Assembly: GCA_965203905.1 (NCBI GenBank)
Contig: CBDBDQ010000005.1
Span: 4,704,001 to 4,768,000 of the forward strand
Length of the DNA stretch: 64,000 nt
Direction: 5' to 3'
Source of the DNA: Spirochaetia bacterium
GTDB taxonomy: Bacteria > Spirochaetota > Spirochaetia > SZUA-6 > Bin103
Part shown: in pieces, positions 1-64,000 of the stretch
Position numbering within the stretch: the first letter of the stretch is position 1
Layout of the letters: every line of letters starts with the position of its first letter
Translations under genes and position numbers: made by a program
Notes under the pieces: generated by a model
Database searches by the model: none
Seen by the model: only the letters and a program-made list of their open reading frames with translations
What the model was told of the DNA's origin: nothing

Positions 1-678
1 ATCTCCCTGGCCACCCTGGTGTTCACCTACCTGCTGGCGATTCCGATCGGCATCTACTCCGCCACCCACCAATACTCGGTCGGCGACTACACCTTCACCA
101 CCGTCGGCTTCATCGGGCTGGCGACCCCCAACTTCCTGCTGGCGCTGATCCTGATGTTCCTGTTCTTCAAGTACCTGGGGCTGAGCGTGGGCGGCCTGTT
201 CTCGCCCGAGTACCTGGGCGAACCGTGGTCGCTGGCAAAGGTATTTGACCTGATCCGCCACCTGCCGATTCCGATCATCGTGGTCGGCACGGCGGGAACC
301 GCGGCCATCATCCGCATCATGCGCGGCTCGCTGCTGGACGAGCTGCGGCGCCAGTACGTGATCACCGCCCGCGCAAAGGGGCTGAAGGAGCGGGCGCTGC
401 TGTTCAAGTACCCGGTGCGGGTGGCGGTGAATCCTATCGTCAGCACCATCGGCTGGGCGCTGCCGGGCACCATTTCCGGGGCCACCATCACCGCCATCGT
501 GCTCAGTCTGCCCACCGCGGGGCCGCTGCTGCTGCGCTCGCTGCGGTCGCAGGACATGTACCTGGCGGCCAGCGTGGTGATGATTCTGAGCGCCATGACC
601 ATCGTCGGCACCTTTCTGTCCGACCTGCTGCTGGCCTGGGTCGACCCACGCATCCGCTTCGAGCGCAGCCGCACGTAA
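1..678 (+). CDS. Peptide/nickel ABC transporter permease (OppB/DppB-like), 5'-partial
   Basis: Frame open from base 1; hydrophobic segments; EAA-like loop YVITARAKGL; ends DPRIRF. Confidence 0.93.
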   Translation: MSLATLVFTYLLAIPIGIYSATHQYSVGDYTFTTVGFIGLATPNFLLALILMFLFFKYLGLSVGGLFSPEYLGEPWSLAKVFDLIRHLPIPIIVVGTAGTAAIIRIMRGSLLDELRRQYVITARAKGLKERALLFKYPVRVAVNPIVSTIGWALPGTISGATITAIVLSLPTAGPLLLRSLRSQDMYLAASVVMILSAMTIVGTFLSDLLLAWVDPRIRFERSRT

Positions 679-1802
679 TGAGCGCTACCGACTCCACCAC
701 CGCTACCGCCGCCGCCGAGCGACGCGAGGAGCGCTACTACCTGGCCTCCCAGTGGCAGCTCGCCTGGCGCAAGTTCCGCGGCCACCGCCTCGCCATCGCC
801 GGCGGCTGGGTGCTGGCGGCGTTCTACGTGCTGGCGCTGTGCGCCGACTTCATCGCCCCCTACGACGTGGATCTGCGCAGCTCCTTCATCTACATGCCGC
901 CGCAGCGGGTGCGGGTGCTGGCCGACGGCCGGCTGCATGCCCCGTTCGTGTACGCCACCACCAGCGCGGTCGACATGCAGAGCTTCGCCCGCACCTACAC
1001 CGAGGATACGAGCGCGCGCTACCCGGTGCGCCTGCTGGTGCGCGGCTACGAGTACCGACTGTTGGGCCTCATCCCGACCCGCATCCACCTGTTCGGGGTG
1101 GAGGAGCCGGCCACGCTGTTCCTGTTCGGCACCGACAACCTGGGGCGCGATTTCTTTTCGCGGGTCATGCTCGCGGCGCGGGTGTCGCTCTCCATCGGCT
1201 TGGTGGGGGTGGCGCTGAGCTTCGTGCTCGGGGTGCTGTTAGGCGGCGTTTCCGGCTACTACGGCGGCACGGTGGACCTGTTCGTGCAGCGTCTCATCGA
1301 GTTCCTGCTCTCCATTCCCAAGATCCCGCTGTGGATGGCGCTGGCCGCGGCACTGCCGGTGGACTGGCCGGTGGTGAAGGTCTACTTCGGCATCACCATC
1401 ATTCTCTCGGTGATCGGCTGGACCGGGCTGGCGCGGGTGGTGCGCGGCAAGCTGCTGCAACTGCGCGAGGAGGACTACAGCACCGCCGCGGTGGTGGCGG
1501 GCGCGGCCGACTGGCAGATCATCCTGCGCCACCTGCTGCCGGGCTTCATGAGCTACCTGATCGTGACGCTGACGCTGGCGATCCCGGAGATGATCCTGGC
1601 CGAGACCGCGCTGAGCTTCCTGGGGATCGGTCTCAAGCCACCGGCGGTGAGCTGGGGCGTTCTGCTGCAGGATGCCCAGAACGTGCGTACCGTGGCGCTG
1701 TACCCGTGGCTGCTCCTGCCCGGGCTGTTCATCATCTTCACCGTGCTGGCGTTCAACTTCCTGGGCGACGGCGCCCGCGACGCCGCCGACCCCTACCGCT
1801 GA
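678..1802 (+). CDS. Peptide/nickel ABC transporter permease (OppC/DppC-like)
   Basis: FGTDNLGRD, ETALSFLGIG and FNFLGDGARDAADP motifs; TAATG overlap with the upstream gene. Confidence 0.95.
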   Translation: MSATDSTTATAAAERREERYYLASQWQLAWRKFRGHRLAIAGGWVLAAFYVLALCADFIAPYDVDLRSSFIYMPPQRVRVLADGRLHAPFVYATTSAVDMQSFARTYTEDTSARYPVRLLVRGYEYRLLGLIPTRIHLFGVEEPATLFLFGTDNLGRDFFSRVMLAARVSLSIGLVGVALSFVLGVLLGGVSGYYGGTVDLFVQRLIEFLLSIPKIPLWMALAAALPVDWPVVKVYFGITIILSVIGWTGLARVVRGKLLQLREEDYSTAAVVAGAADWQIILRHLLPGFMSYLIVTLTLAIPEMILAETALSFLGIGLKPPAVSWGVLLQDAQNVRTVALYPWLLLPGLFIIFTVLAFNFLGDGARDAADPYR

Positions 1803-3367
1803 CCCGTCTCGAAAGCTTCCCGGTAGAGCGCTTCGATCCGTCCGATCTCATCCTGGGTCAGCGCCGCGAATTCCTTCGTCCGGGCGCGGCGCGACAGTGT
1901 CCCGTTGTTCAGGCGCAGGAACCGGAACAGGAGGTCGGACACACGGTCAGGCATGTCGACGATCCGGTTCACTCCAGTGCGAAACGCATCGTACCGTCCC
2001 AGGAACTCGGCCTCGTTCGGCAGGTCGTGCTCGATGGTCCGCTGCACGCACCCGTAGAGGAATTCGGCGTGCGGTGTGGCATCGAAGAACCGGTAGAAGT
2101 CGGCCGTGTCGTTCAGCACGCGCACGTTGCCGTCTGCGGTCGGTTGCCAATCGACCACCGGCAGCAGTCTCCTGGAGTAATCCTCCAGCGTCGAGCGGTA
2201 CTCGCGGATCCGGTGCAGGATCGCGGAAGAGACGGGAAACGTCACGCCGGGAGGATTGAAGCCCCGCTCGGCCAGGACGTGGTGTACCAGGTAGCGGTGC
2301 ACTCTGCCGTTGCCGTCCTCGAAGGGGTGGATGTAGACGAAGCCGAACGCCAGGATCGCGGCGGCCAACACCGGGTCGAACTCGCGCGCTGCCTGGCGGT
2401 CGAAGGCGATCAGGCCGTCGACCAGTTGTTGCAGGTCTTCCGGCTTGGCACTTACGTGGCTGGGGATCGGCTGCCGAGTCTCGCGGTCCCGTTCGCCGAC
2501 AAAGCCGCCCTCGTTGCGCAAACCGAGCGGTACGAAGCGATCGTCGCCGATCACGATGCGCTGCAGCCGGCACAGTTCTGCGACGTCCAGCGGCTGCTTG
2601 CCCGCCTGGCCGATGGCGTGGCCCCAGCGCTGGATGCGGGCCTGTGGCGGCCGCTCACCTTCAATCGCGTAGCTCGCCCGGGAGTCGTCGAGCAGCAGAA
2701 ACGCGGCGGCTCGCGCCAGGAGGTCGCGGGGCACCGCCGCCGCGGCGGCGTGTGCTCGTGATTGCAGGTCGAGGGCGAGGAAGCGGTCCAGCCGCTCGGT
2801 ACGGAATACCAGCGGGCAGAATCCCGGCGTACCGGGGAGGTTGTTCTTGACGCGATGGCGGGAGGAATTCACGGCGCCAGCCACGAATTGGCGCTTGGGG
2901 TCGACCACCAGTGGATAGGCGCCGCGGTCGGCGTTCGGCAGGCCGAGCCGCCGGCCCGTGAGCCATTCGTAGAGGAACCAGATGCGCCGTGCGTAGGCAC
3001 CGGTCGGCGCGGCCCTGACGATCGCCTCTATCGGGGAGGGACCGCTGGCGGCAAACAGGCGCTTGAGCACTGCCAGATCAACTCCCTCATGTTTCAGGGC
3101 GAACGTGAGGTGGCCGTCCAGCCTCGGTGGCGGCGCGTACGAGGGTGAGTAGATCCGCCATCCGTCTTTCACCAGCGTGCGATGCCGCTCACCGGTGGCG
3201 CTCAGCGTGCGTGGGAGTGGTACGTTCAGGTCGAAGGCGTCGATGAGCGCGGCGTAGCCGGCTGGGGTGGCTGTTACCGGAAGGCTCTGTTCCCGAAAAA
3301 CGGTAACCGACCATGAAAAACGATACTTAGTGGACGTAGCTTGCAAGAAACAATAACTTGCCCTCAA
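1793..3367 (-). CDS. Fic family protein (start uncertain)
   Basis: Canonical Fic motif HPFEDGNGRVHR; long N-terminal region; convergent overlap with the oppC 3' end. Confidence 0.9.
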   Translation of the reverse strand: MRASYCFLQATSTKYRFSWSVTVFREQSLPVTATPAGYAALIDAFDLNVPLPRTLSATGERHRTLVKDGWRIYSPSYAPPPRLDGHLTFALKHEGVDLAVLKRLFAASGPSPIEAIVRAAPTGAYARRIWFLYEWLTGRRLGLPNADRGAYPLVVDPKRQFVAGAVNSSRHRVKNNLPGTPGFCPLVFRTERLDRFLALDLQSRAHAAAAAVPRDLLARAAAFLLLDDSRASYAIEGERPPQARIQRWGHAIGQAGKQPLDVAELCRLQRIVIGDDRFVPLGLRNEGGFVGERDRETRQPIPSHVSAKPEDLQQLVDGLIAFDRQAAREFDPVLAAAILAFGFVYIHPFEDGNGRVHRYLVHHVLAERGFNPPGVTFPVSSAILHRIREYRSTLEDYSRRLLPVVDWQPTADGNVRVLNDTADFYRFFDATPHAEFLYGCVQRTIEHDLPNEAEFLGRYDAFRTGVNRIVDMPDRVSDLLFRFLRLNNGTLSRRARTKEFAALTQDEIGRIEALYREAFETGQR

Positions 3368-3509
3368 TTGTAATAATTTACAAGGGCAATCTACAAAAAA
3401 CGAGACTGTCCGGTGGCACTGGTGTCACTATCGTCAACCCTGGCAACGGCTGACGTCGCTCACCGCTGTTCACGGCTGATCTGAACGTACTAGGCGCCGG
3501 CGGCGCCGC

Positions 3510-4352
3510 TCAGGCGGTGGTGGCCCGTGGCAGTTCCACTGCGGGGCGGCCGTTGCGGTCCACCCAGACACCGCACGGGCCGCCGCCAGCGCCTTTCTCC
3601 AGTGCCACCTCGTGGCCGTCCATGTCCAGCACGGGGAAGTAGTAGTGGGCTACCTGCCGGGCCTCGGCGGCGATGTAGTGGGCGATCAGCGCGCGGCGGA
3701 AGCGGGTGCGGCTGCGGTTGGGCAGGCTGCCGTGGATCACCTGGCCGTTGAAGAACAGCACGTCCCCCGGCTCCATGATCACGTCCTCGGGCTGGAGGCC
3801 CGGCGCAAGTGGCACGGTTACGTTGGTGAAGCTGGTGTCGTGGTCGGCCTGCTCCGCGCACAGCACCGGGGTGTCGCGGGTGCCCGGCACCACCTGCAGG
3901 CAGCCGGTCTCGCGGTCGCAGCGGTCCACGGCCATCCAGGCGGCGATGCAGGTGCCCGGCTGGACGCGCAGGTAGTACTGGTCCTGGTGCAGGGCCTGCC
4001 CGCGCGCCCCCGGCGGCTTGAAGTAGAACATGGTCTGCACGGCGTACGGGTCGCGCCCGGTCAGGGCGTTGAGCCAGGTTCGCAGGCGCGCGTCGAGCAG
4101 CCAGTCGCGGCTCACGCCGTCGTGCCGGTGCGGCTGCATGATGCGCGGATACACGGCCAGCGGGTCTTCGAGGTCGGTGATATCGTCACCGACGTGCAGG
4201 GTGCCGGCGGCAAGTTGGCCCTGGCGCATGGCCTCGAAGTGGGCGCGCAGGCGATCGGTCTCGCTGCGGCTGAACAGCCCCGCCACCACGGTGTATCCCT
4301 GCTCCTCGTAACACCGGATCAGGTCGGGATCGAGGGCGGTCGCAAGGCTCAT
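3510..4352 (-). CDS. Phytanoyl-CoA dioxygenase (PhyH) family Fe(II)/2-oxoglutarate oxygenase
   Basis: YEEQGY, HQD...HGS facial triad, GCLQVVPG, PGDVLFF; AGGAGG RBS before ATG 4352. Confidence 0.92.
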   Translation of the reverse strand: MSLATALDPDLIRCYEEQGYTVVAGLFSRSETDRLRAHFEAMRQGQLAAGTLHVGDDITDLEDPLAVYPRIMQPHRHDGVSRDWLLDARLRTWLNALTGRDPYAVQTMFYFKPPGARGQALHQDQYYLRVQPGTCIAAWMAVDRCDRETGCLQVVPGTRDTPVLCAEQADHDTSFTNVTVPLAPGLQPEDVIMEPGDVLFFNGQVIHGSLPNRSRTRFRRALIAHYIAAEARQVAHYYFPVLDMDGHEVALEKGAGGGPCGVWVDRNGRPAVELPRATTA

Positions 4353-4521
4353 GGTCTCCTCCTGGTGAACTTGACGCTGGGTTCCCGGCGCGAATGCTGC
4401 GCTACCGGCGTTCCGCAGCCGGAGGTGCCGCCAGCACGGCCAGCGGGCGTGCTGGCGCAGCATACGTCTCCCGTGGCGTGATCAACAATCCCCGGTCGAG
4501 GGCAGTCGAGGGCTCCGGGCT

Positions 4522-5451
4522 TCATGAGGTGCCTGATCGTGACGCCGACACGGACGTGATCTCCCGGATCACCTGCAGGATCTTTCGTACTCGCGGCGGG
4601 CTGTCGGTGCCGGGCGATCGTGCCGAGTCCAGCGCAAGGAGCTGCTTCCAGAGTGCCCAACCGCGCGCCCGCTGCCAGACGCCGCCGTCGAGTTGCAGGG
4701 TGGCGCGAAAGATCGCTCTGCTGTCCTCGTCGAGCAGAGTCCAGGCGACCGTCAGATCGCACGCGGGATCCCCCGCCGCCAACTGGCCGAAGTCGATGAC
4801 GGCATGCAGTTGCCCGTCCCGCACCAGCAGGTTGCCGGCGGTGACGTCACCATGCACCCACAACGGATTGCCCTTCCACCGCGATCCCAGCGCCCGGCGC
4901 CACGTTTCCAGCGCCGCAGTGTGATCGATGAGGTCGCCGTACCGATCAAGCAGTCGATCGGTTTCGGCTTGGTAGATGGCGAGATCCCCTCCGCGGTGGA
5001 AGTTCTCCGGCCCCGGTGCCGGGGCATCGGCGGCGTCCACGCCTTGCAGCGCAACCAGAAAGCTCGCGAGCCGGTGCGCAAAGTCGCGCAGGTCGCGAAT
5101 GTTCATCCGCGTGGCAGGCTCTCCGGGGATCCATCGGTTCAGTGCCCAATGCCAGGGGTAGCCTGCCCCAGGCGTCCCCAGAGCGACCGGCTGCGGTATC
5201 GGCAGGGGCAGATGGCCGGCCAGTCTCGGCAGCCACTCATGCTCGGTCAGCAGGCGGGGAGCGTAGCGGCTGGTGCTCGGCAGGCGGGCGCACAGTGAGC
5301 CGCCGACCCGAAAGGTGCGGTTGTCGTGGCCGCCTGGGACGACCGGTGCGACCGGCAATTCCCGATACCGGGGGAACTGCTCGCCAACCAGCCGGCGGAC
5401 GAGGTCCGCATCGATCGCAGTCGCTACGGCGTATTGGCGCCCGGAGCCCAC
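4522..5451 (-). CDS. Aminoglycoside phosphotransferase (APH)-family kinase
   Basis: GHDN, Brenner motif WVHGDVTAGNLL, VIDFG, GDPACDL. Confidence 0.9.
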   Translation of the reverse strand: MGSGRQYAVATAIDADLVRRLVGEQFPRYRELPVAPVVPGGHDNRTFRVGGSLCARLPSTSRYAPRLLTEHEWLPRLAGHLPLPIPQPVALGTPGAGYPWHWALNRWIPGEPATRMNIRDLRDFAHRLASFLVALQGVDAADAPAPGPENFHRGGDLAIYQAETDRLLDRYGDLIDHTAALETWRRALGSRWKGNPLWVHGDVTAGNLLVRDGQLHAVIDFGQLAAGDPACDLTVAWTLLDEDSRAIFRATLQLDGGVWQRARGWALWKQLLALDSARSPGTDSPPRVRKILQVIREITSVSASRSGTS

Positions 5452-5502
5452 GGGTTGATCAGGTCCAGGCCACAGGTAGCCTATCCGCCAGCCTGCGGCG
5501 GC

Positions 5503-7608
5503 TCAGCGGTTCGGAGCGGAGGGCGCCGCGAGCAGCACCAGCGAGCGTGCGCCGGCAGCATACGTCTCCTGCGGCGTGACCAACAATCCCCGGTCGACGC
5601 TGCTGATGTCGTCCGGCGGCCGCAGCGAGGTATCGATCACCCGCCGCCACGCTCCGCCGTGGGGGGCGGCCGGAACCGCGAACTCCCGCTCTGCGGCAGC
5701 GGCGTTGAGGACCAGGTACAGGTCGCCGGCGACGCTTCCCAGGCAGGCCGCCAGGGAGGACGCTCGGAGGCTCCAGTCGGGGGTGCCGCCGCTGGGGCCG
5801 AACCAGCGCACGCCTTCGTCGCGCGGCGCCGTCTCGGCGTAGAACGCGTCCCGCTGCAGCGCCGGGTGCGTGGCACGCAGGGCCGCCAGCGCCCGGCAGA
5901 AGCGGCCCAGCTCGGCGCCGCGCACGGTGGGCGTCCAGTCGAACCAGGACAGCTCGCTGTCCTGGCAGTAGGCGTTGTTGTTGCCCCGCTGCGTGCGCCC
6001 CAACTCGTCGCCGCCCAGCAGCAGCGGTGTGCCCAGGGAAAGGAACAGCGTGGCCAGCAGGTTCTTGCTCTGGCGCAGGCGCACGGCCAGAATCTCGGGA
6101 TCGTCGCTGGGACCCTCCACCCCGTAGTTGGCGCTCGGTTCGTGGTCGCTGCCGTCGCGGTTGCCCTCGCCGTTGGCGTGGTTGTGCTTGGCCGCGTAGC
6201 TCACCAGGTCGTTGAGGGTGAAGCCGTCGTGGGAGGTGATGAAGTTGACGCTGTGAAACGGCCGGCGCCCGTTGCCCTGGTACAGGTCGGAGCTGCCGGC
6301 GAGCCGGGTGGCGAGGTCGGCCGCCACCCCGTCGCCGCGCCAGAAACGGCGCACGTCGTCGCGGAAGCGGTCGTTGAGCTCGGCCCAGCGGTCGCCGGGA
6401 AACTTGCCCACCTGGTAGGCGCCCGCCGCGTCCCAGGCCTCGGCGATGATCTTGGTGTCGCGCAGCACGGGGTCTTCTCCGATCTGCTCCAGGATCGGGG
6501 TATTGGCGCTCAGGTTGCCGGAGCGGTCGCGGCCGAGCACCGACGCCAGATCGAAACGGAAGCCGTCGACGTGCATCTCCACCACCCAGTAGTGCAGGCA
6601 GTCCATGATCATGCGGCGCACCACCGGGTGGTTGCAGTTGAGGGTGTTGCGGCAGCCGGTGAAGTCGAGGTAGCGGCTGCGGTCGGCGCCGTCCAGCAGG
6701 TAGTAGATGCTGTTGTCCAGGCCGCGGTAGGAGAGGGTGGGGCCGCTGGCGTCGCCCTCGGGGGAATGGTTGAACACCATGTCCAGGATCACCTCGATCC
6801 CGGCGGCGTGCAGTTCCCGCACCATGTCCTTGAACTCGGTGACCTGGGCGCCGGGGGTGGTCGCGGAGCTGTACCGCCGCTTCGGTGCGAACAGGCCGAT
6901 CGGGTTGTAGCCCCAGTAGTTCACCAGCGGCTCTGCGTCCGGCGCCACCGCGCCGGCGGCGTACTCGTCCGACTCCTGTACCGGCAGCAACTGGACGGCT
7001 GTGACCCCCAGCGCCTGCAGGTGGGGGATGCGCTCGCACACGCCGCGAAAGGTGCCGGGGTGCGCCACTCCCGCGCTGGGATGAACGGTGAATCCGCGGA
7101 CGTGCACTTCGTAGATCAGGCTGCGCTGCAGCGGGTGCCGCGGGTGGCGTTCGCCGGCCCAGTCGAAGTCGTCGCGCACCACCACGCAGCGCGGTCGCAA
7201 AGCCGGTAACTCGGCCGCCCGCCGGCGCGCGGGGAGGGCGCCGGTGAATGCCTTGGCGTAGGGGTCGAACAGCGGCCGTGCCGGGTCGAAGCGATGTCCC
7301 TCGTCCGGCGCGAAGGGGCCGTCCACGCGGTACAGGTAACACCAGCCGGCGCCAACCCCCTCCACCAGGCCGTGCCAGATGTCCCCGGTCCGGTGTTCCT
7401 CCCGGCACAGGGGGAGCTCCGCGGTCGGCAGAGTAGCCTCCCCGTCTTCGAACAGGAGTAGCGTGACCGCGCTGGCGTGGCGGCTGAACAGCGCGAACTG
7501 GGTGCCGCCGTCGAGCACGGTGGCTCCCAGCGGCAGGGGGCGTCCACGGCTGATCACGGAGCGATAGGTACCACGCGCGCAGCCCGCGTGCAACGGCTTG
7601 ATCGCCAT
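5503..7608 (-). CDS. glgX: Glycogen debranching enzyme (isoamylase, GH13)
   Basis: PLGAT, IYEVHVRGFT, NYWGY, DMVFNH, DGFRFDLAS, AEAWD, HDGFTLND, GNNNAYCQD; start may be GTG 7557. Confidence 0.96.
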   Translation of the reverse strand: MAIKPLHAGCARGTYRSVISRGRPLPLGATVLDGGTQFALFSRHASAVTLLLFEDGEATLPTAELPLCREEHRTGDIWHGLVEGVGAGWCYLYRVDGPFAPDEGHRFDPARPLFDPYAKAFTGALPARRRAAELPALRPRCVVVRDDFDWAGERHPRHPLQRSLIYEVHVRGFTVHPSAGVAHPGTFRGVCERIPHLQALGVTAVQLLPVQESDEYAAGAVAPDAEPLVNYWGYNPIGLFAPKRRYSSATTPGAQVTEFKDMVRELHAAGIEVILDMVFNHSPEGDASGPTLSYRGLDNSIYYLLDGADRSRYLDFTGCRNTLNCNHPVVRRMIMDCLHYWVVEMHVDGFRFDLASVLGRDRSGNLSANTPILEQIGEDPVLRDTKIIAEAWDAAGAYQVGKFPGDRWAELNDRFRDDVRRFWRGDGVAADLATRLAGSSDLYQGNGRRPFHSVNFITSHDGFTLNDLVSYAAKHNHANGEGNRDGSDHEPSANYGVEGPSDDPEILAVRLRQSKNLLATLFLSLGTPLLLGGDELGRTQRGNNNAYCQDSELSWFDWTPTVRGAELGRFCRALAALRATHPALQRDAFYAETAPRDEGVRWFGPSGGTPDWSLRASSLAACLGSVAGDLYLVLNAAAAEREFAVPAAPHGGAWRRVIDTSLRPPDDISSVDRGLLVTPQETYAAGARSLVLLAAPSAPNR

Positions 7609-7679
7609 ACCGCGTCCGTTACCCGTTGGGTGGCGAGCGTCCGGTGGAGGTCTACGCCACGGGGGCATGCCTGGTCGAT

Positions 7680-7985
7680 CCGGACATCGGCTAGGCCGGA
7701 GACGTCGACACCGCCATGGCCATGCTGCACTTCCCGAGCGGCGCGCTGTGCATCATCGAGAACGGCCGCCGCTGCAGCTACGGCGCCGAGGACCGGGTCG
7801 AGGTGTTCGGCGCCCGCGGCCTGGTGCGCACGCAGACGCCTCCCGCCGGACACGTGCAGCGCTTGACTGCCGCGGGGATAGAGCGGGACCGATACACTGA
7901 CAACATCGGCTACGAGGGTTTTGCCGGCGCACTGGACGAGTTCATCGCCGCGGTGCAGGAGGGCCGCCCCGTGGTTGTCGGTGGC
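7680..7985 (+). pseudogene. C-terminal fragment of a Gfo/Idh/MocA (IolG-like) dehydrogenase
   Basis: GDVDTAMAMLHFPSGALCIIENGRRCSYGAEDRVEVFG resembles the IolG C-terminal domain; Rossmann N-terminus absent. Confidence 0.7.
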
Positions 7986-8178
7986 CGGATCATGGATCAT
8001 GGGGTACAACGTAGAGTGTGGTCACCGATACTTGGAGAGTGGCAAGAGCGATGGGCCACTGGATCGCGGACTTGGCTTGAGTGCCGTGGCCCGACCGAGA
8101 TTCTGCTCCTGGTCCTGACCGGGGCCCATGATCGTCTACTATGAGACTTGCGGCAGGACATACACGAACTGAGCACTG

Positions 8179-8658
8179 ATGGTCGCCAAACACTACACAG
8201 ACGAAGAACTTACGACACTCAGAGACATGCCAAAGAGGGTAACCAACCCACGGGCGCGCTGGTCCGAGAAACCGCGGTCGAATCCATCGCATCGTCAACG
8301 TACGTTTATCGTGCGCGGAGGCGAGGACGGGAGCCTGCGATTCCAGGTGTACCAACGTCAGAACCTCCACGACAAAAGCGATTTCTCATGCGGCATTTCA
8401 TACCATCCACAAGGGACCCCGCCATTGACACTGGCGCGCTACAACGGGCCGAGCCACCGGCATGGCGAAATCGCCTATCGTCCGCACGTACATCGTACCA
8501 CTGAACGCGCAATCGCAGCAGGTAAGAAGCCGGAATCCGAGGCAGAGGAGACTGACGGGTTCGATGATCTTGACGGCGCATTGGACCGTCTCATTGAGGA
8601 CTTCAATCTGAGCGGGGTCGAAGTGTCTCGCCACGCTCAGCAGGAGATGTTCACATGA
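8179..8658 (+). CDS. Conserved hypothetical protein, DUF6978-like
   Basis: LARYNGPSHRH...PHVH His-rich motif; lower GC; ATGA overlap with the next gene. Confidence 0.7.
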   Translation: MVAKHYTDEELTTLRDMPKRVTNPRARWSEKPRSNPSHRQRTFIVRGGEDGSLRFQVYQRQNLHDKSDFSCGISYHPQGTPPLTLARYNGPSHRHGEIAYRPHVHRTTERAIAAGKKPESEAEETDGFDDLDGALDRLIEDFNLSGVEVSRHAQQEMFT

Positions 8659-9434
8659 AGTTGGATGTACACTCATTGCAGCGATTACTCTGTGACCGCT
8701 TGTGTGTGGACGTGGGAGTTGAGAAGCGTCCCGACGATACGGTGATGCTGCGCACCCATTTCAGATTTCCCGATGGCGATAGCTACCAGATTCACCTCTC
8801 GGCAACGCCTTCAGGGGCGCTTCGCCTCTCTGACCGTGGTCACACGCTCATGCACATCAGCTATGACCATGACGTTGACTCGTTCGTGGAAGGATCACGA
8901 GGATTGCTCTTGGAACGAATCATGGATGAGAGTGGACTCCAGTGGGACGGAGGAGCATTCTGCTTCGATACGTCGCCTGAGCAACTTCCACAGGCCATGT
9001 TTACGTTCGGGCAAGCGTTAACGAAAATCTATGACCTCACTTTGCTCTCTCGTTCGAGTGTCGCTTCCACGTTCTACGATGACTTGACCGACTTGCTCTT
9101 CAGTGTGGTTGATGAGGCTAGAGTCCAACGTGATTACGAGCCCGCGGTGCCTAATTCGCAAGCCTACCTTGTGGACTACCGAATTGAGAGTAAAGGTGAA
9201 GTGCCTCTTTTCCTATATGGTGTTCCAAATCGTGACAAGGCACGGTTGGCGACCATTATGTTGTCCCACTTTCACCGACATGAGCTTCGATTCGAATCGC
9301 TTCTCGTATTTTCGGACCAAGCTTCCATCCCAAGATCGGATCTCGCTCGCCTCTCGGATGTAGGAGGTGAAATGATTTCCTCGCTGGCGTCGTACGAGTC
9401 TTTCAGTCGAAAGGTCTGGCAGCGCGTCACCTGA
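8655..9434 (+). CDS. DUF1828 domain-containing protein
   Basis: THFRFPDGD and LRLSDRGHTLMHISY N-terminal pattern; coupled to the upstream ORF. Confidence 0.75.
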   Translation: MKLDVHSLQRLLCDRLCVDVGVEKRPDDTVMLRTHFRFPDGDSYQIHLSATPSGALRLSDRGHTLMHISYDHDVDSFVEGSRGLLLERIMDESGLQWDGGAFCFDTSPEQLPQAMFTFGQALTKIYDLTLLSRSSVASTFYDDLTDLLFSVVDEARVQRDYEPAVPNSQAYLVDYRIESKGEVPLFLYGVPNRDKARLATIMLSHFHRHELRFESLLVFSDQASIPRSDLARLSDVGGEMISSLASYESFSRKVWQRVT

Positions 9435-9529
9435 TCGAGAGCGCGTAAGTCGATGTCGTCACCACGCACGCCACCACGCCCCGCGGTCGCGTAGACTTAC
9501 TGCAGCCGCGGGCTGCGGACGTCTCAGGC

Positions 9530-12500
9530 TCAGAGCAGGTGCAGGGAGCCGTCGGTGGCCAGCCACAGGCCGCAGGCGGCCACCTGCATGCCCGTAGCGG
9601 CCGCGGCACGGCGATATTCGTCTACCTGGGGCCGGTAGCGTTCCAGCAGCAGGCCGATGCCGCCCTGCGCCGCGGCCGGCACGGCGTCGGTCTTGTAGTC
9701 GGCCAGCACCCAGCCGCCGGCTTCCTCGAAGGCCAGATCCACGAAGCCTTCCACATAACGGTCCTGTCCCGCGTCGTACCAAGCCAGGGGCAACTCACGC
9801 AGCACGCGGCGTGCGGCACGCACCCGTTCCATGGTGGGGCTGCGGATGATGGTGGCGGCGAAGCGGGCGACCTCGTCGGCCAGTTCCGGGGATCCCTGCT
9901 CGGCGGCGAGTCGGTGCGCCCACGCGGTGGCGTCCGCGGAGTCGCCCAATGCGCAGCGGTACAATACTTCGTGCACCAGGGAGCCGCGGCGCATGCCCGC
10001 CGACGAGCCGACGAATGCCACGCCGGCGGCCCCGTCGGCCGTAGCGAGCGCTCGGTCGGCATCGCCGAAGCGGTCCAGGTCGCTTTCCGGGGCGCTGCGG
10101 TCGTGAGGCTCGGTCTCGCGCGGCTCCTTGTGCGCTTCCGCGGCGAGCAGCGAAGGAGTGGTGTACACCGGTCCCCGCTCCAGTTGCGCGGCGCGGCGCG
10201 ACTTCTGTTCTTGCCAGCGGCCGGCGAGGTCCTCGGGAAAGTCGGTCGCGGGCGGCTGCGTCATCGGCATCGGTTGTGGGAGATCGCTCTCGAGCATCAC
10301 CTGCGCTCCGCCTGGCGCTTCCCTCAGACCGCCGTCGAACACCGACACCCAGGAGGGCAGATCGGGGAGATGCACGAACATGCCGGGGCGCTCTTCCGAG
10401 CGGAAGGCCGACACTACCAGCAGGTCGCGGGCGCGGGTGGCGGCCACGTAGAGGAGGCGCGCCTGCTCGGCATGGGCGTAGGCCGCCTCACGGGCCGCCG
10501 CCGCGGCGAAGCCGGGGGTGCTGAAGCGGTTGTCGCGTTTTCCCACGGAGAATTCGATCATGCCGCGGGCACGATCCACCACCGAGCGCGCGGCGCCCTG
10601 GTTCACGCCGGCGCTGAGCTTGGCCAGGATCACCACGGGGAACTCCAGCCCCTTGGCGCCGTGTACGGTCATCACCCGCACCAGGTCATCGTCGGTCTCC
10701 GCCAGGTGCAGGTCGCGTTCGCCGCCACTCTCTCCCTGGCGGGAAGTCAGCCAGCGCACGAACGGGCGCAGCGCGTCGGACTCGTTGACCGCGAACTCGG
10801 CGGCACGGTCCACGATCGCACGCAGGTTGGCGGCGCGCTGGCGCTCGCGGCTGGTTATCAGCAGCGGTTCCGCCAGGAAGTTGGCGCGGATCGCGCGGTC
10901 GACCAGGAACGGCAGCGTCAGCTCACTCTTGGCGCGGTACAGGCCGGCCAGTACTTCCAGGGCCGTGCCTACCGGAGTGTCGGGGAACTGCGAGGCCAGC
11001 AGGCTGAAGCGGCCGTGCGCGAGGCGGTGCTGCAGCAGGTCGACGTCGGAACAGCAGAATGCCGCCGACTTCAACGCCGCCACCAGCGAGACCTGGTCGC
11101 TCGGGTCGTCGACCGCGCGCAGAATCGCGGCCAGATCGTTGATCTCCTGGTGCTGAAAGAAGTCTCTGCCGCCGTCGACGATATAGGGCACGCCGTGCCG
11201 CGCCAGCTCGCCGGTGTACGCGTCCACGTCGGTGCGGGTTTCCACCAGGATGCAGATGTCACGCAGGGCGATGCGCCGCGTGCCGGCGGCGCCGTTTTCG
11301 GTGGCGTCGATCTGCCAGCGCGGACTGCCGACCAGGTCGGCGATCAGCCGCGCTAGCGCGGTCGCCTCCACCCGGCGCAGTTCCTTGAGCCTGGTCTCGT
11401 GCAGGTCCGTCGTGGGGTACAGCAGCGCCACTCGCGGCGCGCCGGCGGGGTCACGAAAGGCGTGGATGGGCCGGTACTCCGGTTGCGCACCGGGGAACTG
11501 CGGGTTGGGCGTGAGCACGGCCGCGAAGGTGGCGTTCACCCACTCGGTGATCTGGGGCACCGAGCGGAAGTTCTGGGACACCGTGGCGATCCGCGCGCAC
11601 CCCGCGGGCTGGCGGCGGAACACCTCCTTGGCGCGCAGGTAGGTGTCGATGTCCGCGCGCCGGAAGCGGTAGATCGACTGTTTCGGGTCGCCCACGATGA
11701 ACAGCTTTCCCGGCCGCAAGGTCACCTCCTGCCAGGAGTTCGGCCCGCCCCCGGCGGCAGCCGGCGGATCGTCGGCGGCGAGCAGGAACACCATCTCGGC
11801 CTGCAGCGGGTCGGTGTCCTGGAACTCGTCCACCAGCAGGAAGCGGAACCGGTCGCGCAGCGCCGCCCGCACCCCCGAGTTTGCGGCCACCAGCGTCCGT
11901 GCCTCGATCAGCAGGTCGTCGAAGTTGAGCTTGCCGGCGCGGCGCCGGTCAGCGGCGGCGTTCTTCACGAACGCGGCGAGGGCGACGCTGAGCCGGTGCA
12001 GCGCGTCATCGTTGAGGCCGGAGCGATACCTGGCGAGCTGCTCGCGCGCATCCCGCTGCAGCTCGCGCATCTGCTCCAGTGCCTCCTCCGAGCGCCAGTT
12101 CCGGCGGTTGCCCGGCTGTGGTCGGAAGCCAACGCCGTGCAGCGCCGCCTCAACCAGCACCATCCGTCGCGGGCTGGGTGCAGTGCCGGCAAGCTGCTCC
12201 ACGACGACGAGTTGGCGCCGCAGCTCGCGGTAGCTGCGCAGGCAGCGATCGGCGTCGCTGTTGCAGGAGGCGGCAAGTTCGTCGCCGGCCGCGCGCAGGT
12301 CGCGCATTCGCTGCACGACGTGCTCGGCCGCGGGCCGGCGCGGTGCGCTGCCGCCGACCCGCAGCTCGCGGTGGCGGTCCAGGATGCCGGCCACCTGGTG
12401 CACGGTGTCGAGCCCCATGCCGAGGCGCACGCAGCTCTCCACGGCGGTGAGGTGCCGGCCGGCCAGGTTCCAGATCCAGTCGTCCCACTGTTCCTGGAAG

Positions 12501-12979
12501 TCGACCCTGCCGGCGACCTCGTCGAGCTGCTGGAATCCGGGATTGATGCCCGCCTCCAGGGGGAACTCGCGCAGCAGGCTGGAGGCAAAGGCATGGATGG
12601 TCTCAATGTGGGCGCTCACCAGGGCGTGCAGTGCCGCCCTATAGCGGGAGCGCTCCGGTTCCACGGCGTCCTCGAACTGCTCGTGGAGGCGATCCCGGAT
12701 CCGGGCGCGCAGTTCCCCCGCCGCCTTCTCGGTGAACGTGATCACCACGATCTGCGCAATTTCGGCGACCCCGCGCCGTACGATCTCCAGCACCCGGTCG
12801 ACCAGGATTCGTGTCTTGCCGGTGCCGGCCCCTGCTTCCAGAAAGAAACAGGTGTCGAGATCGCTGGTGGAGGCGTCGCGAATCTCCCGGTCGACCGGTA
12901 CCGGACGCCCGTTGTGCGACGCCTTCCGCGGAGCGGTTGGCGTCGCGGCCGGCGGTCCGCGGAACGTCGGTGTCCTCAT
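9530..12979 (-). CDS. addA: ATP-dependent helicase/nuclease subunit A (UvrD-type helicase plus PD-(D/E)XK nuclease)
   Basis: Walker A AGAGTGKT, ITFTEKAA, DEFQDTD, VGDPKQSIYRFR, TVHGAKGLEF, YVAATRAR; C-terminal GFVDL...DYKT. Confidence 0.92.
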   Translation of the reverse strand: MRTPTFRGPPAATPTAPRKASHNGRPVPVDREIRDASTSDLDTCFFLEAGAGTGKTRILVDRVLEIVRRGVAEIAQIVVITFTEKAAGELRARIRDRLHEQFEDAVEPERSRYRAALHALVSAHIETIHAFASSLLREFPLEAGINPGFQQLDEVAGRVDFQEQWDDWIWNLAGRHLTAVESCVRLGMGLDTVHQVAGILDRHRELRVGGSAPRRPAAEHVVQRMRDLRAAGDELAASCNSDADRCLRSYRELRRQLVVVEQLAGTAPSPRRMVLVEAALHGVGFRPQPGNRRNWRSEEALEQMRELQRDAREQLARYRSGLNDDALHRLSVALAAFVKNAAADRRRAGKLNFDDLLIEARTLVAANSGVRAALRDRFRFLLVDEFQDTDPLQAEMVFLLAADDPPAAAGGGPNSWQEVTLRPGKLFIVGDPKQSIYRFRRADIDTYLRAKEVFRRQPAGCARIATVSQNFRSVPQITEWVNATFAAVLTPNPQFPGAQPEYRPIHAFRDPAGAPRVALLYPTTDLHETRLKELRRVEATALARLIADLVGSPRWQIDATENGAAGTRRIALRDICILVETRTDVDAYTGELARHGVPYIVDGGRDFFQHQEINDLAAILRAVDDPSDQVSLVAALKSAAFCCSDVDLLQHRLAHGRFSLLASQFPDTPVGTALEVLAGLYRAKSELTLPFLVDRAIRANFLAEPLLITSRERQRAANLRAIVDRAAEFAVNESDALRPFVRWLTSRQGESGGERDLHLAETDDDLVRVMTVHGAKGLEFPVVILAKLSAGVNQGAARSVVDRARGMIEFSVGKRDNRFSTPGFAAAAAREAAYAHAEQARLLYVAATRARDLLVVSAFRSEERPGMFVHLPDLPSWVSVFDGGLREAPGGAQVMLESDLPQPMPMTQPPATDFPEDLAGRWQEQKSRRAAQLERGPVYTTPSLLAAEAHKEPRETEPHDRSAPESDLDRFGDADRALATADGAAGVAFVGSSAGMRRGSLVHEVLYRCALGDSADATAWAHRLAAEQGSPELADEVARFAATIIRSPTMERVRAARRVLRELPLAWYDAGQDRYVEGFVDLAFEEAGGWVLADYKTDAVPAAAQGGIGLLLERYRPQVDEYRRAAAATGMQVAACGLWLATDGSLHLL

Positions 12980-15900
12980 GAGCGGCGCCCCGGTCGAGTC
13001 ACTTGGTCGGACTGCGAGGCGCCGATGCGGTGGAACGGCGTCATGATCGTCTCGCTGCCGGCCGCCTTGCGCTTGGCGTAGTCGGCGACGCGGGTGTGGC
13101 AGACATCGCGGTAGTCGCACCACCGGCAGTGAGCGCGGTTCTCGCCCGGCTGGTAGAAGAAGGCGCCGGAGGCGATCGCCTCCGCCATGGCACCCAGCAC
13201 CTCGCCGAACCGCGGGTCAGCCGCAAGCTGGAGACCGGTCAGTCCGAGACGCGCGTAGGCGGCACGCTCGCTCACGTAGTGCAGCTCGGCGCTGCACGCG
13301 GCCAGGTCGGACGCTTGCCCGTGCGCGGCGGCGTACAGGTAGACCGGCAACTGCAGGGAGCGCCCCTCGCGGTAGCCCTCCGCGGCTTCGTGTGCGGCGG
13401 CGCCGGTCTTGTAGTCGACGATGCGCAGGCGACTGCCGAATCGGTCGATACGGTCGATGCGTCCGGAGAAGCTGAGCTGCCGGCTGCCGGCCGCGATCGG
13501 CACCCCTTCGAACTCGTGCTCGGCGGCCTCCGGTGTCCAGCCGGCTTCGGCTCCCGCGTCGGCTCGCCGCTCGGCGGCCCGGCGCTGCTCCTCGCTCAGG
13601 TAGCCGGTCAGCTCCGCCGCCACCTGGTCGCGGATGAGATCCCAGGAGAGCGGCAGCCCGGTGACGCCCGCCGGCAACTCGGCAAAGCGGCGCTCCATGA
13701 TTGCGCGCAGCGCGGTGTCCGCCCCGCGCAGAAACTCCGCCCACGATCCCGCGTCCTCCAGGAATCGCTGCACCAGTTCGTCGAGGATCGCGTGGACCAG
13801 GTTGCCGCGCTGCAGCGGGGCGATCTGCAGGGTCTGTTCCGGCTCGCCGCGGGCGCGGATCCCCAGCACGCGAGAAAGAAAGAAGCGGTACGGGCACACC
13901 GCGAAGTCCTCCAGGGCGGTGGCGGTCAAGTCGCGTTCCAGGGTGCCACGCGCAGCAACGAGGTGGGCCGGCACGATGCCGTCGAAAGGGCCGAAGGCGC
14001 GGCCACGGCGCGCGGCCTGGTGGGCCCGTACCGCGTCGATGGTGCGCCACAGCGGCTCCACCGCGCGTACCGCCGGCTGCCCTCCGCCCTGTTCCAGTAC
14101 GTGCCAGCGCAGGTCCGACTCATCGAGGGCGCGCAGCGCGTCCGCGGCGCCGGCACCGTGGTAGCCGATGCGCGCCGGCATGCGCTGGTACCAGTCCCCG
14201 GCGTTGCGTTCCAGGGCCTCGGCGGAGAGGAAGCCGCCGGCCAGGTCTCCCACTTCCTCGAGCAGAAAGCTCGAGGGGAGACGCACGTTGGTGGAACTGG
14301 TGCCGCGCCGCGGATAGGAGAGGGTGAGTTGCTCGCCGGCGGCCTGACAGGCCAATTCGAACAGCAGCCGCTCCTCCTCCAGGCGCTGCCCCTTGAGCGG
14401 CAGATAGCTGTCGCTCCCCGCGCCGCGGTTGATCCGCTCCCGCTCGGCGTCCAGCAGCAACGGATCCTGGCGGATCACGGGAGGGAAAACGCGTTCGGCG
14501 CAGCCGGTCACGTAGACACGCCGGAACCGCAGCATGCGCGCGCTCATCACGTTGCCGACGAACACTCCGCTGCGCTGGAAATAGCCGCCGGTGACGATGG
14601 CCTGGCGAATGGCTGTCTCCGCGGCCTGGCGAAACCGCTCCGGCGTGGCGGCAACGCCTCCGCCCCGGGTGGCTGCCCGGTCCAGCACCGCCAGCTTGCG
14701 AATGCGGTCGGCGATGGCGGCCATCGCCCGGCTGGCGACCGCCGCCGGCAGGAACTGCGTGAGCAGCTCCAGGAACGATCCGGCGTGCTCTTGCCACATC
14801 GCCGTTGCGAGTGACCGCTCGGCAGCGGTCGCCAGGGTCCGCACCACGGCGTGCAACTCGCCAGCCGCCGCGATCGACTCCGCGGCGCGCTCGTCGTCGC
14901 CGCGAGCCGCGTGTTCCCGGTGGAAGGCGAGTACGGAGTCGAACTCTTCCCAGCCCTTGACCAGACCCAGTTCCTTGCTCAAGGCCTCCCAACGCGCCGG
15001 GCGCGGCGTCAGCCGTGCGTCGGATGTAGTCTCGATCCAGCCAAGGTCGATTCCGGGGAGCGAAAGCAGTTCCAGCAGCGCGCCGCGGCGGGGTTCGGAA
15101 TAGAGCAGTTGCAGCAGGTTGAGGGCGGCACGCCCGACCGTCGAGCGCCGTACCGGCTGGCCGGCGGAGCGGTAGTGGGGTACCGCGGCGCGATCGAGCA
15201 CGCCGCAGATCAGTTCGTCGTAGACCGGGTCCATGCGGTGCAATACCGCGATCTCCCCCGCCGGCACGCCGGCCGCCAGATCCTCCAGCACCCGCCGCAC
15301 CGTCTCCTCTATCTCCGCCTGGCGGTCGGCGCACGAGAACACCGCCCGGATGGCCCGCGGCCCGCGCGGCGTCGGGCCGTCGTCCAGCGGCTGGAGTCGG
15401 AAACCGCGCCGGCGCAGCCGGTCGACCGTCTGTTGCACGAATGCGAACGGCTCGGCCGCCGCACTCCAGGGCAGGAACAGCCGCGCCGGCAACACCCCTG
15501 CCAGCCCTTCCAGCATGCGCAGTTGCAGGGCGTTGACGTCGTATATCCCAAAGATCAATACCTGCGCCGTGTCCGGTGCCATTCGCTGCACGGCCGCGGC
15601 AACCTGGGCGGGGGTGGCCGAGGCGGCCTGTTCGGTGCGCCGGGTGGTGTCGGAGAACGGCGCGAGCGCCTCCCGGTAGGCAGCGGCCATCGCCGCCAGG
15701 GCCCGCAGCCACGGCCGCGGTGAGGCGGTGCGTACCAGCGGCCCGTCGATGCCACCCTCGCGCAGGTCGCGCAGGGTGGCGGCCACGGCGTGCACCATGC
15801 CGGTGTCGGCGAGCCCGGTGGTGCCGTGGGCCGGCGTGCGCTGCTCGGCGATCACCTGTTCCAGCAACGGAATGTGGGCGCCGTCAGGCAGCGGCAGCGG

Positions 15901-16176
15901 CAGGGGAGGGCGATCGCCGGTCGTGCCGGCGTTACCGTCCGGGAGCGAAAGCTCTCCGGCCAGGTCCATCAGCGTGACGAAGCGGACGTTGGCCACTGCC
16001 GTCAGATTGCGTGCCAGCAGGCGCCGCAGGTAGATGTGCTGGAGGTGTGAGCCCACCACTACCAGCACCGGAGCCAGCGGATCCTCCGCTTTGACGGCAC
16101 GGACGGTGGCCACGAATTCGCGCTGCAGTGCGCCGAGGTCGGCGCTGGTGGTCAGAATCGCGCCGGCCACACCCAT
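12976..16176 (-). CDS. addB: ATP-dependent helicase/nuclease subunit B (AddB-like)
   Basis: C-terminal nuclease GRIDRID...VDYKTG and QLPVY; four Fe-S Cys (CPYRFF; C-x2-C-x5-C); ATGA overlap with addA. Confidence 0.88.
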   Translation of the reverse strand: MGVAGAILTTSADLGALQREFVATVRAVKAEDPLAPVLVVVGSHLQHIYLRRLLARNLTAVANVRFVTLMDLAGELSLPDGNAGTTGDRPPLPLPLPDGAHIPLLEQVIAEQRTPAHGTTGLADTGMVHAVAATLRDLREGGIDGPLVRTASPRPWLRALAAMAAAYREALAPFSDTTRRTEQAASATPAQVAAAVQRMAPDTAQVLIFGIYDVNALQLRMLEGLAGVLPARLFLPWSAAAEPFAFVQQTVDRLRRRGFRLQPLDDGPTPRGPRAIRAVFSCADRQAEIEETVRRVLEDLAAGVPAGEIAVLHRMDPVYDELICGVLDRAAVPHYRSAGQPVRRSTVGRAALNLLQLLYSEPRRGALLELLSLPGIDLGWIETTSDARLTPRPARWEALSKELGLVKGWEEFDSVLAFHREHAARGDDERAAESIAAAGELHAVVRTLATAAERSLATAMWQEHAGSFLELLTQFLPAAVASRAMAAIADRIRKLAVLDRAATRGGGVAATPERFRQAAETAIRQAIVTGGYFQRSGVFVGNVMSARMLRFRRVYVTGCAERVFPPVIRQDPLLLDAERERINRGAGSDSYLPLKGQRLEEERLLFELACQAAGEQLTLSYPRRGTSSTNVRLPSSFLLEEVGDLAGGFLSAEALERNAGDWYQRMPARIGYHGAGAADALRALDESDLRWHVLEQGGGQPAVRAVEPLWRTIDAVRAHQAARRGRAFGPFDGIVPAHLVAARGTLERDLTATALEDFAVCPYRFFLSRVLGIRARGEPEQTLQIAPLQRGNLVHAILDELVQRFLEDAGSWAEFLRGADTALRAIMERRFAELPAGVTGLPLSWDLIRDQVAAELTGYLSEEQRRAAERRADAGAEAGWTPEAAEHEFEGVPIAAGSRQLSFSGRIDRIDRFGSRLRIVDYKTGAAAHEAAEGYREGRSLQLPVYLYAAAHGQASDLAACSAELHYVSERAAYARLGLTGLQLAADPRFGEVLGAMAEAIASGAFFYQPGENRAHCRWCDYRDVCHTRVADYAKRKAAGSETIMTPFHRIGASQSDQVTRPGRRS

Positions 16177-16217
16177 GTTTGCCACCGGTGCGCTAAGCGT
16201 GGAGCAACGCAGCCGGC

Positions 16218-16240
16218 CGGAGTTTCGCCACGGGCTGCTA
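16218..16240 (-). repeat. IS/MITE-like terminal repeat remnant (copy 1)
   Basis: cggagtttcgccacgggctgcta is the exact reverse complement of 22953-22975; both copies start at a TAG stop codon. Confidence 0.7.
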
Positions 16241-17449
16241 AGCGGCGCCTTGCTGCAGCGGGCGACCGACCTGGCGTACCGGCTCGAAGGCCCCCGAGGC
16301 TGCCGAGGCGCGCGCCGCCAGGCAGGCGTAGGCGGACTGGATGCCCGTTTCGATGGGCGTGCGCGAAGCGGCCCCGCTGCGAACCACCGCGAAGAAATTG
16401 CGCGCCAGCTCCAGGTCGCCGCCGTGGTGGGAGGCGCCGCCGGAGACGCGCTCGACGGCGCTGAACGGCGCATGGTGGCGGATCCGCTGCAGCTCGCCGG
16501 CATACCAGTCGAAGCGCACCGTGCCGCGGTAGCCGCTCACCGTGGCGCCGCGCCAGGCCGCATCGCGGCGCGCGTAGAACACCTGGGTGTAGACGCCGTG
16601 GCTGCCGTCGGCGAACTCCAGCAGGGCGCTGGAACAGTCTTCGTTGCTGCGCGGGCCGCTCCCCGAGTCGACGCTGAACACGCACGCATGGTCGCCAAGG
16701 TCGCCGCCGCTGCCGTTGCGGCGCCGGTTCTGCGGGCTCTCCGGACAGGTCGCGGTCTCGTCGCAGCCGGAGCACCACAGGCCGGCGGGCTTGGTGCCGC
16801 CGAACACCCGGCCGCGGGTAGCCATGGCGGCGACCCGGATGATCGGTTGTCCGAGCAGGTACATCAGGTAGTCGAGGTCGTGGGTGCCCTTCTGCAGGAA
16901 CAGACCGCCGGTGATGTCGTAGTCGCGGTAGGGTTGTTCCCAGTAGACGGTACCGTACGGCACGTAGTTGACCGCGCTCACGTGCACCGCCTCGCCCACC
17001 GCGCCGTCCGCGACGTAGCCGCGCGCCAGCTCGCACAGCGGCGACACGCGCAGCGGGAAGCTCACCACCACCGGTGCCGCGGCGTTCTCGAAGGCACGCT
17101 CCAGGGCCACCGCCTGCTCCATGGAGATGGCCACCGGCTTCTCCAGAAACAGCGGCAGGCCGGCCTGCGCCAGCTCCATGGCGTACGGCGTATGCAGGTT
17201 GCAGCGGGTGCCGACCGCGATTGCGTCGGGCCGCGCCTCGCGCAGCAGCCCTGCAACGTCGTCGTGGAAGCGCACTTCTTCCGCGGTCTGCGCCCCGAGG
17301 TCGCCGATGCGGGCACGTGCGCCCCGCTCGTTCGGATCCACCACCCCCACCAGGCGCAGGTCCGGCTCCACCTCGCGAAACGAACCCTTGACCAAGCCGT
17401 GGATGCGGCGTCCGTATCCGATCACGCCGAGCCGCAGTGCCGTTGCCAT
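16238..17449 (-). CDS. Gfo/Idh/MocA family oxidoreductase
   Basis: LRLGVIGYG, LFLEKP, GGLFLQKGTHDLD, NED. Confidence 0.92.
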   Translation of the reverse strand: MATALRLGVIGYGRRIHGLVKGSFREVEPDLRLVGVVDPNERGARARIGDLGAQTAEEVRFHDDVAGLLREARPDAIAVGTRCNLHTPYAMELAQAGLPLFLEKPVAISMEQAVALERAFENAAAPVVVSFPLRVSPLCELARGYVADGAVGEAVHVSAVNYVPYGTVYWEQPYRDYDITGGLFLQKGTHDLDYLMYLLGQPIIRVAAMATRGRVFGGTKPAGLWCSGCDETATCPESPQNRRRNGSGGDLGDHACVFSVDSGSGPRSNEDCSSALLEFADGSHGVYTQVFYARRDAAWRGATVSGYRGTVRFDWYAGELQRIRHHAPFSAVERVSGGASHHGGDLELARNFFAVVRSGAASRTPIETGIQSAYACLAARASAASGAFEPVRQVGRPLQQGAA

Positions 17450-17633
17450 CGTCTCAACCTCCCCGTTGCTGATAGTGACGCTACGATCGCCGCCGCCGAG
17501 TCTCGTTCTTGCGCCGCAATGATACTCGGCACGGCGGAGCCTCGCCACCCGGCCGGTATGCGTGCGCATCGCACGACGCTCGATTTGCCACTGGCCGGCG
17601 GATGACCCACAATCGATCAGCCGATGTGCCCAC

Positions 17634-18005
17634 CTACAGGATGCGGCAGTCGTAGTCCGCGATCAGGGAGTCGTCGGTCACCAGCATGAGATCGTTGATC
17701 TGGCTCTGCACGATCAACATGCGGTCGAACGGATCTCGATGGTGGAGCGGCAGTTCAGCCAACTGGTGCGCCTCCCGCGGGCTGAAGTCGAGCCACTCGA
17801 AGCCTGCCTCCTCGACGGCGGGAAGCAGGTCCACGTCGACGCTCAGCTTGCCGATCGAAACCTTTATGGCGATCTCCGCAATCGAAACTGCGCTGACGAA
17901 AACAGCGTTCGCGGGGTTCTCGATCGACTCGCGGCGCTTGCGGGAGAGCCGCTCCGGCTCGGTGAGCGCATGGAGCAGAATGTGCGTATCGAGGAGCAGG
18001 TTCAC
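17634..18005 (-). CDS. vapC: PIN-domain toxin, type II toxin-antitoxin (TA) system
   Basis: MNLLLDTHIL, SAVSIAEIAIK, HHRDPFDRMLI. Confidence 0.93.
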   Translation of the reverse strand: MNLLLDTHILLHALTEPERLSRKRRESIENPANAVFVSAVSIAEIAIKVSIGKLSVDVDLLPAVEEAGFEWLDFSPREAHQLAELPLHHRDPFDRMLIVQSQINDLMLVTDDSLIADYDCRIL

Positions 18006-18244
18006 TCGCTGCAGTCGTCGGTCGGAAAGAACAGGTCGTTGATCGCGGGATCCTGGTCGGTGAAGTCGTCAGGAACGACTATCCGACCGCGCAGCAGCCC
18101 GAGCCGGCGTTTGCCGCGTGGCTGGTGTTTGACGAGATCCGCAATCGGGAGGTTGTTCTTGGCGATGGTCACGGTCTCGCCGTGATACACCCTGTCGAGC
18201 AAGCTCGAAAGCTGTGCCTTGGCTTCGGACACGTTGACGATCAT
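18002..18244 (-). CDS. Phd/YefM family antitoxin
   Basis: VNVSEAKAQLSSLLDRVYHGETVTIAK...VPDDF; overlaps the vapC start. Confidence 0.92.
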   Translation of the reverse strand: MIVNVSEAKAQLSSLLDRVYHGETVTIAKNNLPIADLVKHQPRGKRRLGLLRGRIVVPDDFTDQDPAINDLFFPTDDCSE

Positions 18245-18314
18245 GCGACTACCCTCACTTCGTTCTCTGACCAATCTGACCAATTCAGGTCTACCTGGTC
18301 AAGCGCCTCTGTGT

Positions 18315-18490
18315 GGAGCGGCTCGGGCGTTCCGCCGAGGGGTTCGCGTTCCGGGGCTCGACCGGCTACCTGGGCCGCGGCGGACAGCCGCGCGAGTCGG
18401 ATGCGGTGCGCGACCTGGTGACGCGGGGCCTCGCCGGCCCCGATGACGACCCGCTCTACGTGGTCGCGATCGGGGCGATAACCGAACGTC
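18315..18490 (+). pseudogene. Internal fragment of a nucleoside hydrolase (copy of about 22282-22460)
   Basis: Near-identical DNA and peptide ERLGRSAEGFAFRGSTGYLGRGGQPRE...LYVVAIGAIT. Confidence 0.85.
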
Positions 18491-18544
18491 GCGGCACCGC
18501 GAGCGGAACCGTGGGGACCAGCGCCGGATCGACATCGTGGCGGG

Positions 18545-19318
18545 CTATTCCGGCGTCACGTACGTCGTGGTGATCCCGCCATCGACCATCAGCTCTGAGC
18601 CGGTGATGTAGGACGAGTCGTCGGACGCCAGGAAGAGGGCCGCCCGGGCCATCTCCGCGGCCTCGCCAAAGCGCCCCATTGGCACGTGGACCAGCCTGCG
18701 GTTGCGCTTCTCGTCAGTGTCCAGGAAGTCCATCAGGAGCTTGGTGCGGAGGGGCCCCGGACAGAGGGAGTTGACCCGGATACTCTCCCGCGCATGCACG
18801 GCGGCCAACTCGCGGCTCAGCGCAACGACGCCGCCCTTGCTGGCGGTGTAGGCAAGCTGCGGGGTGGCCGCGCCCATGGAGGCAACAAAGGACCCGGTGT
18901 TGATGATGCTGCCGCCACCGGCGCGCCGGAGTGCGGGCACCTCGAACTTGCAGCCCAGATAGACGCCGGTGAGGTTGATGGCGAGGGTGCGCTGCCAGGT
19001 CTCCTCGCCGGTCGACTCGGCATCACCGTCGCCGTCGAGCATGACTCCCGCGTTGTTGAAGGCGATGTGGAGAGCGCCGAAGGTGTGCTCTGCGAACTCC
19101 ACCATTGCGCGGCAGTCCTGCATGCGGGAGACGTCGGCCGCCAAGAACCGGGCATGTCCGCCCGCTTCCCGCACCTGGCGCTCCGTCTCCCGGCCCGGCT
19201 CCTCGGCTACGTCCACAGCAACGACCTTGGCGCCTTCGCGGGTGAACAGCAGACACGTCTCGCGGCCTATGCCGCCGCCTGCGCCGGTGATCAGTGCAAC
19301 CTTCCCGTCCAGTCTCAA
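18545..19318 (-). CDS. Short-chain dehydrogenase/reductase (glucose 1-dehydrogenase/FabG-like)
   Basis: TGAGGGIG, NNAG, YTASK, VDGG. Confidence 0.94.
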   Translation of the reverse strand: MRLDGKVALITGAGGGIGRETCLLFTREGAKVVAVDVAEEPGRETERQVREAGGHARFLAADVSRMQDCRAMVEFAEHTFGALHIAFNNAGVMLDGDGDAESTGEETWQRTLAINLTGVYLGCKFEVPALRRAGGGSIINTGSFVASMGAATPQLAYTASKGGVVALSRELAAVHARESIRVNSLCPGPLRTKLLMDFLDTDEKRNRRLVHVPMGRFGEAAEMARAALFLASDDSSYITGSELMVDGGITTTYVTPE

Positions 19319-19354
19319 CGTGCATGCCCCCTATGGCGTGTGGCGTCTACCCCT

Positions 19355-19690
19355 TCACGGCACCGCCGATGATGATTTGGACGATGAACTTCTGCAAGAG
19401 GATGAATATGGCGATTGAGGGAAGCATGGCCAGAATACTGCCTCACCGGCAGTCTCGGCCAGGCGCGCCACACCAACCGAAATGGGCAGTAGTTTTCCCG
19501 TGGACAGGAACATATAGGGGATTACGAACTGTGACCACGAGTTTATGGTGTTGAAGAGTATGGCAGCGGCGATGCCCGGCATGGCAGGAGGAAGAATCAC
19601 CCGAATCAAAGTCTGCGGCCGGGAAGCTCCGTCTATCCGTGCGGCGTCATCAAGAGTCTTGGGTATCGAATCGAAAAATCCTTTCAACAG
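19355..19690 (-). pseudogene. Carbohydrate ABC permease (MalG-like) fragment
   Basis: FFDSIPKTLDDAARIDGAS loop; 5' truncated and frameshifted near the 3' end. Confidence 0.8.
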
Positions 19691-19734
19691 CTAGGTGGTG
19701 AAGGGAATTTGCACGGTGATATAGACCAGAATGA

Positions 19735-19971
19735 GTGAGGAATTGGCGACTCGATTCGTCGGGTAAGTCAAGGCCGAACACGGCGTTGATGGCGGGCATC
19801 GAGCATACTCTTCGCAGCTCGCCGAGCTGGGCGCACGGCATCGTCCACCTGATAGAGGGCGATCGCCCCAACGCCGGCTGCTGGTACCGGCGCGCCGAGC
19901 GCGACCTGCCGGACGACGTGGAGATCGAAAGCGAGATAGTCGCGCTCGAGGCCGAGATCGCAGGCGGGTGA
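19735..19971 (+). CDS. Small conserved hypothetical protein, probably N-terminally damaged
   Basis: WAHGIVHLIEGDRPNAGCWYRRA resembles a widespread H-xx-H-xx-EGD-xx-NA-x-YWY small-protein motif. Confidence 0.5.
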   Translation: MRNWRLDSSGKSRPNTALMAGIEHTLRSSPSWAHGIVHLIEGDRPNAGCWYRRAERDLPDDVEIESEIVALEAEIAGG

Positions 19972-19979
19972 CGGCGGGA

Positions 19980-20312
19980 TCAGGCCTGATCGGCGGGGAG
20001 CTCCACCACCGCCCGCCGTCCGAGCGCTCGTGCCCACTCGCGTACGAATCCGATCGTCGGATTGCCGGTGAAGCGCTCGGCTTGGGAAATGGCCTGCTGC
20101 GTGCAACCGAGCCGCTCCGCGAGCCGGCCTTGGGTGAACCCGGCGGACTCTCGCGCCTCACGCAGCAGATAGCCCGGCGGATCGGCTTCCCAGGGCGGGA
20201 CTCTTCCCCATCTGCGCAACGCCTTCCACTCTTCGTACGACCGAGGCTTGCGCCGGCTCAAGTGTGTCCGCGGCAACGCAGGACGCGCGCGCGGAGCCAC
20301 GTAAAACCTCAT
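19980..20312 (-). CDS. XRE-family HTH protein
   Basis: LREARESAGFTQGRLAERLGCTQQAISQAE...NPT; ATGA overlap with the upstream gene. Confidence 0.85.
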   Translation of the reverse strand: MRFYVAPRARPALPRTHLSRRKPRSYEEWKALRRWGRVPPWEADPPGYLLREARESAGFTQGRLAERLGCTQQAISQAERFTGNPTIGFVREWARALGRRAVVELPADQA

Positions 20313-20911
20313 GGGTTCGTGCGTGCCCATGTCTCCACCTCCGTGTGCGTCGGCTCTCGTGCGACGTGGGTTCGGGCGAAGGCCATGAGCGAGTCGAGCG
20401 CTGCTGACGCCTCGTTGCGTTCGGCAAGGGCGCGCAGTCGAGCAAGGTTCGGGCGGTGGTTTCCGCTCGACCACAACAGCCAGGCGTTGTAGCCATCGAC
20501 CTCCGATCGCCAGAGCTGCCATGCCGCGAGTCGGTCCACTATGAGTTCCTCCAGCCCGATCACCACGACCGATGTGGTTCCTACGCGAATTGTCGCGACA
20601 ACGTTCCCGCGATCCAGAGCGTCGTCGGGGAATTCGAGGAACAACCGGTGTCGCTCATGAATCCAGTGTCGACCACGGCGCTCGAATCCGGCCTCGCCCA
20701 TCCGCTTGGCGACTGCCGCCGTCACGACTCCTACGAAATCCAGATCGCCGGTTCGATATGCGCCACCGGTGTACAGCTCGACCGCACCACCCCCCACCAG
20801 GGTGGGCACGGCATCGTCGATCGAGAACAGCGATTGAACCCAAGCGGCCACGGCAGCCACTCGATCCGGCCCGTCAGGTTTCCTGGCGGCGGCATCCAGG
20901 CGCTCGCTCAC
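20309..20911 (-). CDS. Pol-beta-superfamily nucleotidyltransferase (DUF6036/AbiEii-like)
   Basis: LVGGGAVELYTGGAYRTGDLDFV (GG...DxD); EELIVDRL. Confidence 0.75.
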   Translation of the reverse strand: MSERLDAAARKPDGPDRVAAVAAWVQSLFSIDDAVPTLVGGGAVELYTGGAYRTGDLDFVGVVTAAVAKRMGEAGFERRGRHWIHERHRLFLEFPDDALDRGNVVATIRVGTTSVVVIGLEELIVDRLAAWQLWRSEVDGYNAWLLWSSGNHRPNLARLRALAERNEASAALDSLMAFARTHVAREPTHTEVETWARTNP

Positions 20912-21069
20912 AATACACGCATTGTACAGCGGGCAAGCGGGACCAGCAAGCGCATGCCCGCGTACGCCGCGTACGTAGCACACTTTGCGCAGGCCCGTAC
21001 CATGAACGCGCGATGGTACTCTACACCTGCTTGGCGCGATGATGGGCACCCAGACGACCCACACCGCCC

Positions 21070-21480
21070 TTCAGCCGGGGGTCGCAGGTCTCTGAGCGCA
21101 TCACCGAGCATATTCAGACTGTAGACCACGATGGTCAGGGCAAGACCGGGCCAGATGGCCAGCCACGGCGCCAACTCCATGAACCGGCGCCCGTCGTTGC
21201 TGAGCATGCCTCCCCAGGTGGCGACATTCGGGGGAAGACCGAAACCAAGGAAGCTCAGCGAACGTAGAACCCGACGCGAGCCTGCCCGATCATCCCGTAC
21301 GGTGTCGTGTCGCCCAGCCCCGCAAACAGCGTGTCGTTGATGCTCTCGTTGTCCAGCGCCAGCCGCAACGACCACGAAACTCACCGCCGCAGGTCTGATC
21401 AGGGTGAGGTGCGCCCAAATACGCAGCTTGCAGCGCCTGTGACCCACCATTACGACGTGGGCAGCGGCGCCTGGCACGAA
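21070..21480 (-). pseudogene. OppC/DppC permease remnant
   Basis: LSFLGFGLPP..TWGGMLS..GRRFMELAPWLAIWPGLALT...LGDALRD; upstream part degraded. Confidence 0.8.
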
Positions 21481-21556
21481 AAATCACGGTCGCACCGCCG
21501 GCCCACGGCCCCTTCTTGCTCTCTGCAAACTCCAGCGCCGTCAACTCGGGACCAAA

Positions 21557-21826
21557 TCAAGCCAGCCGATCCCCTTGGTGAGGGAACCGGGTTAGACCGT
21601 CGGTCGGATAGAACAGCTCGTTGATCGCGGGATTCTCGTCGGTGAAGTCGTCGGGAACGACAATCCGACCGCGCAGCAGCCCGAGCCGGCGTTTGCCGCG
21701 CGGTTGGTGTTTGAAAAGATCCGCAATCGGGAGATTGTTCTTGGCGATGGTCACCGTCTCGCCGTGATACACCCTGTCGAGCAAGCTCGAAAGCTGTGCC
21801 TTGGCTTCGGACACGTTGACGATCAT
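21557..21826 (-). CDS. Orphan Phd/YefM antitoxin (duplicate of 18002-18244, no toxin)
   Basis: Near-identical DNA including the upstream region; diverges after FxPTD; no PIN gene downstream. Confidence 0.88.
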   Translation of the reverse strand: MIVNVSEAKAQLSSLLDRVYHGETVTIAKNNLPIADLFKHQPRGKRRLGLLRGRIVVPDDFTDENPAINELFYPTDGLTRFPHQGDRLA

Positions 21827-22022
21827 GCGACTACCCTCACTTCGTTCTCTGACCAATCTGACCAATTCAGGTCTATCTGGTCAAGCAATTCTGTGTGGAC
21901 GCGCCGGCCAGGAAGTCGGCCTGTGGTGAGATGCGGACCGAATACCGTCGGCTAACCGGTTCGCGGACTGCTCACTGTCGCCGGGCGCTGGTCGCTCGAC
22001 GAGGCCCACCGCGACCAGTAGG

Positions 22023-22955
22023 ATGCGGCTCAACATGCCCTGTTCCGAGATCTCCGATACCACCCGCCTCGAACGGCTGCGCCCGCCCGCCGGTCCCGTG
22101 CGCATGGTGCTGGACACCGATACCTACAACGAGACCGACGACCAGTTCGCGCTGGCGCATGCCATGCTCTCCCCGGAACGGCTCACCGTCGAGGCGGTCT
22201 ACGCGGCGCCGTTTCACAACGAGCGCTCCGACGGGCCGGGGCACGGCATGGAGCTGAGCTGCCAGGAGATCCTGCGCCTGCTGGAGCGGCTCGGGCGTTC
22301 CGCCGAGGGGTTCGCGTTCCGGGGCTCGACCGGCTACCTGGGCCGCGGCGGACAGCCGCGCGAGGCGGACGCAGTGCGCGACCTGGTCGCCCGCGGGCTC
22401 GCCGGCCGCGATGACGACCCGCTCTACGTGGTGGCGATCGGGGCGATAACCAACGTCGCCTCCGCGCTGCTGACCGAGCCGGCGCTGGCCGAGAAGATCG
22501 TGGTGGCGTGGCTGGGCGGCCACGCCCTGAGCTGGCCCGATACGCGCGAATTCAACCTGCGCCAGGACGTCCCCGCCGCCCGCGTCGTGCTCGACTGCGG
22601 CGTGCCGCTGGTGCTGGTGCCCTGCATGGGGGTGACCAGCCACCTGCACACCTCGGTCCCGGAGATCGACCGCCACGTGGCGCCGCACGGGGAGTTGGGC
22701 GCCCTCCTGGCGTCCCGGTTCAAGGAGATGCGCGACGATCACTTCGTCTGGTCGAAGGTGCTGTGGGACGTGGCCACCATCGCCTGGCTGCTCGACCCGG
22801 CCTGGGTGCCGACAGAGCTGGTGCCGAGCCCGGTGGTGACCGACCAGGTCACCTGGAGCGTCGACCGGCGCCGCCACCTGATCCGCTGCGCCAGCTTCGT
22901 CCACCGCGATCCGATCTTGCGCGACCTGTTCCGCAAACTCGCCGCCGCTGCCTAG
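22023..22955 (+). CDS. Nucleoside hydrolase (IU-NH family)
   Basis: VLDTDTYNETDDQFAL, IGAITN, EFN, LWD. Confidence 0.9.
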   Translation: MRLNMPCSEISDTTRLERLRPPAGPVRMVLDTDTYNETDDQFALAHAMLSPERLTVEAVYAAPFHNERSDGPGHGMELSCQEILRLLERLGRSAEGFAFRGSTGYLGRGGQPREADAVRDLVARGLAGRDDDPLYVVAIGAITNVASALLTEPALAEKIVVAWLGGHALSWPDTREFNLRQDVPAARVVLDCGVPLVLVPCMGVTSHLHTSVPEIDRHVAPHGELGALLASRFKEMRDDHFVWSKVLWDVATIAWLLDPAWVPTELVPSPVVTDQVTWSVDRRRHLIRCASFVHRDPILRDLFRKLAAAA

Positions 22956-22975
22956 CAGCCCGTGGCGAAACTCCG
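22953..22975 (+). repeat. IS/MITE-like terminal repeat remnant (copy 2)
   Basis: tagcagcccgtggcgaaactccg begins at the hydrolase stop codon, in a CTAG context. Confidence 0.7.
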
Positions 22976-23732
22976 ACTGCATTCGAACGGCGCTGCATCC
23001 CGGCCGAGCAGCCCACGACGTCCTGTCGCGGGCCGGGAGCTACATGCCACCCGTGGCACCACGGATGGGGCCACGGGCGGAGGTCACCGCGTATCCGGCA
23101 TGGATCCGCGAGGGGTCCCGGTCGGCCGCGCACGCACAGGTCGGCGCGGCGGCGGCGAAGCTGAAGATTGCCAGCGCCGGGGTGATGGAGCGCATCCGAT
23201 GAACGAGTCCGGGGAGTCCGCGCCACAGTGCCGGGCAGACCGGTTGGCGGTGGCCGCAACGTCACAACCTCAGGTGGCAGCGGGCGCTGGCGAGCGGCCG
23301 GAACGGCCGGAGTCCGCGCATTGACATGGCCAGGCGAGCCTGTGACGATAGCGACTTCGAGCATCGAACGGATGCCGATGAAGCGCCATGATGACAGTCA
23401 GCGCAATGGCCGGTTGGCGGTGAAGCAGCCCGTGTACCCTATCCCCCCCACTTTTTTGGGAACCGAGAAACAACTAACCGCTCCCGCTCATCGCCCCGTA
23501 CGCGCCCCCGCGCACGCCGTCGCCCTTCCCGGCGACCGCAACGTCCCGGATCCCCACCCACTGACTGCCGGCAAAACCCATCCGGCGTTGCCGGCCACTC
23601 AGATTCGCTGCTTCGCCGACCACCACCCAGTGTGGGGTTGTGACGCTGGTGCCCACGTCCGCCGAGCGGTCGGTGCCGGCATCATGGGCGCACATACATC
23701 AATACACAAAGTCTAAAGTTTGGAGGATCGTC

Positions 23733-24629
23733 ATGGACCGATATCATTCTTTCATGCAGCGCTTACATCAGGGGGAACGGATATTGATTGATGGCGCTAC
23801 CGGTACCGAGATTGAACGGCGAGGTGTTCCCATGGTGGACAATGCATGGAATGGGGGCGGGGCCTTGACGCATCCTGATATCGTTCGCGGAGTCCATGAA
23901 GACTATATCCGTCATGGCGCACAGGTTGTGATATCGAACACCTTTTCAACTGCTCGTCACACTTTACAAGATGCTGGCATGGAGGAGCATTTTGAATTTC
24001 TTAACCGGCGAGGGGTAGAGCTTGCCCGCGAGGCCAGAGAGAACATGGATGCACCCAATGTTTTGGTAGCAGGAGGCATGAGCGTCATTTCTTTTACGAA
24101 CAATTTCCCGACCCGTGAGAAGCTGCGTATTAGTGCTAAAGAACAAGCCGCGATCATGGACGATGCAGGTGCAGACCTGATCATGTTGGAAATGATGATG
24201 GATCTGGAACGGATGCTGATTATGTTGGAATCAGGCCAACAGACAGAGTTGCCGGTGTGGGTCGGTTTTAGCTGCGAAGTCGATGAGGAAGGCGAGGTTC
24301 GTTTGCTGCAGGGCCCAAAACTGGCAGAAGGGCTTGAGGCGATACAAGATAAAAATGTGGGCCTTGTCAATATCATGCACACCGAGGTCGAAGATATTGA
24401 TGCTGCCTTAGATATTGTACAGTCTCATTGGGATGGCCCAATTGGGGTCTATGCTCATTCCGGAAAGTTCGTGGCCCCCAATTGGATATTCAATGACATC
24501 ATATCGCCAGAAGATTATTCCTCTGCCGCAAAGACTTGGATGGCGCGCGGGGTTCAAGTGATCGGGGGTTGTTGTGGTATTGGGAAAGAGCATATTGCCC
24601 GGTTAGAAGAAGCCGTAAAAAGCTACTAG
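23733..24629 (+). CDS. Homocysteine S-methyltransferase family protein
   Basis: LIDGATGTE, HEDYIRHGA, IGGCCG; GGAGG RBS; lower GC. Confidence 0.92.
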   Translation: MDRYHSFMQRLHQGERILIDGATGTEIERRGVPMVDNAWNGGGALTHPDIVRGVHEDYIRHGAQVVISNTFSTARHTLQDAGMEEHFEFLNRRGVELAREARENMDAPNVLVAGGMSVISFTNNFPTREKLRISAKEQAAIMDDAGADLIMLEMMMDLERMLIMLESGQQTELPVWVGFSCEVDEEGEVRLLQGPKLAEGLEAIQDKNVGLVNIMHTEVEDIDAALDIVQSHWDGPIGVYAHSGKFVAPNWIFNDIISPEDYSSAAKTWMARGVQVIGGCCGIGKEHIARLEEAVKSY

Positions 24630-24911
24630 GAAAATTCTTTGTTATAAGGGCGGTTCAAAAAATAACTGGTTTGTGGGCGTTGAACGAAATAGCTTGCATT
24701 GAGGAGTCGTTACGCTCTGACGCGGCAGGTAGTCTTGAGGAGTTCCGGCCTATCCGTGAATGCGCAGTGCGCCGACGACCATGTTCGGCTGCAGACGATC
24801 CCAAGACTGACCGGCAAGTGGGCTACATAGAGACGATATCCACGACCTCGCGCCGAGGGAGCGATTCGACGAGATGGTGATGGTCGGTTGATAGGTGAGG
24901 GCGCGGTGCCC

Positions 24912-25964
24912 TCACGGCCTCAACAACACTGCAAGATTCTTGCCGCTGTAAACGGAATCCACCGCCCGCTGGCACTCATCAAAAGAGATAATCTCTGAAA
25001 TCAACGGCTTAGGATCGATCTGCTTATGAAAGATCACATTGAAGGCGTCGGACATGCGGCCTCCCAGAATACCTACAACTTTTATCCGTTTTACCGTCCA
25101 CACCATCGGATTGACTTCCATTGGGCTGACAAATCCCGCGAGTACGATTGATCCGCCTCGTTTCACCATCGCGGTCGCATCGTTGAGCACTTTGCCGTCG
25201 CGTACACAGATCAGCACGGCATCGACTCCGCCTTCGGTGCGGGTCCACACCTCTTTCATGACATCGACTTCTTTTGCGTTTAACGCGATGTCGATTCCCA
25301 GTTCTTTCGCCTTATCCAGCCGTGATTGAACCAGGTCGACGATGAAAACCGGGGCGGCTCCAGCCGCCTTGGCCGCCATCGCTGCCAGAAGGCCTATTTT
25401 CCCGGCGCCGACGACCACCGCGGACCGGCCCGGCCTGATTTCAGCGGCGGCGATGGCGCCGTTTCCGGTGGAAAGAGGTTCCACGAACACCGCCTCTTCG
25501 TCCGGGATGTGATCCGGAACCTTTATCAATCCGTGGGGGGTTGACAAAAAATACTCGGCCATGCACTTATAATTTTCATACCCCCGGCCGGGCCGCCCGG
25601 GTGTAGTCGGATCGGGATCTCCGATCGGTATTGCCCTGTCACCTACCGACCATCCCGAAACACCATTGCCAATCTCGGCGACTTCAGCAATAAACTCGTG
25701 TCCCGGTATCGATCCTGGACGGGGACTAATCCCTGCCCCGGTAGGTAATGAAAAGGAATCCTTTAGGAAATCGGGCGTATCCTGATAGACAAGTTGGAAT
25801 GCGCCATCTAGGTATTCTAGATCGCTTCCGCAAATGCCGGCGTATCGCGTTTTCAATAGAATCCATCCAGGCTCCGGTTCCGGAATCGGGAGGTCCCTAC
25901 ACTCGATCTTTCTTTTTTCCCCCGTGGCCACGCATGCTTTCATCGACTCTTCCCCATTGATCAC
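24912..25964 (-). CDS. Zinc-dependent medium-chain alcohol dehydrogenase
   Basis: GICGSD, PGHE, VEP, GAGKIG; structural-Zn Cys cluster absent; start may be the downstream MKAC. Confidence 0.9.
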   Translation of the reverse strand: MINGEESMKACVATGEKRKIECRDLPIPEPEPGWILLKTRYAGICGSDLEYLDGAFQLVYQDTPDFLKDSFSLPTGAGISPRPGSIPGHEFIAEVAEIGNGVSGWSVGDRAIPIGDPDPTTPGRPGRGYENYKCMAEYFLSTPHGLIKVPDHIPDEEAVFVEPLSTGNGAIAAAEIRPGRSAVVVGAGKIGLLAAMAAKAAGAAPVFIVDLVQSRLDKAKELGIDIALNAKEVDVMKEVWTRTEGGVDAVLICVRDGKVLNDATAMVKRGGSIVLAGFVSPMEVNPMVWTVKRIKVVGILGGRMSDAFNVIFHKQIDPKPLISEIISFDECQRAVDSVYSGKNLAVLLRP

Positions 25965-26121
25965 CTTATCGTTATTCCGCCGTCAACGTGCAGTGTCTGA
26001 CCGGTAATATTCTTTGCTTCGTCGGAGACCAAGAGAACCACCGCGCGCCCCATATCTCCGGCAGTTTGCTCTCAGCGCAATGGCGTGTGCGCCCACAACA
26101 CTTCCATTTCCTCATTGTGAT

Positions 26122-27795
26122 CTATTTGTCCGCTCTGACCATTGCGGAGTAGCCGCCGATAAACGGGGACATCGATTCATGATCCACTTCAACATTTATG
26201 ATCGATGGCTTGCCGTTCGCTACCGCCCGCCTAATAGCCGGGATGATGTCATTTGGATCTTTGACTGCTTCCCCGTGACCGTCCCACATCGAAACCATCT
26301 TCTCGTACGCCCGCATAGGCGCCAGTTCGGTATTCACCTGGCCTTTTTCGGGGTGATAGTGCTTATACTCCAGCCGAATCATACCCCAAGCAGAGTCGTT
26401 GGAAATCACGCACACACAGGGGATGCCAAGTTTTTCCATAGTGTCCATTTCCATAGCATAGAAGCCGAAACTACCGTCTCCGGTATACCACAGCACGGGT
26501 TTCCTATTTGCCGCCCATGCGCCCACCCCCAAACCGGGGCCGGTACCGATGATTCCGTTAGCGCCGGTACTGTGGATTTGGCCTGGTCGCGACGGCCTGA
26601 TTGCGTTTAGCGACCACACCACGGCTTCGCCACCGTCTAGTACTATATTCCAGTCACTACCTTCTTCTGCTACAAACTTCGCTACCTCAAAGGCGCATCT
26701 CGCCGGATGCATTGGTATGCCCTTCGAGTGGAACGCACCGGGCAAGCTTTCAGGCCATTTCTCTCCCGGCAACGTGACCCATGTACTTTCGACGGGTTCG
26801 CTCTTCTTGTTTTTTACCGCATCCAATATCTGGCTTCCAACAGGCCCAATGCCCCCGACAATGCCGAGGTCCGCCCGCAAATTGAAGCCGATCTTTCTGC
26901 TGTCGGTATGGACTTGAATGACTTTTGCGTCCGCCGGGATCTTCGATCCCTTGCTGTGTCTGAAATCAAACTCGCATCCCATTGCGAGAACCACGTCCGC
27001 ATGGGGTGTCGCGTTCATCTGAAGAAGTGGATTCTCCATTTCGTTGCCAAACAATCCAGGGCAGAGATTGCCCATAATGCAGTATCCAAGCGGCATTTTC
27101 AGATAGTCGGCAAGCTCGGATATCGAGGCCGCATGTTCACCTACACTGAATCTCGCGCCTTCATCTATCAGGATGGCCGGACGCTCGGCGTGAATAAGAA
27201 GTTCGGCCGCTTTCTCGACAAGCTTTGGATCACCGTGGGGAATCGCGTCGGTGCAGTAGTTCGAAGGAAAAACAATATCGTTTGCTTCTACCGTGTCGCG
27301 TAGCAGATCGGTCGGAAACTCGAGATATACCGGCCCTGGATTTCTAGAGTCGGTCGCATGCCGATACGCCATGGAGATATACTCGGGAATCCTCTCTTTC
27401 AGCGTGATCTTTTTGGCCCATCTCGTAACCGATTGCATGAGCTCAAAGGTGTCCATGTCCTGAAGGTCTCCGGTATCTCGAGCAGACATCTTTACGGCGC
27501 CGCCTAAATGAATGAGAGGTACGCCAATAGTATCCGCCTCCATCATTCCGGAAGTAGTGTTGCTCACCCCCGGCCCAGCGGTAGTTACTACAACCGAGGG
27601 CTTCCCCGTTGCCCTGGAATAGGCAATTGCGGCATATGCTGCCGCGCACTCATGACGCATGTCGATAGTCTCGATGCCGTTGTCGCGCATGCCAAAAAGA
27701 ATCGGCATGATGTGTCCGCCGCACAGAACAAACGCTTGCTCGATGCCGGCATTAGCCAAAGCTTTGCCAACCAAAAATCCGCCGTCAACGCGCAT
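26122..27795 (-). CDS. Thiamine diphosphate-dependent enzyme (acetolactate synthase / 2-hydroxyacyl-CoA lyase-like)
   Basis: RHECAA, TAGPG, GPVYLEFP, GDGSFG...ISND ThDP motif. Confidence 0.92.
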   Translation of the reverse strand: MRVDGGFLVGKALANAGIEQAFVLCGGHIMPILFGMRDNGIETIDMRHECAAAYAAIAYSRATGKPSVVVTTAGPGVSNTTSGMMEADTIGVPLIHLGGAVKMSARDTGDLQDMDTFELMQSVTRWAKKITLKERIPEYISMAYRHATDSRNPGPVYLEFPTDLLRDTVEANDIVFPSNYCTDAIPHGDPKLVEKAAELLIHAERPAILIDEGARFSVGEHAASISELADYLKMPLGYCIMGNLCPGLFGNEMENPLLQMNATPHADVVLAMGCEFDFRHSKGSKIPADAKVIQVHTDSRKIGFNLRADLGIVGGIGPVGSQILDAVKNKKSEPVESTWVTLPGEKWPESLPGAFHSKGIPMHPARCAFEVAKFVAEEGSDWNIVLDGGEAVVWSLNAIRPSRPGQIHSTGANGIIGTGPGLGVGAWAANRKPVLWYTGDGSFGFYAMEMDTMEKLGIPCVCVISNDSAWGMIRLEYKHYHPEKGQVNTELAPMRAYEKMVSMWDGHGEAVKDPNDIIPAIRRAVANGKPSIINVEVDHESMSPFIGGYSAMVRADK

Positions 27796-27902
27796 TGCGA
27801 TTCTCCTGCATCTTACTATTCAGGTACACGTTGTTGTGTCGCCGCAGCGTCTGGGGCATGGTAGCCCGCGAGTGGTACGAAATCAAGTGCACGCATTACC
27901 TC

Positions 27903-27990
27903 GGAGGTGGCTCTGGTCGGTTGCACAGTCCGGGGGTAGGTTAGAGTGTATTCCATTGGTTGTCAACCCGCCCCTCCCTCTCTTCCCTCA
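27903..27990. mobile_element. Isolated IS3-family end remnant
   Basis: ggaggtggctctggtcggttgcacagtcc...agagtgtattccattggttgtcaacc...cccctccctctct closely matches the IS end at 50871-50955. Confidence 0.75.
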
Positions 27991-28060
27991 GCCCTGGCCA
28001 CCTACCAGCATAGGCAACTGCCCCCCTGGAAGGCGGTGTCCATTAAAGCCGTCGAAAAGC

Positions 28061-29032
28061 TCAAAGCCTGACACGACGAACTTCCGGCACAACCTTGCCT
28101 CCAGTTTTCTTCCTGGCTTTCTCCAAAGACTTCGCGCCATAGAAACCGGGATGCCCCGCACCACCCTTCAGCCTGGGATCAAGTAGATCCCTCACCGCGT
28201 CGCCAAACATGTTTAGACAGTAAATGGTAATTGTCAGGAAAAGACCGGGCCAGAAAGCCAGGTGTGGCGCCTGCTCCATGAATCTACGCCCTGTCACGCT
28301 GAGCAGACCACCCCACTCAGGAATCTCCACTGGCATACCATATCCGAGGAAGCTCAGAGAAGAAATACTCAGGATTGTGCCTCCTACGCTCATGCTGAAT
28401 GAAATGATTACGATAGGCATAACACTGGGCACGCCATGGCGGAGGAACGTTCTCCATTTTGAGCTGCCAGCCGCCTCCGCCGCCTCGAAATAAACATTCT
28501 CTTTCATGCTCATAACCCAGCCTCTAATTACTCTACTGCCGCCGAGGCCTCCTGATATCCCCAGGACCAGTATTATCTGTACCACACCCTGCCCCACTAT
28601 GGACATTACGGTTAACAACAGGATCAGTCCCGGGAAACTGTTCCAGGCATCGGTAAATCTCTGCAACATGATGTCGAGTTTACCACCCAGAAACCCTGAA
28701 ATACCGCCTATCAGGCTACTGAGCACAACACTAAGAGTGGTCGTTGCCAGACCGACAAGTAACGAGATACGAGCCCCGTAGATAATGAGGCTCATGTAGT
28801 CTCGTCCCACCTGGTCGGTACCCAGGGGATACCGGGCTGATGAGCCTTGCAGCCTGTCTACCACCTTATATTCATCGTAGTGATACGGAGCCAGAACATC
28901 GGCAAAGATACCGACAAGAATCAATATCAATATGACAATCCCGCAGGCAGTACCCAGTGGCTTCTCGTTCCACAGCCTGATAAAGAAATCAGCCACCGCC
29001 ACACGTCTCTTTGGCTCACTTGTGGGGTTCAT
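28061..29032 (-). CDS. Peptide/nickel ABC permease (OppC/DppC-like)
   Basis: LGTDQVGRD, LSFLGYG, GDAVRDLLDPR. Confidence 0.94.
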   Translation of the reverse strand: MNPTSEPKRRVAVADFFIRLWNEKPLGTACGIVILILILVGIFADVLAPYHYDEYKVVDRLQGSSARYPLGTDQVGRDYMSLIIYGARISLLVGLATTTLSVVLSSLIGGISGFLGGKLDIMLQRFTDAWNSFPGLILLLTVMSIVGQGVVQIILVLGISGGLGGSRVIRGWVMSMKENVYFEAAEAAGSSKWRTFLRHGVPSVMPIVIISFSMSVGGTILSISSLSFLGYGMPVEIPEWGGLLSVTGRRFMEQAPHLAFWPGLFLTITIYCLNMFGDAVRDLLDPRLKGGAGHPGFYGAKSLEKARKKTGGKVVPEVRRVRL

Positions 29033-30039
29033 TTATAGCGTACCCGGGGGTCTACATAAGGATACAGCATGTCGATAAATAGGATGTTCAACATAACTAT
29101 CATCGATAAAAACAGGTTTACTCCGGAGACCACCGAGTAGTCTCTATCTTGGAGGGCCAGCAGAGCGAGACGACCTATCCCCGGCAGGTTAAATATGTTC
29201 TCCATGATAACGGAGCCACCTACCATCAAGGGTAGCTGCCCCCCTATCGAGGTAAGTATCGGGATGGACGCGTTCTTGAGGGCGTGTCTGATTATCACTA
29301 CCCTCTCGTTGAGACCCTTGGACCAGGCCGTCCTGATATAGTCCTGCCTCAGTACCTCCAGCATCATGGTGCGCATCAACCGCATGGTGCCGGCAGAATA
29401 TGCCGTCCCCAGAATCAGGCTGGGAATGATGAGCCCCGCGAGATTCCTCAGCGGGTCTTCCACGAGAGGAATGTATTCCAGCGGTGGCGACCAGGCCCAC
29501 CAGATTGCCGGGTAGATCATGACCATCAGTGCCAGCCAGAAGTTAGGAGTTGACATGCCGATGATGGCGACGGTGCGCCCCACGTAGTCGGCGGCCGTAT
29601 CCTGGCGAATCGCCGAGTAGATGCCGACTGGCAGGGCTATCACCAGCCCGATTACGATTGCCAGAAAACCGAGCTCAATGGTTACTGGCAATCTCTCTAT
29701 TATCTGCTGCCCTATCGGAAGGCCGCCCTTTATTGGCTTACCAAGGGTACCCTGGAGGAGACCCTCGAAGTGGGACTCGCCGGTATACAGGTCAGGGGTC
29801 GGCAACACTCCTATCCAGCGCCCATACTGCACGTAAGCGGGCACGTCCAATCCCAGCAGACGCTCCATGGTTGCACGGTCAAAATCCCCGTACAACATTT
29901 CGTCATGCATATACATCATCTGGTCTATTATATCGCCCGGGATATAGCGCACGGCGAAAAAGACCAGGAGGGTCAAGATAAACAACGTGGGGATTATCAG
30001 CAATAGCCGTCTGATCATATAGGCTCTCATATGATACAC
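29029..30039 (-). CDS. Peptide/nickel ABC permease (OppB/DppB-like)
   Basis: PGD, DYIRTAWSKGL, DPRVRY. Confidence 0.94.
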   Translation of the reverse strand: MYHMRAYMIRRLLLIIPTLFILTLLVFFAVRYIPGDIIDQMMYMHDEMLYGDFDRATMERLLGLDVPAYVQYGRWIGVLPTPDLYTGESHFEGLLQGTLGKPIKGGLPIGQQIIERLPVTIELGFLAIVIGLVIALPVGIYSAIRQDTAADYVGRTVAIIGMSTPNFWLALMVMIYPAIWWAWSPPLEYIPLVEDPLRNLAGLIIPSLILGTAYSAGTMRLMRTMMLEVLRQDYIRTAWSKGLNERVVIIRHALKNASIPILTSIGGQLPLMVGGSVIMENIFNLPGIGRLALLALQDRDYSVVSGVNLFLSMIVMLNILFIDMLYPYVDPRVRYK

Positions 30040-30057
30040 CTCATCGCGATTTCCCCT

Positions 30058-30215
30058 GTCATTGCGAGCCCCGGTCTAGCGGAGCTCGGCTATCTCGCTA
30101 TTAGATCCCCTTCTCAAAGGAGGGAAACTAAAGCTCTCTCTTTTCCTAAAGGGATTCATCCTGAAGGACTCTTCCTAAAGGAGGGTGAGAGGGATTTTAA
30201 GAGAGTGGCAATCTC
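30058..30215. repeat. Nested REP-like palindromic intergenic elements
   Basis: gtcattgcgag...gtggcaatctc arms enclosing two ccccttctcaaaggaggg-type palindromes. Confidence 0.5.
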
Positions 30216-30390
30216 GTCGCTCTCTCGCTATTCAATAGGTGCGGAAGCCGGGAAGCTTGACCCTCGTCACGCAGCTTGCTGCGGGAGCCGCTTACTCCAC
30301 AAAATCGGAGATTATGCGGGGCCTTATTATGCCCGAGGGTCAAATACCGCTGCAGCGGTGCTGCGGGTGCCATAGCACCGCATTCTGTTG

Positions 30391-32172
30391 CTAATAACCC
30401 TTCGCTTCCTTCAACTCGGAATCAATCCAGATGCGGGCGTCGACGGTCATAGTGGCTTCACCGTTATAACCTACGATCCACGGCTGAACGACGCTAAACT
30501 GTGGCGCCATAGCACCCCATATATTCCAGTGCTGTTCCGCAATGTACAGAGATGTCTCTCTACTCAGCGTCATCTGCTCCTCAGCGCTGGTAGCGTCTCG
30601 GACGGCTTCGTACATGGCGTCATAAGCCGGGTCGTTCACATTCCAGACGCTGCGGTCCGGGCTGTGTTTTACGCTCATCGCTTTCATCTGCCCCAGAGGG
30701 GTCAACCCCGCCTGCCAACTGGTAATACCTTCCCAATCCCTTGTCTTATAAACTAATTCGCGCCAAATATCCACGTCCATTGACTTTATCTCCACATCAA
30801 TGCCAATCGCTTCCCAGTACGGCTTAACTACGAACGCATGGTCAACAACGGCTCCCGAGGTTTGCCGCAGCAAGAGGGTGGTCGAGAATCTAGTGTCACC
30901 CGCGTCGCGCTTGAGCCCAGCAGCATCAAGCAACGCTTCTGCCCCTGCAGGGTCATACTGGTAGTATCCCTGGAGCTCCTCGGGCCAATCTTCGTATGGG
31001 ACGACATACCCCACCAACCTTGACGACAAATACGTCTGAGGTGTGGTGTCTGCGTAACCATGATGGAAGATCTCGTTAATCTCGTCGAGGTTGATTGCCA
31101 TCTGCAGTGCGTGGCGCACACGGACGTCGTCAAACGGCGGCGCTTGCGTGTTAACAGCGAAAGACGTAGTTGACATAGCCCACAACGGCTCAAACTGGAA
31201 TTCCGGGTTGGTCCGCATGAGGCTCACTGCCGGGTCGACAGACCATAGTTGAGTCCAGCCGCCGCCGAAAGACATACCCAGCGCATCGATCTTTCCCGAG
31301 CGCATTGCTGCTACCCTTGTTGCTTCTTCCGGCATAACCAGGGACTTTATTTCGTCAATATAGGGCAGGCGGTTCCCGGGGTACTTTTCGTCGTAGCCCC
31401 AGTAGTTAGGGTTCTTGACGTAGGTTTCGGAGCTTCCCGGTACAACATCAACCAACTCAAAGGGCCCGGTGCCGACCAAGTTCTTCCAATCCTTGGCGTC
31501 GCCGTATTGCTCGATTACCTCGGGGGGGTACATATAACCCCACACTAACTTCTCAAGCGCATCTACTTGTTGCTCACCTATTTTAATGACAACCGTCCAC
31601 TCGTCGGTGGCCGTTACCGACTCCAGCGAAGGAACTGTGCCCACCACATAGGCAGACGGTTCGGTGAAGCCGCTGCCAATACCCCAATAACGGTGAAGGT
31701 TATATTCGATATCCTTGGCAGTGAACTCCCGACCGTTCATCGGTGGCTTATCATGCCAGTGAACGCCTTCACGGACTTTCATGACGATAGTTAGTGGGTC
31801 GGGCTGTGACCAGCTTTCCAGCAGGTGCGGTTTTGCCAGGTTCCATGGAACGTACTCTGCCCTCCAGTGATATACGTCCCTATCTAGTCCCCAGTCCCCA
31901 TGGCTTAGCTTCTCGACAACGTCAGTGATCACATATCCCGCGTCGTGATGCCACCAGGTGTCAGTATGGGCAGGCATTCCCCACCCGGCCAAGTTTAGTA
32001 TCCCGCCGTACTCTGGCGCGACTACCTGCTTGCCGGTGGTGGGGTCGGTCACGTACTTCTTGTCAGCGGAAGCAGTTGGCTGTTCCTCTTCTGGCGCCGC
32101 CCAGAGTGTGGTCGCGGCCAAGCTTAAGACCAGTACGACCATGCAAACCTTCGTGATTCTTAGCTCTTTCAT
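30391..32172 (-). CDS. Family 5 ABC substrate-binding protein (OppA/DppA-like)
   Basis: Signal peptide; PEYGG, REGVHWHDKPPMNGRE, GTGPF, PFDDVRVRHAL. Confidence 0.94.
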   Translation of the reverse strand: MKELRITKVCMVVLVLSLAATTLWAAPEEEQPTASADKKYVTDPTTGKQVVAPEYGGILNLAGWGMPAHTDTWWHHDAGYVITDVVEKLSHGDWGLDRDVYHWRAEYVPWNLAKPHLLESWSQPDPLTIVMKVREGVHWHDKPPMNGREFTAKDIEYNLHRYWGIGSGFTEPSAYVVGTVPSLESVTATDEWTVVIKIGEQQVDALEKLVWGYMYPPEVIEQYGDAKDWKNLVGTGPFELVDVVPGSSETYVKNPNYWGYDEKYPGNRLPYIDEIKSLVMPEEATRVAAMRSGKIDALGMSFGGGWTQLWSVDPAVSLMRTNPEFQFEPLWAMSTTSFAVNTQAPPFDDVRVRHALQMAINLDEINEIFHHGYADTTPQTYLSSRLVGYVVPYEDWPEELQGYYQYDPAGAEALLDAAGLKRDAGDTRFSTTLLLRQTSGAVVDHAFVVKPYWEAIGIDVEIKSMDVDIWRELVYKTRDWEGITSWQAGLTPLGQMKAMSVKHSPDRSVWNVNDPAYDAMYEAVRDATSAEEQMTLSRETSLYIAEQHWNIWGAMAPQFSVVQPWIVGYNGEATMTVDARIWIDSELKEAKGY

Positions 32173-32399
32173 ACATTTTCCTCTTTGAGGTTAGATTTGA
32201 GAGTATTGTCCGGTGAGCTACCGCTCCCTGCCTCATCGTTAGAAACAAGTTTGTTTTCTTCTTTCGCAACTCCTACTGAATACGTTTTCAGACAATACAC
32301 ATTTCGAGATCAATCTTACCTTGCGAGGATTTGGCGCTCTTTCACCTCCGTAATTTGTATTGTGTCCGATCCCATGCGCACCTCCTTTTCACATGTTAA

Positions 32400-32620
32400 T
32401 TTTAGCCTGATTAGCTACCGACTTTAGTTCTCTCCCATTCATCGGTGCGTTGTTTTGCCATTTAACCCCTTTGCGGATGTTGAAGATAATCGTGAATGGA
32501 TCGGGGGGGGGCGCAGCTCTCAGCCAGATGCGATCTAAAGAGGGATAGAGGCTGGTACTGGCTGTTGCCGGTGCTCGGGTCGAGTACCATTTCCTTTTCC
32601 TGTCGCCGCGGCCGGGTCCT
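32400..32620 (-). pseudogene. Family 5 SBP remnant
   Basis: KEMVLDPSTG and PDPFTIIFNIRKGVKWQNNAPMNGREL in different frames, paralogous to 30391-32172. Confidence 0.7.
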
Positions 32621-32863
32621 GTTCCCCGACCGGGCTTGCCCACAGGCCGGTTGGCCTACAGGGGCCCTGCATGACTTCCCTGTGCGACCGTAGTACGGAC
32701 CCGCGACTCGGGTCAACCAGCCAGGTCGAAGGTCGAAGAATCCCATCGTCCCATCTATCCCGTCCCACGCTGCCGGCTCCCGGCCTCGCGTCGGCGCGGC
32801 CTGATTTCCGAAGTCCCGCCCGCGGGCGGGGAGTTCACGAATATCGCCGGGCACCCACGCCGC

Positions 32864-33215
32864 TCAATCGGCTGGCGCGGTGATCTGCCGGATCACTTGC
32901 TGAACCTCCCGGCCTCGCCGCGCGTTGCCGGTGCGGAACGACCGCACCGAGTCCAGAACGAGGAACTGTTTCCAGAGCGCCCAACCGCGTGCCCGTTGCC
33001 AGACAAGCCCGTGCAACTTCAGGTTGGCACGAAACAATGCTCGGCTGTCTTCGTCCAGCAGAGTCCATGCTACCGTCAGGTCGCACGCGGGATCCCCCGC
33101 CGCCAACTGACCGAAGTCGATCACGGCATGCAGTCGCCCATCCGCACCAGGAGGGTTCCGGCTGCGACGTCGCCATGCACCCACATCGGATTACCCTGCC
33201 AGCCGCCGGGCCGCT
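32864..33215 (-). pseudogene. APH-family kinase C-terminal remnant (paralog of 4522-5451)
   Basis: GNPMWVHGDV, then frameshifted AVIDFGQLAAGDPACDLTVAWTLLDEDSRA; DNA similar to about 4600-4880. Confidence 0.85.
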
Positions 33216-33269
33216 GTCGGACGCCGCCGCGGGGAGTCGGAGATCGGCCGCGGGCTTGGTGGGCGGCTG

Positions 33270-33640
33270 CCGCAGCAACTTCCACTGCCAGAGCTGCAGT
33301 TCCGGGTCCTCCGGTCCATCTCTCGCGTTTCCGCGGAAACGCGCGGCGCGGCAATGCCGGCTTCACGGGAGCAAAGGGTCTCCGCCTCCACGCGCATCGT
33401 CACCTGGAAGCGGTCGCCGGCACTGCCGGGATCGAGCTCGCCGGCCAGCGCGCTCTCTGCCACCATCCCCAGCGCATCTGCACGCCGCGGCGCGATGCTC
33501 ACATCGTTTCCGTCCGCCGTCGGCGGCACCTGCTCCAGCGCCGCCTCAAGGGCGTGCAGCACGACCGCGCCCACCTTCGGCGTCAGCCGCGCCCGCAGTA
33601 CCACCATGCCGTCCTCGTCCACCCGCGTGCTCGGCGTTCG
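33270..33640 (-). pseudogene. DUF222/HNH endonuclease internal fragment
   Basis: VDEDGMVVLRARLTP.VGAVV..ALEAA...RRADAL...GDRFQV; no start codon or HNH domain. Confidence 0.65.
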
Positions 33641-33813
33641 CCGCGCCAGCCGCACTCTCACCGATTCGATGGCATGTAGACAACGCTGCGGGCGGCGGAG
33701 AGGTGCGGGTCGCGGAATCGATGTGGCAGCGACGAGACGCGAATGACGACATGCGAGCCGCACGGCGAGTGATTTGCGGCCCACCGCCGAATGACCCGAT
33801 AATCGATCAGCCG

Positions 33814-34647
33814 ATGAGCACGCTCACCCCCGAGGAGATCCGGTTCTTCAAGCGCGAAGGGTACCTGATCAAGCGCGGCGTGCTCGATCCGGAGCCGATG
33901 GCGCGCGCCCGCAAGCGCAAGTGGGCCGGTGCGCCGGCGCGCATGAAGCGGGACGATCCCGACACCTGGTTCGGGCCGTTTCGGGCCGACGAGGAACTGG
34001 CCGAGAGTCCCGTGAACTATCGCTCCGGGTTCACCTGGAAGTACACCGCTCCGGCGTACGAGCCGTGGATCGTCGCCATGTTTGCCACCAACCCGGTGCT
34101 CCTGGGCTGGGCGCAGCAGCTCCTGGGCCGGGGCGAGATCGAAGTTCCGGAGCGGATCCGCGGCATCTACTGCCAATTGCCGGAGGGGGACCTGCCGCCG
34201 CGTCCGACCGTGTGCCACTGCGACGTGACGCCGGACCGCTTGCACAGCACGCCTTTGTCAGAGCTGCTGGCTCCCGGCCTGGGTGCGGTCGGCCTGATCG
34301 CCGACATCCCGCCCGCGGGCGGGGCGTTCACCGTGTGGCCGGGCACCCACCGCATCATCCATGACCTGCTGCTGCACACCGAGGGACTGGCCCGCAACGA
34401 GGCGTACCAGCGGCGCATCATCGAGTTCAACGCCGACCCGCGCGTGGAAGGACACGGCGCGGCCGGCGACGTCCTGCTGTGGCACCGCCTGCTGGCGCAT
34501 ACCGCGGGCTGGAACCGGTCGCCGCGGATCCAGCTCCGCGAAGCCGTGCTGTGTGACTACCGCAAGCGGGCGGCCGCGCTTCCCGATCCCGATGGCCCCT
34601 TCGAGGAGATGTGGCGGGGATGGTCGCACGAGGTGCGTTCGCTTTAA
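33814..34647 (+). CDS. Phytanoyl-CoA dioxygenase (PhyH) family protein
   Basis: LTPEEIRFFKREGY, HCD, GAFTVWPGTH, AGDVLLWH..LAH. Confidence 0.88.
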   Translation: MSTLTPEEIRFFKREGYLIKRGVLDPEPMARARKRKWAGAPARMKRDDPDTWFGPFRADEELAESPVNYRSGFTWKYTAPAYEPWIVAMFATNPVLLGWAQQLLGRGEIEVPERIRGIYCQLPEGDLPPRPTVCHCDVTPDRLHSTPLSELLAPGLGAVGLIADIPPAGGAFTVWPGTHRIIHDLLLHTEGLARNEAYQRRIIEFNADPRVEGHGAAGDVLLWHRLLAHTAGWNRSPRIQLREAVLCDYRKRAAALPDPDGPFEEMWRGWSHEVRSL

Positions 34648-34723
34648 TGTGACGACCGCAGGAGGCAGCCCGTTTGCTGAGCAACGACGACCTGACCCGG
34701 CGGGTGTTCCCACCCCAGAGCGC

Positions 34724-35638
34724 ATGACCGGCAGCAACACCCTCGGCCGGCGGATCGCGCGGAACTGGGAGCTGTATCTCTTCATTCTGCCCGCACTCGG
34801 CCTGATCGCGCTGTTCCACTACGTCCCGATCTACGGCCTGCAGTTGGCGTTCAAGCGCTTCCTGGCGGTCAAGGGCATCTGGGCCAGCCCGTGGACCGGG
34901 CTGCAGAACTTCCGCATTTTTTTCAACAGTGCTTCCTTCGAACTCATTGTCTTCAACACCCTGAGCATCAGCCTGTACGAGCTGATCGCCGGCTTTCCGA
35001 TGCCGGTGCTGCTGGCCCTGATCTTCCACTACACCCCGATTCCCGGGATCAAGAAGACCGTGCAGATGGTCTCTTACGCGCCCCATTTCATCACCGTGGT
35101 GGTGCTGGTGGGGATGATCGGCATCATGCTGCACCCGGTGTACGGCCCCATCAACCTGGTCATCAAGGCGCTCGGCTTCGAGTCGGTGTTCTTCATGATC
35201 AAGCCGGAGCTGTTCAAGACGATCTACGTGTTTTCCGGGGTCTGGCAGAACGTGGGGTGGGGCTCGATCATCTTTCTGGCGGCGCTGTCGGCGGTCGATC
35301 CCGGCCTGCATGAGTCGGCGATCGTGGACGGCGCCACCAAGCTGCGCCGCATCTGGCACATCGACCTGCCGCTGCTGATGCCGACCGTGATCATCCTGCT
35401 GATCCTGCGCTGCGGCCACCTGCTGAGCGTCGGTTTCGAGAAGGTGTACCTGATGCAGAACCCGCTCACCATCCGCACCTCGGAAGTGCTGGCCACCTAC
35501 GTGTACCGGGCCGGCATCGAGCAGGGCAGGATCGAGCTCGGGGTGACCGTGGGGCTGTTCAATGCGGTCGCCAACTTCGCCATGCTGGTGCTGGTGAACC
35601 GCATCGCCCGCAAGTTCAGCGACACGTCCGTGTTCTGA
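34724..35638 (+). CDS. Carbohydrate ABC permease (LplB-like)
   Basis: YAPHFI, GWGSIIFLAAL, ESAIVDGA, GFEK; start may be slightly upstream. Confidence 0.93.
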   Translation: MTGSNTLGRRIARNWELYLFILPALGLIALFHYVPIYGLQLAFKRFLAVKGIWASPWTGLQNFRIFFNSASFELIVFNTLSISLYELIAGFPMPVLLALIFHYTPIPGIKKTVQMVSYAPHFITVVVLVGMIGIMLHPVYGPINLVIKALGFESVFFMIKPELFKTIYVFSGVWQNVGWGSIIFLAALSAVDPGLHESAIVDGATKLRRIWHIDLPLLMPTVIILLILRCGHLLSVGFEKVYLMQNPLTIRTSEVLATYVYRAGIEQGRIELGVTVGLFNAVANFAMLVLVNRIARKFSDTSVF

Positions 35639-35652
35639 AAGGCGATGTTCTG

Positions 35653-36555
35653 ATGTCGAGTACCACCGCGCGGCTCGGGGAGAGCAGAGAGGACCGCATC
35701 TTCAACGCCGTCATTTACGGCTGCCTGGCGCTGGTGTTCGTCTCCATGGTGTACCCGCTGTGGTTCATCCTGATCGCTTCTTTCAGTGATCCCAACTCGG
35801 TCTATAACGGCAAGGTGCTGGTGCTGCCGCACAACACCACCCTGCGCGGCTACGAGCTGATCCTCGAATACCGCCCGATCTGGATCGGCTACCGCAATGC
35901 GTTCATCTACCTGTTCCTGGGCACCGCAATCAACCTGGCGGTGATGGTGCCGGCGGCGTACGCGCTGTCGCGCAAGGACCTGGTGGGGCGCAACCTGATC
36001 ATGGCGGTGTTCGTGTTCACCATGTTCTTCGGCGGCGGCCTGATTCCCACCTACCTGCTGGTGCGCAAGCTGGGGCTCTACGACACCATCTGGCCGATGG
36101 TGCTGCTGCCGGCGGTCTCGGTGTACCTGATGATCATCGCCCGCACCTTCTTTCAGACCACGATTCCGGACGAGCTCCTCGCCGCGGCCCAGATCGACGG
36201 CTGCAGCAACCGCCAGTTCTTCCTGCTGGTGGTGATCCCGGTGTCGCCGGCGATCATCGCCGTGCTCACGCTGTTCTGCGGCGTGAACCACTGGAACCAG
36301 TTTTTCCTGCCGCTGATCTACCTGGAGCGGGAGAGTCTGCATCCGCTGCAACTGGTGTTGCGCGGCCTGCTCACCCAGGTGGAGTGGCTGGCCTCCGAGC
36401 TGGGCGGCGACGAGTCGTTCCTGGAGCAGCAGAAGATGGCCGACCTGATGAAGTACGGGGTGATAATCGTGGCGTCGGTGCCGATGCTGGTGCTGTATCC
36501 GTTCATCCAGCGCCACTTCGTGCGCGGCGTGATGATCGGCTCATTGAAGGGATAG
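35653..36555 (+). CDS. Carbohydrate ABC permease (LplC-like)
   Basis: FGGGLIPTY, AAQIDG, HWN, YPFIQRHFVRGVMIGSLKG. Confidence 0.94.
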   Translation: MSSTTARLGESREDRIFNAVIYGCLALVFVSMVYPLWFILIASFSDPNSVYNGKVLVLPHNTTLRGYELILEYRPIWIGYRNAFIYLFLGTAINLAVMVPAAYALSRKDLVGRNLIMAVFVFTMFFGGGLIPTYLLVRKLGLYDTIWPMVLLPAVSVYLMIIARTFFQTTIPDELLAAAQIDGCSNRQFFLLVVIPVSPAIIAVLTLFCGVNHWNQFFLPLIYLERESLHPLQLVLRGLLTQVEWLASELGGDESFLEQQKMADLMKYGVIIVASVPMLVLYPFIQRHFVRGVMIGSLKG

Positions 36556-36600
36556 CGAGAACCGGGCACAATCGAAGACGAAACCGCAAGGAGGACGCTT

Positions 36601-38208
36601 GTGTACAAGAAAGCGCCGACCCCGATTCTGGGAGCACTGCTGGTGCTCATCGTTGCCGTCGCCGCCACGGCCGGCGGCGAGGGAGAGGCGGCCGGCGACA
36701 GCTCGGTCAGCGACAACTTCAACCCCACGGGACTGCCGATCCTGAACCAACCGGTCACCTTCCGGGTGGCGATGATCGACTACTGGAACACGCCGGATTT
36801 CAACGACAAGCAGATGGTGCGCGACTGGACCGAGAAGACCAACCTGGTGTTCGACTGGATCCACATGTCGGGCCAGGACGCCCAGACCAAGGTGCCCCTG
36901 ATGTACTCCACCAACGACCTGCCGGACGCGTTCATCGGCATCAGGCAGGCGGTGAGCGACGACTACGGCGCGCAGGGGCTGAACATCGCCCTGGAGGAGT
37001 ACGTCGCTCGCTATGCGCCCAACATCACCAAGGCGCTCGACGAGGTTACCGCCGCGCGCCGCCTGCACACCGCGCTCGACGGCCACCTGTACCACATCCC
37101 GAGCATCGGGTTTCTGAGCCGCGGCGGACAGGTTGCGTACAGCTCGTTCGTGCGCACGCAGTGGCTGGAAGCGCTCGGCGAGTCGGTGCCCGAGGACCTC
37201 GACGGCTTCGTCGAGCTGCTGCGCGCGTTCCGCGACGGCGACCCCAACGGCAACGGCCAGGCCGACGAGATCCCGTTCTCGGTGCGCTGGGCCGACGGCA
37301 TCTCCGGCATCCGCGCCTGGTTCCATCCGTTCGGCACCACCAGCGCGTTCATGGGGCCGATGTTCATCCGCGACAACGTGGTGCAGGCCACCACCCTGCA
37401 GCCCGGCTACCGGGACGCCATCAAGTGGCTGCACTCGATCTGGGCGGAGGGGCTGCTGGACCAGGAGGCGTTCACCTACGAAATCCAGGCCTACCGGGCC
37501 AAGAACCAGGAGGGTGTGATCGGCGTGAGCTCGGCCTGGGGCGGCTGGAACATCGTCCCGGAGGGCAGCGCGGCGCAGGCCAAGGAATGGTGGACCCCGA
37601 TCCCGCCGCTGGCCGGCCCCGACGGCAGCCGCGACGCCGAGTTCAACGCGCTCGCCGGGATCGGTAACGGCCTGGTGATCACCAACGCCGCCGAGATGCC
37701 GGAGGCGCTGGTGCGCTACGTCGACCTGAATTTCATCCCGGAAAACGCCGTGCAGTGGAGCCTCGGCCCGCTGGGACACAACCTGTTCCAGGACGATCAG
37801 GGACGGATCGGATACCTCCCGACGCCGGACAGCTACCAGGGCTACGGCCAGTTCCGCATTTCCGAGACCGCCGTGTTCATGACCAACGGCGTGGTTCCGA
37901 GCTGGTCTGCGACCAACTTCCTGCCCGACGAGCGCAACCAGTGGAAGAACGGCCTGGTCGACCTGTACCTGCCGCACGCCACCATGTCCGGCATCAACGC
38001 GGTCAAGCTGTCCGCCGACGAGGTCGCCGAAGCGGGCGTGTACCTGACCGACATCAACTCCTACATCCAGTCCAAGGAGGCGGAGTGGGTGGTCAACGGC
38101 AAGATCGACGAAGAGTGGGACGATTACGTAAAGCAGCTCAACAACATGGGTATGGAGCGGGTGCTGGAGATCTACCAGACCGGCGCCGACCGCTGGGCCG
38201 GCGAATAG
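36601..38208 (+). CDS. Carbohydrate ABC substrate-binding protein (LplA-like)
   Basis: Signal peptide; FNPTGLPI, DPNGNGQADEIP; AAGGAGG RBS. Confidence 0.93.
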   Translation: MYKKAPTPILGALLVLIVAVAATAGGEGEAAGDSSVSDNFNPTGLPILNQPVTFRVAMIDYWNTPDFNDKQMVRDWTEKTNLVFDWIHMSGQDAQTKVPLMYSTNDLPDAFIGIRQAVSDDYGAQGLNIALEEYVARYAPNITKALDEVTAARRLHTALDGHLYHIPSIGFLSRGGQVAYSSFVRTQWLEALGESVPEDLDGFVELLRAFRDGDPNGNGQADEIPFSVRWADGISGIRAWFHPFGTTSAFMGPMFIRDNVVQATTLQPGYRDAIKWLHSIWAEGLLDQEAFTYEIQAYRAKNQEGVIGVSSAWGGWNIVPEGSAAQAKEWWTPIPPLAGPDGSRDAEFNALAGIGNGLVITNAAEMPEALVRYVDLNFIPENAVQWSLGPLGHNLFQDDQGRIGYLPTPDSYQGYGQFRISETAVFMTNGVVPSWSATNFLPDERNQWKNGLVDLYLPHATMSGINAVKLSADEVAEAGVYLTDINSYIQSKEAEWVVNGKIDEEWDDYVKQLNNMGMERVLEIYQTGADRWAGE

Positions 38209-38361
38209 CGCGCCCCTTCGGATCCGGCCGACGGCGGCGCCCGGACGCTTGGCGCAATAAAGGGTTGAGCAGGAGGGCGACATGTAGGATGACCTAATGG
38301 AGAAGAGATAATGCGATAGGCTATGCATTGTCGATGTCATGTACCATCTACGGAGGTAATC

Positions 38362-39897
38362 ATGAAGGAACTAATGAGTATCCTGCTAGGGATGCTTCTC
38401 GCCGTATCGGTGTTCGGTACCGGGGAGGGTGAAGGTGCGACCGGCGAGATTGTCGAGGTCACCCATATGGTCGCTGACAGGGGCATCGTCCCGGCCGAGG
38501 TAGGTACGCTGCAGGATAACTGGTTCGTGGATCTGGTGAACGAGAAGCTCGCACCAAGCGGAGTAAGACTGGGAGTGGTAGTTTTCCCCCGGGGAGAGTA
38601 CTCCGCCAAGGTGAATACCATGATGGCAGCCGGGACAGCCCCGGACGTCATGTGGACGTGGAGTTTCGATCAGGTCGGAAAGTGGACGCAGGAAGGCGGG
38701 CTTCTCGATTACGCTCCCTACCTCGATGAACACGGACCCAACATCCGCACACTATACTCTCAGGAGGACCTCGCCGCAGGTACCTTTGACGGCAAGCTGA
38801 CCGGACTGAGAGGCATCCAAACGTGGGCCCAATGGGCGCGTATGACGTTCGCACGACAGGACTATCTCGAGGCTCTGGGTTTGGATGCACCGCAATCCGT
38901 CGATGAGCTCTATCAGGTGTTGGTTGCATTGAAGGAAAACGCCGCGGCACTGGGCCAGGATACGGAGTCGTTCTATCCGTTCACGATGTGGAGTTCACGT
39001 GAATGGTCGTATTACGTGATTCCAGCTTTCACCGAGGGCGAGCCGGATGCGGAACGGCTGAACATTCCAGCCCCGTTGTGGCCTGAGGCCAAAGATGGTC
39101 TTCGCTTCCTCAACAAATTGTACAACGAAGGCTTGATGTTTGACGACTCCTTGGATTCCGACTCAAGTATTCGTAAGGCGATAATGATAGACGGGAAGGC
39201 GGCCATAATTCCATGGTGGACCCATGGCCCGATCTTTACCGGCTATGGCGCCATTTACGAGAAGATGAGGACGGTGAATCCGCACGCTCGCCTGGTACCG
39301 ATTTTCCCGTGGGGGCAGAGTCCCGGCGACCACAAGCTGTTCTTCAACGTGGGCAGATACAATCTGCTGTTCATTACCCCTTCCGCCACGGAACATCCGC
39401 AAGCCGTAGTGAAGTACCTTGACTACATGGCGTCGGAGGAGGGCTACCGAACTATGACCGTCGGGGTGCTGGGAGAACATTGGGAAGCGACCGCAGATGG
39501 CGGCTTCAGACGACTCATCGATGACGCGACGGTGACGAATGAAATCTCCTGGATCCAGCCCTGCTTTGCGGTTCTATCGCTACCCTTTGATAGGGCCAGT
39601 CTCAATGCCAAGGTACTGTATGGAACGATGGCGCATGCTGACGAGTATCTCGTTTGGACCGATCAGGTTGAAAGGGCCGGCAACTATCCGCCTCCGGTGA
39701 TCAACCTGCCCACTCCCGCCCGAGATCGCTACTTCGGCGTTATCCAAGGTGAGTGGCGCGACGCGTTACCGAAGATCATCACCGCACCGGAGTCCGAATT
39801 CGATGCGGTTTTCGATCAGGCACTGGCCGCCTACCGGGCCAACGGCGGAAACGAAATAGAACAAGAGGCCATTACCAACTACCGTCAGAACTTCTGA
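38362..39897 (+). CDS. Carbohydrate ABC substrate-binding protein (paralog A)
   Basis: Signal peptide; MAAGTAPD; GGAGG RBS; colinear with 42535-44076. Confidence 0.92.
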   Translation: MKELMSILLGMLLAVSVFGTGEGEGATGEIVEVTHMVADRGIVPAEVGTLQDNWFVDLVNEKLAPSGVRLGVVVFPRGEYSAKVNTMMAAGTAPDVMWTWSFDQVGKWTQEGGLLDYAPYLDEHGPNIRTLYSQEDLAAGTFDGKLTGLRGIQTWAQWARMTFARQDYLEALGLDAPQSVDELYQVLVALKENAAALGQDTESFYPFTMWSSREWSYYVIPAFTEGEPDAERLNIPAPLWPEAKDGLRFLNKLYNEGLMFDDSLDSDSSIRKAIMIDGKAAIIPWWTHGPIFTGYGAIYEKMRTVNPHARLVPIFPWGQSPGDHKLFFNVGRYNLLFITPSATEHPQAVVKYLDYMASEEGYRTMTVGVLGEHWEATADGGFRRLIDDATVTNEISWIQPCFAVLSLPFDRASLNAKVLYGTMAHADEYLVWTDQVERAGNYPPPVINLPTPARDRYFGVIQGEWRDALPKIITAPESEFDAVFDQALAAYRANGGNEIEQEAITNYRQNF

Positions 39898-39979
39898 CCA
39901 GTAGGGTTTGAACGGACGTAAGACAGGCAGGGGGGCGGATGCTACGCTTCCCTGGCTGTCCCGTCTCCGCGTGCCACCA

Positions 39980-40085
39980 GCTACCGGGTACGGGTCCGCC
40001 GTGGTCGCGTAGCCCGTCACCGAGGACGTTGCAGGACAGCACAGCGGCGATCACGAGCCCCGCGGGGATCAGCAGCCACGGTCAT
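39980..40085 (-). pseudogene. OppC C-terminal scar
   Basis: PWLLIPAGLVIAAVLSCNVLGDGLRD. Confidence 0.65.
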
Positions 40086-40269
40086 GTCAGCCTCCGTGCG
40101 ACGCGATCTCGCTCGTGTCCGCCGAAGCTGGCTGAGTTAGCGTCCCACGGCACCGTGCTGCTGTGTCAACGTGATCACCTTGACACGGTCGTTACCTTCG
40201 CCGACGGTGACGTGGATGGAGAACGCGACGACTGTGCGGCCGGCTTCTTGTAGGCCAGCATCTGCTTGT

Positions 40270-40430
40270 CGGGATAGGCGCGCGCTCGCGAGCACAAGTG
40301 GAGGGTACCCGGCGCGCTTGCAGGCTGATCCCGCCACATGGGTCGGACCGTTTCGTGCCGATGAGGAGCACGGCGAAGAGTGCGACAACTGCCGCACGGG
40401 GTCTACCTGGAAGTATCGCGCCCCGCGCCT
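40270..40430 (+). pseudogene. PhyH paralog scar
   Basis: DPATWVGPFRADEE...RTGSTWKYRAP matches DPDTWFGPFRADEE...RSGFTWKYTAP of 33814-34647. Confidence 0.7.
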
Positions 40431-40610
40431 CACACGAGTTTTGAATGACCCTCCCGCGTGTGTTAAGATCAACGCCATCGTGGAACCAATCGTCGCCGCC
40501 GTTCGGAGGCCTTCGGCCGAGCGCCGCGAGCCGAGACACGCGGAACAGGAAGTCGTAGTGCGCCTGCCCCCGAGAAATCGTCGGCCGAGGCGCGCAGGCG
40601 CTCCGACACC

Positions 40611-41564
40611 ATGAAGACCAGGTCGCTCGCAAAGCCGGGCACGCTACCGGTCCGTTATGCGCCGGCCCTGACTGCCTATCTGAAGAAATACCATCAGTTC
40701 TATCTGATGCTGATCCCCGTGGTCGCGTTCTACATCGTGTTCAAGTACCTGCCGATGTACGGGATCGTCATCGCGTTCAAGGACTACAGCATCTTCAGAG
40801 GCGTCGCCGGCAGTGAGTGGGTCGGCTTCTCGGTGTTCGAGCGGGCCTTCGAGCAGCCCTCCTTCTGGCGTGCGTTCGTCAACACTATCAGGCTCAACCT
40901 GCTGTCGCTCATCTTCGGGTTTCCGGCACCGATCATCTTCGCGCTCCTGCTCAACGAGATCCGCCGTCGCAACTTCAAGAAGATCGTACAGTCAGTCTCC
41001 TACCTGCCGCACTTCTTCTCCTGGGTGGTCGTCTACGGCATTCTGCTGGCGTTCCTCAATCCCTACAGCGGCTTGCTCAGCGGGTTGCTCGAGGACCTGG
41101 GCCTCGAGCCGATCCCGTTCCTTGCGGACATCAGGTGGTGGCTCTCGGTCTACGTGGGCTCGGGAATCTGGAAGGGCGCGGGCTGGGCCGCGATCATCTA
41201 CATATCGGCGCTCAGCGCCATCGATCCCGATCTCTACGACGCCGCGTATGTCGACGGTGCCGGATTCCTGCGCTCCACTTGGCACGTCACCCTGCCGGGG
41301 ATCAGGCCGACTATCGTGATCATCTTCGTGATCAGCCTGGGACAGCTCCTCAGCATCGGGTTCGAGCAGCCGTTTCTGCTCGGCAATCCCCTGGTGAGCG
41401 AAGTGTCGTCGGTGCTCAGCACGCACATCTATCGGCTCGGTATTCTGCAAACGGAGTTCAGTCTTACTGCCGCGATCGGACTGCTTCAGTCGGTGATCAA
41501 CTTTGCCCTGTTGCTGGCTGCCAATTACCTGATCAAGCTGACGGGGGAGCGCGGCATATGGTGA
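40611..41564 (+). CDS. Carbohydrate ABC permease (LplB-like)
   Basis: YLPMYG, YLPHFFSWVV, DAAYVDGA, GFEQ. Confidence 0.94.
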   Translation: MKTRSLAKPGTLPVRYAPALTAYLKKYHQFYLMLIPVVAFYIVFKYLPMYGIVIAFKDYSIFRGVAGSEWVGFSVFERAFEQPSFWRAFVNTIRLNLLSLIFGFPAPIIFALLLNEIRRRNFKKIVQSVSYLPHFFSWVVVYGILLAFLNPYSGLLSGLLEDLGLEPIPFLADIRWWLSVYVGSGIWKGAGWAAIIYISALSAIDPDLYDAAYVDGAGFLRSTWHVTLPGIRPTIVIIFVISLGQLLSIGFEQPFLLGNPLVSEVSSVLSTHIYRLGILQTEFSLTAAIGLLQSVINFALLLAANYLIKLTGERGIW

Positions 41565-42442
41565 AGTCGGGACGCCGTTCCGGCTCATATCGCGTGTTTG
41601 CGAGTTGCAACACGCTGTTCATGGTGCTGCTCTGCATCGTGTTCCTGTACCCGTTCCTGTTCGTGATTGCGCGCTCACTGAGCGACGGGTTCTACATCCT
41701 CAGAGGACAGATTTACCTGTTCCCGAGGGGATTCACGCTGAATGCCTACGAGGTGATGCTGGGTGATCCCCGCATGATCCAGGCCCTGCTGTTCACCACC
41801 CAGCTCACCATCGTCGGGACCCTGGTGAACCTGGTTCTGACCGTGCTGGCGGCCTACCCGCTGTCGCGCCGTTCGCTCAAGGGCACCGCCATCATCCTGG
41901 CCGGCATCTTCATTAGCTGGTACTTCTACCCGGGGCTGATACCGACCTTCCTGCTGGTGAAGGACGTGGGCCTGCTGGACACGATGTGGTCGCTGATACT
42001 GCCGGACGCGATTGCCCCGTTTCTGCTCATCATACTGATGACCTACATCCGCGGGATTCCGGAGGAGCTGGAAGAGGCGGCGGTAGTGGAGGGGTGCTCC
42101 TACTGGCGTATTCTGACTCGCATCGTCGTCCCGATCAGCAAGCCGGTGCTGGCGACCCTCACCATTTTTTACGCCGTGGGCCACTGGAACCAGTACTTCC
42201 AGGCCCTCATCTACATCAGCGACCCGGACAAGTACACCCTCCAGCTCCGCCTGCAGATCATCCTGGATCTGTGGTCGTCACGGCTGCAGATTGTGCAGAC
42301 CGCACAGGATTATGGATCGCTGGTGGCGGAAGGCGCCCAGGCCGCCGCGATCGTCATAGCCACGGTGCCGATCGTGTTGATCTATCCGTTCTTGCAAAGG
42401 TACTTCATCAAGGGGGTCACGCTGGGTGCGATAAAGGGTTGA
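41558..42442 (+). CDS. Carbohydrate ABC permease (LplC-like)
   Basis: GLIPTF, EEAAVVEG, YPFLQRYFIKGVTLGAIKG. Confidence 0.93.
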   Translation: MVKSGRRSGSYRVFASCNTLFMVLLCIVFLYPFLFVIARSLSDGFYILRGQIYLFPRGFTLNAYEVMLGDPRMIQALLFTTQLTIVGTLVNLVLTVLAAYPLSRRSLKGTAIILAGIFISWYFYPGLIPTFLLVKDVGLLDTMWSLILPDAIAPFLLIILMTYIRGIPEELEEAAVVEGCSYWRILTRIVVPISKPVLATLTIFYAVGHWNQYFQALIYISDPDKYTLQLRLQIILDLWSSRLQIVQTAQDYGSLVAEGAQAAAIVIATVPIVLIYPFLQRYFIKGVTLGAIKG

Positions 42443-42534
42443 GGAGGAGGAACGATGTAGAGTTGCACGCTGGAGCAGAATCAATGCGACAGGCTACGCA
42501 TTGTCGAAGTCAGGTAGCATCTACGGAGGTTACT

Positions 42535-44076
42535 GTGAGAAGACTGACAAGCATCCTGACAGGGATGCTGATAGCGGCATCGGTGTTCGGTGCCGGGGAA
42601 GGTGAAGGGGCGGCCGGTGAGGTTGTCGAGGTCACCCACATGGTCGCGGACAGGGGCATCGTGCCGGCTGAAGTAGGAACGCTTCAGGACAACTGGTTCG
42701 TGGACAAGATGAACGAGACGCTCGCCCCGAGCGGAGTGAAAGTCGGAATCGTGGTGTTCCCCAGGGGCGAGTATGGGGCCAAGGTGAACACCATGATGGC
42801 CGCGGGAACGGCGCCGGACGTCATGTGGACATGGAGTGCCGACCAGGTCGGAAAATGGACCCAGGAAGGCGGACTTCTGGATTACGGTGAGTACCTTGAT
42901 GAGCTCGGACCCAACATCCGCAAGCTGTACACCGAGGAGGATCTCGCGACGGGCACATTCTACGGCAAGCTCACGGCGCTGCGGCGCATCCAGACGTGGG
43001 CACAGTGGGCGCGTACGACGCTCGCGCGCCAGGACTATCTCGATGCTCTCGGCCTGGAAGCACCGGAGTCGGTCGGCGAGCTCTATGACGTCCTGGTCGA
43101 ATTGAAAGAAAATGCCGAGGCACTCGGCCACGATCGGGAATCGTTCTATCCGTTCACGATGTGGGGTACAGGTGAATGGTCGTATTACGTGATTCCGGCG
43201 TTCACCGATGGTGAGCCGGCGCCGGAACGGCTCGCGGTTCCGCCCGCGCTCTGGCCTGAGGCCAAGGATGGACTTCGGTACCTCAACAAGCTGTACAACG
43301 AAGGCTTGATGTTCGACGACTCCCTGGATTCCGATTCGAGTATTCGCAAGGCGATAATGATAGATGGGAAGGCCGCCATCATCCCCTGGTGGACTCATGG
43401 GCCGGTTTTCACCGGATACGGGGCCATCTACGAAAAGATGCGGACGGTGAACCCGCACGCTCGCCTGGTGACGATTTTCCCCTGGGGCCAGCAGCCGGGA
43501 GAAAGCAAGCTGTTCTTCAACGTGGGCAGACATGGGCTGATGTTCATTACCCCTTCCGCCACCAAGCATCCGGAGGCGGTAATGACCTACCTCGACTACC
43601 TGGCGTCGGAGGAGGGCTACCGGACGGCTACCATCGGGATCAAGGGAGAACACTGGGAGGAGACTGCAGATGGGGGTTTCAAACGACTCATCGACGAATC
43701 GGCGGTGACCAGGCTGATCTCCTGGATACAGCCCTGTTTCGAGGTGCTTTCGCTGCCCTTCGCACGGGCCAGCCTGAACGCCAAGGTGCTGTATGGAACC
43801 ATGGCTCACGCCGACGAGTTCCTGGTCTGGACCGACGAGGTGGAAGCGGCCGGGAACTACCCGCGTCCCATAATCAACCTTCCGAATCCTGCACGAGATC
43901 GCTACTTCGGCGTGATCGAGGGTGAGTGGCGCGATGCGTTGCCGAAGCTCATCACTGCGCCGGAGTCCGAATTCGATGCGTTGTTCGATGAGGCGGTTGC
44001 CGCGTACCGGGCCAACGGAGGAGACGAAGTAGAGCAGGAGGCTCTTGCCAACTACCGCAAAATTCACGGCCAGTAG
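42535..44076 (+). CDS. Carbohydrate ABC substrate-binding protein (paralog B)
   Basis: GTG start after GGAGG; highly similar to 38362-39897. Confidence 0.92.
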   Translation: MRRLTSILTGMLIAASVFGAGEGEGAAGEVVEVTHMVADRGIVPAEVGTLQDNWFVDKMNETLAPSGVKVGIVVFPRGEYGAKVNTMMAAGTAPDVMWTWSADQVGKWTQEGGLLDYGEYLDELGPNIRKLYTEEDLATGTFYGKLTALRRIQTWAQWARTTLARQDYLDALGLEAPESVGELYDVLVELKENAEALGHDRESFYPFTMWGTGEWSYYVIPAFTDGEPAPERLAVPPALWPEAKDGLRYLNKLYNEGLMFDDSLDSDSSIRKAIMIDGKAAIIPWWTHGPVFTGYGAIYEKMRTVNPHARLVTIFPWGQQPGESKLFFNVGRHGLMFITPSATKHPEAVMTYLDYLASEEGYRTATIGIKGEHWEETADGGFKRLIDESAVTRLISWIQPCFEVLSLPFARASLNAKVLYGTMAHADEFLVWTDEVEAAGNYPRPIINLPNPARDRYFGVIEGEWRDALPKLITAPESEFDALFDEAVAAYRANGGDEVEQEALANYRKIHGQ

Positions 44077-44242
44077 GCAGAGTGACTCCTGACCCGCCCG
44101 CCCGTCGCGTCGCCCGCGGTCGGCGCGACGGGCGCGGTGGCAGGACTATCCCACGCTGCGCGAGAAGCCGACTACCGATCGTTGCTCCCGCTGCCCTCGG
44201 ACCGACGCCCGACGGCCCAACTCGCATCCTGGCGAGCGCCGA

Positions 44243-45558
44243 TCACGTGGCCCCGTCTGGCGGCGATCCGTACTCCCGATGCCGGAAACGGTGGTGCGCA
44301 GCACAATGGAGCCTCAAGTTCCGTGGCTCGGCGCTGCCGCCAAGCGCGAAGGGAACGATGTGGTCGAGCTCCAGCAGGAAGCGGGACCCGCAGCGCCGTC
44401 CGCTGTGCGGATCGACGTAACTGCAGCAGCCGCCGTCGCGGCGCCACACCTCGCGCCGCACTGGTACCGGGATGTAGCGGGATCGGCGCGCCCGGTGGGG
44501 CGGCTGCGTACTGCCTCCGGAGGGGCCGGCTGCCTCGGGTTGCGGCCGCGAACGGCCATCGAGCTGCGCCGCCCCTGCCCGCTGCGCCGTTCCTACCCGC
44601 TTCGCTGGCGAAGGAGCGTTGCGACCGCGATCCGCCGTGGCCGTCGCGGTCGGCAAGCTCTGGTCTGCCGGCAACGTCGCTACGGTGGCGTGGGATCCGC
44701 AACCAGCCGCCACCTTCGCTGCCGCTGGCTTGGCACTCACCGGCGTGCTGCTGCCGCAAGTCTCGCGCCCCGCCGGCGGCGCGGACAGTGCTGCCACCGC
44801 CGAGGTGCCGGCGTGGCCGATCCCGCGTGCGGGTTCCTCTGCAGACAGCGCTGCCGGCACTGGGGTGCTGCCACCGGCGCTCGTGCCCTCCGGCGGCGTC
44901 GGCACTCCGGGTTGCTCTTGCGCGCCCCGCTTCGCCAGCGAAGTCGCCCCGCCCGCCGGCCCTTGCTGCGCCTTCGGCTCCGGCGCTTGGCCCGTGCTTG
45001 CCTCTCGGCGCCCGCCTCTGCGCCCGCGCGGCGTCCGCCCCGGGTCGTAGCGCTGCAGGCCGTCCTGCACCAGCCGCTCCACCAACTGCCCCAGCGTCAG
45101 GTGCGGGTCCACGTGCGACAGCAGTGCCCGTAGCTGCTCGATCCCGCACTGACAGGCAGAGTCGATCGCCACCTTCAACTCCCAGCGGCCGTCGCCCAGC
45201 GCGCGCATGCGATCGGCCGGCCGCGCCAGCTCGGGAGCCACCCCGGCCAACAACTGCTTCACCTCGCGGGTGCTCTTGCCGCTCGCCTGCGCCACCAGCT
45301 CCTGCCGCTGCGCCGCGTCCAGCGCCGGCACCGGTGCCGCGGGCGCCGAGCCGGGGTCCACGGGGGCGGTGGCCGTGCGCTGCAGGAGATCGAAGGTGTT
45401 CTGCAACTGCGCCGCCGCGCTCAGGGTGAGCGAGCCGTCTTGCAGCCGCTCGCGTGTCCCGGCGGTATCGGAGCACAGACGCATGGCCTTTATGCGGCGC
45501 CAGGCGGCGCCTTCGCTGTAGCCCAGCTCATGCACCGCGTAGTCGAACAGGCTACTAT
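44243..45558 (-). pseudogene. HNH endonuclease, 5'-truncated at the island boundary
   Basis: YSSLFDYAVHELGYSEGAAWRRI at the break; C-terminal VWRRDGGCC...ELDHIVP..LGG...NLRLHCAAHH; abrupt switch to AT-rich DNA upstream. Confidence 0.8.
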
Positions 45559-45723
45559 ATTAGTGTTTCTGGTTGTTCCACTTTGTTCTGTTAAGTAACC
45601 CGTTCACAATCACTTAACCCCAATCAACTGTCCCTTGACGTTTCATCGAATCCTGCATATTTTCATCCATATGGTGCTACCGTAAGTGATAACCAACCAC
45701 CGCGTCAATTCAAGGCCGCGACC

Positions 45724-46902
45724 ATGCCTCAGACACGACCGAAGAGACTGAGCGCTTCCTTCGTCCGCACCGTCAAGCAACCCGGCCGCTACGGCGACGG
45801 CCACGGCGGGCACGGCTTGAGCCTCCTGGTGAAGCCGCGCGCCCACGGCGGCGTGGCCAAGTCATGGAGCCAGCGTCTGCGTATCAACGGCAAGCCATGC
45901 AACATCGGCCTTGGCCCGTTCCCCATCGTCAATCTGGCCGAAGCCCGGGAGGCGGCGCTGGAGAACGCACGGGCCGTCTACCAGGGGCACGACCCGAGGA
46001 AGGGATCGGCCACACCGAGCTTCGACAAGGCCGCTGAGATTGTCGTCGAGATGCACGCCAGCACTTGGCGCAATCCGCGTACCGCCGACATCTGGCGTTC
46101 TTCGTTCAGGCGGTTCGTCTCTCCGCTGATCGGGAGCAAACCGATCGGCGCCGTCACCAGCGCTGACATTCTGTCCGTGCTGACGCCTATCTGGAACGGT
46201 GGGAAGCAAGAGACGGCGAGGCGGCTGCGGCATCGGATCGGCGCGGTGATGCGGTGGTCGATTGGCGCCGGGCACCGGGGTGACAATCCAGCCGGAGATG
46301 CCGTTTCGCAGGTGCTGCCAAAGAACGGAACTGTGCCGAGGAGACACCGGCGGGCGCTTCATCATCGAGAGGTGGCGAGCGCGCTGGCCAAGATTCGGGC
46401 GTCCAACGCCTGGGCAGCGACCAAGCTGCTGCTGGAGTACACGATCTTGACGGCGGCTCGATCCGGAGAGGCTCGGCTTGCTACTTGGAGCGAGGTGGAT
46501 CTACCTGCTGAGGTCTGGACCTTACCTGCCGAGAGAATGAAATCCGGTCGTGAGCATCGGGTGCCGCTGTCAACCCGGGCGCTTGAGTTGCTGATCGAAG
46601 CGCAGAAGCTGTCGGATGGCTCGGACCTGCTGTTTCCGTCGCCGACCGGCAAGGCGCTGAGTAGCGTGACGACAAGATCGCTGTTGAATGGGTCGGGCAT
46701 CGACGCCACGATGCACGGGTTCCGTACGTCGTTCCGGTCCTGGTGCGCGGAGAACGACGAATCGAGGGAGTTGGCCGAGGCGGCGCTTGCGCATGTGGTC
46801 CCAGGTGTCGAAGGTGCCTACATGCGCTCCGACCTGTTCGAGCGGCGGCGCAGATTGATGCAGGCGTGGGCGGACTACTTGGGATGTGCAGGGGCGCGCT
46901 GA
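45724..46902 (+). CDS. P4-like tyrosine integrase with arm-DNA-binding domain
   Basis: PGRYGDG..GLSLLV, GLGPFP.V.LAEAR, TAARSGE, MKSGREHRVPL, HGFRTSFR, LAH, AY...RRRLMQAWAD. Confidence 0.95.
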   Translation: MPQTRPKRLSASFVRTVKQPGRYGDGHGGHGLSLLVKPRAHGGVAKSWSQRLRINGKPCNIGLGPFPIVNLAEAREAALENARAVYQGHDPRKGSATPSFDKAAEIVVEMHASTWRNPRTADIWRSSFRRFVSPLIGSKPIGAVTSADILSVLTPIWNGGKQETARRLRHRIGAVMRWSIGAGHRGDNPAGDAVSQVLPKNGTVPRRHRRALHHREVASALAKIRASNAWAATKLLLEYTILTAARSGEARLATWSEVDLPAEVWTLPAERMKSGREHRVPLSTRALELLIEAQKLSDGSDLLFPSPTGKALSSVTTRSLLNGSGIDATMHGFRTSFRSWCAENDESRELAEAALAHVVPGVEGAYMRSDLFERRRRLMQAWADYLGCAGAR

Positions 46903-47032
46903 CGCGGGTGCAACCGGTGTCGCCGTCCTATACGAAAGCACCAGTTACGTGTTGACTATCCACGATGTGGAATGTACGCGTTGAACGCGTGAAGTACACG
47001 GAACGTGTGAGCCATTTGTCCTACTGGCACGA

Positions 47033-47275
47033 GTGCTTATGCGAAAACAATTCCGTTTCGACCGGTCGACAGAATCGGTCATAGATTCCTCTCTCGTAAT
47101 CTTGCGCACGCGAGATGTGCTGGCGCTGCTTGGTGTATCCCGTACTACATTATGGCGACGCGTCCAATCTGGTGACTTCCCGGCGCCTGTCCGGCTCGCG
47201 GGCGAGGGATCACGCGCCGTCGGCTGGCGACGTGAGGATGTCGAGGGATGGTTGGAGGCGCGGCCGAAGGCGTAA
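47033..47275 (+). CDS. alpA: AlpA family phage regulator / excisionase
   Basis: ILRTRDVLALLGVSRTTLWRRV..GDFPAPVRL...AVGWR; follows the integrase. Confidence 0.9.
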   Translation: MLMRKQFRFDRSTESVIDSSLVILRTRDVLALLGVSRTTLWRRVQSGDFPAPVRLAGEGSRAVGWRREDVEGWLEARPKA

Positions 47276-47868
47276 GCCGTCCCCGTGGCTGCACGGAGAC
47301 CAGAGAGAACCGATTCGGCGGCCGCGTCAGAAAGCGAGTTCGGAACCAGCCGATGCTCACGCTGCGATTGGCGGCGACCAAAGTCGCCGCCAACTACGCG
47401 ACGCGATGCTCCGGTTGGCGTGCCACGGTCCCCTTGGCGATGGAGCGATGGAGCGCGAATGCTGCGTCCATGCGCGCAGCCAACCTGCGGGCCATCGCGT
47501 AACCACGCGCCCGTTGTAAGCTCACCGCGACCGTCACCTCCACCAGGATCGGTATGCGTGCGCCCAGCCGCTCGGCGGCCGGGCGCACCCTCGCAGGCGG
47601 GGAACTCTTGCTGACGGCGCTGCTCAGGGATTCCTCCGGTGGCACGACTGCGACGCTCGTCGCTCACCTGCTTGATGATCTACTTGCACATATCGGTCGC
47701 TCCCGGCCGCACGACGATTCATTCCGCGCTCAAATCAAGATGGATAACCTGATCGCACTTCTTCGCCCCAGCACCTCGCGCCACTCCGCCGCTCGCGAAA
47801 GCGGTGGGTGTAAATATCAAAACGAGGGAATCGAGCGGGTCTGGCGAGGATCCTGGGCACGCGGATGA

Positions 47869-49034
47869 GTGCGGTGACAAAGTGGCACTGGGGCAGCGGT
47901 AGCGGCAACAGGTAGCGGTAGTGCAGGACGAGGATGAACCAAACCCAGCAGGTATGGGCAGCACTCCTACCGGGTACGATGAGGTGGGGAATCGTCCAGG
48001 AAGCCCTCCCTCATCAGGACGCCGAAGGAGTGGCCCGATGCCACTATCGCATACCTGCACTGATGGCGCTACCGGGAACAGCGATCATCTGACCCAGATT
48101 CTCAGCGACTTGGCGACGAACCTGCGGCGACTGTCGCAGGATGCTCCGGCGGAGCAAGACTTGAGCGCTACGAACGGGAGACGCATCAGTCTGTTCGCCG
48201 CCGCCGAGCGGGCGGTGCTGGCGGATGAGTAGGGACGGCTGGATGTAGACCAACCGGAGGTTAGCATCGAGAGGCGCCGCTACCGGAGCGTGTTGCGCGC
48301 CAGCAAGACCTACACCAGCGCAGTGGGCGCGATTCGCTGGCGCGGACTGTTGGCGGCTGGGGGCAGCACCGGCAGTGGCAAGGCGCCAAGGGTCGTCCGG
48401 GGTCGTGGACCGGCGCAGAGTCACGGGATGGGTCGCCAGGAACTTGGGAGGTCCTGTCGCTGCACCGCAGGGGACATCCGGATGTGCGGAGCGCCGGAGA
48501 ACCCAAGACTCCCGGCCCCGACGGCCTTCCGGCCATACGGTCGACAAGGGCATAACTTGAACACGACGTTCAACGTTCTTGGGTTCACCCACCTGTGGTG
48601 GCCATCGCGAATCGGGTGCGCTGGTTGTGCGCCAGATCACCGCCAAGGATCGCTTCGCCCGTGCGGTGAAAGCAGTGAACGTCTGGTGCCGGCACCTGCC
48701 GATTACGGTGCAGCAAGCGCAGCTTGCCCGTGTCATTCGGGGCCACTGTCCCTACTACAGTACAGTAGGCCGGGTAACAGCAAACGAATCGACGCTTCCG
48801 CCGTCGGGTAGTCCGCGTGTGTCACAAGTGACTCTCCCGTCGCAGCCACTCGGACTACCTGAACTGGGATCAAATGACGGCACTTCTTAACCCATACCCA
48901 TTGCCATCGAGCCACGATCCGGCGTGCAAGCCCTGCCGTATGGGCGAATCTGGTATGTAAGAAACCGACTGCGTCAATCGCGCGCGCTCGGGTCTATGAG
49001 GGGCGGAACGTGGTAACGACCCTACCTACTCAGA
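47869..49034 (+). mobile_element. Degenerate, internally deleted group II intron
   Basis: GTGCG candidate 5' end; frameshifted maturase remnants TFNVLGFTHLW and TAKDRFARAVKAVNVWCRHLP...LARVIRGH..YY; domain V/VI-like gaaaccgactgcg...cgggtctatgaggggc...ggtaac...cctactcagac 3' end. Confidence 0.8.
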
Positions 49035-49196
49035 CCCGCTTACTCTATCCCTCAGACCTTCGACCCAACCGGGACTAACTCATCGCAAACCTTACGATCG
49101 ACATCAGCCGCTCAACGCCAACGAAGTCCATGGTAGTCGCCCCACCATAATCCGGTTACCTTTCGGTCTCCCTCTCTTTCTCCTTATGCTAGTATC

Positions 49197-49643
49197 TTAC
49201 TCGCGATCGGAACCACTGTGGCCCTGCATTTCAAATAACACTGACCGTACATCTCTGCGGCGAACACGAAGACGGCGCGACGAAATAGCATACACAAGAG
49301 AAACCTCACGATCCTCGCCGTTCCCACTAATCCTAGTCAGGCATACCACAGCGTACCTACCGTCATCGTTAAGCAATACAATCCACTTCTCGAGAGGCAC
49401 GAGCACACATTCCTCCGGAAAATAATCTGGCATTTCGAAAGCGGAAGGCTGTGTCTCATTCAACAAACAGAGCCCACTAACATTGAGATAATCGAACTGC
49501 TTTTTGCTGTACATCCATTCAGATTTCCCATCACATGTAGACAGTCCGAATCTGAATTGCTCACGCGGACTGGCGCCGATGACCGCAACACCGTCACCGC
49601 AAAATGTTGCAACTCCTATAGTTCTTATATTCCCAATCTTCAT
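49197..49643 (-). CDS. Hypothetical protein
   Basis: 148-aa ATG ORF in low-GC DNA, co-oriented with neighbours; no recognised motif. Confidence 0.5.
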   Translation of the reverse strand: MKIGNIRTIGVATFCGDGVAVIGASPREQFRFGLSTCDGKSEWMYSKKQFDYLNVSGLCLLNETQPSAFEMPDYFPEECVLVPLEKWIVLLNDDGRYAVVCLTRISGNGEDREVSLVYAISSRRLRVRRRDVRSVLFEMQGHSGSDRE

Positions 49644-49686
49644 CCGTTCGAGTCATTATTTGAGTCCATGATACTCCAAGATAATC

Positions 49687-50223
49687 TCAGTCTTGGCTAG
49701 ACGCTGAATCGCGGCTAGATGCTGAAAGTGTCAACAACATCAAGCTGGCGAGTCGAACAAGCGAAGCCAAGCACAATACCACCAGCGGTAGCCAGAGGAT
49801 GTCCCAGACCTCCGCCAGTTCCTCTATGTGGTACATAGTCACCAGAGACGCAAACACTAGCAAGAGCCCGGTGGCAAACGTGAAGCCTAAAATATTCCGG
49901 AAGTCTGAGAGGACTGTCGGGTCGCTACGAATTCGTTGCATGGCCGGAGTATCGAGTCCAATCAGTACTGATATGGACACGCCAACAAACGAACATATTA
50001 TTGAACTGAATGTTACAGTAGAAGAAAGAACTTCGACGGCGTTCTGAGGATTGACGAAACTGAAGGAGAGTATCTGTGGGAATGTTAACCCGTCGTGCTC
50101 GGCAGCTAGCGATCGAAGACGACGGCGGTTCAAAGAAAAAGAGTAGACTGCTGCTAGGACAGGAGGAATCACGAGAACGAACCTGTTGGAGGTTATCTTT
50201 AGAATGGTCATGGAAATATTCAT
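49687..50223 (-). CDS. Hypothetical membrane protein (about 4 TM)
   Basis: Four hydrophobic segments; TAATG coupling to the upstream ORF. Confidence 0.65.
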   Translation of the reverse strand: MNISMTILKITSNRFVLVIPPVLAAVYSFSLNRRRLRSLAAEHDGLTFPQILSFSFVNPQNAVEVLSSTVTFSSIICSFVGVSISVLIGLDTPAMQRIRSDPTVLSDFRNILGFTFATGLLLVFASLVTMYHIEELAEVWDILWLPLVVLCLASLVRLASLMLLTLSASSRDSASSQD

Positions 50224-50699
50224 TATTGTTCTCCTTGCTGAGAATTATTTGGTCCGATAAACAAGGAGGTTCCTTCAAGGTCATTGTCATAGATGTGGCT
50301 GAGATCTTCGCGAGGACTCTCGTCTCCTGGAGCAAATATGAAACGTTGCTGACCGGTGTTTCCGGCGCGCCACCGGCCATCTTCCTTCGTTGCGATATAT
50401 ACAGCCGCAAGGCCCAGAACATCCTCCTCAATAGACCAATACTGCAACTCTGTTACCACTTTCAGAAGGGTGTCGTCTGTTGTCGACTCAACGCAAAGAA
50501 ACACAAGCGAACCCTCGCTTAGACGTTCCCTGATAACGAACTTATCGAGAGAATTAAGGTCCGTTACGGACCGTTGTCCCTCATCTAGGCATCTTAGTTC
50601 GTGCGTTATCTCACCCATTGGTAGCGAGTTGGCACATGCTATTGCTGAAACCGCCATCATTAGCATAACGCTGCGTCTCAAAAAGACAGTACTTGCCAT
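50223..50699 (-). CDS. Hypothetical exported protein or lipoprotein
   Basis: Basic N-terminus, hydrophobic core, AIAC lipobox-like motif. Confidence 0.55.
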   Translation of the reverse strand: MASTVFLRRSVMLMMAVSAIACANSLPMGEITHELRCLDEGQRSVTDLNSLDKFVIRERLSEGSLVFLCVESTTDDTLLKVVTELQYWSIEEDVLGLAAVYIATKEDGRWRAGNTGQQRFIFAPGDESPREDLSHIYDNDLEGTSLFIGPNNSQQGEQ

Positions 50700-50870
50700 A
50701 TTATCGTATCATGGACTGAGCGACGGGCGTCCAGAAAGGGCCGGCGCAGGGTTGGACAGTAACCGGCGGATCGAACATATTCCTCATGGCGATAGCAACA
50801 TCCCTCGCGCGGTTCGAAGAAGAGGCCCGTCACCGAGTTACTCCTTTCTTAGGTGTCTCGCCCGCGCCAC

Positions 50871-52304
50871 TGAGGTGTGTTCGGGTCGGTTGGACAGTCC
50901 GCGGGGTAGTGTAGAGTGTATTCCGTTGGTTGTCAACCTACCCCTCCCTCTCTCAAACAGGTGGCGGTAATGGGGGGTGGGGGTCCGGGGACGGGGGTGT
51001 CCAACGCCTGTGGATATGTGAATAAGTCCCCGCTCCCGATGGCCTGACCACCACCTGCCCCGTGGGCTCGGAACTGGCCGCGGCACCCGTTTCTCCACCA
51101 CTACGCCACCTGCTCTCTGGGCAGCCCACCGGCGCGGTACACCTCGTCCGGCGTGCCTCCATCCAACGCCGAGTGGGGTCGCACTTCGTTGTAGAACTTG
51201 AACCACTGTGCAATCACTCGCTGCGCCTCGAAGCCGTCCTCCAGCTCGTGCAGGTACACCGCCTCGTACTTCAGCGAGCGCCACAGCCGTTCGATGAACA
51301 CGTTGTCCAGACAGCACCCGCGGCCATCCATCGAGCACCGTATCCCGCTCCCTTCCAGCATCCCGGTGAAGGCGACACTGGTGAACTGGCTGCCTTGATC
51401 GGTGTTGAAGATCTCCGGCACGCCGCACAGCCTTCCAGCGCCTCTGCCAACGCTTCCAGGCAGAAGCAGGTATCCAACGTGTTACTCAGCCGCCAAGCCA
51501 GCACCCGCCGGCTCGCCCAATCCATCACCGCCACTAGGTAGAAGTAGCCACCCTGCACCGGGATATAGGTGATGTCCGCGCTCCACACCTGATTCGAACG
51601 CTCGATCGTAACTCCTCTCAGCAGATACGGATACACGCGGTGCTCCGGGTTCGCCACGGTGAGCCGCGGCTTGCGGTAGATCGCCTCCAGCCCCAGCAGC
51701 CGCATCAGCCGCCGCACCCGGTGCCGACCTACCTTCACCCGCTCGCGCGCCAAGTGACGCATCATCTGACGGCTGCCGTAGAACGGGTATTTCCAGGTAC
51801 AACTCGTCGATCCGGCGCATCAACGCCAGGGTCTGCGCGCGCTCCCCGAGCGCTCGGTAGTACACCGTCGAGCGGCTCACAGCGAGCAGTTGGCATTGCC
51901 GGCTCACACGCAACCTCTGATGCTCGCGGTCAATCATCCTCACTCGCTCGGCCCGGCTCAGCTCCCGAGCCCGCGCGCTAAAAATCGCGCTCCACGGTCA
52001 ACTCGCCGATCTTGGCGTGCAGGTCGTGCACGATCTCCTCGTGGTCCTTCTGACTGCGCTTGGTGGCGCCGGCGAACACTTCCTCAAGACCCGCCTGCGC
52101 TTGCCGCTTCCACCCTGAGACCTGGTTCGGATGCACTTGATACTTGGCTGCGATCGCCTGGATCGTGCGCTCCCCGCGCAGCGCTTCGGTCGCTACCTTG
52201 GCTTTGAACTGCGCTGTGAATCGGCGTCGTTTCGCCATTCCGTTGGCCCTCCTCATGGCCTGGAATACACTTATCATCCTGCCCGACTTTTCGGGACCAC
52301 CTCA
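50871..52304 (-). mobile_element. IS3-family insertion sequence, transposase frameshifted
   Basis: Imperfect IRs tgaggtg(t)g...gacag and ctgccc...ggaccacctca; orfA RRRFTAQFKAKVA (51978-52237); orfB fragments WSADITYIP, FNTDQGSQF, DNVFIERLWRSLKYE, YN..RPHSAL in three frames. Confidence 0.93.
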
Positions 52305-52406
52305 CTGATCCTCGTGAACCGTGGCGAGCCATCATGTTCGGTATGGACGCAAGACAGTTCGCAATTCCTCGTTGGTTTCAGTTATGTTCACGGATTGGAT
52401 AAAACG

Positions 52407-52670
52407 ATGAATGAAAAACCTAACCACGACACGATTGTTCCAACGGGATTTACCGTTGGGAGCGATGGCTCGGTGACGACTCTTACTTTCGAGACTGGTG
52501 ATAAACCGATAATGCTTCGATTTCCGCATCCAGGTTGGGAAGCACAGAAGGTAGAACTTTGTTTAGTCGCTTACGAGCTTCTGGCGAAATCGGACCCGAG
52601 TGACGCCGGACTCGTGCAACGGTTGGCGATTGATCTTCGCGACGTGATTCAGGACGTACAGACAATGTAA
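52407..52670 (+). CDS. Hypothetical protein
   Basis: 87-aa ATG ORF in low-GC island. Confidence 0.45.
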   Translation: MNEKPNHDTIVPTGFTVGSDGSVTTLTFETGDKPIMLRFPHPGWEAQKVELCLVAYELLAKSDPSDAGLVQRLAIDLRDVIQDVQTM

Positions 52671-52964
52671 GACCTCCACAGTCCCCCTCGTAGGGGTTGG
52701 GATTGATCGCAAAGTATTCCGCCACAAGGCGGGAAGGAGGGAACGTTCCATAATCATAGCAGCACTGATTGTGCTGGTCGCTACGGCGGGACTCGCCGTG
52801 AAAGAGACATAAACAAACCTCCCACGTCCCCGCCCCGGGGAAGGGAGGTTGGAATTGACAGTTTCGAAAAACAATGATTGAGCCTCTAAAGGAGGGAGTA
52901 TATGTCACGAGTGACGCTCTTGTTCTTGTTCGTTTGTACCTTGGCCTCACCTTAAGATACAACC

Positions 52965-53423
52965 GTGGTCGAACCTGGGATGTTAGTGTACTTATTCAGG
53001 TTCTCCAATAGTGCTGACGCGGTCGAAGAAATCCTCAACCATACTCTTGTTGTTGGCACCGATACATCGGCCATGACTGCCGATCGCAGCAGCGCAGTAG
53101 CGAATACAACGACAGTGACACACATCACTTACGATTCTACATCCGACGTCTATTTCATTCTTGACGAAGATGGGAATGTTACAAACGTCGAAGAGGTGCC
53201 ACACGGCGAGAAACCGAAATTCGGAGATAAATTTAAGAAAGTTGCGGAAAAGGGTTTGTTTCTTTTTGAAGCGGCCGGTGATGTGGTCGAATTTCTCTCT
53301 TTCGCTTTATGCAGACATGGTGTGACACACGATCTCGATGTGTATTTCGCACCGCCAATACCTGTGGGTGTGGGAACGACGGCTACCCTAAAGGTCGAAC
53401 GTCAATGCGATGACGGGCCATAG
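52965..53423 (+). CDS. Hypothetical protein
   Basis: 152-aa ORF with protein-like composition; true start uncertain. Confidence 0.45.
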   Translation: MVEPGMLVYLFRFSNSADAVEEILNHTLVVGTDTSAMTADRSSAVANTTTVTHITYDSTSDVYFILDEDGNVTNVEEVPHGEKPKFGDKFKKVAEKGLFLFEAAGDVVEFLSFALCRHGVTHDLDVYFAPPIPVGVGTTATLKVERQCDDGP

Positions 53424-53485
53424 TTGGCCGGAATGGTTGACCGGTTGGGAATGTACATGCTATATTCCCAACTGGAGGATAGGTA

Positions 53486-53779
53486 ATGAGCAGCGATATA
53501 CACTTCGACAACTACACCGATCATCAGACGTCGATGGCTTTCGTGCTGACGACGACGGTTCTGATCGCAAATGCCGATGACACCGAATTGGTGCAAAAGG
53601 TTCGTGACAAACTCGCTAATCTTGGTTCAAAACACACCGGAGGAAATGATGACTTCGCGGCAGCCCTTCAGTTGTCCAGGGAAATCATCGATTATACTGA
53701 AGGAATAGTGTTACCAGGACAGGCTTTCGACGTGACGTTAGGGTTTTCTTTTCCTCCGCCGCCAAAAAAGACAAAATAA
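53486..53779 (+). CDS. Hypothetical protein
   Basis: GGAGG..AGG RBS, ATG, 97 aa. Confidence 0.55.
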   Translation: MSSDIHFDNYTDHQTSMAFVLTTTVLIANADDTELVQKVRDKLANLGSKHTGGNDDFAAALQLSREIIDYTEGIVLPGQAFDVTLGFSFPPPPKKTK

Positions 53780-53997
53780 CCGAATCTAAGATACCCGCAG
53801 ACACGGCTTTTGTAGCGTGTGCTCAGACGGCGGCAAACCGGCTGCGCGATAAACCTGGAATGGCGCAAGCTCTGGAAGTGCTTGCTCAACACATGCGGGA
53901 CAGGGCGTTGGCGTTTGTTCCAAATATGATCGAGGGAGAGCAAGCAAAATTGTTTGTCTTAATTGGGTCAATCCGGGAAGACTTAACACCTCCCACT

Positions 53998-54226
53998 GAG
54001 TCGGGTTAGTCAAGTATATTGTCACCCTTCCGTCAATAATGCACGCGCTAACTCAGTTGCCACTGAAGAGCGTCACGATCTCGTATCCCAGATTCACAAA
54101 TACATCGACCGTCAAGTTCAGGGAAACCACGAGAACACGGTCCTGTACAAGGGCGCGGCAGAGGCGCTACTGAGTCTTCTGGATTCTCCGTCAGAGTCGG
54201 TTGGTTAGTCAAGTATATTGTTACCC
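53998..54226 (+). repeat. Pair of about 30-bp direct repeats
   Basis: gagtcgg(ttg)gttagtcaagtatattgtYaccc at 53998-54027 and 54194-54226. Confidence 0.8.
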
Positions 54227-54227
54227 C

Positions 54228-54774
54228 ATCCTGCATCGCCACCGCGCCCATTATCTGCTTTCGGTCAAGGGCAACGCTTCCGAGACCTTCGCAGCGTTGC
54301 GCACCATCGACTGGGATCAGACCGCCGCGGCGAGTTTCCGCGAGCAACCAAGCAAGGTCCATAGCCGCATCGAGCAGTGCCACATCCAGACCATGGAACC
54401 CGAGTCCGGCATGCTCAGCTACCCGCTTGTCAAGCAGGTGTTTCGCATCATCCGCCACCGCCACACAATCAAGACCGGCATCGATCCCAACGAAGTGGCC
54501 TACGGCATCACTTCGTGGTGCCCGAGAGTGCGGATGTGGCGCGGCTGCTAGCGCTCAATCGCGGACACTGGACCGTCGAGAACCTGAACCACCGCTTCCG
54601 CGATACCACCTTCGCCGAAGATGCCTCTCGATGCACACCCGCCACGGTCCGTCCAACAACGCCATCCTCAACAACTTGGCGCTCGCGGTGATCTTCCATC
54701 GCGGCCGCAAGCCCGTCGCCGTTGCGGTGCAGGAATCTGCGATGGACCGCAGCCAAGCTACGCGCGCTCACTGA
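54228..54774 (+). pseudogene. ISAs1-family transposase remnant
   Basis: HYLLSVKGN, HSRIE, AYGITS, RGHWTVENLNHRFRDTTFAED, across frameshifts; 5' half missing. Confidence 0.88.
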
Positions 54775-55162
54775 ACCCAGTCTGATCGTTCAGTGCAACG
54801 CCCTCTGATCCGAACCCTGCGTGTGCCGGAAACCACCGGCCAGCGATCCCACCGCTACGGTTCCCGACCGTTGCCCACCGTCACCGCCCTACCACCCGGT
54901 AGTCGCAGCGCTCCAACTGCCACCAGTACGCATTCGACTTCGTCCCCCGCACGCCGACTCTGCGCCACTGACCGAATCGTCCCTCTGCATCTCCCCTGCA
55001 TCGCCCTTCTTCGCTTCAGGTTCTCAAGCGTGACATGCCCCTGGGCGGAACGTGGCGGAACGCGCGACGGGTTGAACGGGTTGACAGCCGTGCTGTGAAA
55101 TGCGAAAGTAATTGCAACAATGAGTATGTCCCGTATAACTTAGGCCCAGGGCAGCGGTTCCC

Positions 55163-55399
55163 GTGCCCAATCATTTCGCTCCTAACCGAACGACAGCTTC
55201 GGCTCGTGATTCTCTTCCTGCAATCTTGAGGACGCCATCGGTGTTGGCTCTGATAGGACTCTCTCGCACGACGTTGTGGCGACGCGTACGTGCCGGCCAC
55301 TTCCCAGCGCCAGTCAGGCTCGGGGGCGAGGGATCCCGAGCCGTCGGCTGGCGACGTGAGGATGTCGAACGATGGTTGGATGCGTTGCCGAATGCGTAA
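55163..55399 (+). CDS. alpA: AlpA family regulator (second copy)
   Basis: ILRTPSVLALIGLSRTTLWRRV..GHFPAPVRL...AVGWRREDV. Confidence 0.88.
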   Translation: MPNHFAPNRTTASARDSLPAILRTPSVLALIGLSRTTLWRRVRAGHFPAPVRLGGEGSRAVGWRREDVERWLDALPNA

Positions 55400-55638
55400 G
55401 CCGTTACATGAGTCTTCCACAGAGTCCATCGACGGTGGGACGCCGCCTCTCTACAGCGCAGCCCGAACGCCGTTGTTCAGCGCCGGGCGGCTCAGCGGCA
55501 CGATCACGGGTTGGACAGTAACCGGCGGAACGAAGCATATACATGCCCCCATCACTCTGAAAACATCCCTGCGCACGGCCCAACGGACGGCCCGCGGACG
55601 CGACGGGTCAGAGTCGGTCGAGACGCCGGCACCAGCGC

Positions 55639-56444
55639 TCAGATCGCGCGCGAGCGCCAGGTATCGAGGAACTCGCGCAGGCGCGCTCTCCGCGGTCGCT
55701 TGAAGATGTCGTCCGGGGGACCGCGCTCGATGACCTCGCCGCCATCCATGAACACCACCTCGTCGGCCACGTGGGCGGCGAATCCCATCTCGCGGGTGAC
55801 CACGACCATGGTCATGCCGTCGCTCGCGAGTTCCTGCATCACCTGCAGCACTTCGCCCAACAGTTCCGGATCCAGCGCCGACGTGGGCTCGTCGAAGTAC
55901 ATCACGTGCGAACGCATCGCCAGCGCCCGCGCGATGGCGGTGCGCTGCTGCTGGCCGCCGGAGAGCTGCGCCGGTTATTGTGGGCCTTGTCGTCCACCCC
56001 TACCTTGCCCAGCATCTCCATGCCGATCTGCTCCGCGGCCCGCTTGCCGAGTTTTTTGACCACCCGCAACGCCTCGGTCACGTTTCCAAGCGCGGTCTTG
56101 TGCGGCCACAGGCTGTAGTGCTGGAACACCATGCCGATGACGCTGCGCACCGAGTCGACGTTGCGGTCGCTGTCGGGCACCCGCCTGCCGTCGACCTCGC
56201 GGTAGCCGAGCAGCCGGCCCTCGATGACCACCCGACCATCGTCATACCGGTCGAGGAACGCCATGCACCGCAGCAGGGTGCTCTTGCCGGAGCCGGACGG
56301 GCCGATTACGCAGACCACGCGCGAGGAATCGACGGCGAGGTCGATGCCGCGCAGGACGTGAACCGCGCCGAATCGCGTGTGCAGGCCCTCTACCAGGACT
56401 ACGGGCTCTTGTTCCATTGCCACTCCCGCCGTATCGCCGCTCAT
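55639..56444 (-). pseudogene. Polar amino-acid ABC ATPase (GlnQ-like), frameshifted
   Basis: [22 protein letters not shown] and [11 protein letters not shown] in different frames. Confidence 0.88.
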
Positions 56445-57098
56445 GCTACTCTGCTGAACCGGCGCTCCAGGAGGCCGCCGGAGAACGCGATGCCCTCGAT
56501 GACCAGCCAGTAGAGCAGGGCGACGGCGACGTAGGGCTCGATCACGGCGAAGGTCTCATTCACCATCTGCGTGGTGTTCTTGGTCAACTCGGCGACCGTG
56601 ATGATCGACAGGAGTGCCGACTCCTTGACCAGGATGATCACCTGGTTGGTCGATGGCGGGATGATCAGCGTCAGCATCTGCGGGATCTGGATGCGGGCAA
56701 CGATCAGCCGACGTGGGATGCCCGAGCATACGCGCGGCTTCGACCTGTCCGGACGGGATCGACAGGAAGCCGGCCCGGAAGATCTCCGCGAAGTAGCCGC
56801 CGCCATAGACGCCGAGGCCGATGACTCCGACCGGTTCGGCGTCCATGGTCAGCCCGATCGCCGGGCCGCCGTAGTACAGGATGAACAGCAGCCCCAGGAT
56901 CGGCGTGCCGCGCATGACCTCAATGTACGCCCGGCACAGAAGCTGGACGGGGCGCAGCGGCAGGCTGTAGAGGAGCGCTGCCGCGAGCCCGGCGGCCACG
57001 GCCAGAAGCGAAGCGAGGGCGCAGATGCTTACCGTCGTCCACAGTCCCGCCAGCAGTAGCGGACCGTAGCGGAGTACGATGTCGATGTCGAACGACAC
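56441..57098 (-). pseudogene. Polar amino-acid ABC permease, frameshifted near 56720
   Basis: YIEVMRGTP, AEIFRAG..SIPSGQVEAA, then KESALLS in another frame. Confidence 0.85.
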
Positions 57099-57517
57099 GC
57101 TCTTGCCCAGGACCGGCTAGCGCGGCGTGGCGCCGGCGTGGCGGCGCTCAAAGTAGGCCCCGGCGCGGGCCAATGCACTGGTAAACGAGCGGCTGATCAT
57201 CTGCGAGCGGCAGCGGCTGTAGGAGAAGCAGGACGGTGCCGGAGCCCTGGCTGTGGGCTGGCCGGTAGCGCTTCCTGATCGGCGCGAGATCGAAGCGGAG
57301 CTGTCGGTTCGGATAGGCTTCGCCAGGGATCCTCGTTGGCGTCGTGTGAGCACCATTGGCATTTGGACGGGGCGGACTCCCGGAACGATTCGGCCGCGGT
57401 CAGGACGAACACGGGCTGCGGCAGCCGCCGCTGTAGGAGATCACGATGGTGAGGATGTTGCCGGTCACCGCGCGGCGGCATTCAGGGCGAACGGATCGGT
57501 CTGCCGATCGGCAGTGG

Positions 57518-57548
57518 GGCCTAAGGCTGGCCTAAGGCGGCCTAAGGC
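57518..57548. repeat. Triple GGCCTAAGGC tandem repeat
   Basis: Three copies at 57518, 57529 and 57539. Confidence 0.8.
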
Positions 57549-57753
57549 CTATCCCGAGCCCTTGGTGCAACTCGCCGCAGCGGATCGAGTCAGGATGGCC
57601 GACGGCGCCGCGGCAGTCGGGTCGCGATGCAGGCCGCCACCACGAGCAGCGCAAGGAAGCAGAAGAACGGCCCAGGGCCGCGCTTCCCGTTCGATTTATC
57701 ACTGACAGCAAACAAACGGGTCCTCCGCCGTCACGACGGCAATCCTACCTGCG

Positions 57754-57783
57754 TTGACTGATCTGGCAATACCTCCCCACAAT
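57754..57783 (+). promoter_or_regulatory. Putative sigma70 promoter
   Basis: TTGACT-N18-CACAAT about 10 nt upstream of the structured leader. Confidence 0.5.
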
Positions 57784-57793
57784 CCTTCCAACC

Positions 57794-57940
57794 GAGAAAG
57801 GGACTTGCGGCTGGGCTTCATGCCGGGTCGCTGGTCAATACAACAGCTCCATGTGGGGCAGGGAGTAGCTACCCGGTCCCGGAGCGAATAGCCAGAAACC
57901 CAAGGATACCTGTGTGCCCACGCATGCGAGTCCCTTTCTC
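57794..57940 (+). ncRNA. Candidate structured RNA (c4/c4-2 antisense-like leader)
   Basis: 15-bp closing stem gagaaagggacttgc/gcgagtccctttctc; inner ccgggt/acccgg stem with an AATACAA bulge and a gctcc/ggggc hairpin. Confidence 0.55.
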
Positions 57941-57991
57941 AAACGGCCCGGCACCTTCCGGGGTGCGGGCGACTACGAGGAAGGAGCCACC

Positions 57992-58114
57992 ATGCTCTAC
58001 CGTCATCCCGTCGCAGAGCCCTTCGTGATCATCACCGTGCCGTGCGGGTCACAGCACCGGCACGTGCGGTGCGCGCGCCGTCGCCTCCGCTGCCGTAGCA
58101 ACGGCGGCCGGTAA
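57992..58114 (+). CDS. 40-aa leader ORF
   Basis: AAGGAG RBS; stop overlaps the ankyrin gene start (TAATG). Confidence 0.55.
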
Positions 58115-59634
58115 TGCCCGGTCGAGTTATAGCCGCGGCTGCCATGGCGGCAACCCTGACGCTGTTAGGCTGCGAGATGCCGCCAGGTCCACCGGGTCCA
58201 GCCGGTGAGAGGGGCCTACAGGGTGAGAGGGGCCCACAGGGTGAGCGCGGGCCACAGGGTGAGACTGGAGTTCCCGGACCCGAGGGCCCGGTCGGGCCGA
58301 CCGGACCACAGGGCGTGCCTGGAGACGACGGGGTACCTGGGCCGTCTCGAACGCTACCCAGTATTGAAAGTTGCAGGTACCCCTTCTGGTGGGGTGAGAT
58401 CGACTACATAGACGCCGAGTCATGTATCGATCAAGGGGTAGACCTGAATGACCACCGCGGCCATTGGCCTTTTTTGCACAACGCTGCTGCCAGACAAGAT
58501 GACCATCGGATTATCGGTCTCATGGTTGATCGCGGTGGTGCCAATATTGAAGCCGAGGACTCCAACGGTGAGAGGGCGGTCTATGCAGCAACACGAAACG
58601 ACAATCAAATGGCCATAGAGATGCTCATCATCTTGGGCGCTGATCTCGGCGTCCGGTACGGATATCAAAAAAGATCAGTTCTTCATCAGGCCGCCAGAAT
58701 CAGCAACTATGGTGTGATAAAAGCCCTTTTGGATGCAGGGATGAACGTAAATATAAAGAGTGGAATCGGACAAACTCCGCTGCAGGAAGCCGCGAGCCAA
58801 AACACATCTTCCGTAGTCAGGATGCTCATCGAGGAAGGAGCAAACGTAAACGTTACACAAGGTGGAGGATCGCCCCTATATCTCGCGGCCTACGACAATG
58901 AGGCAGATGTAGTAGAAACTCTAATTCGACATGGGGCTCACATCAACCCACCTGGGCTGACCCCACTACACGCTGCTGCTATAGGAAATCCCAGGCCTGA
59001 AGTGGTTTGGATGTTGTTGCACCACGGTGCTGATCCTAATTCTAGAACCCGGGACCAAGGCGAAACGCCTTTATACTGGGCTGCCAGAGGAGATAATTAT
59101 AGCGCCACCATAGCACTACTGAACGCCGGCGCTGACCCTCTGATAACTGACAACTTGGGATTCACCCCCCTGCACGCGGCAGCGACACTAGGGGACGGCG
59201 TGGCAGTCGCATTGGCTCTCATGTCGATAGGTGACGTGGCCGTAGACCATAGGACGATTACTCAGGTTACTCCGTTACATCTGGCAGCCCAGGCCAATAC
59301 GAACGTCATAATGTTGAAGTGTCTATTGCGCCAGGGAGCCGATATTGAGGCTCGAGATGTATGGCAACTGACTCCCCTACACCGAGCTGCACGTTGGAAC
59401 AATAACGCCGATGTTATCAGCGTTCTCTTAGATTCCGGTGCGAACATAAGAGCAGAAGACAAGAACGGTATGACCCCCTGGGACTTGGCGCAGAACAACG
59501 ACGCCATCAAGGGAACCGAAGCTTACTGGCGCCTAAGGCCCGATAGCAGCAGCTCGAGCTGGTGGATTGGCCAAGCTGTCCTTGATGCGAAGGCTGCGGT
59601 CCTGGCCGTACCAAGCATAGGAGTGTCTCGATGA
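58114..59634 (+). CDS. Lipoprotein with collagen triple-helix repeat and ankyrin repeats
   Basis: Lipobox LLGC; 18 consecutive Gly-X-Y triplets; about 11 TPLH-type ankyrin repeats. Confidence 0.93.
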
Positions 59635-60578
59635 ACTTGAACCTAAACGGCGCCGGTAATAGACATGAGCGTTGCCGGAGAGTTCCGCAAGCCGCGCATT
59701 GTATCGTGGCGGTGGTGTTCGGAAGTCTCTGGTTTATGGTCGCCGGGCGCGCTGTCTCGTTGCCCGATTGTCTGCCGGACTGTGCCGGTGCCGACCTGGC
59801 CGGCATTGATCTGAGCGTGTCCACCTTGACCGGCGCGAACTTGGAAGGGGCGGACTTACACCAATCCAACATGTTCGGCGTCAGGCTGACCGGCGCGAAC
59901 CTACGCAACGCCAAGCTGTACGGCGCCGACTTGGGCGAGGCAGACCTGAGCGGTGCTGACTTGAGCCGTGCCATCCTTTGGGCTGCCCATATGTCGGCTG
60001 CCGACCTAAGCGGTGCACAACTGTTCGGCGCCAACTTGGTAAGCACCAATCTGGTAGGCGCTAACCTGAGCGACGCTGACCTCAGTGGTGTGCAACTAGT
60101 GGGTGCCAGCTTGGCAAGAGCGGACCTGCGCCACGCTCGGCTGGCCCGAGCGGACCTGACTGGCGCGTTCCTGACGTACGCCAACTTGACTGGCGCTCTG
60201 CTGGTTAATGCGAGTCTGATCCATGCCAATCTGAGCAACGCCAACTTGGAGAGTGCCAGCATGATGGACGCGGATCTGAGTCATGCCCGCCTGCGCCACG
60301 CGGATCTGAGCGGCGCGGTATTGACCGGCGCCAACCTGGAAGGCGCGGACCTGCGCCATGCTGTCCTGCGCCACGCTGTCCTGCTCGGTGTTGACCTGAG
60401 CGGCGCGGACTTGAGCGCCGCTGACCTGCGTCAAGCTAGACTGGGGACCGCGAACCTATCCGGCGCCGACCTGACTGCTGCTGACTTGAGCGGAACCAAC
60501 CTGGAGGGCGTGATCTTGGCCGATGTGCAGGGTTGCGATACGGCAACGCAGCCGAGCCCTGTACTGCCCGGTTGCTGA
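59631..60578 (+). CDS. Pentapeptide repeat protein, probably exported
   Basis: Long A(D/N)LxG repeat tract flanked by Cys pairs; hydrophobic N-terminal segment; ATGA overlap. Confidence 0.92.
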
Positions 60579-60852
60579 GGGCCGGCCGCGCGCCGCGTGA
60601 AACGGTGCCACACCTCTGCTCTCGCCCGTTTTGCGTGCCGTGAACATGAGTTGGAACGAGACGGGGTAGGCCGGTTGTGCTAGCTATATAGAGGCCTGTG
60701 ATCAGGGCCGACGAGATCAGGACCGCCAGGCGTCCGCGGTGGACCTTCCGGCTGAAAGCCGATGTGGCCCGAGCTGAAGCGCGCTGCGGGTGAGAGCCTC
60801 CCAGGCCGCGGCCGCCACGTCGGGATGGCACGCGGTCGACGCGCTCGCTCAC

Positions 60853-61296
60853 TCACCCGTCGCCGTCCTCCACGAGATAGTCGTCCAGGGTGACGGACTC
60901 GCAGAGGATCAGCTTCTTGTCGAGCGCTATGCGGGCTTTGTGCAGGCGGCGCACATCGGCGTTGTTGCCGGCCGCTACTATCTTCGACACTCGTTGATGG
61001 GTGACCCCGAACCGATACGCGATCTCTTTCAGGGAAAGGCCCTGCGCGTACAACTGGTGCATACGCATCTTCCGGATGTTCGGTTGGCGAGCGGCGGCAC
61101 GCGGCACATCGCCCGCTGACACCGGCCCGGCCGCGGTTGACACCGCCTGCAGGTGATTCAAGCGATGGCGGTGAACCGCTGCGTAGCTCACCCCGTTGCG
61201 CCGTCCCACCTCCCGCAGCGACATCCCTGCCGCCAGATCAGCCTCAACTCGTTGCTTGATTACCGGGTCTCTGCAGATCGAACAGGATCGCGCCAC
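60853..61296 (-). CDS. Phage-like double-HTH protein
   Basis: CSIC...GMSLREVGRRNGVSYAAVHRH..NHL and GLSLKEIAYRFGVTHQRVSKI. Confidence 0.75.
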   Translation of the reverse strand: MARSCSICRDPVIKQRVEADLAAGMSLREVGRRNGVSYAAVHRHRLNHLQAVSTAAGPVSAGDVPRAAARQPNIRKMRMHQLYAQGLSLKEIAYRFGVTHQRVSKIVAAGNNADVRRLHKARIALDKKLILCESVTLDDYLVEDGDG

Positions 61297-61483
61297 TTAT
61301 ACACCACCACCATGTTACGACACTGCTCCGGTTCCACTCAATGGCCTGGACTTTCTGGTAGTGTCTCAGTTTGAACTGAGACACTGCCGACTTTCTGTTA
61401 CGATTCACAACGCGAGGCACCTGCTACGAAAATCACAACGGTTCAACGGTTCGGTGCCTGTATCAAGAGCAAAATCGTATGTG

Positions 61484-61552
61484 GCAACACTATCGTCAAC
61501 ACGAACGTCAACCTTTCTGTCAACGTTTTCTGCAACGCTTTTCTGCTACTTT
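61484..61552 (+). repeat. Degenerate 11-13-bp tandem repeats with (gt)caac cores
   Basis: gcaacactatc gtcaacacgaac gtcaacctttct gtcaacgttttct gcaacgcttttct gctacttt. Confidence 0.65.
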
Positions 61553-62003
61553 GCCGAATTACGTGGCTCTGTATTGGCCAAAAAATGTCTCGGACCCCTT
61601 GACACGATTCTCCAGCACCTCCCTACTAGTCCTGGAGTCGCTTCTGGCAGTCCGGAAGCTGGTGGCGTAAGCCACCGGCCCTCCGGGGAGAGCGCGCAGC
61701 AGGCCCACCTCCCGGTTAGAATAGTAAGTGAGGCAGAGCCGCTCACCGATGCCCACAGCCCGTCTCGGGAGTCTGAAGTGTTACGAAATGGCTGTGGATA
61801 GCGGGCAGAACGCCCCACAATGGCCCTCCGCGCCTCTATCTCAATGAAAAGCAGGGGGGCGGCCTCTCCGCGAGGTCAAACACTTGGTCTGCGCACCTGA
61901 ACACCAAGCTGCGCACCCGCTACAAGCCGGATAGACAGCCGCAGCGCTGAAGCAGTATCCTGCCTGCAGGGGCACCGAGCACGTGTAGGCTTGTGTATAC
62001 GAT

Positions 62004-62675
62004 ATGGATACCCCCCACCCCCCTGACAAACGGATAGAACCTCTCACTGAGCCAGAGGAAAAGACTGGCCGTAAGTACTTTGAACGCAACACAAAGAACG
62101 CCAGAGCCGGGCGCATCCTCTGGTTCCGGGTGCGGGTCCAGGGCATGTCAACACATGACGCCTGGATGTCGATCTTCCCGAACGCCGGCAAGAACCGCCG
62201 CAGCATCCAGCAACAGGCGTCTCGATTCCTGCGCTGGTACGAGGAAAACTACCCCGGCACGTTCCACGAAATCGCCGCCGCGTTCGACCTGACGCCGCAG
62301 CGCATGGGCGAGTTGCTCGACGAGATGTTCCATGCCAAGGTCTGGCGCTGGGACCCGAAACAGGAGAAGCACGTCGAGACGGACGAGCCCAACTGGAAGG
62401 TGCGCACCGCCGCTTTCGACCGGCTGCTGAAGCTCATGGAGAAGGATGAGAAGTGGCGCCGGCAGTTCATCGAGCAGGACGAGAGCCGGCCCGTCAACCT
62501 CGCCACCATCCCCGAGTTCAAGACGATGGAAGAGTTCGAGGCGTGGAAGGCCAACCGCGACATCCTCAAGGAGATCGAGGAGAAGCGCAAACAGGCGATG
62601 GAAGCCCATGAGCGCGTCGTCGAGGCCGAGGGCCGGAAGTTGCCCCCGCCGCCGACGAATGGCTCCCACCACTGA
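62004..62675 (+). CDS. Hypothetical protein (phage-like, helical)
   Basis: 223-aa ORF with strong GC3 bias; no catalytic motif recognised. Confidence 0.7.
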   Translation: MDTPHPPDKRIEPLTEPEEKTGRKYFERNTKNARAGRILWFRVRVQGMSTHDAWMSIFPNAGKNRRSIQQQASRFLRWYEENYPGTFHEIAAAFDLTPQRMGELLDEMFHAKVWRWDPKQEKHVETDEPNWKVRTAAFDRLLKLMEKDEKWRRQFIEQDESRPVNLATIPEFKTMEEFEAWKANRDILKEIEEKRKQAMEAHERVVEAEGRKLPPPPTNGSHH

Positions 62676-62748
62676 GTGAACGGCTCTGAGTGAACGACAG
62701 ATGATGCGGCTCTGCGCGGGCTGGCGTGTGCCGACATGTGTCGACAAA

Positions 62749-62957
62749 TATGGATACCCCTCAGCCCCCTGCGAAACGGCCAGAACCCCTTACAGAACCA
62801 GAGGAAAAGGAAGGCGTAATTAACTTGAACGCAACACAAAGAACGCCAGAACCGGGCGCATCCTGTGGTTCCGGGTGAAGGTCCAGGGCATGTCGACACA
62901 TGACGCTTGGGTCTCGATCTTCCCGAACGCCGGCAAGAACCGCCTGCAGCATCCAGT
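62749..62957 (+). pseudogene. Frameshifted partial duplicate of the 5' part of 62004-62675
   Basis: tatggataccc...cagcatccag is colinear with 62003-62210. Confidence 0.85.
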
Positions 62958-63670
62958 CTCAGGCGTCTCGCGCCGCGCGGTTGCATCCGGTATACTCACG
63001 ACGATCAGCGCTTCCGCCGGCCCTGGTTCCTTTTCTGTCGGGGCTCTGGTCCGGGTGCCCGTTGAGTTGCGGAAACGACACTCGGGCACCTGTTCTTTTC
63101 TCCAGCGGGAATCGCCGCTCCTGTAGCCACGGCGCGCTGGCAGCGCTGAGGTGGTGCCCATACACCATCTCGCACGTGTGACGGCTCCTGGGGCGCCTGA
63201 GCGACTGGGCAAGCAGCGAAGGCGGCCCGGGGGTCCCCACCGGGACCTCCCCTTGCTACTTCTCACCGATACCCAGGACGCAAGCTCGATGGCGGTGATG
63301 CGTTGGTTCAGGACGAACGTGGCGTCGCCGGCCGTTCAAAGCGCCAGTCGTTCTGGTTGGGCATCGTTCCTTAGACGCGAAAAGCCGCCTCCCCCCGACA
63401 CTCGGCAGGGGAAGGCGGCAGTTACGGAGGGGTGTTACCCCAAGCACAAGCCTATCGGTGTGCGCCGGGGCACGGCAAGTAGCGGGCGGAAGGGACAAGG
63501 TGGGAGGCCCGCCCGCGATCCACGGGGTACGGCTCCCACGTCCGCAGCTCCGGGATTCGCCGCGGCGAGGGCCTTCGATCATCCCAGTTCGCGGCAACGC
63601 AGCCGCTCCAGGCGCTCGGTTTCGGGTGGGAGGCCATCCCGCTGTCGGCCGCCCTGGTCTCCCACCAGGT

Positions 63671-64000
63671 TCAACCAGGTGCGTCTGCAGTCGACGGGCC
63701 CGCGCGCCCAGGCGGCTCGGTTTCGGAGTCAGGTGGGGGATCATCCCGCGAATCCGCGGGTTCGACCGACACCAGCATGGGCGGTGGTGCCATGTAGGGC
63801 ACGTGCATCAACTCCGCGGCGCGGCGCTTGGCTTCCTCGGGGCGGCGGTCATAGCGCTGGGTGGTCTGGACGTTCGCGTGCCCCGCGAGCTGCTGCACAC
63901 TGGAAATATCGGCACCGGCATCGAGCATCTCGCCGACGAAGCTGCGGCGCAGGTCGTGCGGCGAGAACTGTTTGATGCCGGCGAGCTTGGCGAGGTAGCG
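63671..64000 (-). CDS. Tyrosine recombinase (XerC/D-like), C-terminal part; gene extends beyond the window
   Basis: [10 protein letters not shown]...[23 protein letters not shown] (HxxR, H, Y). Confidence 0.92.

Follow-up and report, generated by a model that had tools for sequence, protein, structure and literature searches.

A structured leader RNA that precedes an operon of eukaryote-like surface proteins in a Spirochaetia bacterium was found to be one copy of an apparently undescribed multi-copy RNA family. In our assessment, it probably (roughly 60%) acts in cis as a post-transcriptional control module whose two folds exclude each other, rather than as a phage immunity RNA. The leader lies in a stretch of 64,000 nucleotides, here called the window (contig CBDBDQ010000005.1 of assembly GCA_965203905.1, positions 4,704,001 to 4,768,000), whose own numbering is used below. 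The original prediction for this locus had described a structured leader with its own promoter 5' of the operon, and named a lack of homologs or covariation as the outcome that would count against it; both homologs and covariation were found, and this part is upheld, the proposed likeness to phage immunity circuits being treated further below.

Organization of the leader and its operon

All features lie on the forward strand. The locus begins with a sigma-70-like promoter identified by promoter scan (57754-57783), in which TTGACT (57754-57759) and CACAAT (57778-57783) are separated by an 18-nt spacer; the 4.5-kb scan returned 4 promoter-like sites, compared with 1.0 ± 1.0 in shuffles. Transcription would start at about 57790-57793, at the foot of a long stem (LS) whose 5' arm (57794-57817), free to vary in sequence, is followed by the almost invariant element X, GCCGGGUCG (57822-57830), which is the 5' strand of helix P1. 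Next comes the conserved core (57831-57895), covered by the family model R1 and comprising helix P2 (57831-36 with 57891-95), a 5' internal-loop side of sequence AAUACAACA (57837-45), helix P3 (57846-50 with 57881-85), the P4 hairpin (57856-57880) with its invariant loop GUAGCU (57865-70), and a 3' internal-loop side GAAUA (57886-90). A variable linker (57896-57914) leads from P2 to the LS 3' arm (57915-57940), and this in turn to Y, CGGCCCGGC (57944-57952), the 3' strand of P1, which can take as partner either X or a downstream element, X'. According to RNA folding, the Y:X' hairpin (GCCCGGCACC / GGGGUGCGGGC, 57946-57970) stands directly 5' of the ribosome-binding site (RBS), with the Shine-Dalgarno sequence GGAAGGAG at 57979-57986. 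The match to model R1 spans 57818-57958 with 120.3 bits, and the fold of 57785-58000 has a predicted energy of -102.9 kcal/mol (z = -5.29), with none of 200 shuffles as stable.

The operon opens with a 40-aa ORF (57992-58114), whose stop overlaps the next start in TAATG. There follow a 506-aa predicted lipoprotein (58114-59634), in which translation and Pfam place a lipobox LLGC, then collagen triple-helix repeats (Collagen), then ankyrin repeats (Ank), and, through an ATGA overlap with the previous stop, a 315-aa protein of pentapeptide repeats (Pfam) with an N-terminal hydrophobic segment (59631-60578). The promoter, the 147-nt stem-closed leader, the hairpin before the RBS, the 40-aa ORF and both overlaps were thus all confirmed in position. 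The GC content dips to 0.51-0.55 across the ankyrin part of the lipoprotein gene, and the surroundings of the leader include integrase and AlpA genes.

Covariation and compensatory changes in the conserved core

The helices of the leader family are real, as shown by covariation in two independent sequence sets, strong for P2-P4 and weak for P1. In the set drawn from MAGs, 86.5% of cells pair compared with 77.3% in shuffles, a value reached by none of 500 shuffles, and compensatory changes occur in 19 of 29 pairs; the metagenome set gave 86.9% versus 78.4%, with 18 of 29 pairs showing such changes and again 0/500 shuffles. Helix by helix, compensatory changes affect all six P2 pairs, four of the five P3 pairs and all seven pairs of the lower P4 helix in the MAG set, which the metagenome set replicates, and few P1 pairs (2/8 in each set). 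Further, RNAalifold run on an unfitted MAFFT alignment independently recovered P1, P3 and the P4 tip. The G-U pairs of the helices are kept on the sense strand. An extension of P2 through pairing of X with the linker, inspected by eye, displayed no consistent pattern.

The long stem

In the window, the leader is closed by a stem of 15 bp (57794-57808 with 57926-57940), which RNAduplex lengthens to 23 pairs (57794-57816 with 57915-57940). Across the family, LS is a stem of 20-28 bp and of free sequence, formed by the predicted 5' end of the transcript and the stretch before Y. Its arms differ wholly among copies within one genome, complementarity alone being kept, and cognate arms pair far better than non-cognate ones, both in 25 copies of the same taxonomic family (-40.2 vs -21.6 kcal/mol) and in 73 copies from other phyla (-34.1 vs -21.8 kcal/mol). 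The cognate partner was the best of its row in 18/25 and 40/73 copies, respectively, and in 69 of the latter 73 the cognate duplex lay below -25 kcal/mol, compared with 25% of non-cognate pairs. These results establish LS as a real stem of the leader family. Long duplexes are the generic type of substrate of RNase III, and LS is predicted to be of this kind, as a near-continuous, sequence-independent duplex of about two helical turns.

No pairing was detected between the LS 5' arm and the 70 nt after Y (cognate -21.7, non-cognate -21.6). As a separate observation, the LS 3' arm gave a weak signal with the same 70 nt (-23.6 vs -20.4).

Two apparently incompatible folds and access to the ribosome-binding site

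LS and P1 are both near-universal helices of the family and, judging from the folding models, appear to be mutually exclusive, which constitutes a structural puzzle. Forcing the P1 fold costs on average +17.2 kcal/mol relative to the free fold (range 2.9-32.2, n = 92), and the full-length RNA may therefore never adopt it. The alternative partner of Y is recurrent: of 76 copies, 32 have the reverse complement of the Y 5-mer no more than 32 nt downstream, where 7.1 are expected, the Y:X' hairpin being exact in only these 32/76. Accessibility of the Shine-Dalgarno sequence was predicted to be alike in both folds (0.41 vs 0.44, n = 59, Wilcoxon p = 0.44), so that a simple switch in which the P1 fold masks the RBS is without support.

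Two other alternative pairings had been proposed for the window. The first, ccgggt/acccgg, is present there and employs the conserved X together with one P4 strand; in 41/97 copies the P4 loop is succeeded by CCCGG. The second, catgtggggca/tgcccacgcatg, is strong in the window copy (-21.9 kcal/mol, the best in a row of 96) but is not conserved, since over the 96 copies cognate pairs are no better than non-cognate pairs (-10.4 vs -10.2).

Distribution of the family

Seven copies of the leader reside in this genome, six of them, beyond that of the window, detected at E ≤ 1e-3. Model R1 yielded 70 hits in 18 of the 24 genomes of the window's taxonomic family, and none in 68 other genomes of the order or in a sample of 150 genomes of the phylum. 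Within its own phylum, the leader was thus found in a single family, counted there in 17 of 23 genomes; it was also found on chromosome-scale contigs of MAGs assigned to eight other phyla. A cross-phylum spread over nine phylum labels is evident from 80 loci of MAGs so labelled, 78 of which contain a total of 81 full or near-full matches, and 69 of 80 metagenome loci also match, with 54 distinct sequences and none in common with the MAG set. Restriction to one family in its own phylum, together with presence in MAGs of eight others, points to horizontal spread of the complete expression module, beyond the genes alone. Some of the MAGs bearing the leader belong to sponge-named lineages, such as Candidatus Poriferihabitaceae. 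Our literature searches returned no description of this leader motif.

The promoter-like boxes hold a conserved position in the family: of 98 copies, 45 have a TTGAC no more than 75 nt upstream of X, which in 41 of these 45 lies at 58-70 nt, and in the copies inspected visually 6-8 nt separate the end of the -10 box from the LS 5' arm.

Genes downstream of the leader

The leader is associated with downstream genes, frequently of exported proteins. Of 106 copies, 77 are followed by an ORF of 60 aa or more that has a Shine-Dalgarno-like start, located at a median of 30 nt past the model end and within 60 nt of that end in 63/77; a further 17 copies are followed by a short ORF only, and 12 by no ORF with such a start. 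Signal-peptide-like N termini were called in 55 of the 77 downstream ORFs, as compared with 105 of 680 control ORFs, the call being a crude heuristic and the control set likewise crude. Pfam assignments include LRR, CsgG, Ig-like, PEGA, Calx-beta, collagen, peptidases and outer-membrane barrels, with no shared metabolic theme and no symE-like family among the listed results; two of the downstream genes encode EcoRI-type methylases, which are not exported. The leader and its downstream gene move as a unit: lipoproteins sharing 54% identity are encoded behind it in two MAGs, one labelled Chloroflexota and the other Spirochaetia.

Conversely, the 40-aa ORF is not part of the leader family. It accompanies two copies of this genome only, its sole detectable relative being a paralog in the same genome (G000:C3:45015-45092; E 0.007, 65% over 23 aa). 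On that contig, C3, a paralogous pentapeptide gene also follows a collagen-lipoprotein gene.

Relation to known RNAs

The only Rfam model touching the leader was sRNA-Xcc1 (RF02221), which hits nothing else in the 8-Mb genome at E ≤ 10. Scores reached 24.3 bits in the window and 24.8 in one of 20 other loci (L010), the remaining 19 being without a hit, against a gathering score of 53; at permissive thresholds, Rfam returned these weak matches and no other family. The Infernal alignment (model positions 1-87) comprises a P1 of GCCGGG/CCCGGC type, P2, an inner hairpin, an internal loop with AAUACAA on its 5' side and GAA on its 3' side, and ACC then U after P1. The P1-closed fold with the AAUACAA/GAA internal loop is present in the leader, and the same helices are supported across the leader family. 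sRNA-Xcc1 is an integron-cassette RNA of Xanthomonas and Xylella and, like the leader family, is multi-copy and horizontally moved; it is located upstream of symE in cassettes (bioRxiv 10.1101/2025.06.18.660453) and has seven copies in Xylella, five of them in tandem (PMC12189769). The leader family differs in adding the P3/P4 extension with its invariant GUAGCU loop, the long stem that excludes P1, and a fixed promoter and fixed RBS for exported-protein genes. Furthermore, its hosts carry nine phylum labels, whereas those of sRNA-Xcc1 are Proteobacteria alone.

Several bacterial leaders act through duplexes, among them the 5' stem-loop of ompA, the RNase III sites in the pnp and rnc leaders and the stems flanking rRNA, and 5' processing is known from type I toxin mRNAs such as tisB and zorO. 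The leader resembles these systems in a duplex of at least 20 bp and of free sequence that departs from the predicted 5' end, and an inert primary fold giving way to a second fold after 5' processing would be akin to them in logic. None of them, however, is known to display this conserved core, the cross-phylum multi-copy state or the link to exported proteins.

Proposed mechanism

Each copy, which we read as a cis-acting control module, contains in constant order a sigma-70-like promoter, LS, the conserved core, a short hairpin, and the RBS of a gene whose product is usually exported or surface-located. By default, LS would form, the 5' end would be buried, the core would be displayed at the tip of LS, and Y would be paired with X'. 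A buried 5' end is the type of structure that protects an RNA from 5'-end-dependent decay. In the alternative fold, X would pair with Y as P1, and the core would be closed as in sRNA-Xcc1. The choice between the folds, and with it the fate of the mRNA or its translation, may fall to a trans factor recognizing the core or else to processing within LS, of its 5' arm; processing, trans factor and regulatory output are steps that we infer.

Alternative explanations

The leader may also be a small-molecule riboswitch, in which core and P1 would form an aptamer for a habitat metabolite, the ligand stabilizing P1 against Y:X' and thereby governing how much surface protein is made; we consider this an unlikely competitor. 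It resembles riboswitches in the high conservation of its asymmetric internal loop and hairpin loop, both flanked by covarying helices, in a core closed by P1, in a P1 3' strand with a competing partner adjoining the RBS, and in its position and strand, which suit a 5' UTR element; further, its distribution tracks a shared habitat over phylogeny (0/150 in its own phylum, yet MAGs of eight other phyla). However, it departs from riboswitches in that its downstream genes form no coherent metabolic set, the very stable LS competes with P1 and locks it out by about 17 kcal/mol, and exposure of the Shine-Dalgarno sequence is predicted to be equal in both states.

Somewhat less probable still is that the leader serves as the source of a trans-acting sRNA: RNase III would cut LS to free the core as a stable sRNA, whose X would then pair with Y of any leader-bearing mRNA, linking all copies in the cell. 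A free-sequence duplex of 20-28 bp suits a sequence-blind double-strand-specific enzyme, some copies lack a downstream ORF, a U-run lies about 70 nt after Y in three Latescibacterota copies (seen by eye), and sRNA-Xcc1, the closest RNA known, has itself been described as an sRNA. X, Y and X', moreover, hardly vary, whereas helices paired solely in cis do drift, but a three-strand constraint in cis accounts for this invariance equally well, and most copies lie a short, fixed way ahead of a start codon, which argues against a free-standing sRNA.

It is highly improbable that the inverted repeat and core act at the DNA level and not as RNA, marking the boundary of a mobile gene cassette as a recombination or transposition site. 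Multi-copy occurrence, spread across phyla along with the downstream genes, and the location of the window leader among integrase and AlpA genes would agree with such an element. The ends bound by transposases or recombinases are normally conserved in sequence; the LS arms, by contrast, retain only their complementarity within one genome. The sense-strand G-U pairs, the promoter before and Shine-Dalgarno sequence after as fixed parts of the module, and the lack of matches in plasmid and phage collections also speak against it. Retron, attC, MITE, HDV-like ribozyme and yybP-like identities were considered and rejected as unfit with the downstream genes, with variable arms between conserved flanks and with the lack of Rfam hits.

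The weakest reading is that of the original prediction, an antisense immunity RNA of the phage P1 c4 or P4 CI type (C4 antisense RNA, RF01695) controlling a short ORF coupled to downstream genes, which we regard as next to untenable: the locus does combine a structured RNA with a short ORF and with starts and stops that overlap, but cmscan against the Rfam C4 families gave no match at E ≤ 10 over 57000-61500 and 20 related loci; searches of 50,697 phage records, of 72,556 plasmid records and of the IMG/VR contigs likewise yielded nothing that matches; the locus has neither phage context nor phage genes after the leader, the short ORF stands outside the leader family, and in place of icd/ant or other antirepressor or kil-type genes there are the 40-aa ORF, the collagen-ankyrin lipoprotein and the pentapeptide protein here, and various exported proteins elsewhere.

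Biological significance

Beyond the cis-acting control module itself, we tentatively suggest, as a rather improbable extension, that the leader may be a habitat sensor, whose core would bind a signal of the host's surroundings, be it a small molecule made by the sponge or some factor common to the symbionts, switch the LS-locked leader and thereby set the output of exported or eukaryote-like proteins (collagen, ankyrin, LRR), the entire promoter-leader-gene cassette being traded horizontally among symbionts of at least nine phyla. If the control-module reading holds, a single RNA module would control the expression of surface and eukaryote-like proteins in unrelated bacteria of a shared habitat. 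The leader offers a concrete handle on the timing of ankyrin, collagen and LRR protein production, and, while the host organisms are unculturable, its RNA is still open to study by in vitro probing and with reporter hosts. Furthermore, RNAs of the sRNA-Xcc1 type are recast as possible cis leaders.

Organization of the leader and its operon

The elements on which the original prediction was built, namely a promoter, a stem-closed leader, a hairpin ahead of the ribosome-binding site, a 40-aa ORF and the TAATG and ATGA overlaps, were all found in the window sequence. A promoter scan located a sigma-type promoter-like site (TTGACT, 18 nt, CACAAT) at 57754-57783 (+), with 4 such sites in 4.5 kb vs 1.0 +/- 1.0 in shuffles. 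The 15-bp closing stem, formed by 57794-57808 with 57926-57940 (+), encloses 147 nt and reaches 23 pairs when extended (RNAduplex), and the predicted fold of 57785-58000 (-102.9 kcal/mol, z = -5.29) was equalled by none of 200 shuffles. Further downstream are a hairpin upstream of the ribosome-binding site GGAAGGAG (57946-57970, +), the 40-aa first ORF (57992-58114, +), which overlaps the second through TAATG, a second ORF with Collagen and Ank domains in Pfam (58114-59634, +), which overlaps the third through ATGA, and a third ORF with Pfam Pentapeptide repeats (59631-60578, +).

GC content is 0.51-0.55 over the ankyrin-coding part (58500-59500) and about 0.65 in the surroundings and the collagen part, and the ankyrin head may be a graft on a stalk of lipobox-collagen type; values of 0.47-0.51 are also seen at 52-54 kb (region 52250-54000). 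Three tandem copies of GCCTAAGGC lie at 57519-57548, some 205 nt 5' of the -35 box, and a fourth at 59531 (window total 4 vs 0.45 expected); these repeats could be a regulator-binding array. Around the operon, an AlpA-like gene (55163-55399, +), a helix-turn-helix gene (60853-61296, -) and the end of a phage-integrase-family gene (63671-64000, -) compose an island-like setting. The amino-acid-type ABC transporter genes 5' of the operon (55639-57098, -) each consist of two overlapping frames, at 55902-56444 and 55639-55917 (-) for the ATPase and at 56556-57098 and 56441-56806 (-) for the permease, and look like frameshifted pseudogenes. A 15-bp terminator-like hairpin is located at 61356-61389 (+), and beyond it are two tandem partial ORF copies starting with MDTP(H/Q)PP..EPLTEPEEK (62004-62990).

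Distribution of the leader among bacterial phyla

The leader core recurs at six further sites in the same genome (E <= 1e-3); blastn detected it in 10 of the other 23 genomes of this family, whereas none of 37 genomes from other families of the order had it. A covariance model, R1, with 143 positions and 29 pairs, was built from 25 copies and gave 70 matches in 18 of the 24 genomes of the family (1-13 copies per genome), with no match in 68 genomes of the seven other families of the order or in a phylum-wide sample of 150 other genomes. Furthermore, a motif pattern searched in one genome per species (185,579 species) retrieved at least 94 stretches; among the matches listed, 78 of 80 loci were confirmed by R1, yielding 81 matches of 32-100 bits, nearly all full-model, the two listed loci that R1 did not confirm being L076 and L108.

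According to record titles, the leader-bearing metagenome-assembled genomes (MAGs) carry nine phylum labels in total, the hosts including Spirochaetia, Acidobacteriota lineages, Alpha- and Gammaproteobacteria, Gemmatimonadota, Latescibacterota, Binatia, Nitrospirales, Chloroflexota/Dehalococcoidia and Syntrophobacterales. Because many of the matches sit on contigs of 3-7 Mb, they are unlikely to result from mis-binning. The same pattern identified 111 stretches in metagenomes, and 69 of the 80 loci fetched were confirmed by R1, corresponding to 54 distinct sequences, none common to the MAG set. Candidatus Poriferihabitaceae (genera Poriferihabitans and Spongiihabitans) is among the lineage names of the leader-bearing MAGs, and several other isolate-label series among them are presumably sponge MAGs. 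The MAGs of Candidatus Poriferihabitaceae were recovered from a sponge (PMC12859430).

Anatomy and covariation of the RNA module

The module begins with the promoter, the 5' arm of a long stem of free sequence (LS) and strand X (GYCGGGUY), continues with the P2 5' strand, the loop (G)AAUACAACA, the P3 5' strand, a variable bulge, the P4 hairpin with loop GUAGCU, the P3 3' strand, the loop GAAUA and the P2 3' strand, and ends with a variable linker, the LS 3' arm, a spacer of 3-4 nt (AAAC in the window copy), strand Y (GGCCCGGC) then ACC, the strand X', which pairs back to Y, and the Shine-Dalgarno sequence with the start codon; X and Y form helix P1. TTGAC occurs within 75 nt 5' of X in 45/98 copies, at 58-70 nt in 41 of these. 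On inspection by eye, 6-8 nt separate the end of the -10 box from the LS 5' arm that follows it, hence the transcript would start at the base of LS. In 32/76 copies, vs 7.1 expected, the 5-mer of Y has its reverse complement within 32 nt downstream.

Homologs having thus been found through R1, the covariation that the original prediction had also proposed to look for was found as well. In the 81 MAG matches, 86.5% of cells were paired vs 77.3% in shuffles, compensatory change was observed in 19 of 29 pairs, and 0/500 shuffles reached any of five measures, both this and the metagenome alignment being fitted to R1 before counting. Pairing dropped to 29-50% with slid partners. By helix, compensatory pairs in the MAG set amounted to 6/6 in P2, 4/5 in P3, 7/7 in lower P4, none of three at the P4 tip and 2/8 in P1, which was 97% paired. 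The metagenome set served as an independent replicate (86.9% vs 78.4% paired, 18/29 pairs compensatory, 0/500 shuffles), and RNAalifold on an unfitted MAFFT alignment predicted P1, P3 and the P4 tip. LS has a different sequence in each copy and is not alignable, therefore cognate and non-cognate arms were compared. Among 25 same-family copies, cognate arms averaged -40.2 kcal/mol (sd 7.7) vs -21.6 (sd 5.3) for non-cognate ones, the cognate pair being best in its row in 18; for 73 copies of other phyla these values were -34.1 (sd 5.8) vs -21.8 kcal/mol (sd 5.2) and 40, with cognate energies below -25 in 69 vs 25% of non-cognate pairs.

Two predicted folds

Between the LS 5' arm and X lie 0-4 nt, and between the LS 3' arm and Y 3-4 nt; since LS spans 20-28 bp, X would be out of reach of Y, and we infer from this geometry that LS and P1 exclude each other. 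Both are near-universal in the family, and strands X, Y and X' barely vary whereas LS, P2, P3 and P4 drift. The mean cost of forcing P1 was +17.2 kcal/mol (sd 6.2, range 2.9-32.2, n=92); in the free minimum-energy folds, X:Y pairing was never present. Candidate triggers of a flip between folds are loss of the 5' arm, cleavage of LS by RNase III and pairing in trans. Predicted Shine-Dalgarno exposure was the same in the two folds (0.41 vs 0.44, n=59, p=0.44). Inspection by eye also showed codons 2-4 complementary to the Shine-Dalgarno sequence (GGAGGUGGA..AUGCUCCACC type), with ORFs starting ML(H/Y), at loci L011, L017, L020, L031 and L005 and at 57979-58003 of the window.

Relationship to known RNAs

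The original prediction had likened the leader to the immunity RNAs of phage P1 (c4) and P4 (CI); this phage-type reading was rejected, as Rfam scans detected no C4-type family over 57000-61500 (E <= 10) or in 20 related loci, blastn gave no match in 50,697 phage or 72,556 plasmid records, and a motif scan of IMG/VR found none. The sole Rfam match on the leader was sRNA-Xcc1 (24.3 bits vs a gathering score of 53, E <= 10), with one further match of 24.8 bits in the 20 related loci, and the leader was the only genome-wide match of that model at E <= 10. The sRNA-Xcc1 model aligns with the leader end to end (P1, P2, AAUACAA, GAA, the P1 3' strand and ACC-U), but the leader was not filed as a member because its score is less than half of the threshold. 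In Xanthomonas, the integron cassette with the widest distribution carries sRNA-Xcc1 upstream of symE (bioRxiv 10.1101/2025.06.18.660453), and Xylella has seven copies, five in tandem within an island (PMC12189769); its behaviour resembles that of the leader family in being multi-copy, mobile and upstream of a gene. No description of the leader family was found in Rfam 15 or in the literature searched.

Genes served by the leader

With a crude ORF finder (first start codon with a Shine-Dalgarno-like word upstream), 77 of 106 copies were followed by an ORF of at least 60 aa, which started a median of 30 nt past the model end and, for 63 of the 77, no more than 60 nt past it; 17 copies had only a shorter ORF and 12 none. 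A crude heuristic assigned signal peptides to 55 of the 77 ORFs, 25 with a lipobox, vs 105 of 680 ORFs in an equally crude control set (minimum length 150 aa, same loci). Pfam analysis of 76 ORFs (one exact duplicate was dropped) revealed LRR families (up to 3 members), CsgG, He_PIG, PEGA, Big_9 and Calx-beta (2 each), two EcoRI-type methylases, and single matches for collagen, peptidases M10/M30/M48, trypsin-like and outer-membrane barrel domains. The lipoproteins following the leader in a Chloroflexota-labelled and a Spirochaetia-labelled MAG are 54% identical (61/112, E 2e-39), thus leader and gene move together.

Within the source genome, three genes behind the leader share a lipobox-plus-collagen N-terminus; two of them, the window gene and one of 925 aa on contig C3, are followed by pentapeptide genes. 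The only detectable relative of the 40-aa ORF is a paralog on contig C3 (E 0.007). At locus L270 (G000:C3:40000-50500), a second module at 5258-9394 (-) comprises leader, 925-aa lipobox-collagen protein and pentapeptide protein, the latter sharing the start LP(D/E)C..PDCAGA with its window counterpart; after it lies a 5'-degenerate leader copy with the 40-aa ORF paralog. Separately, loci L117, L088 and L129, from Latescibacterota-labelled MAGs, have 7-8 consecutive U about 70 nt downstream of Y with no ORF next, and the sequence 5' of this U-run is complementary to the leader's internal linker; these copies may be stand-alone RNA versions.

With the phage analogy set aside, the broader notion of a structured RNA connected to host-interaction genes still holds and now extends to a family, the leader being one copy of an RNA found across phyla.
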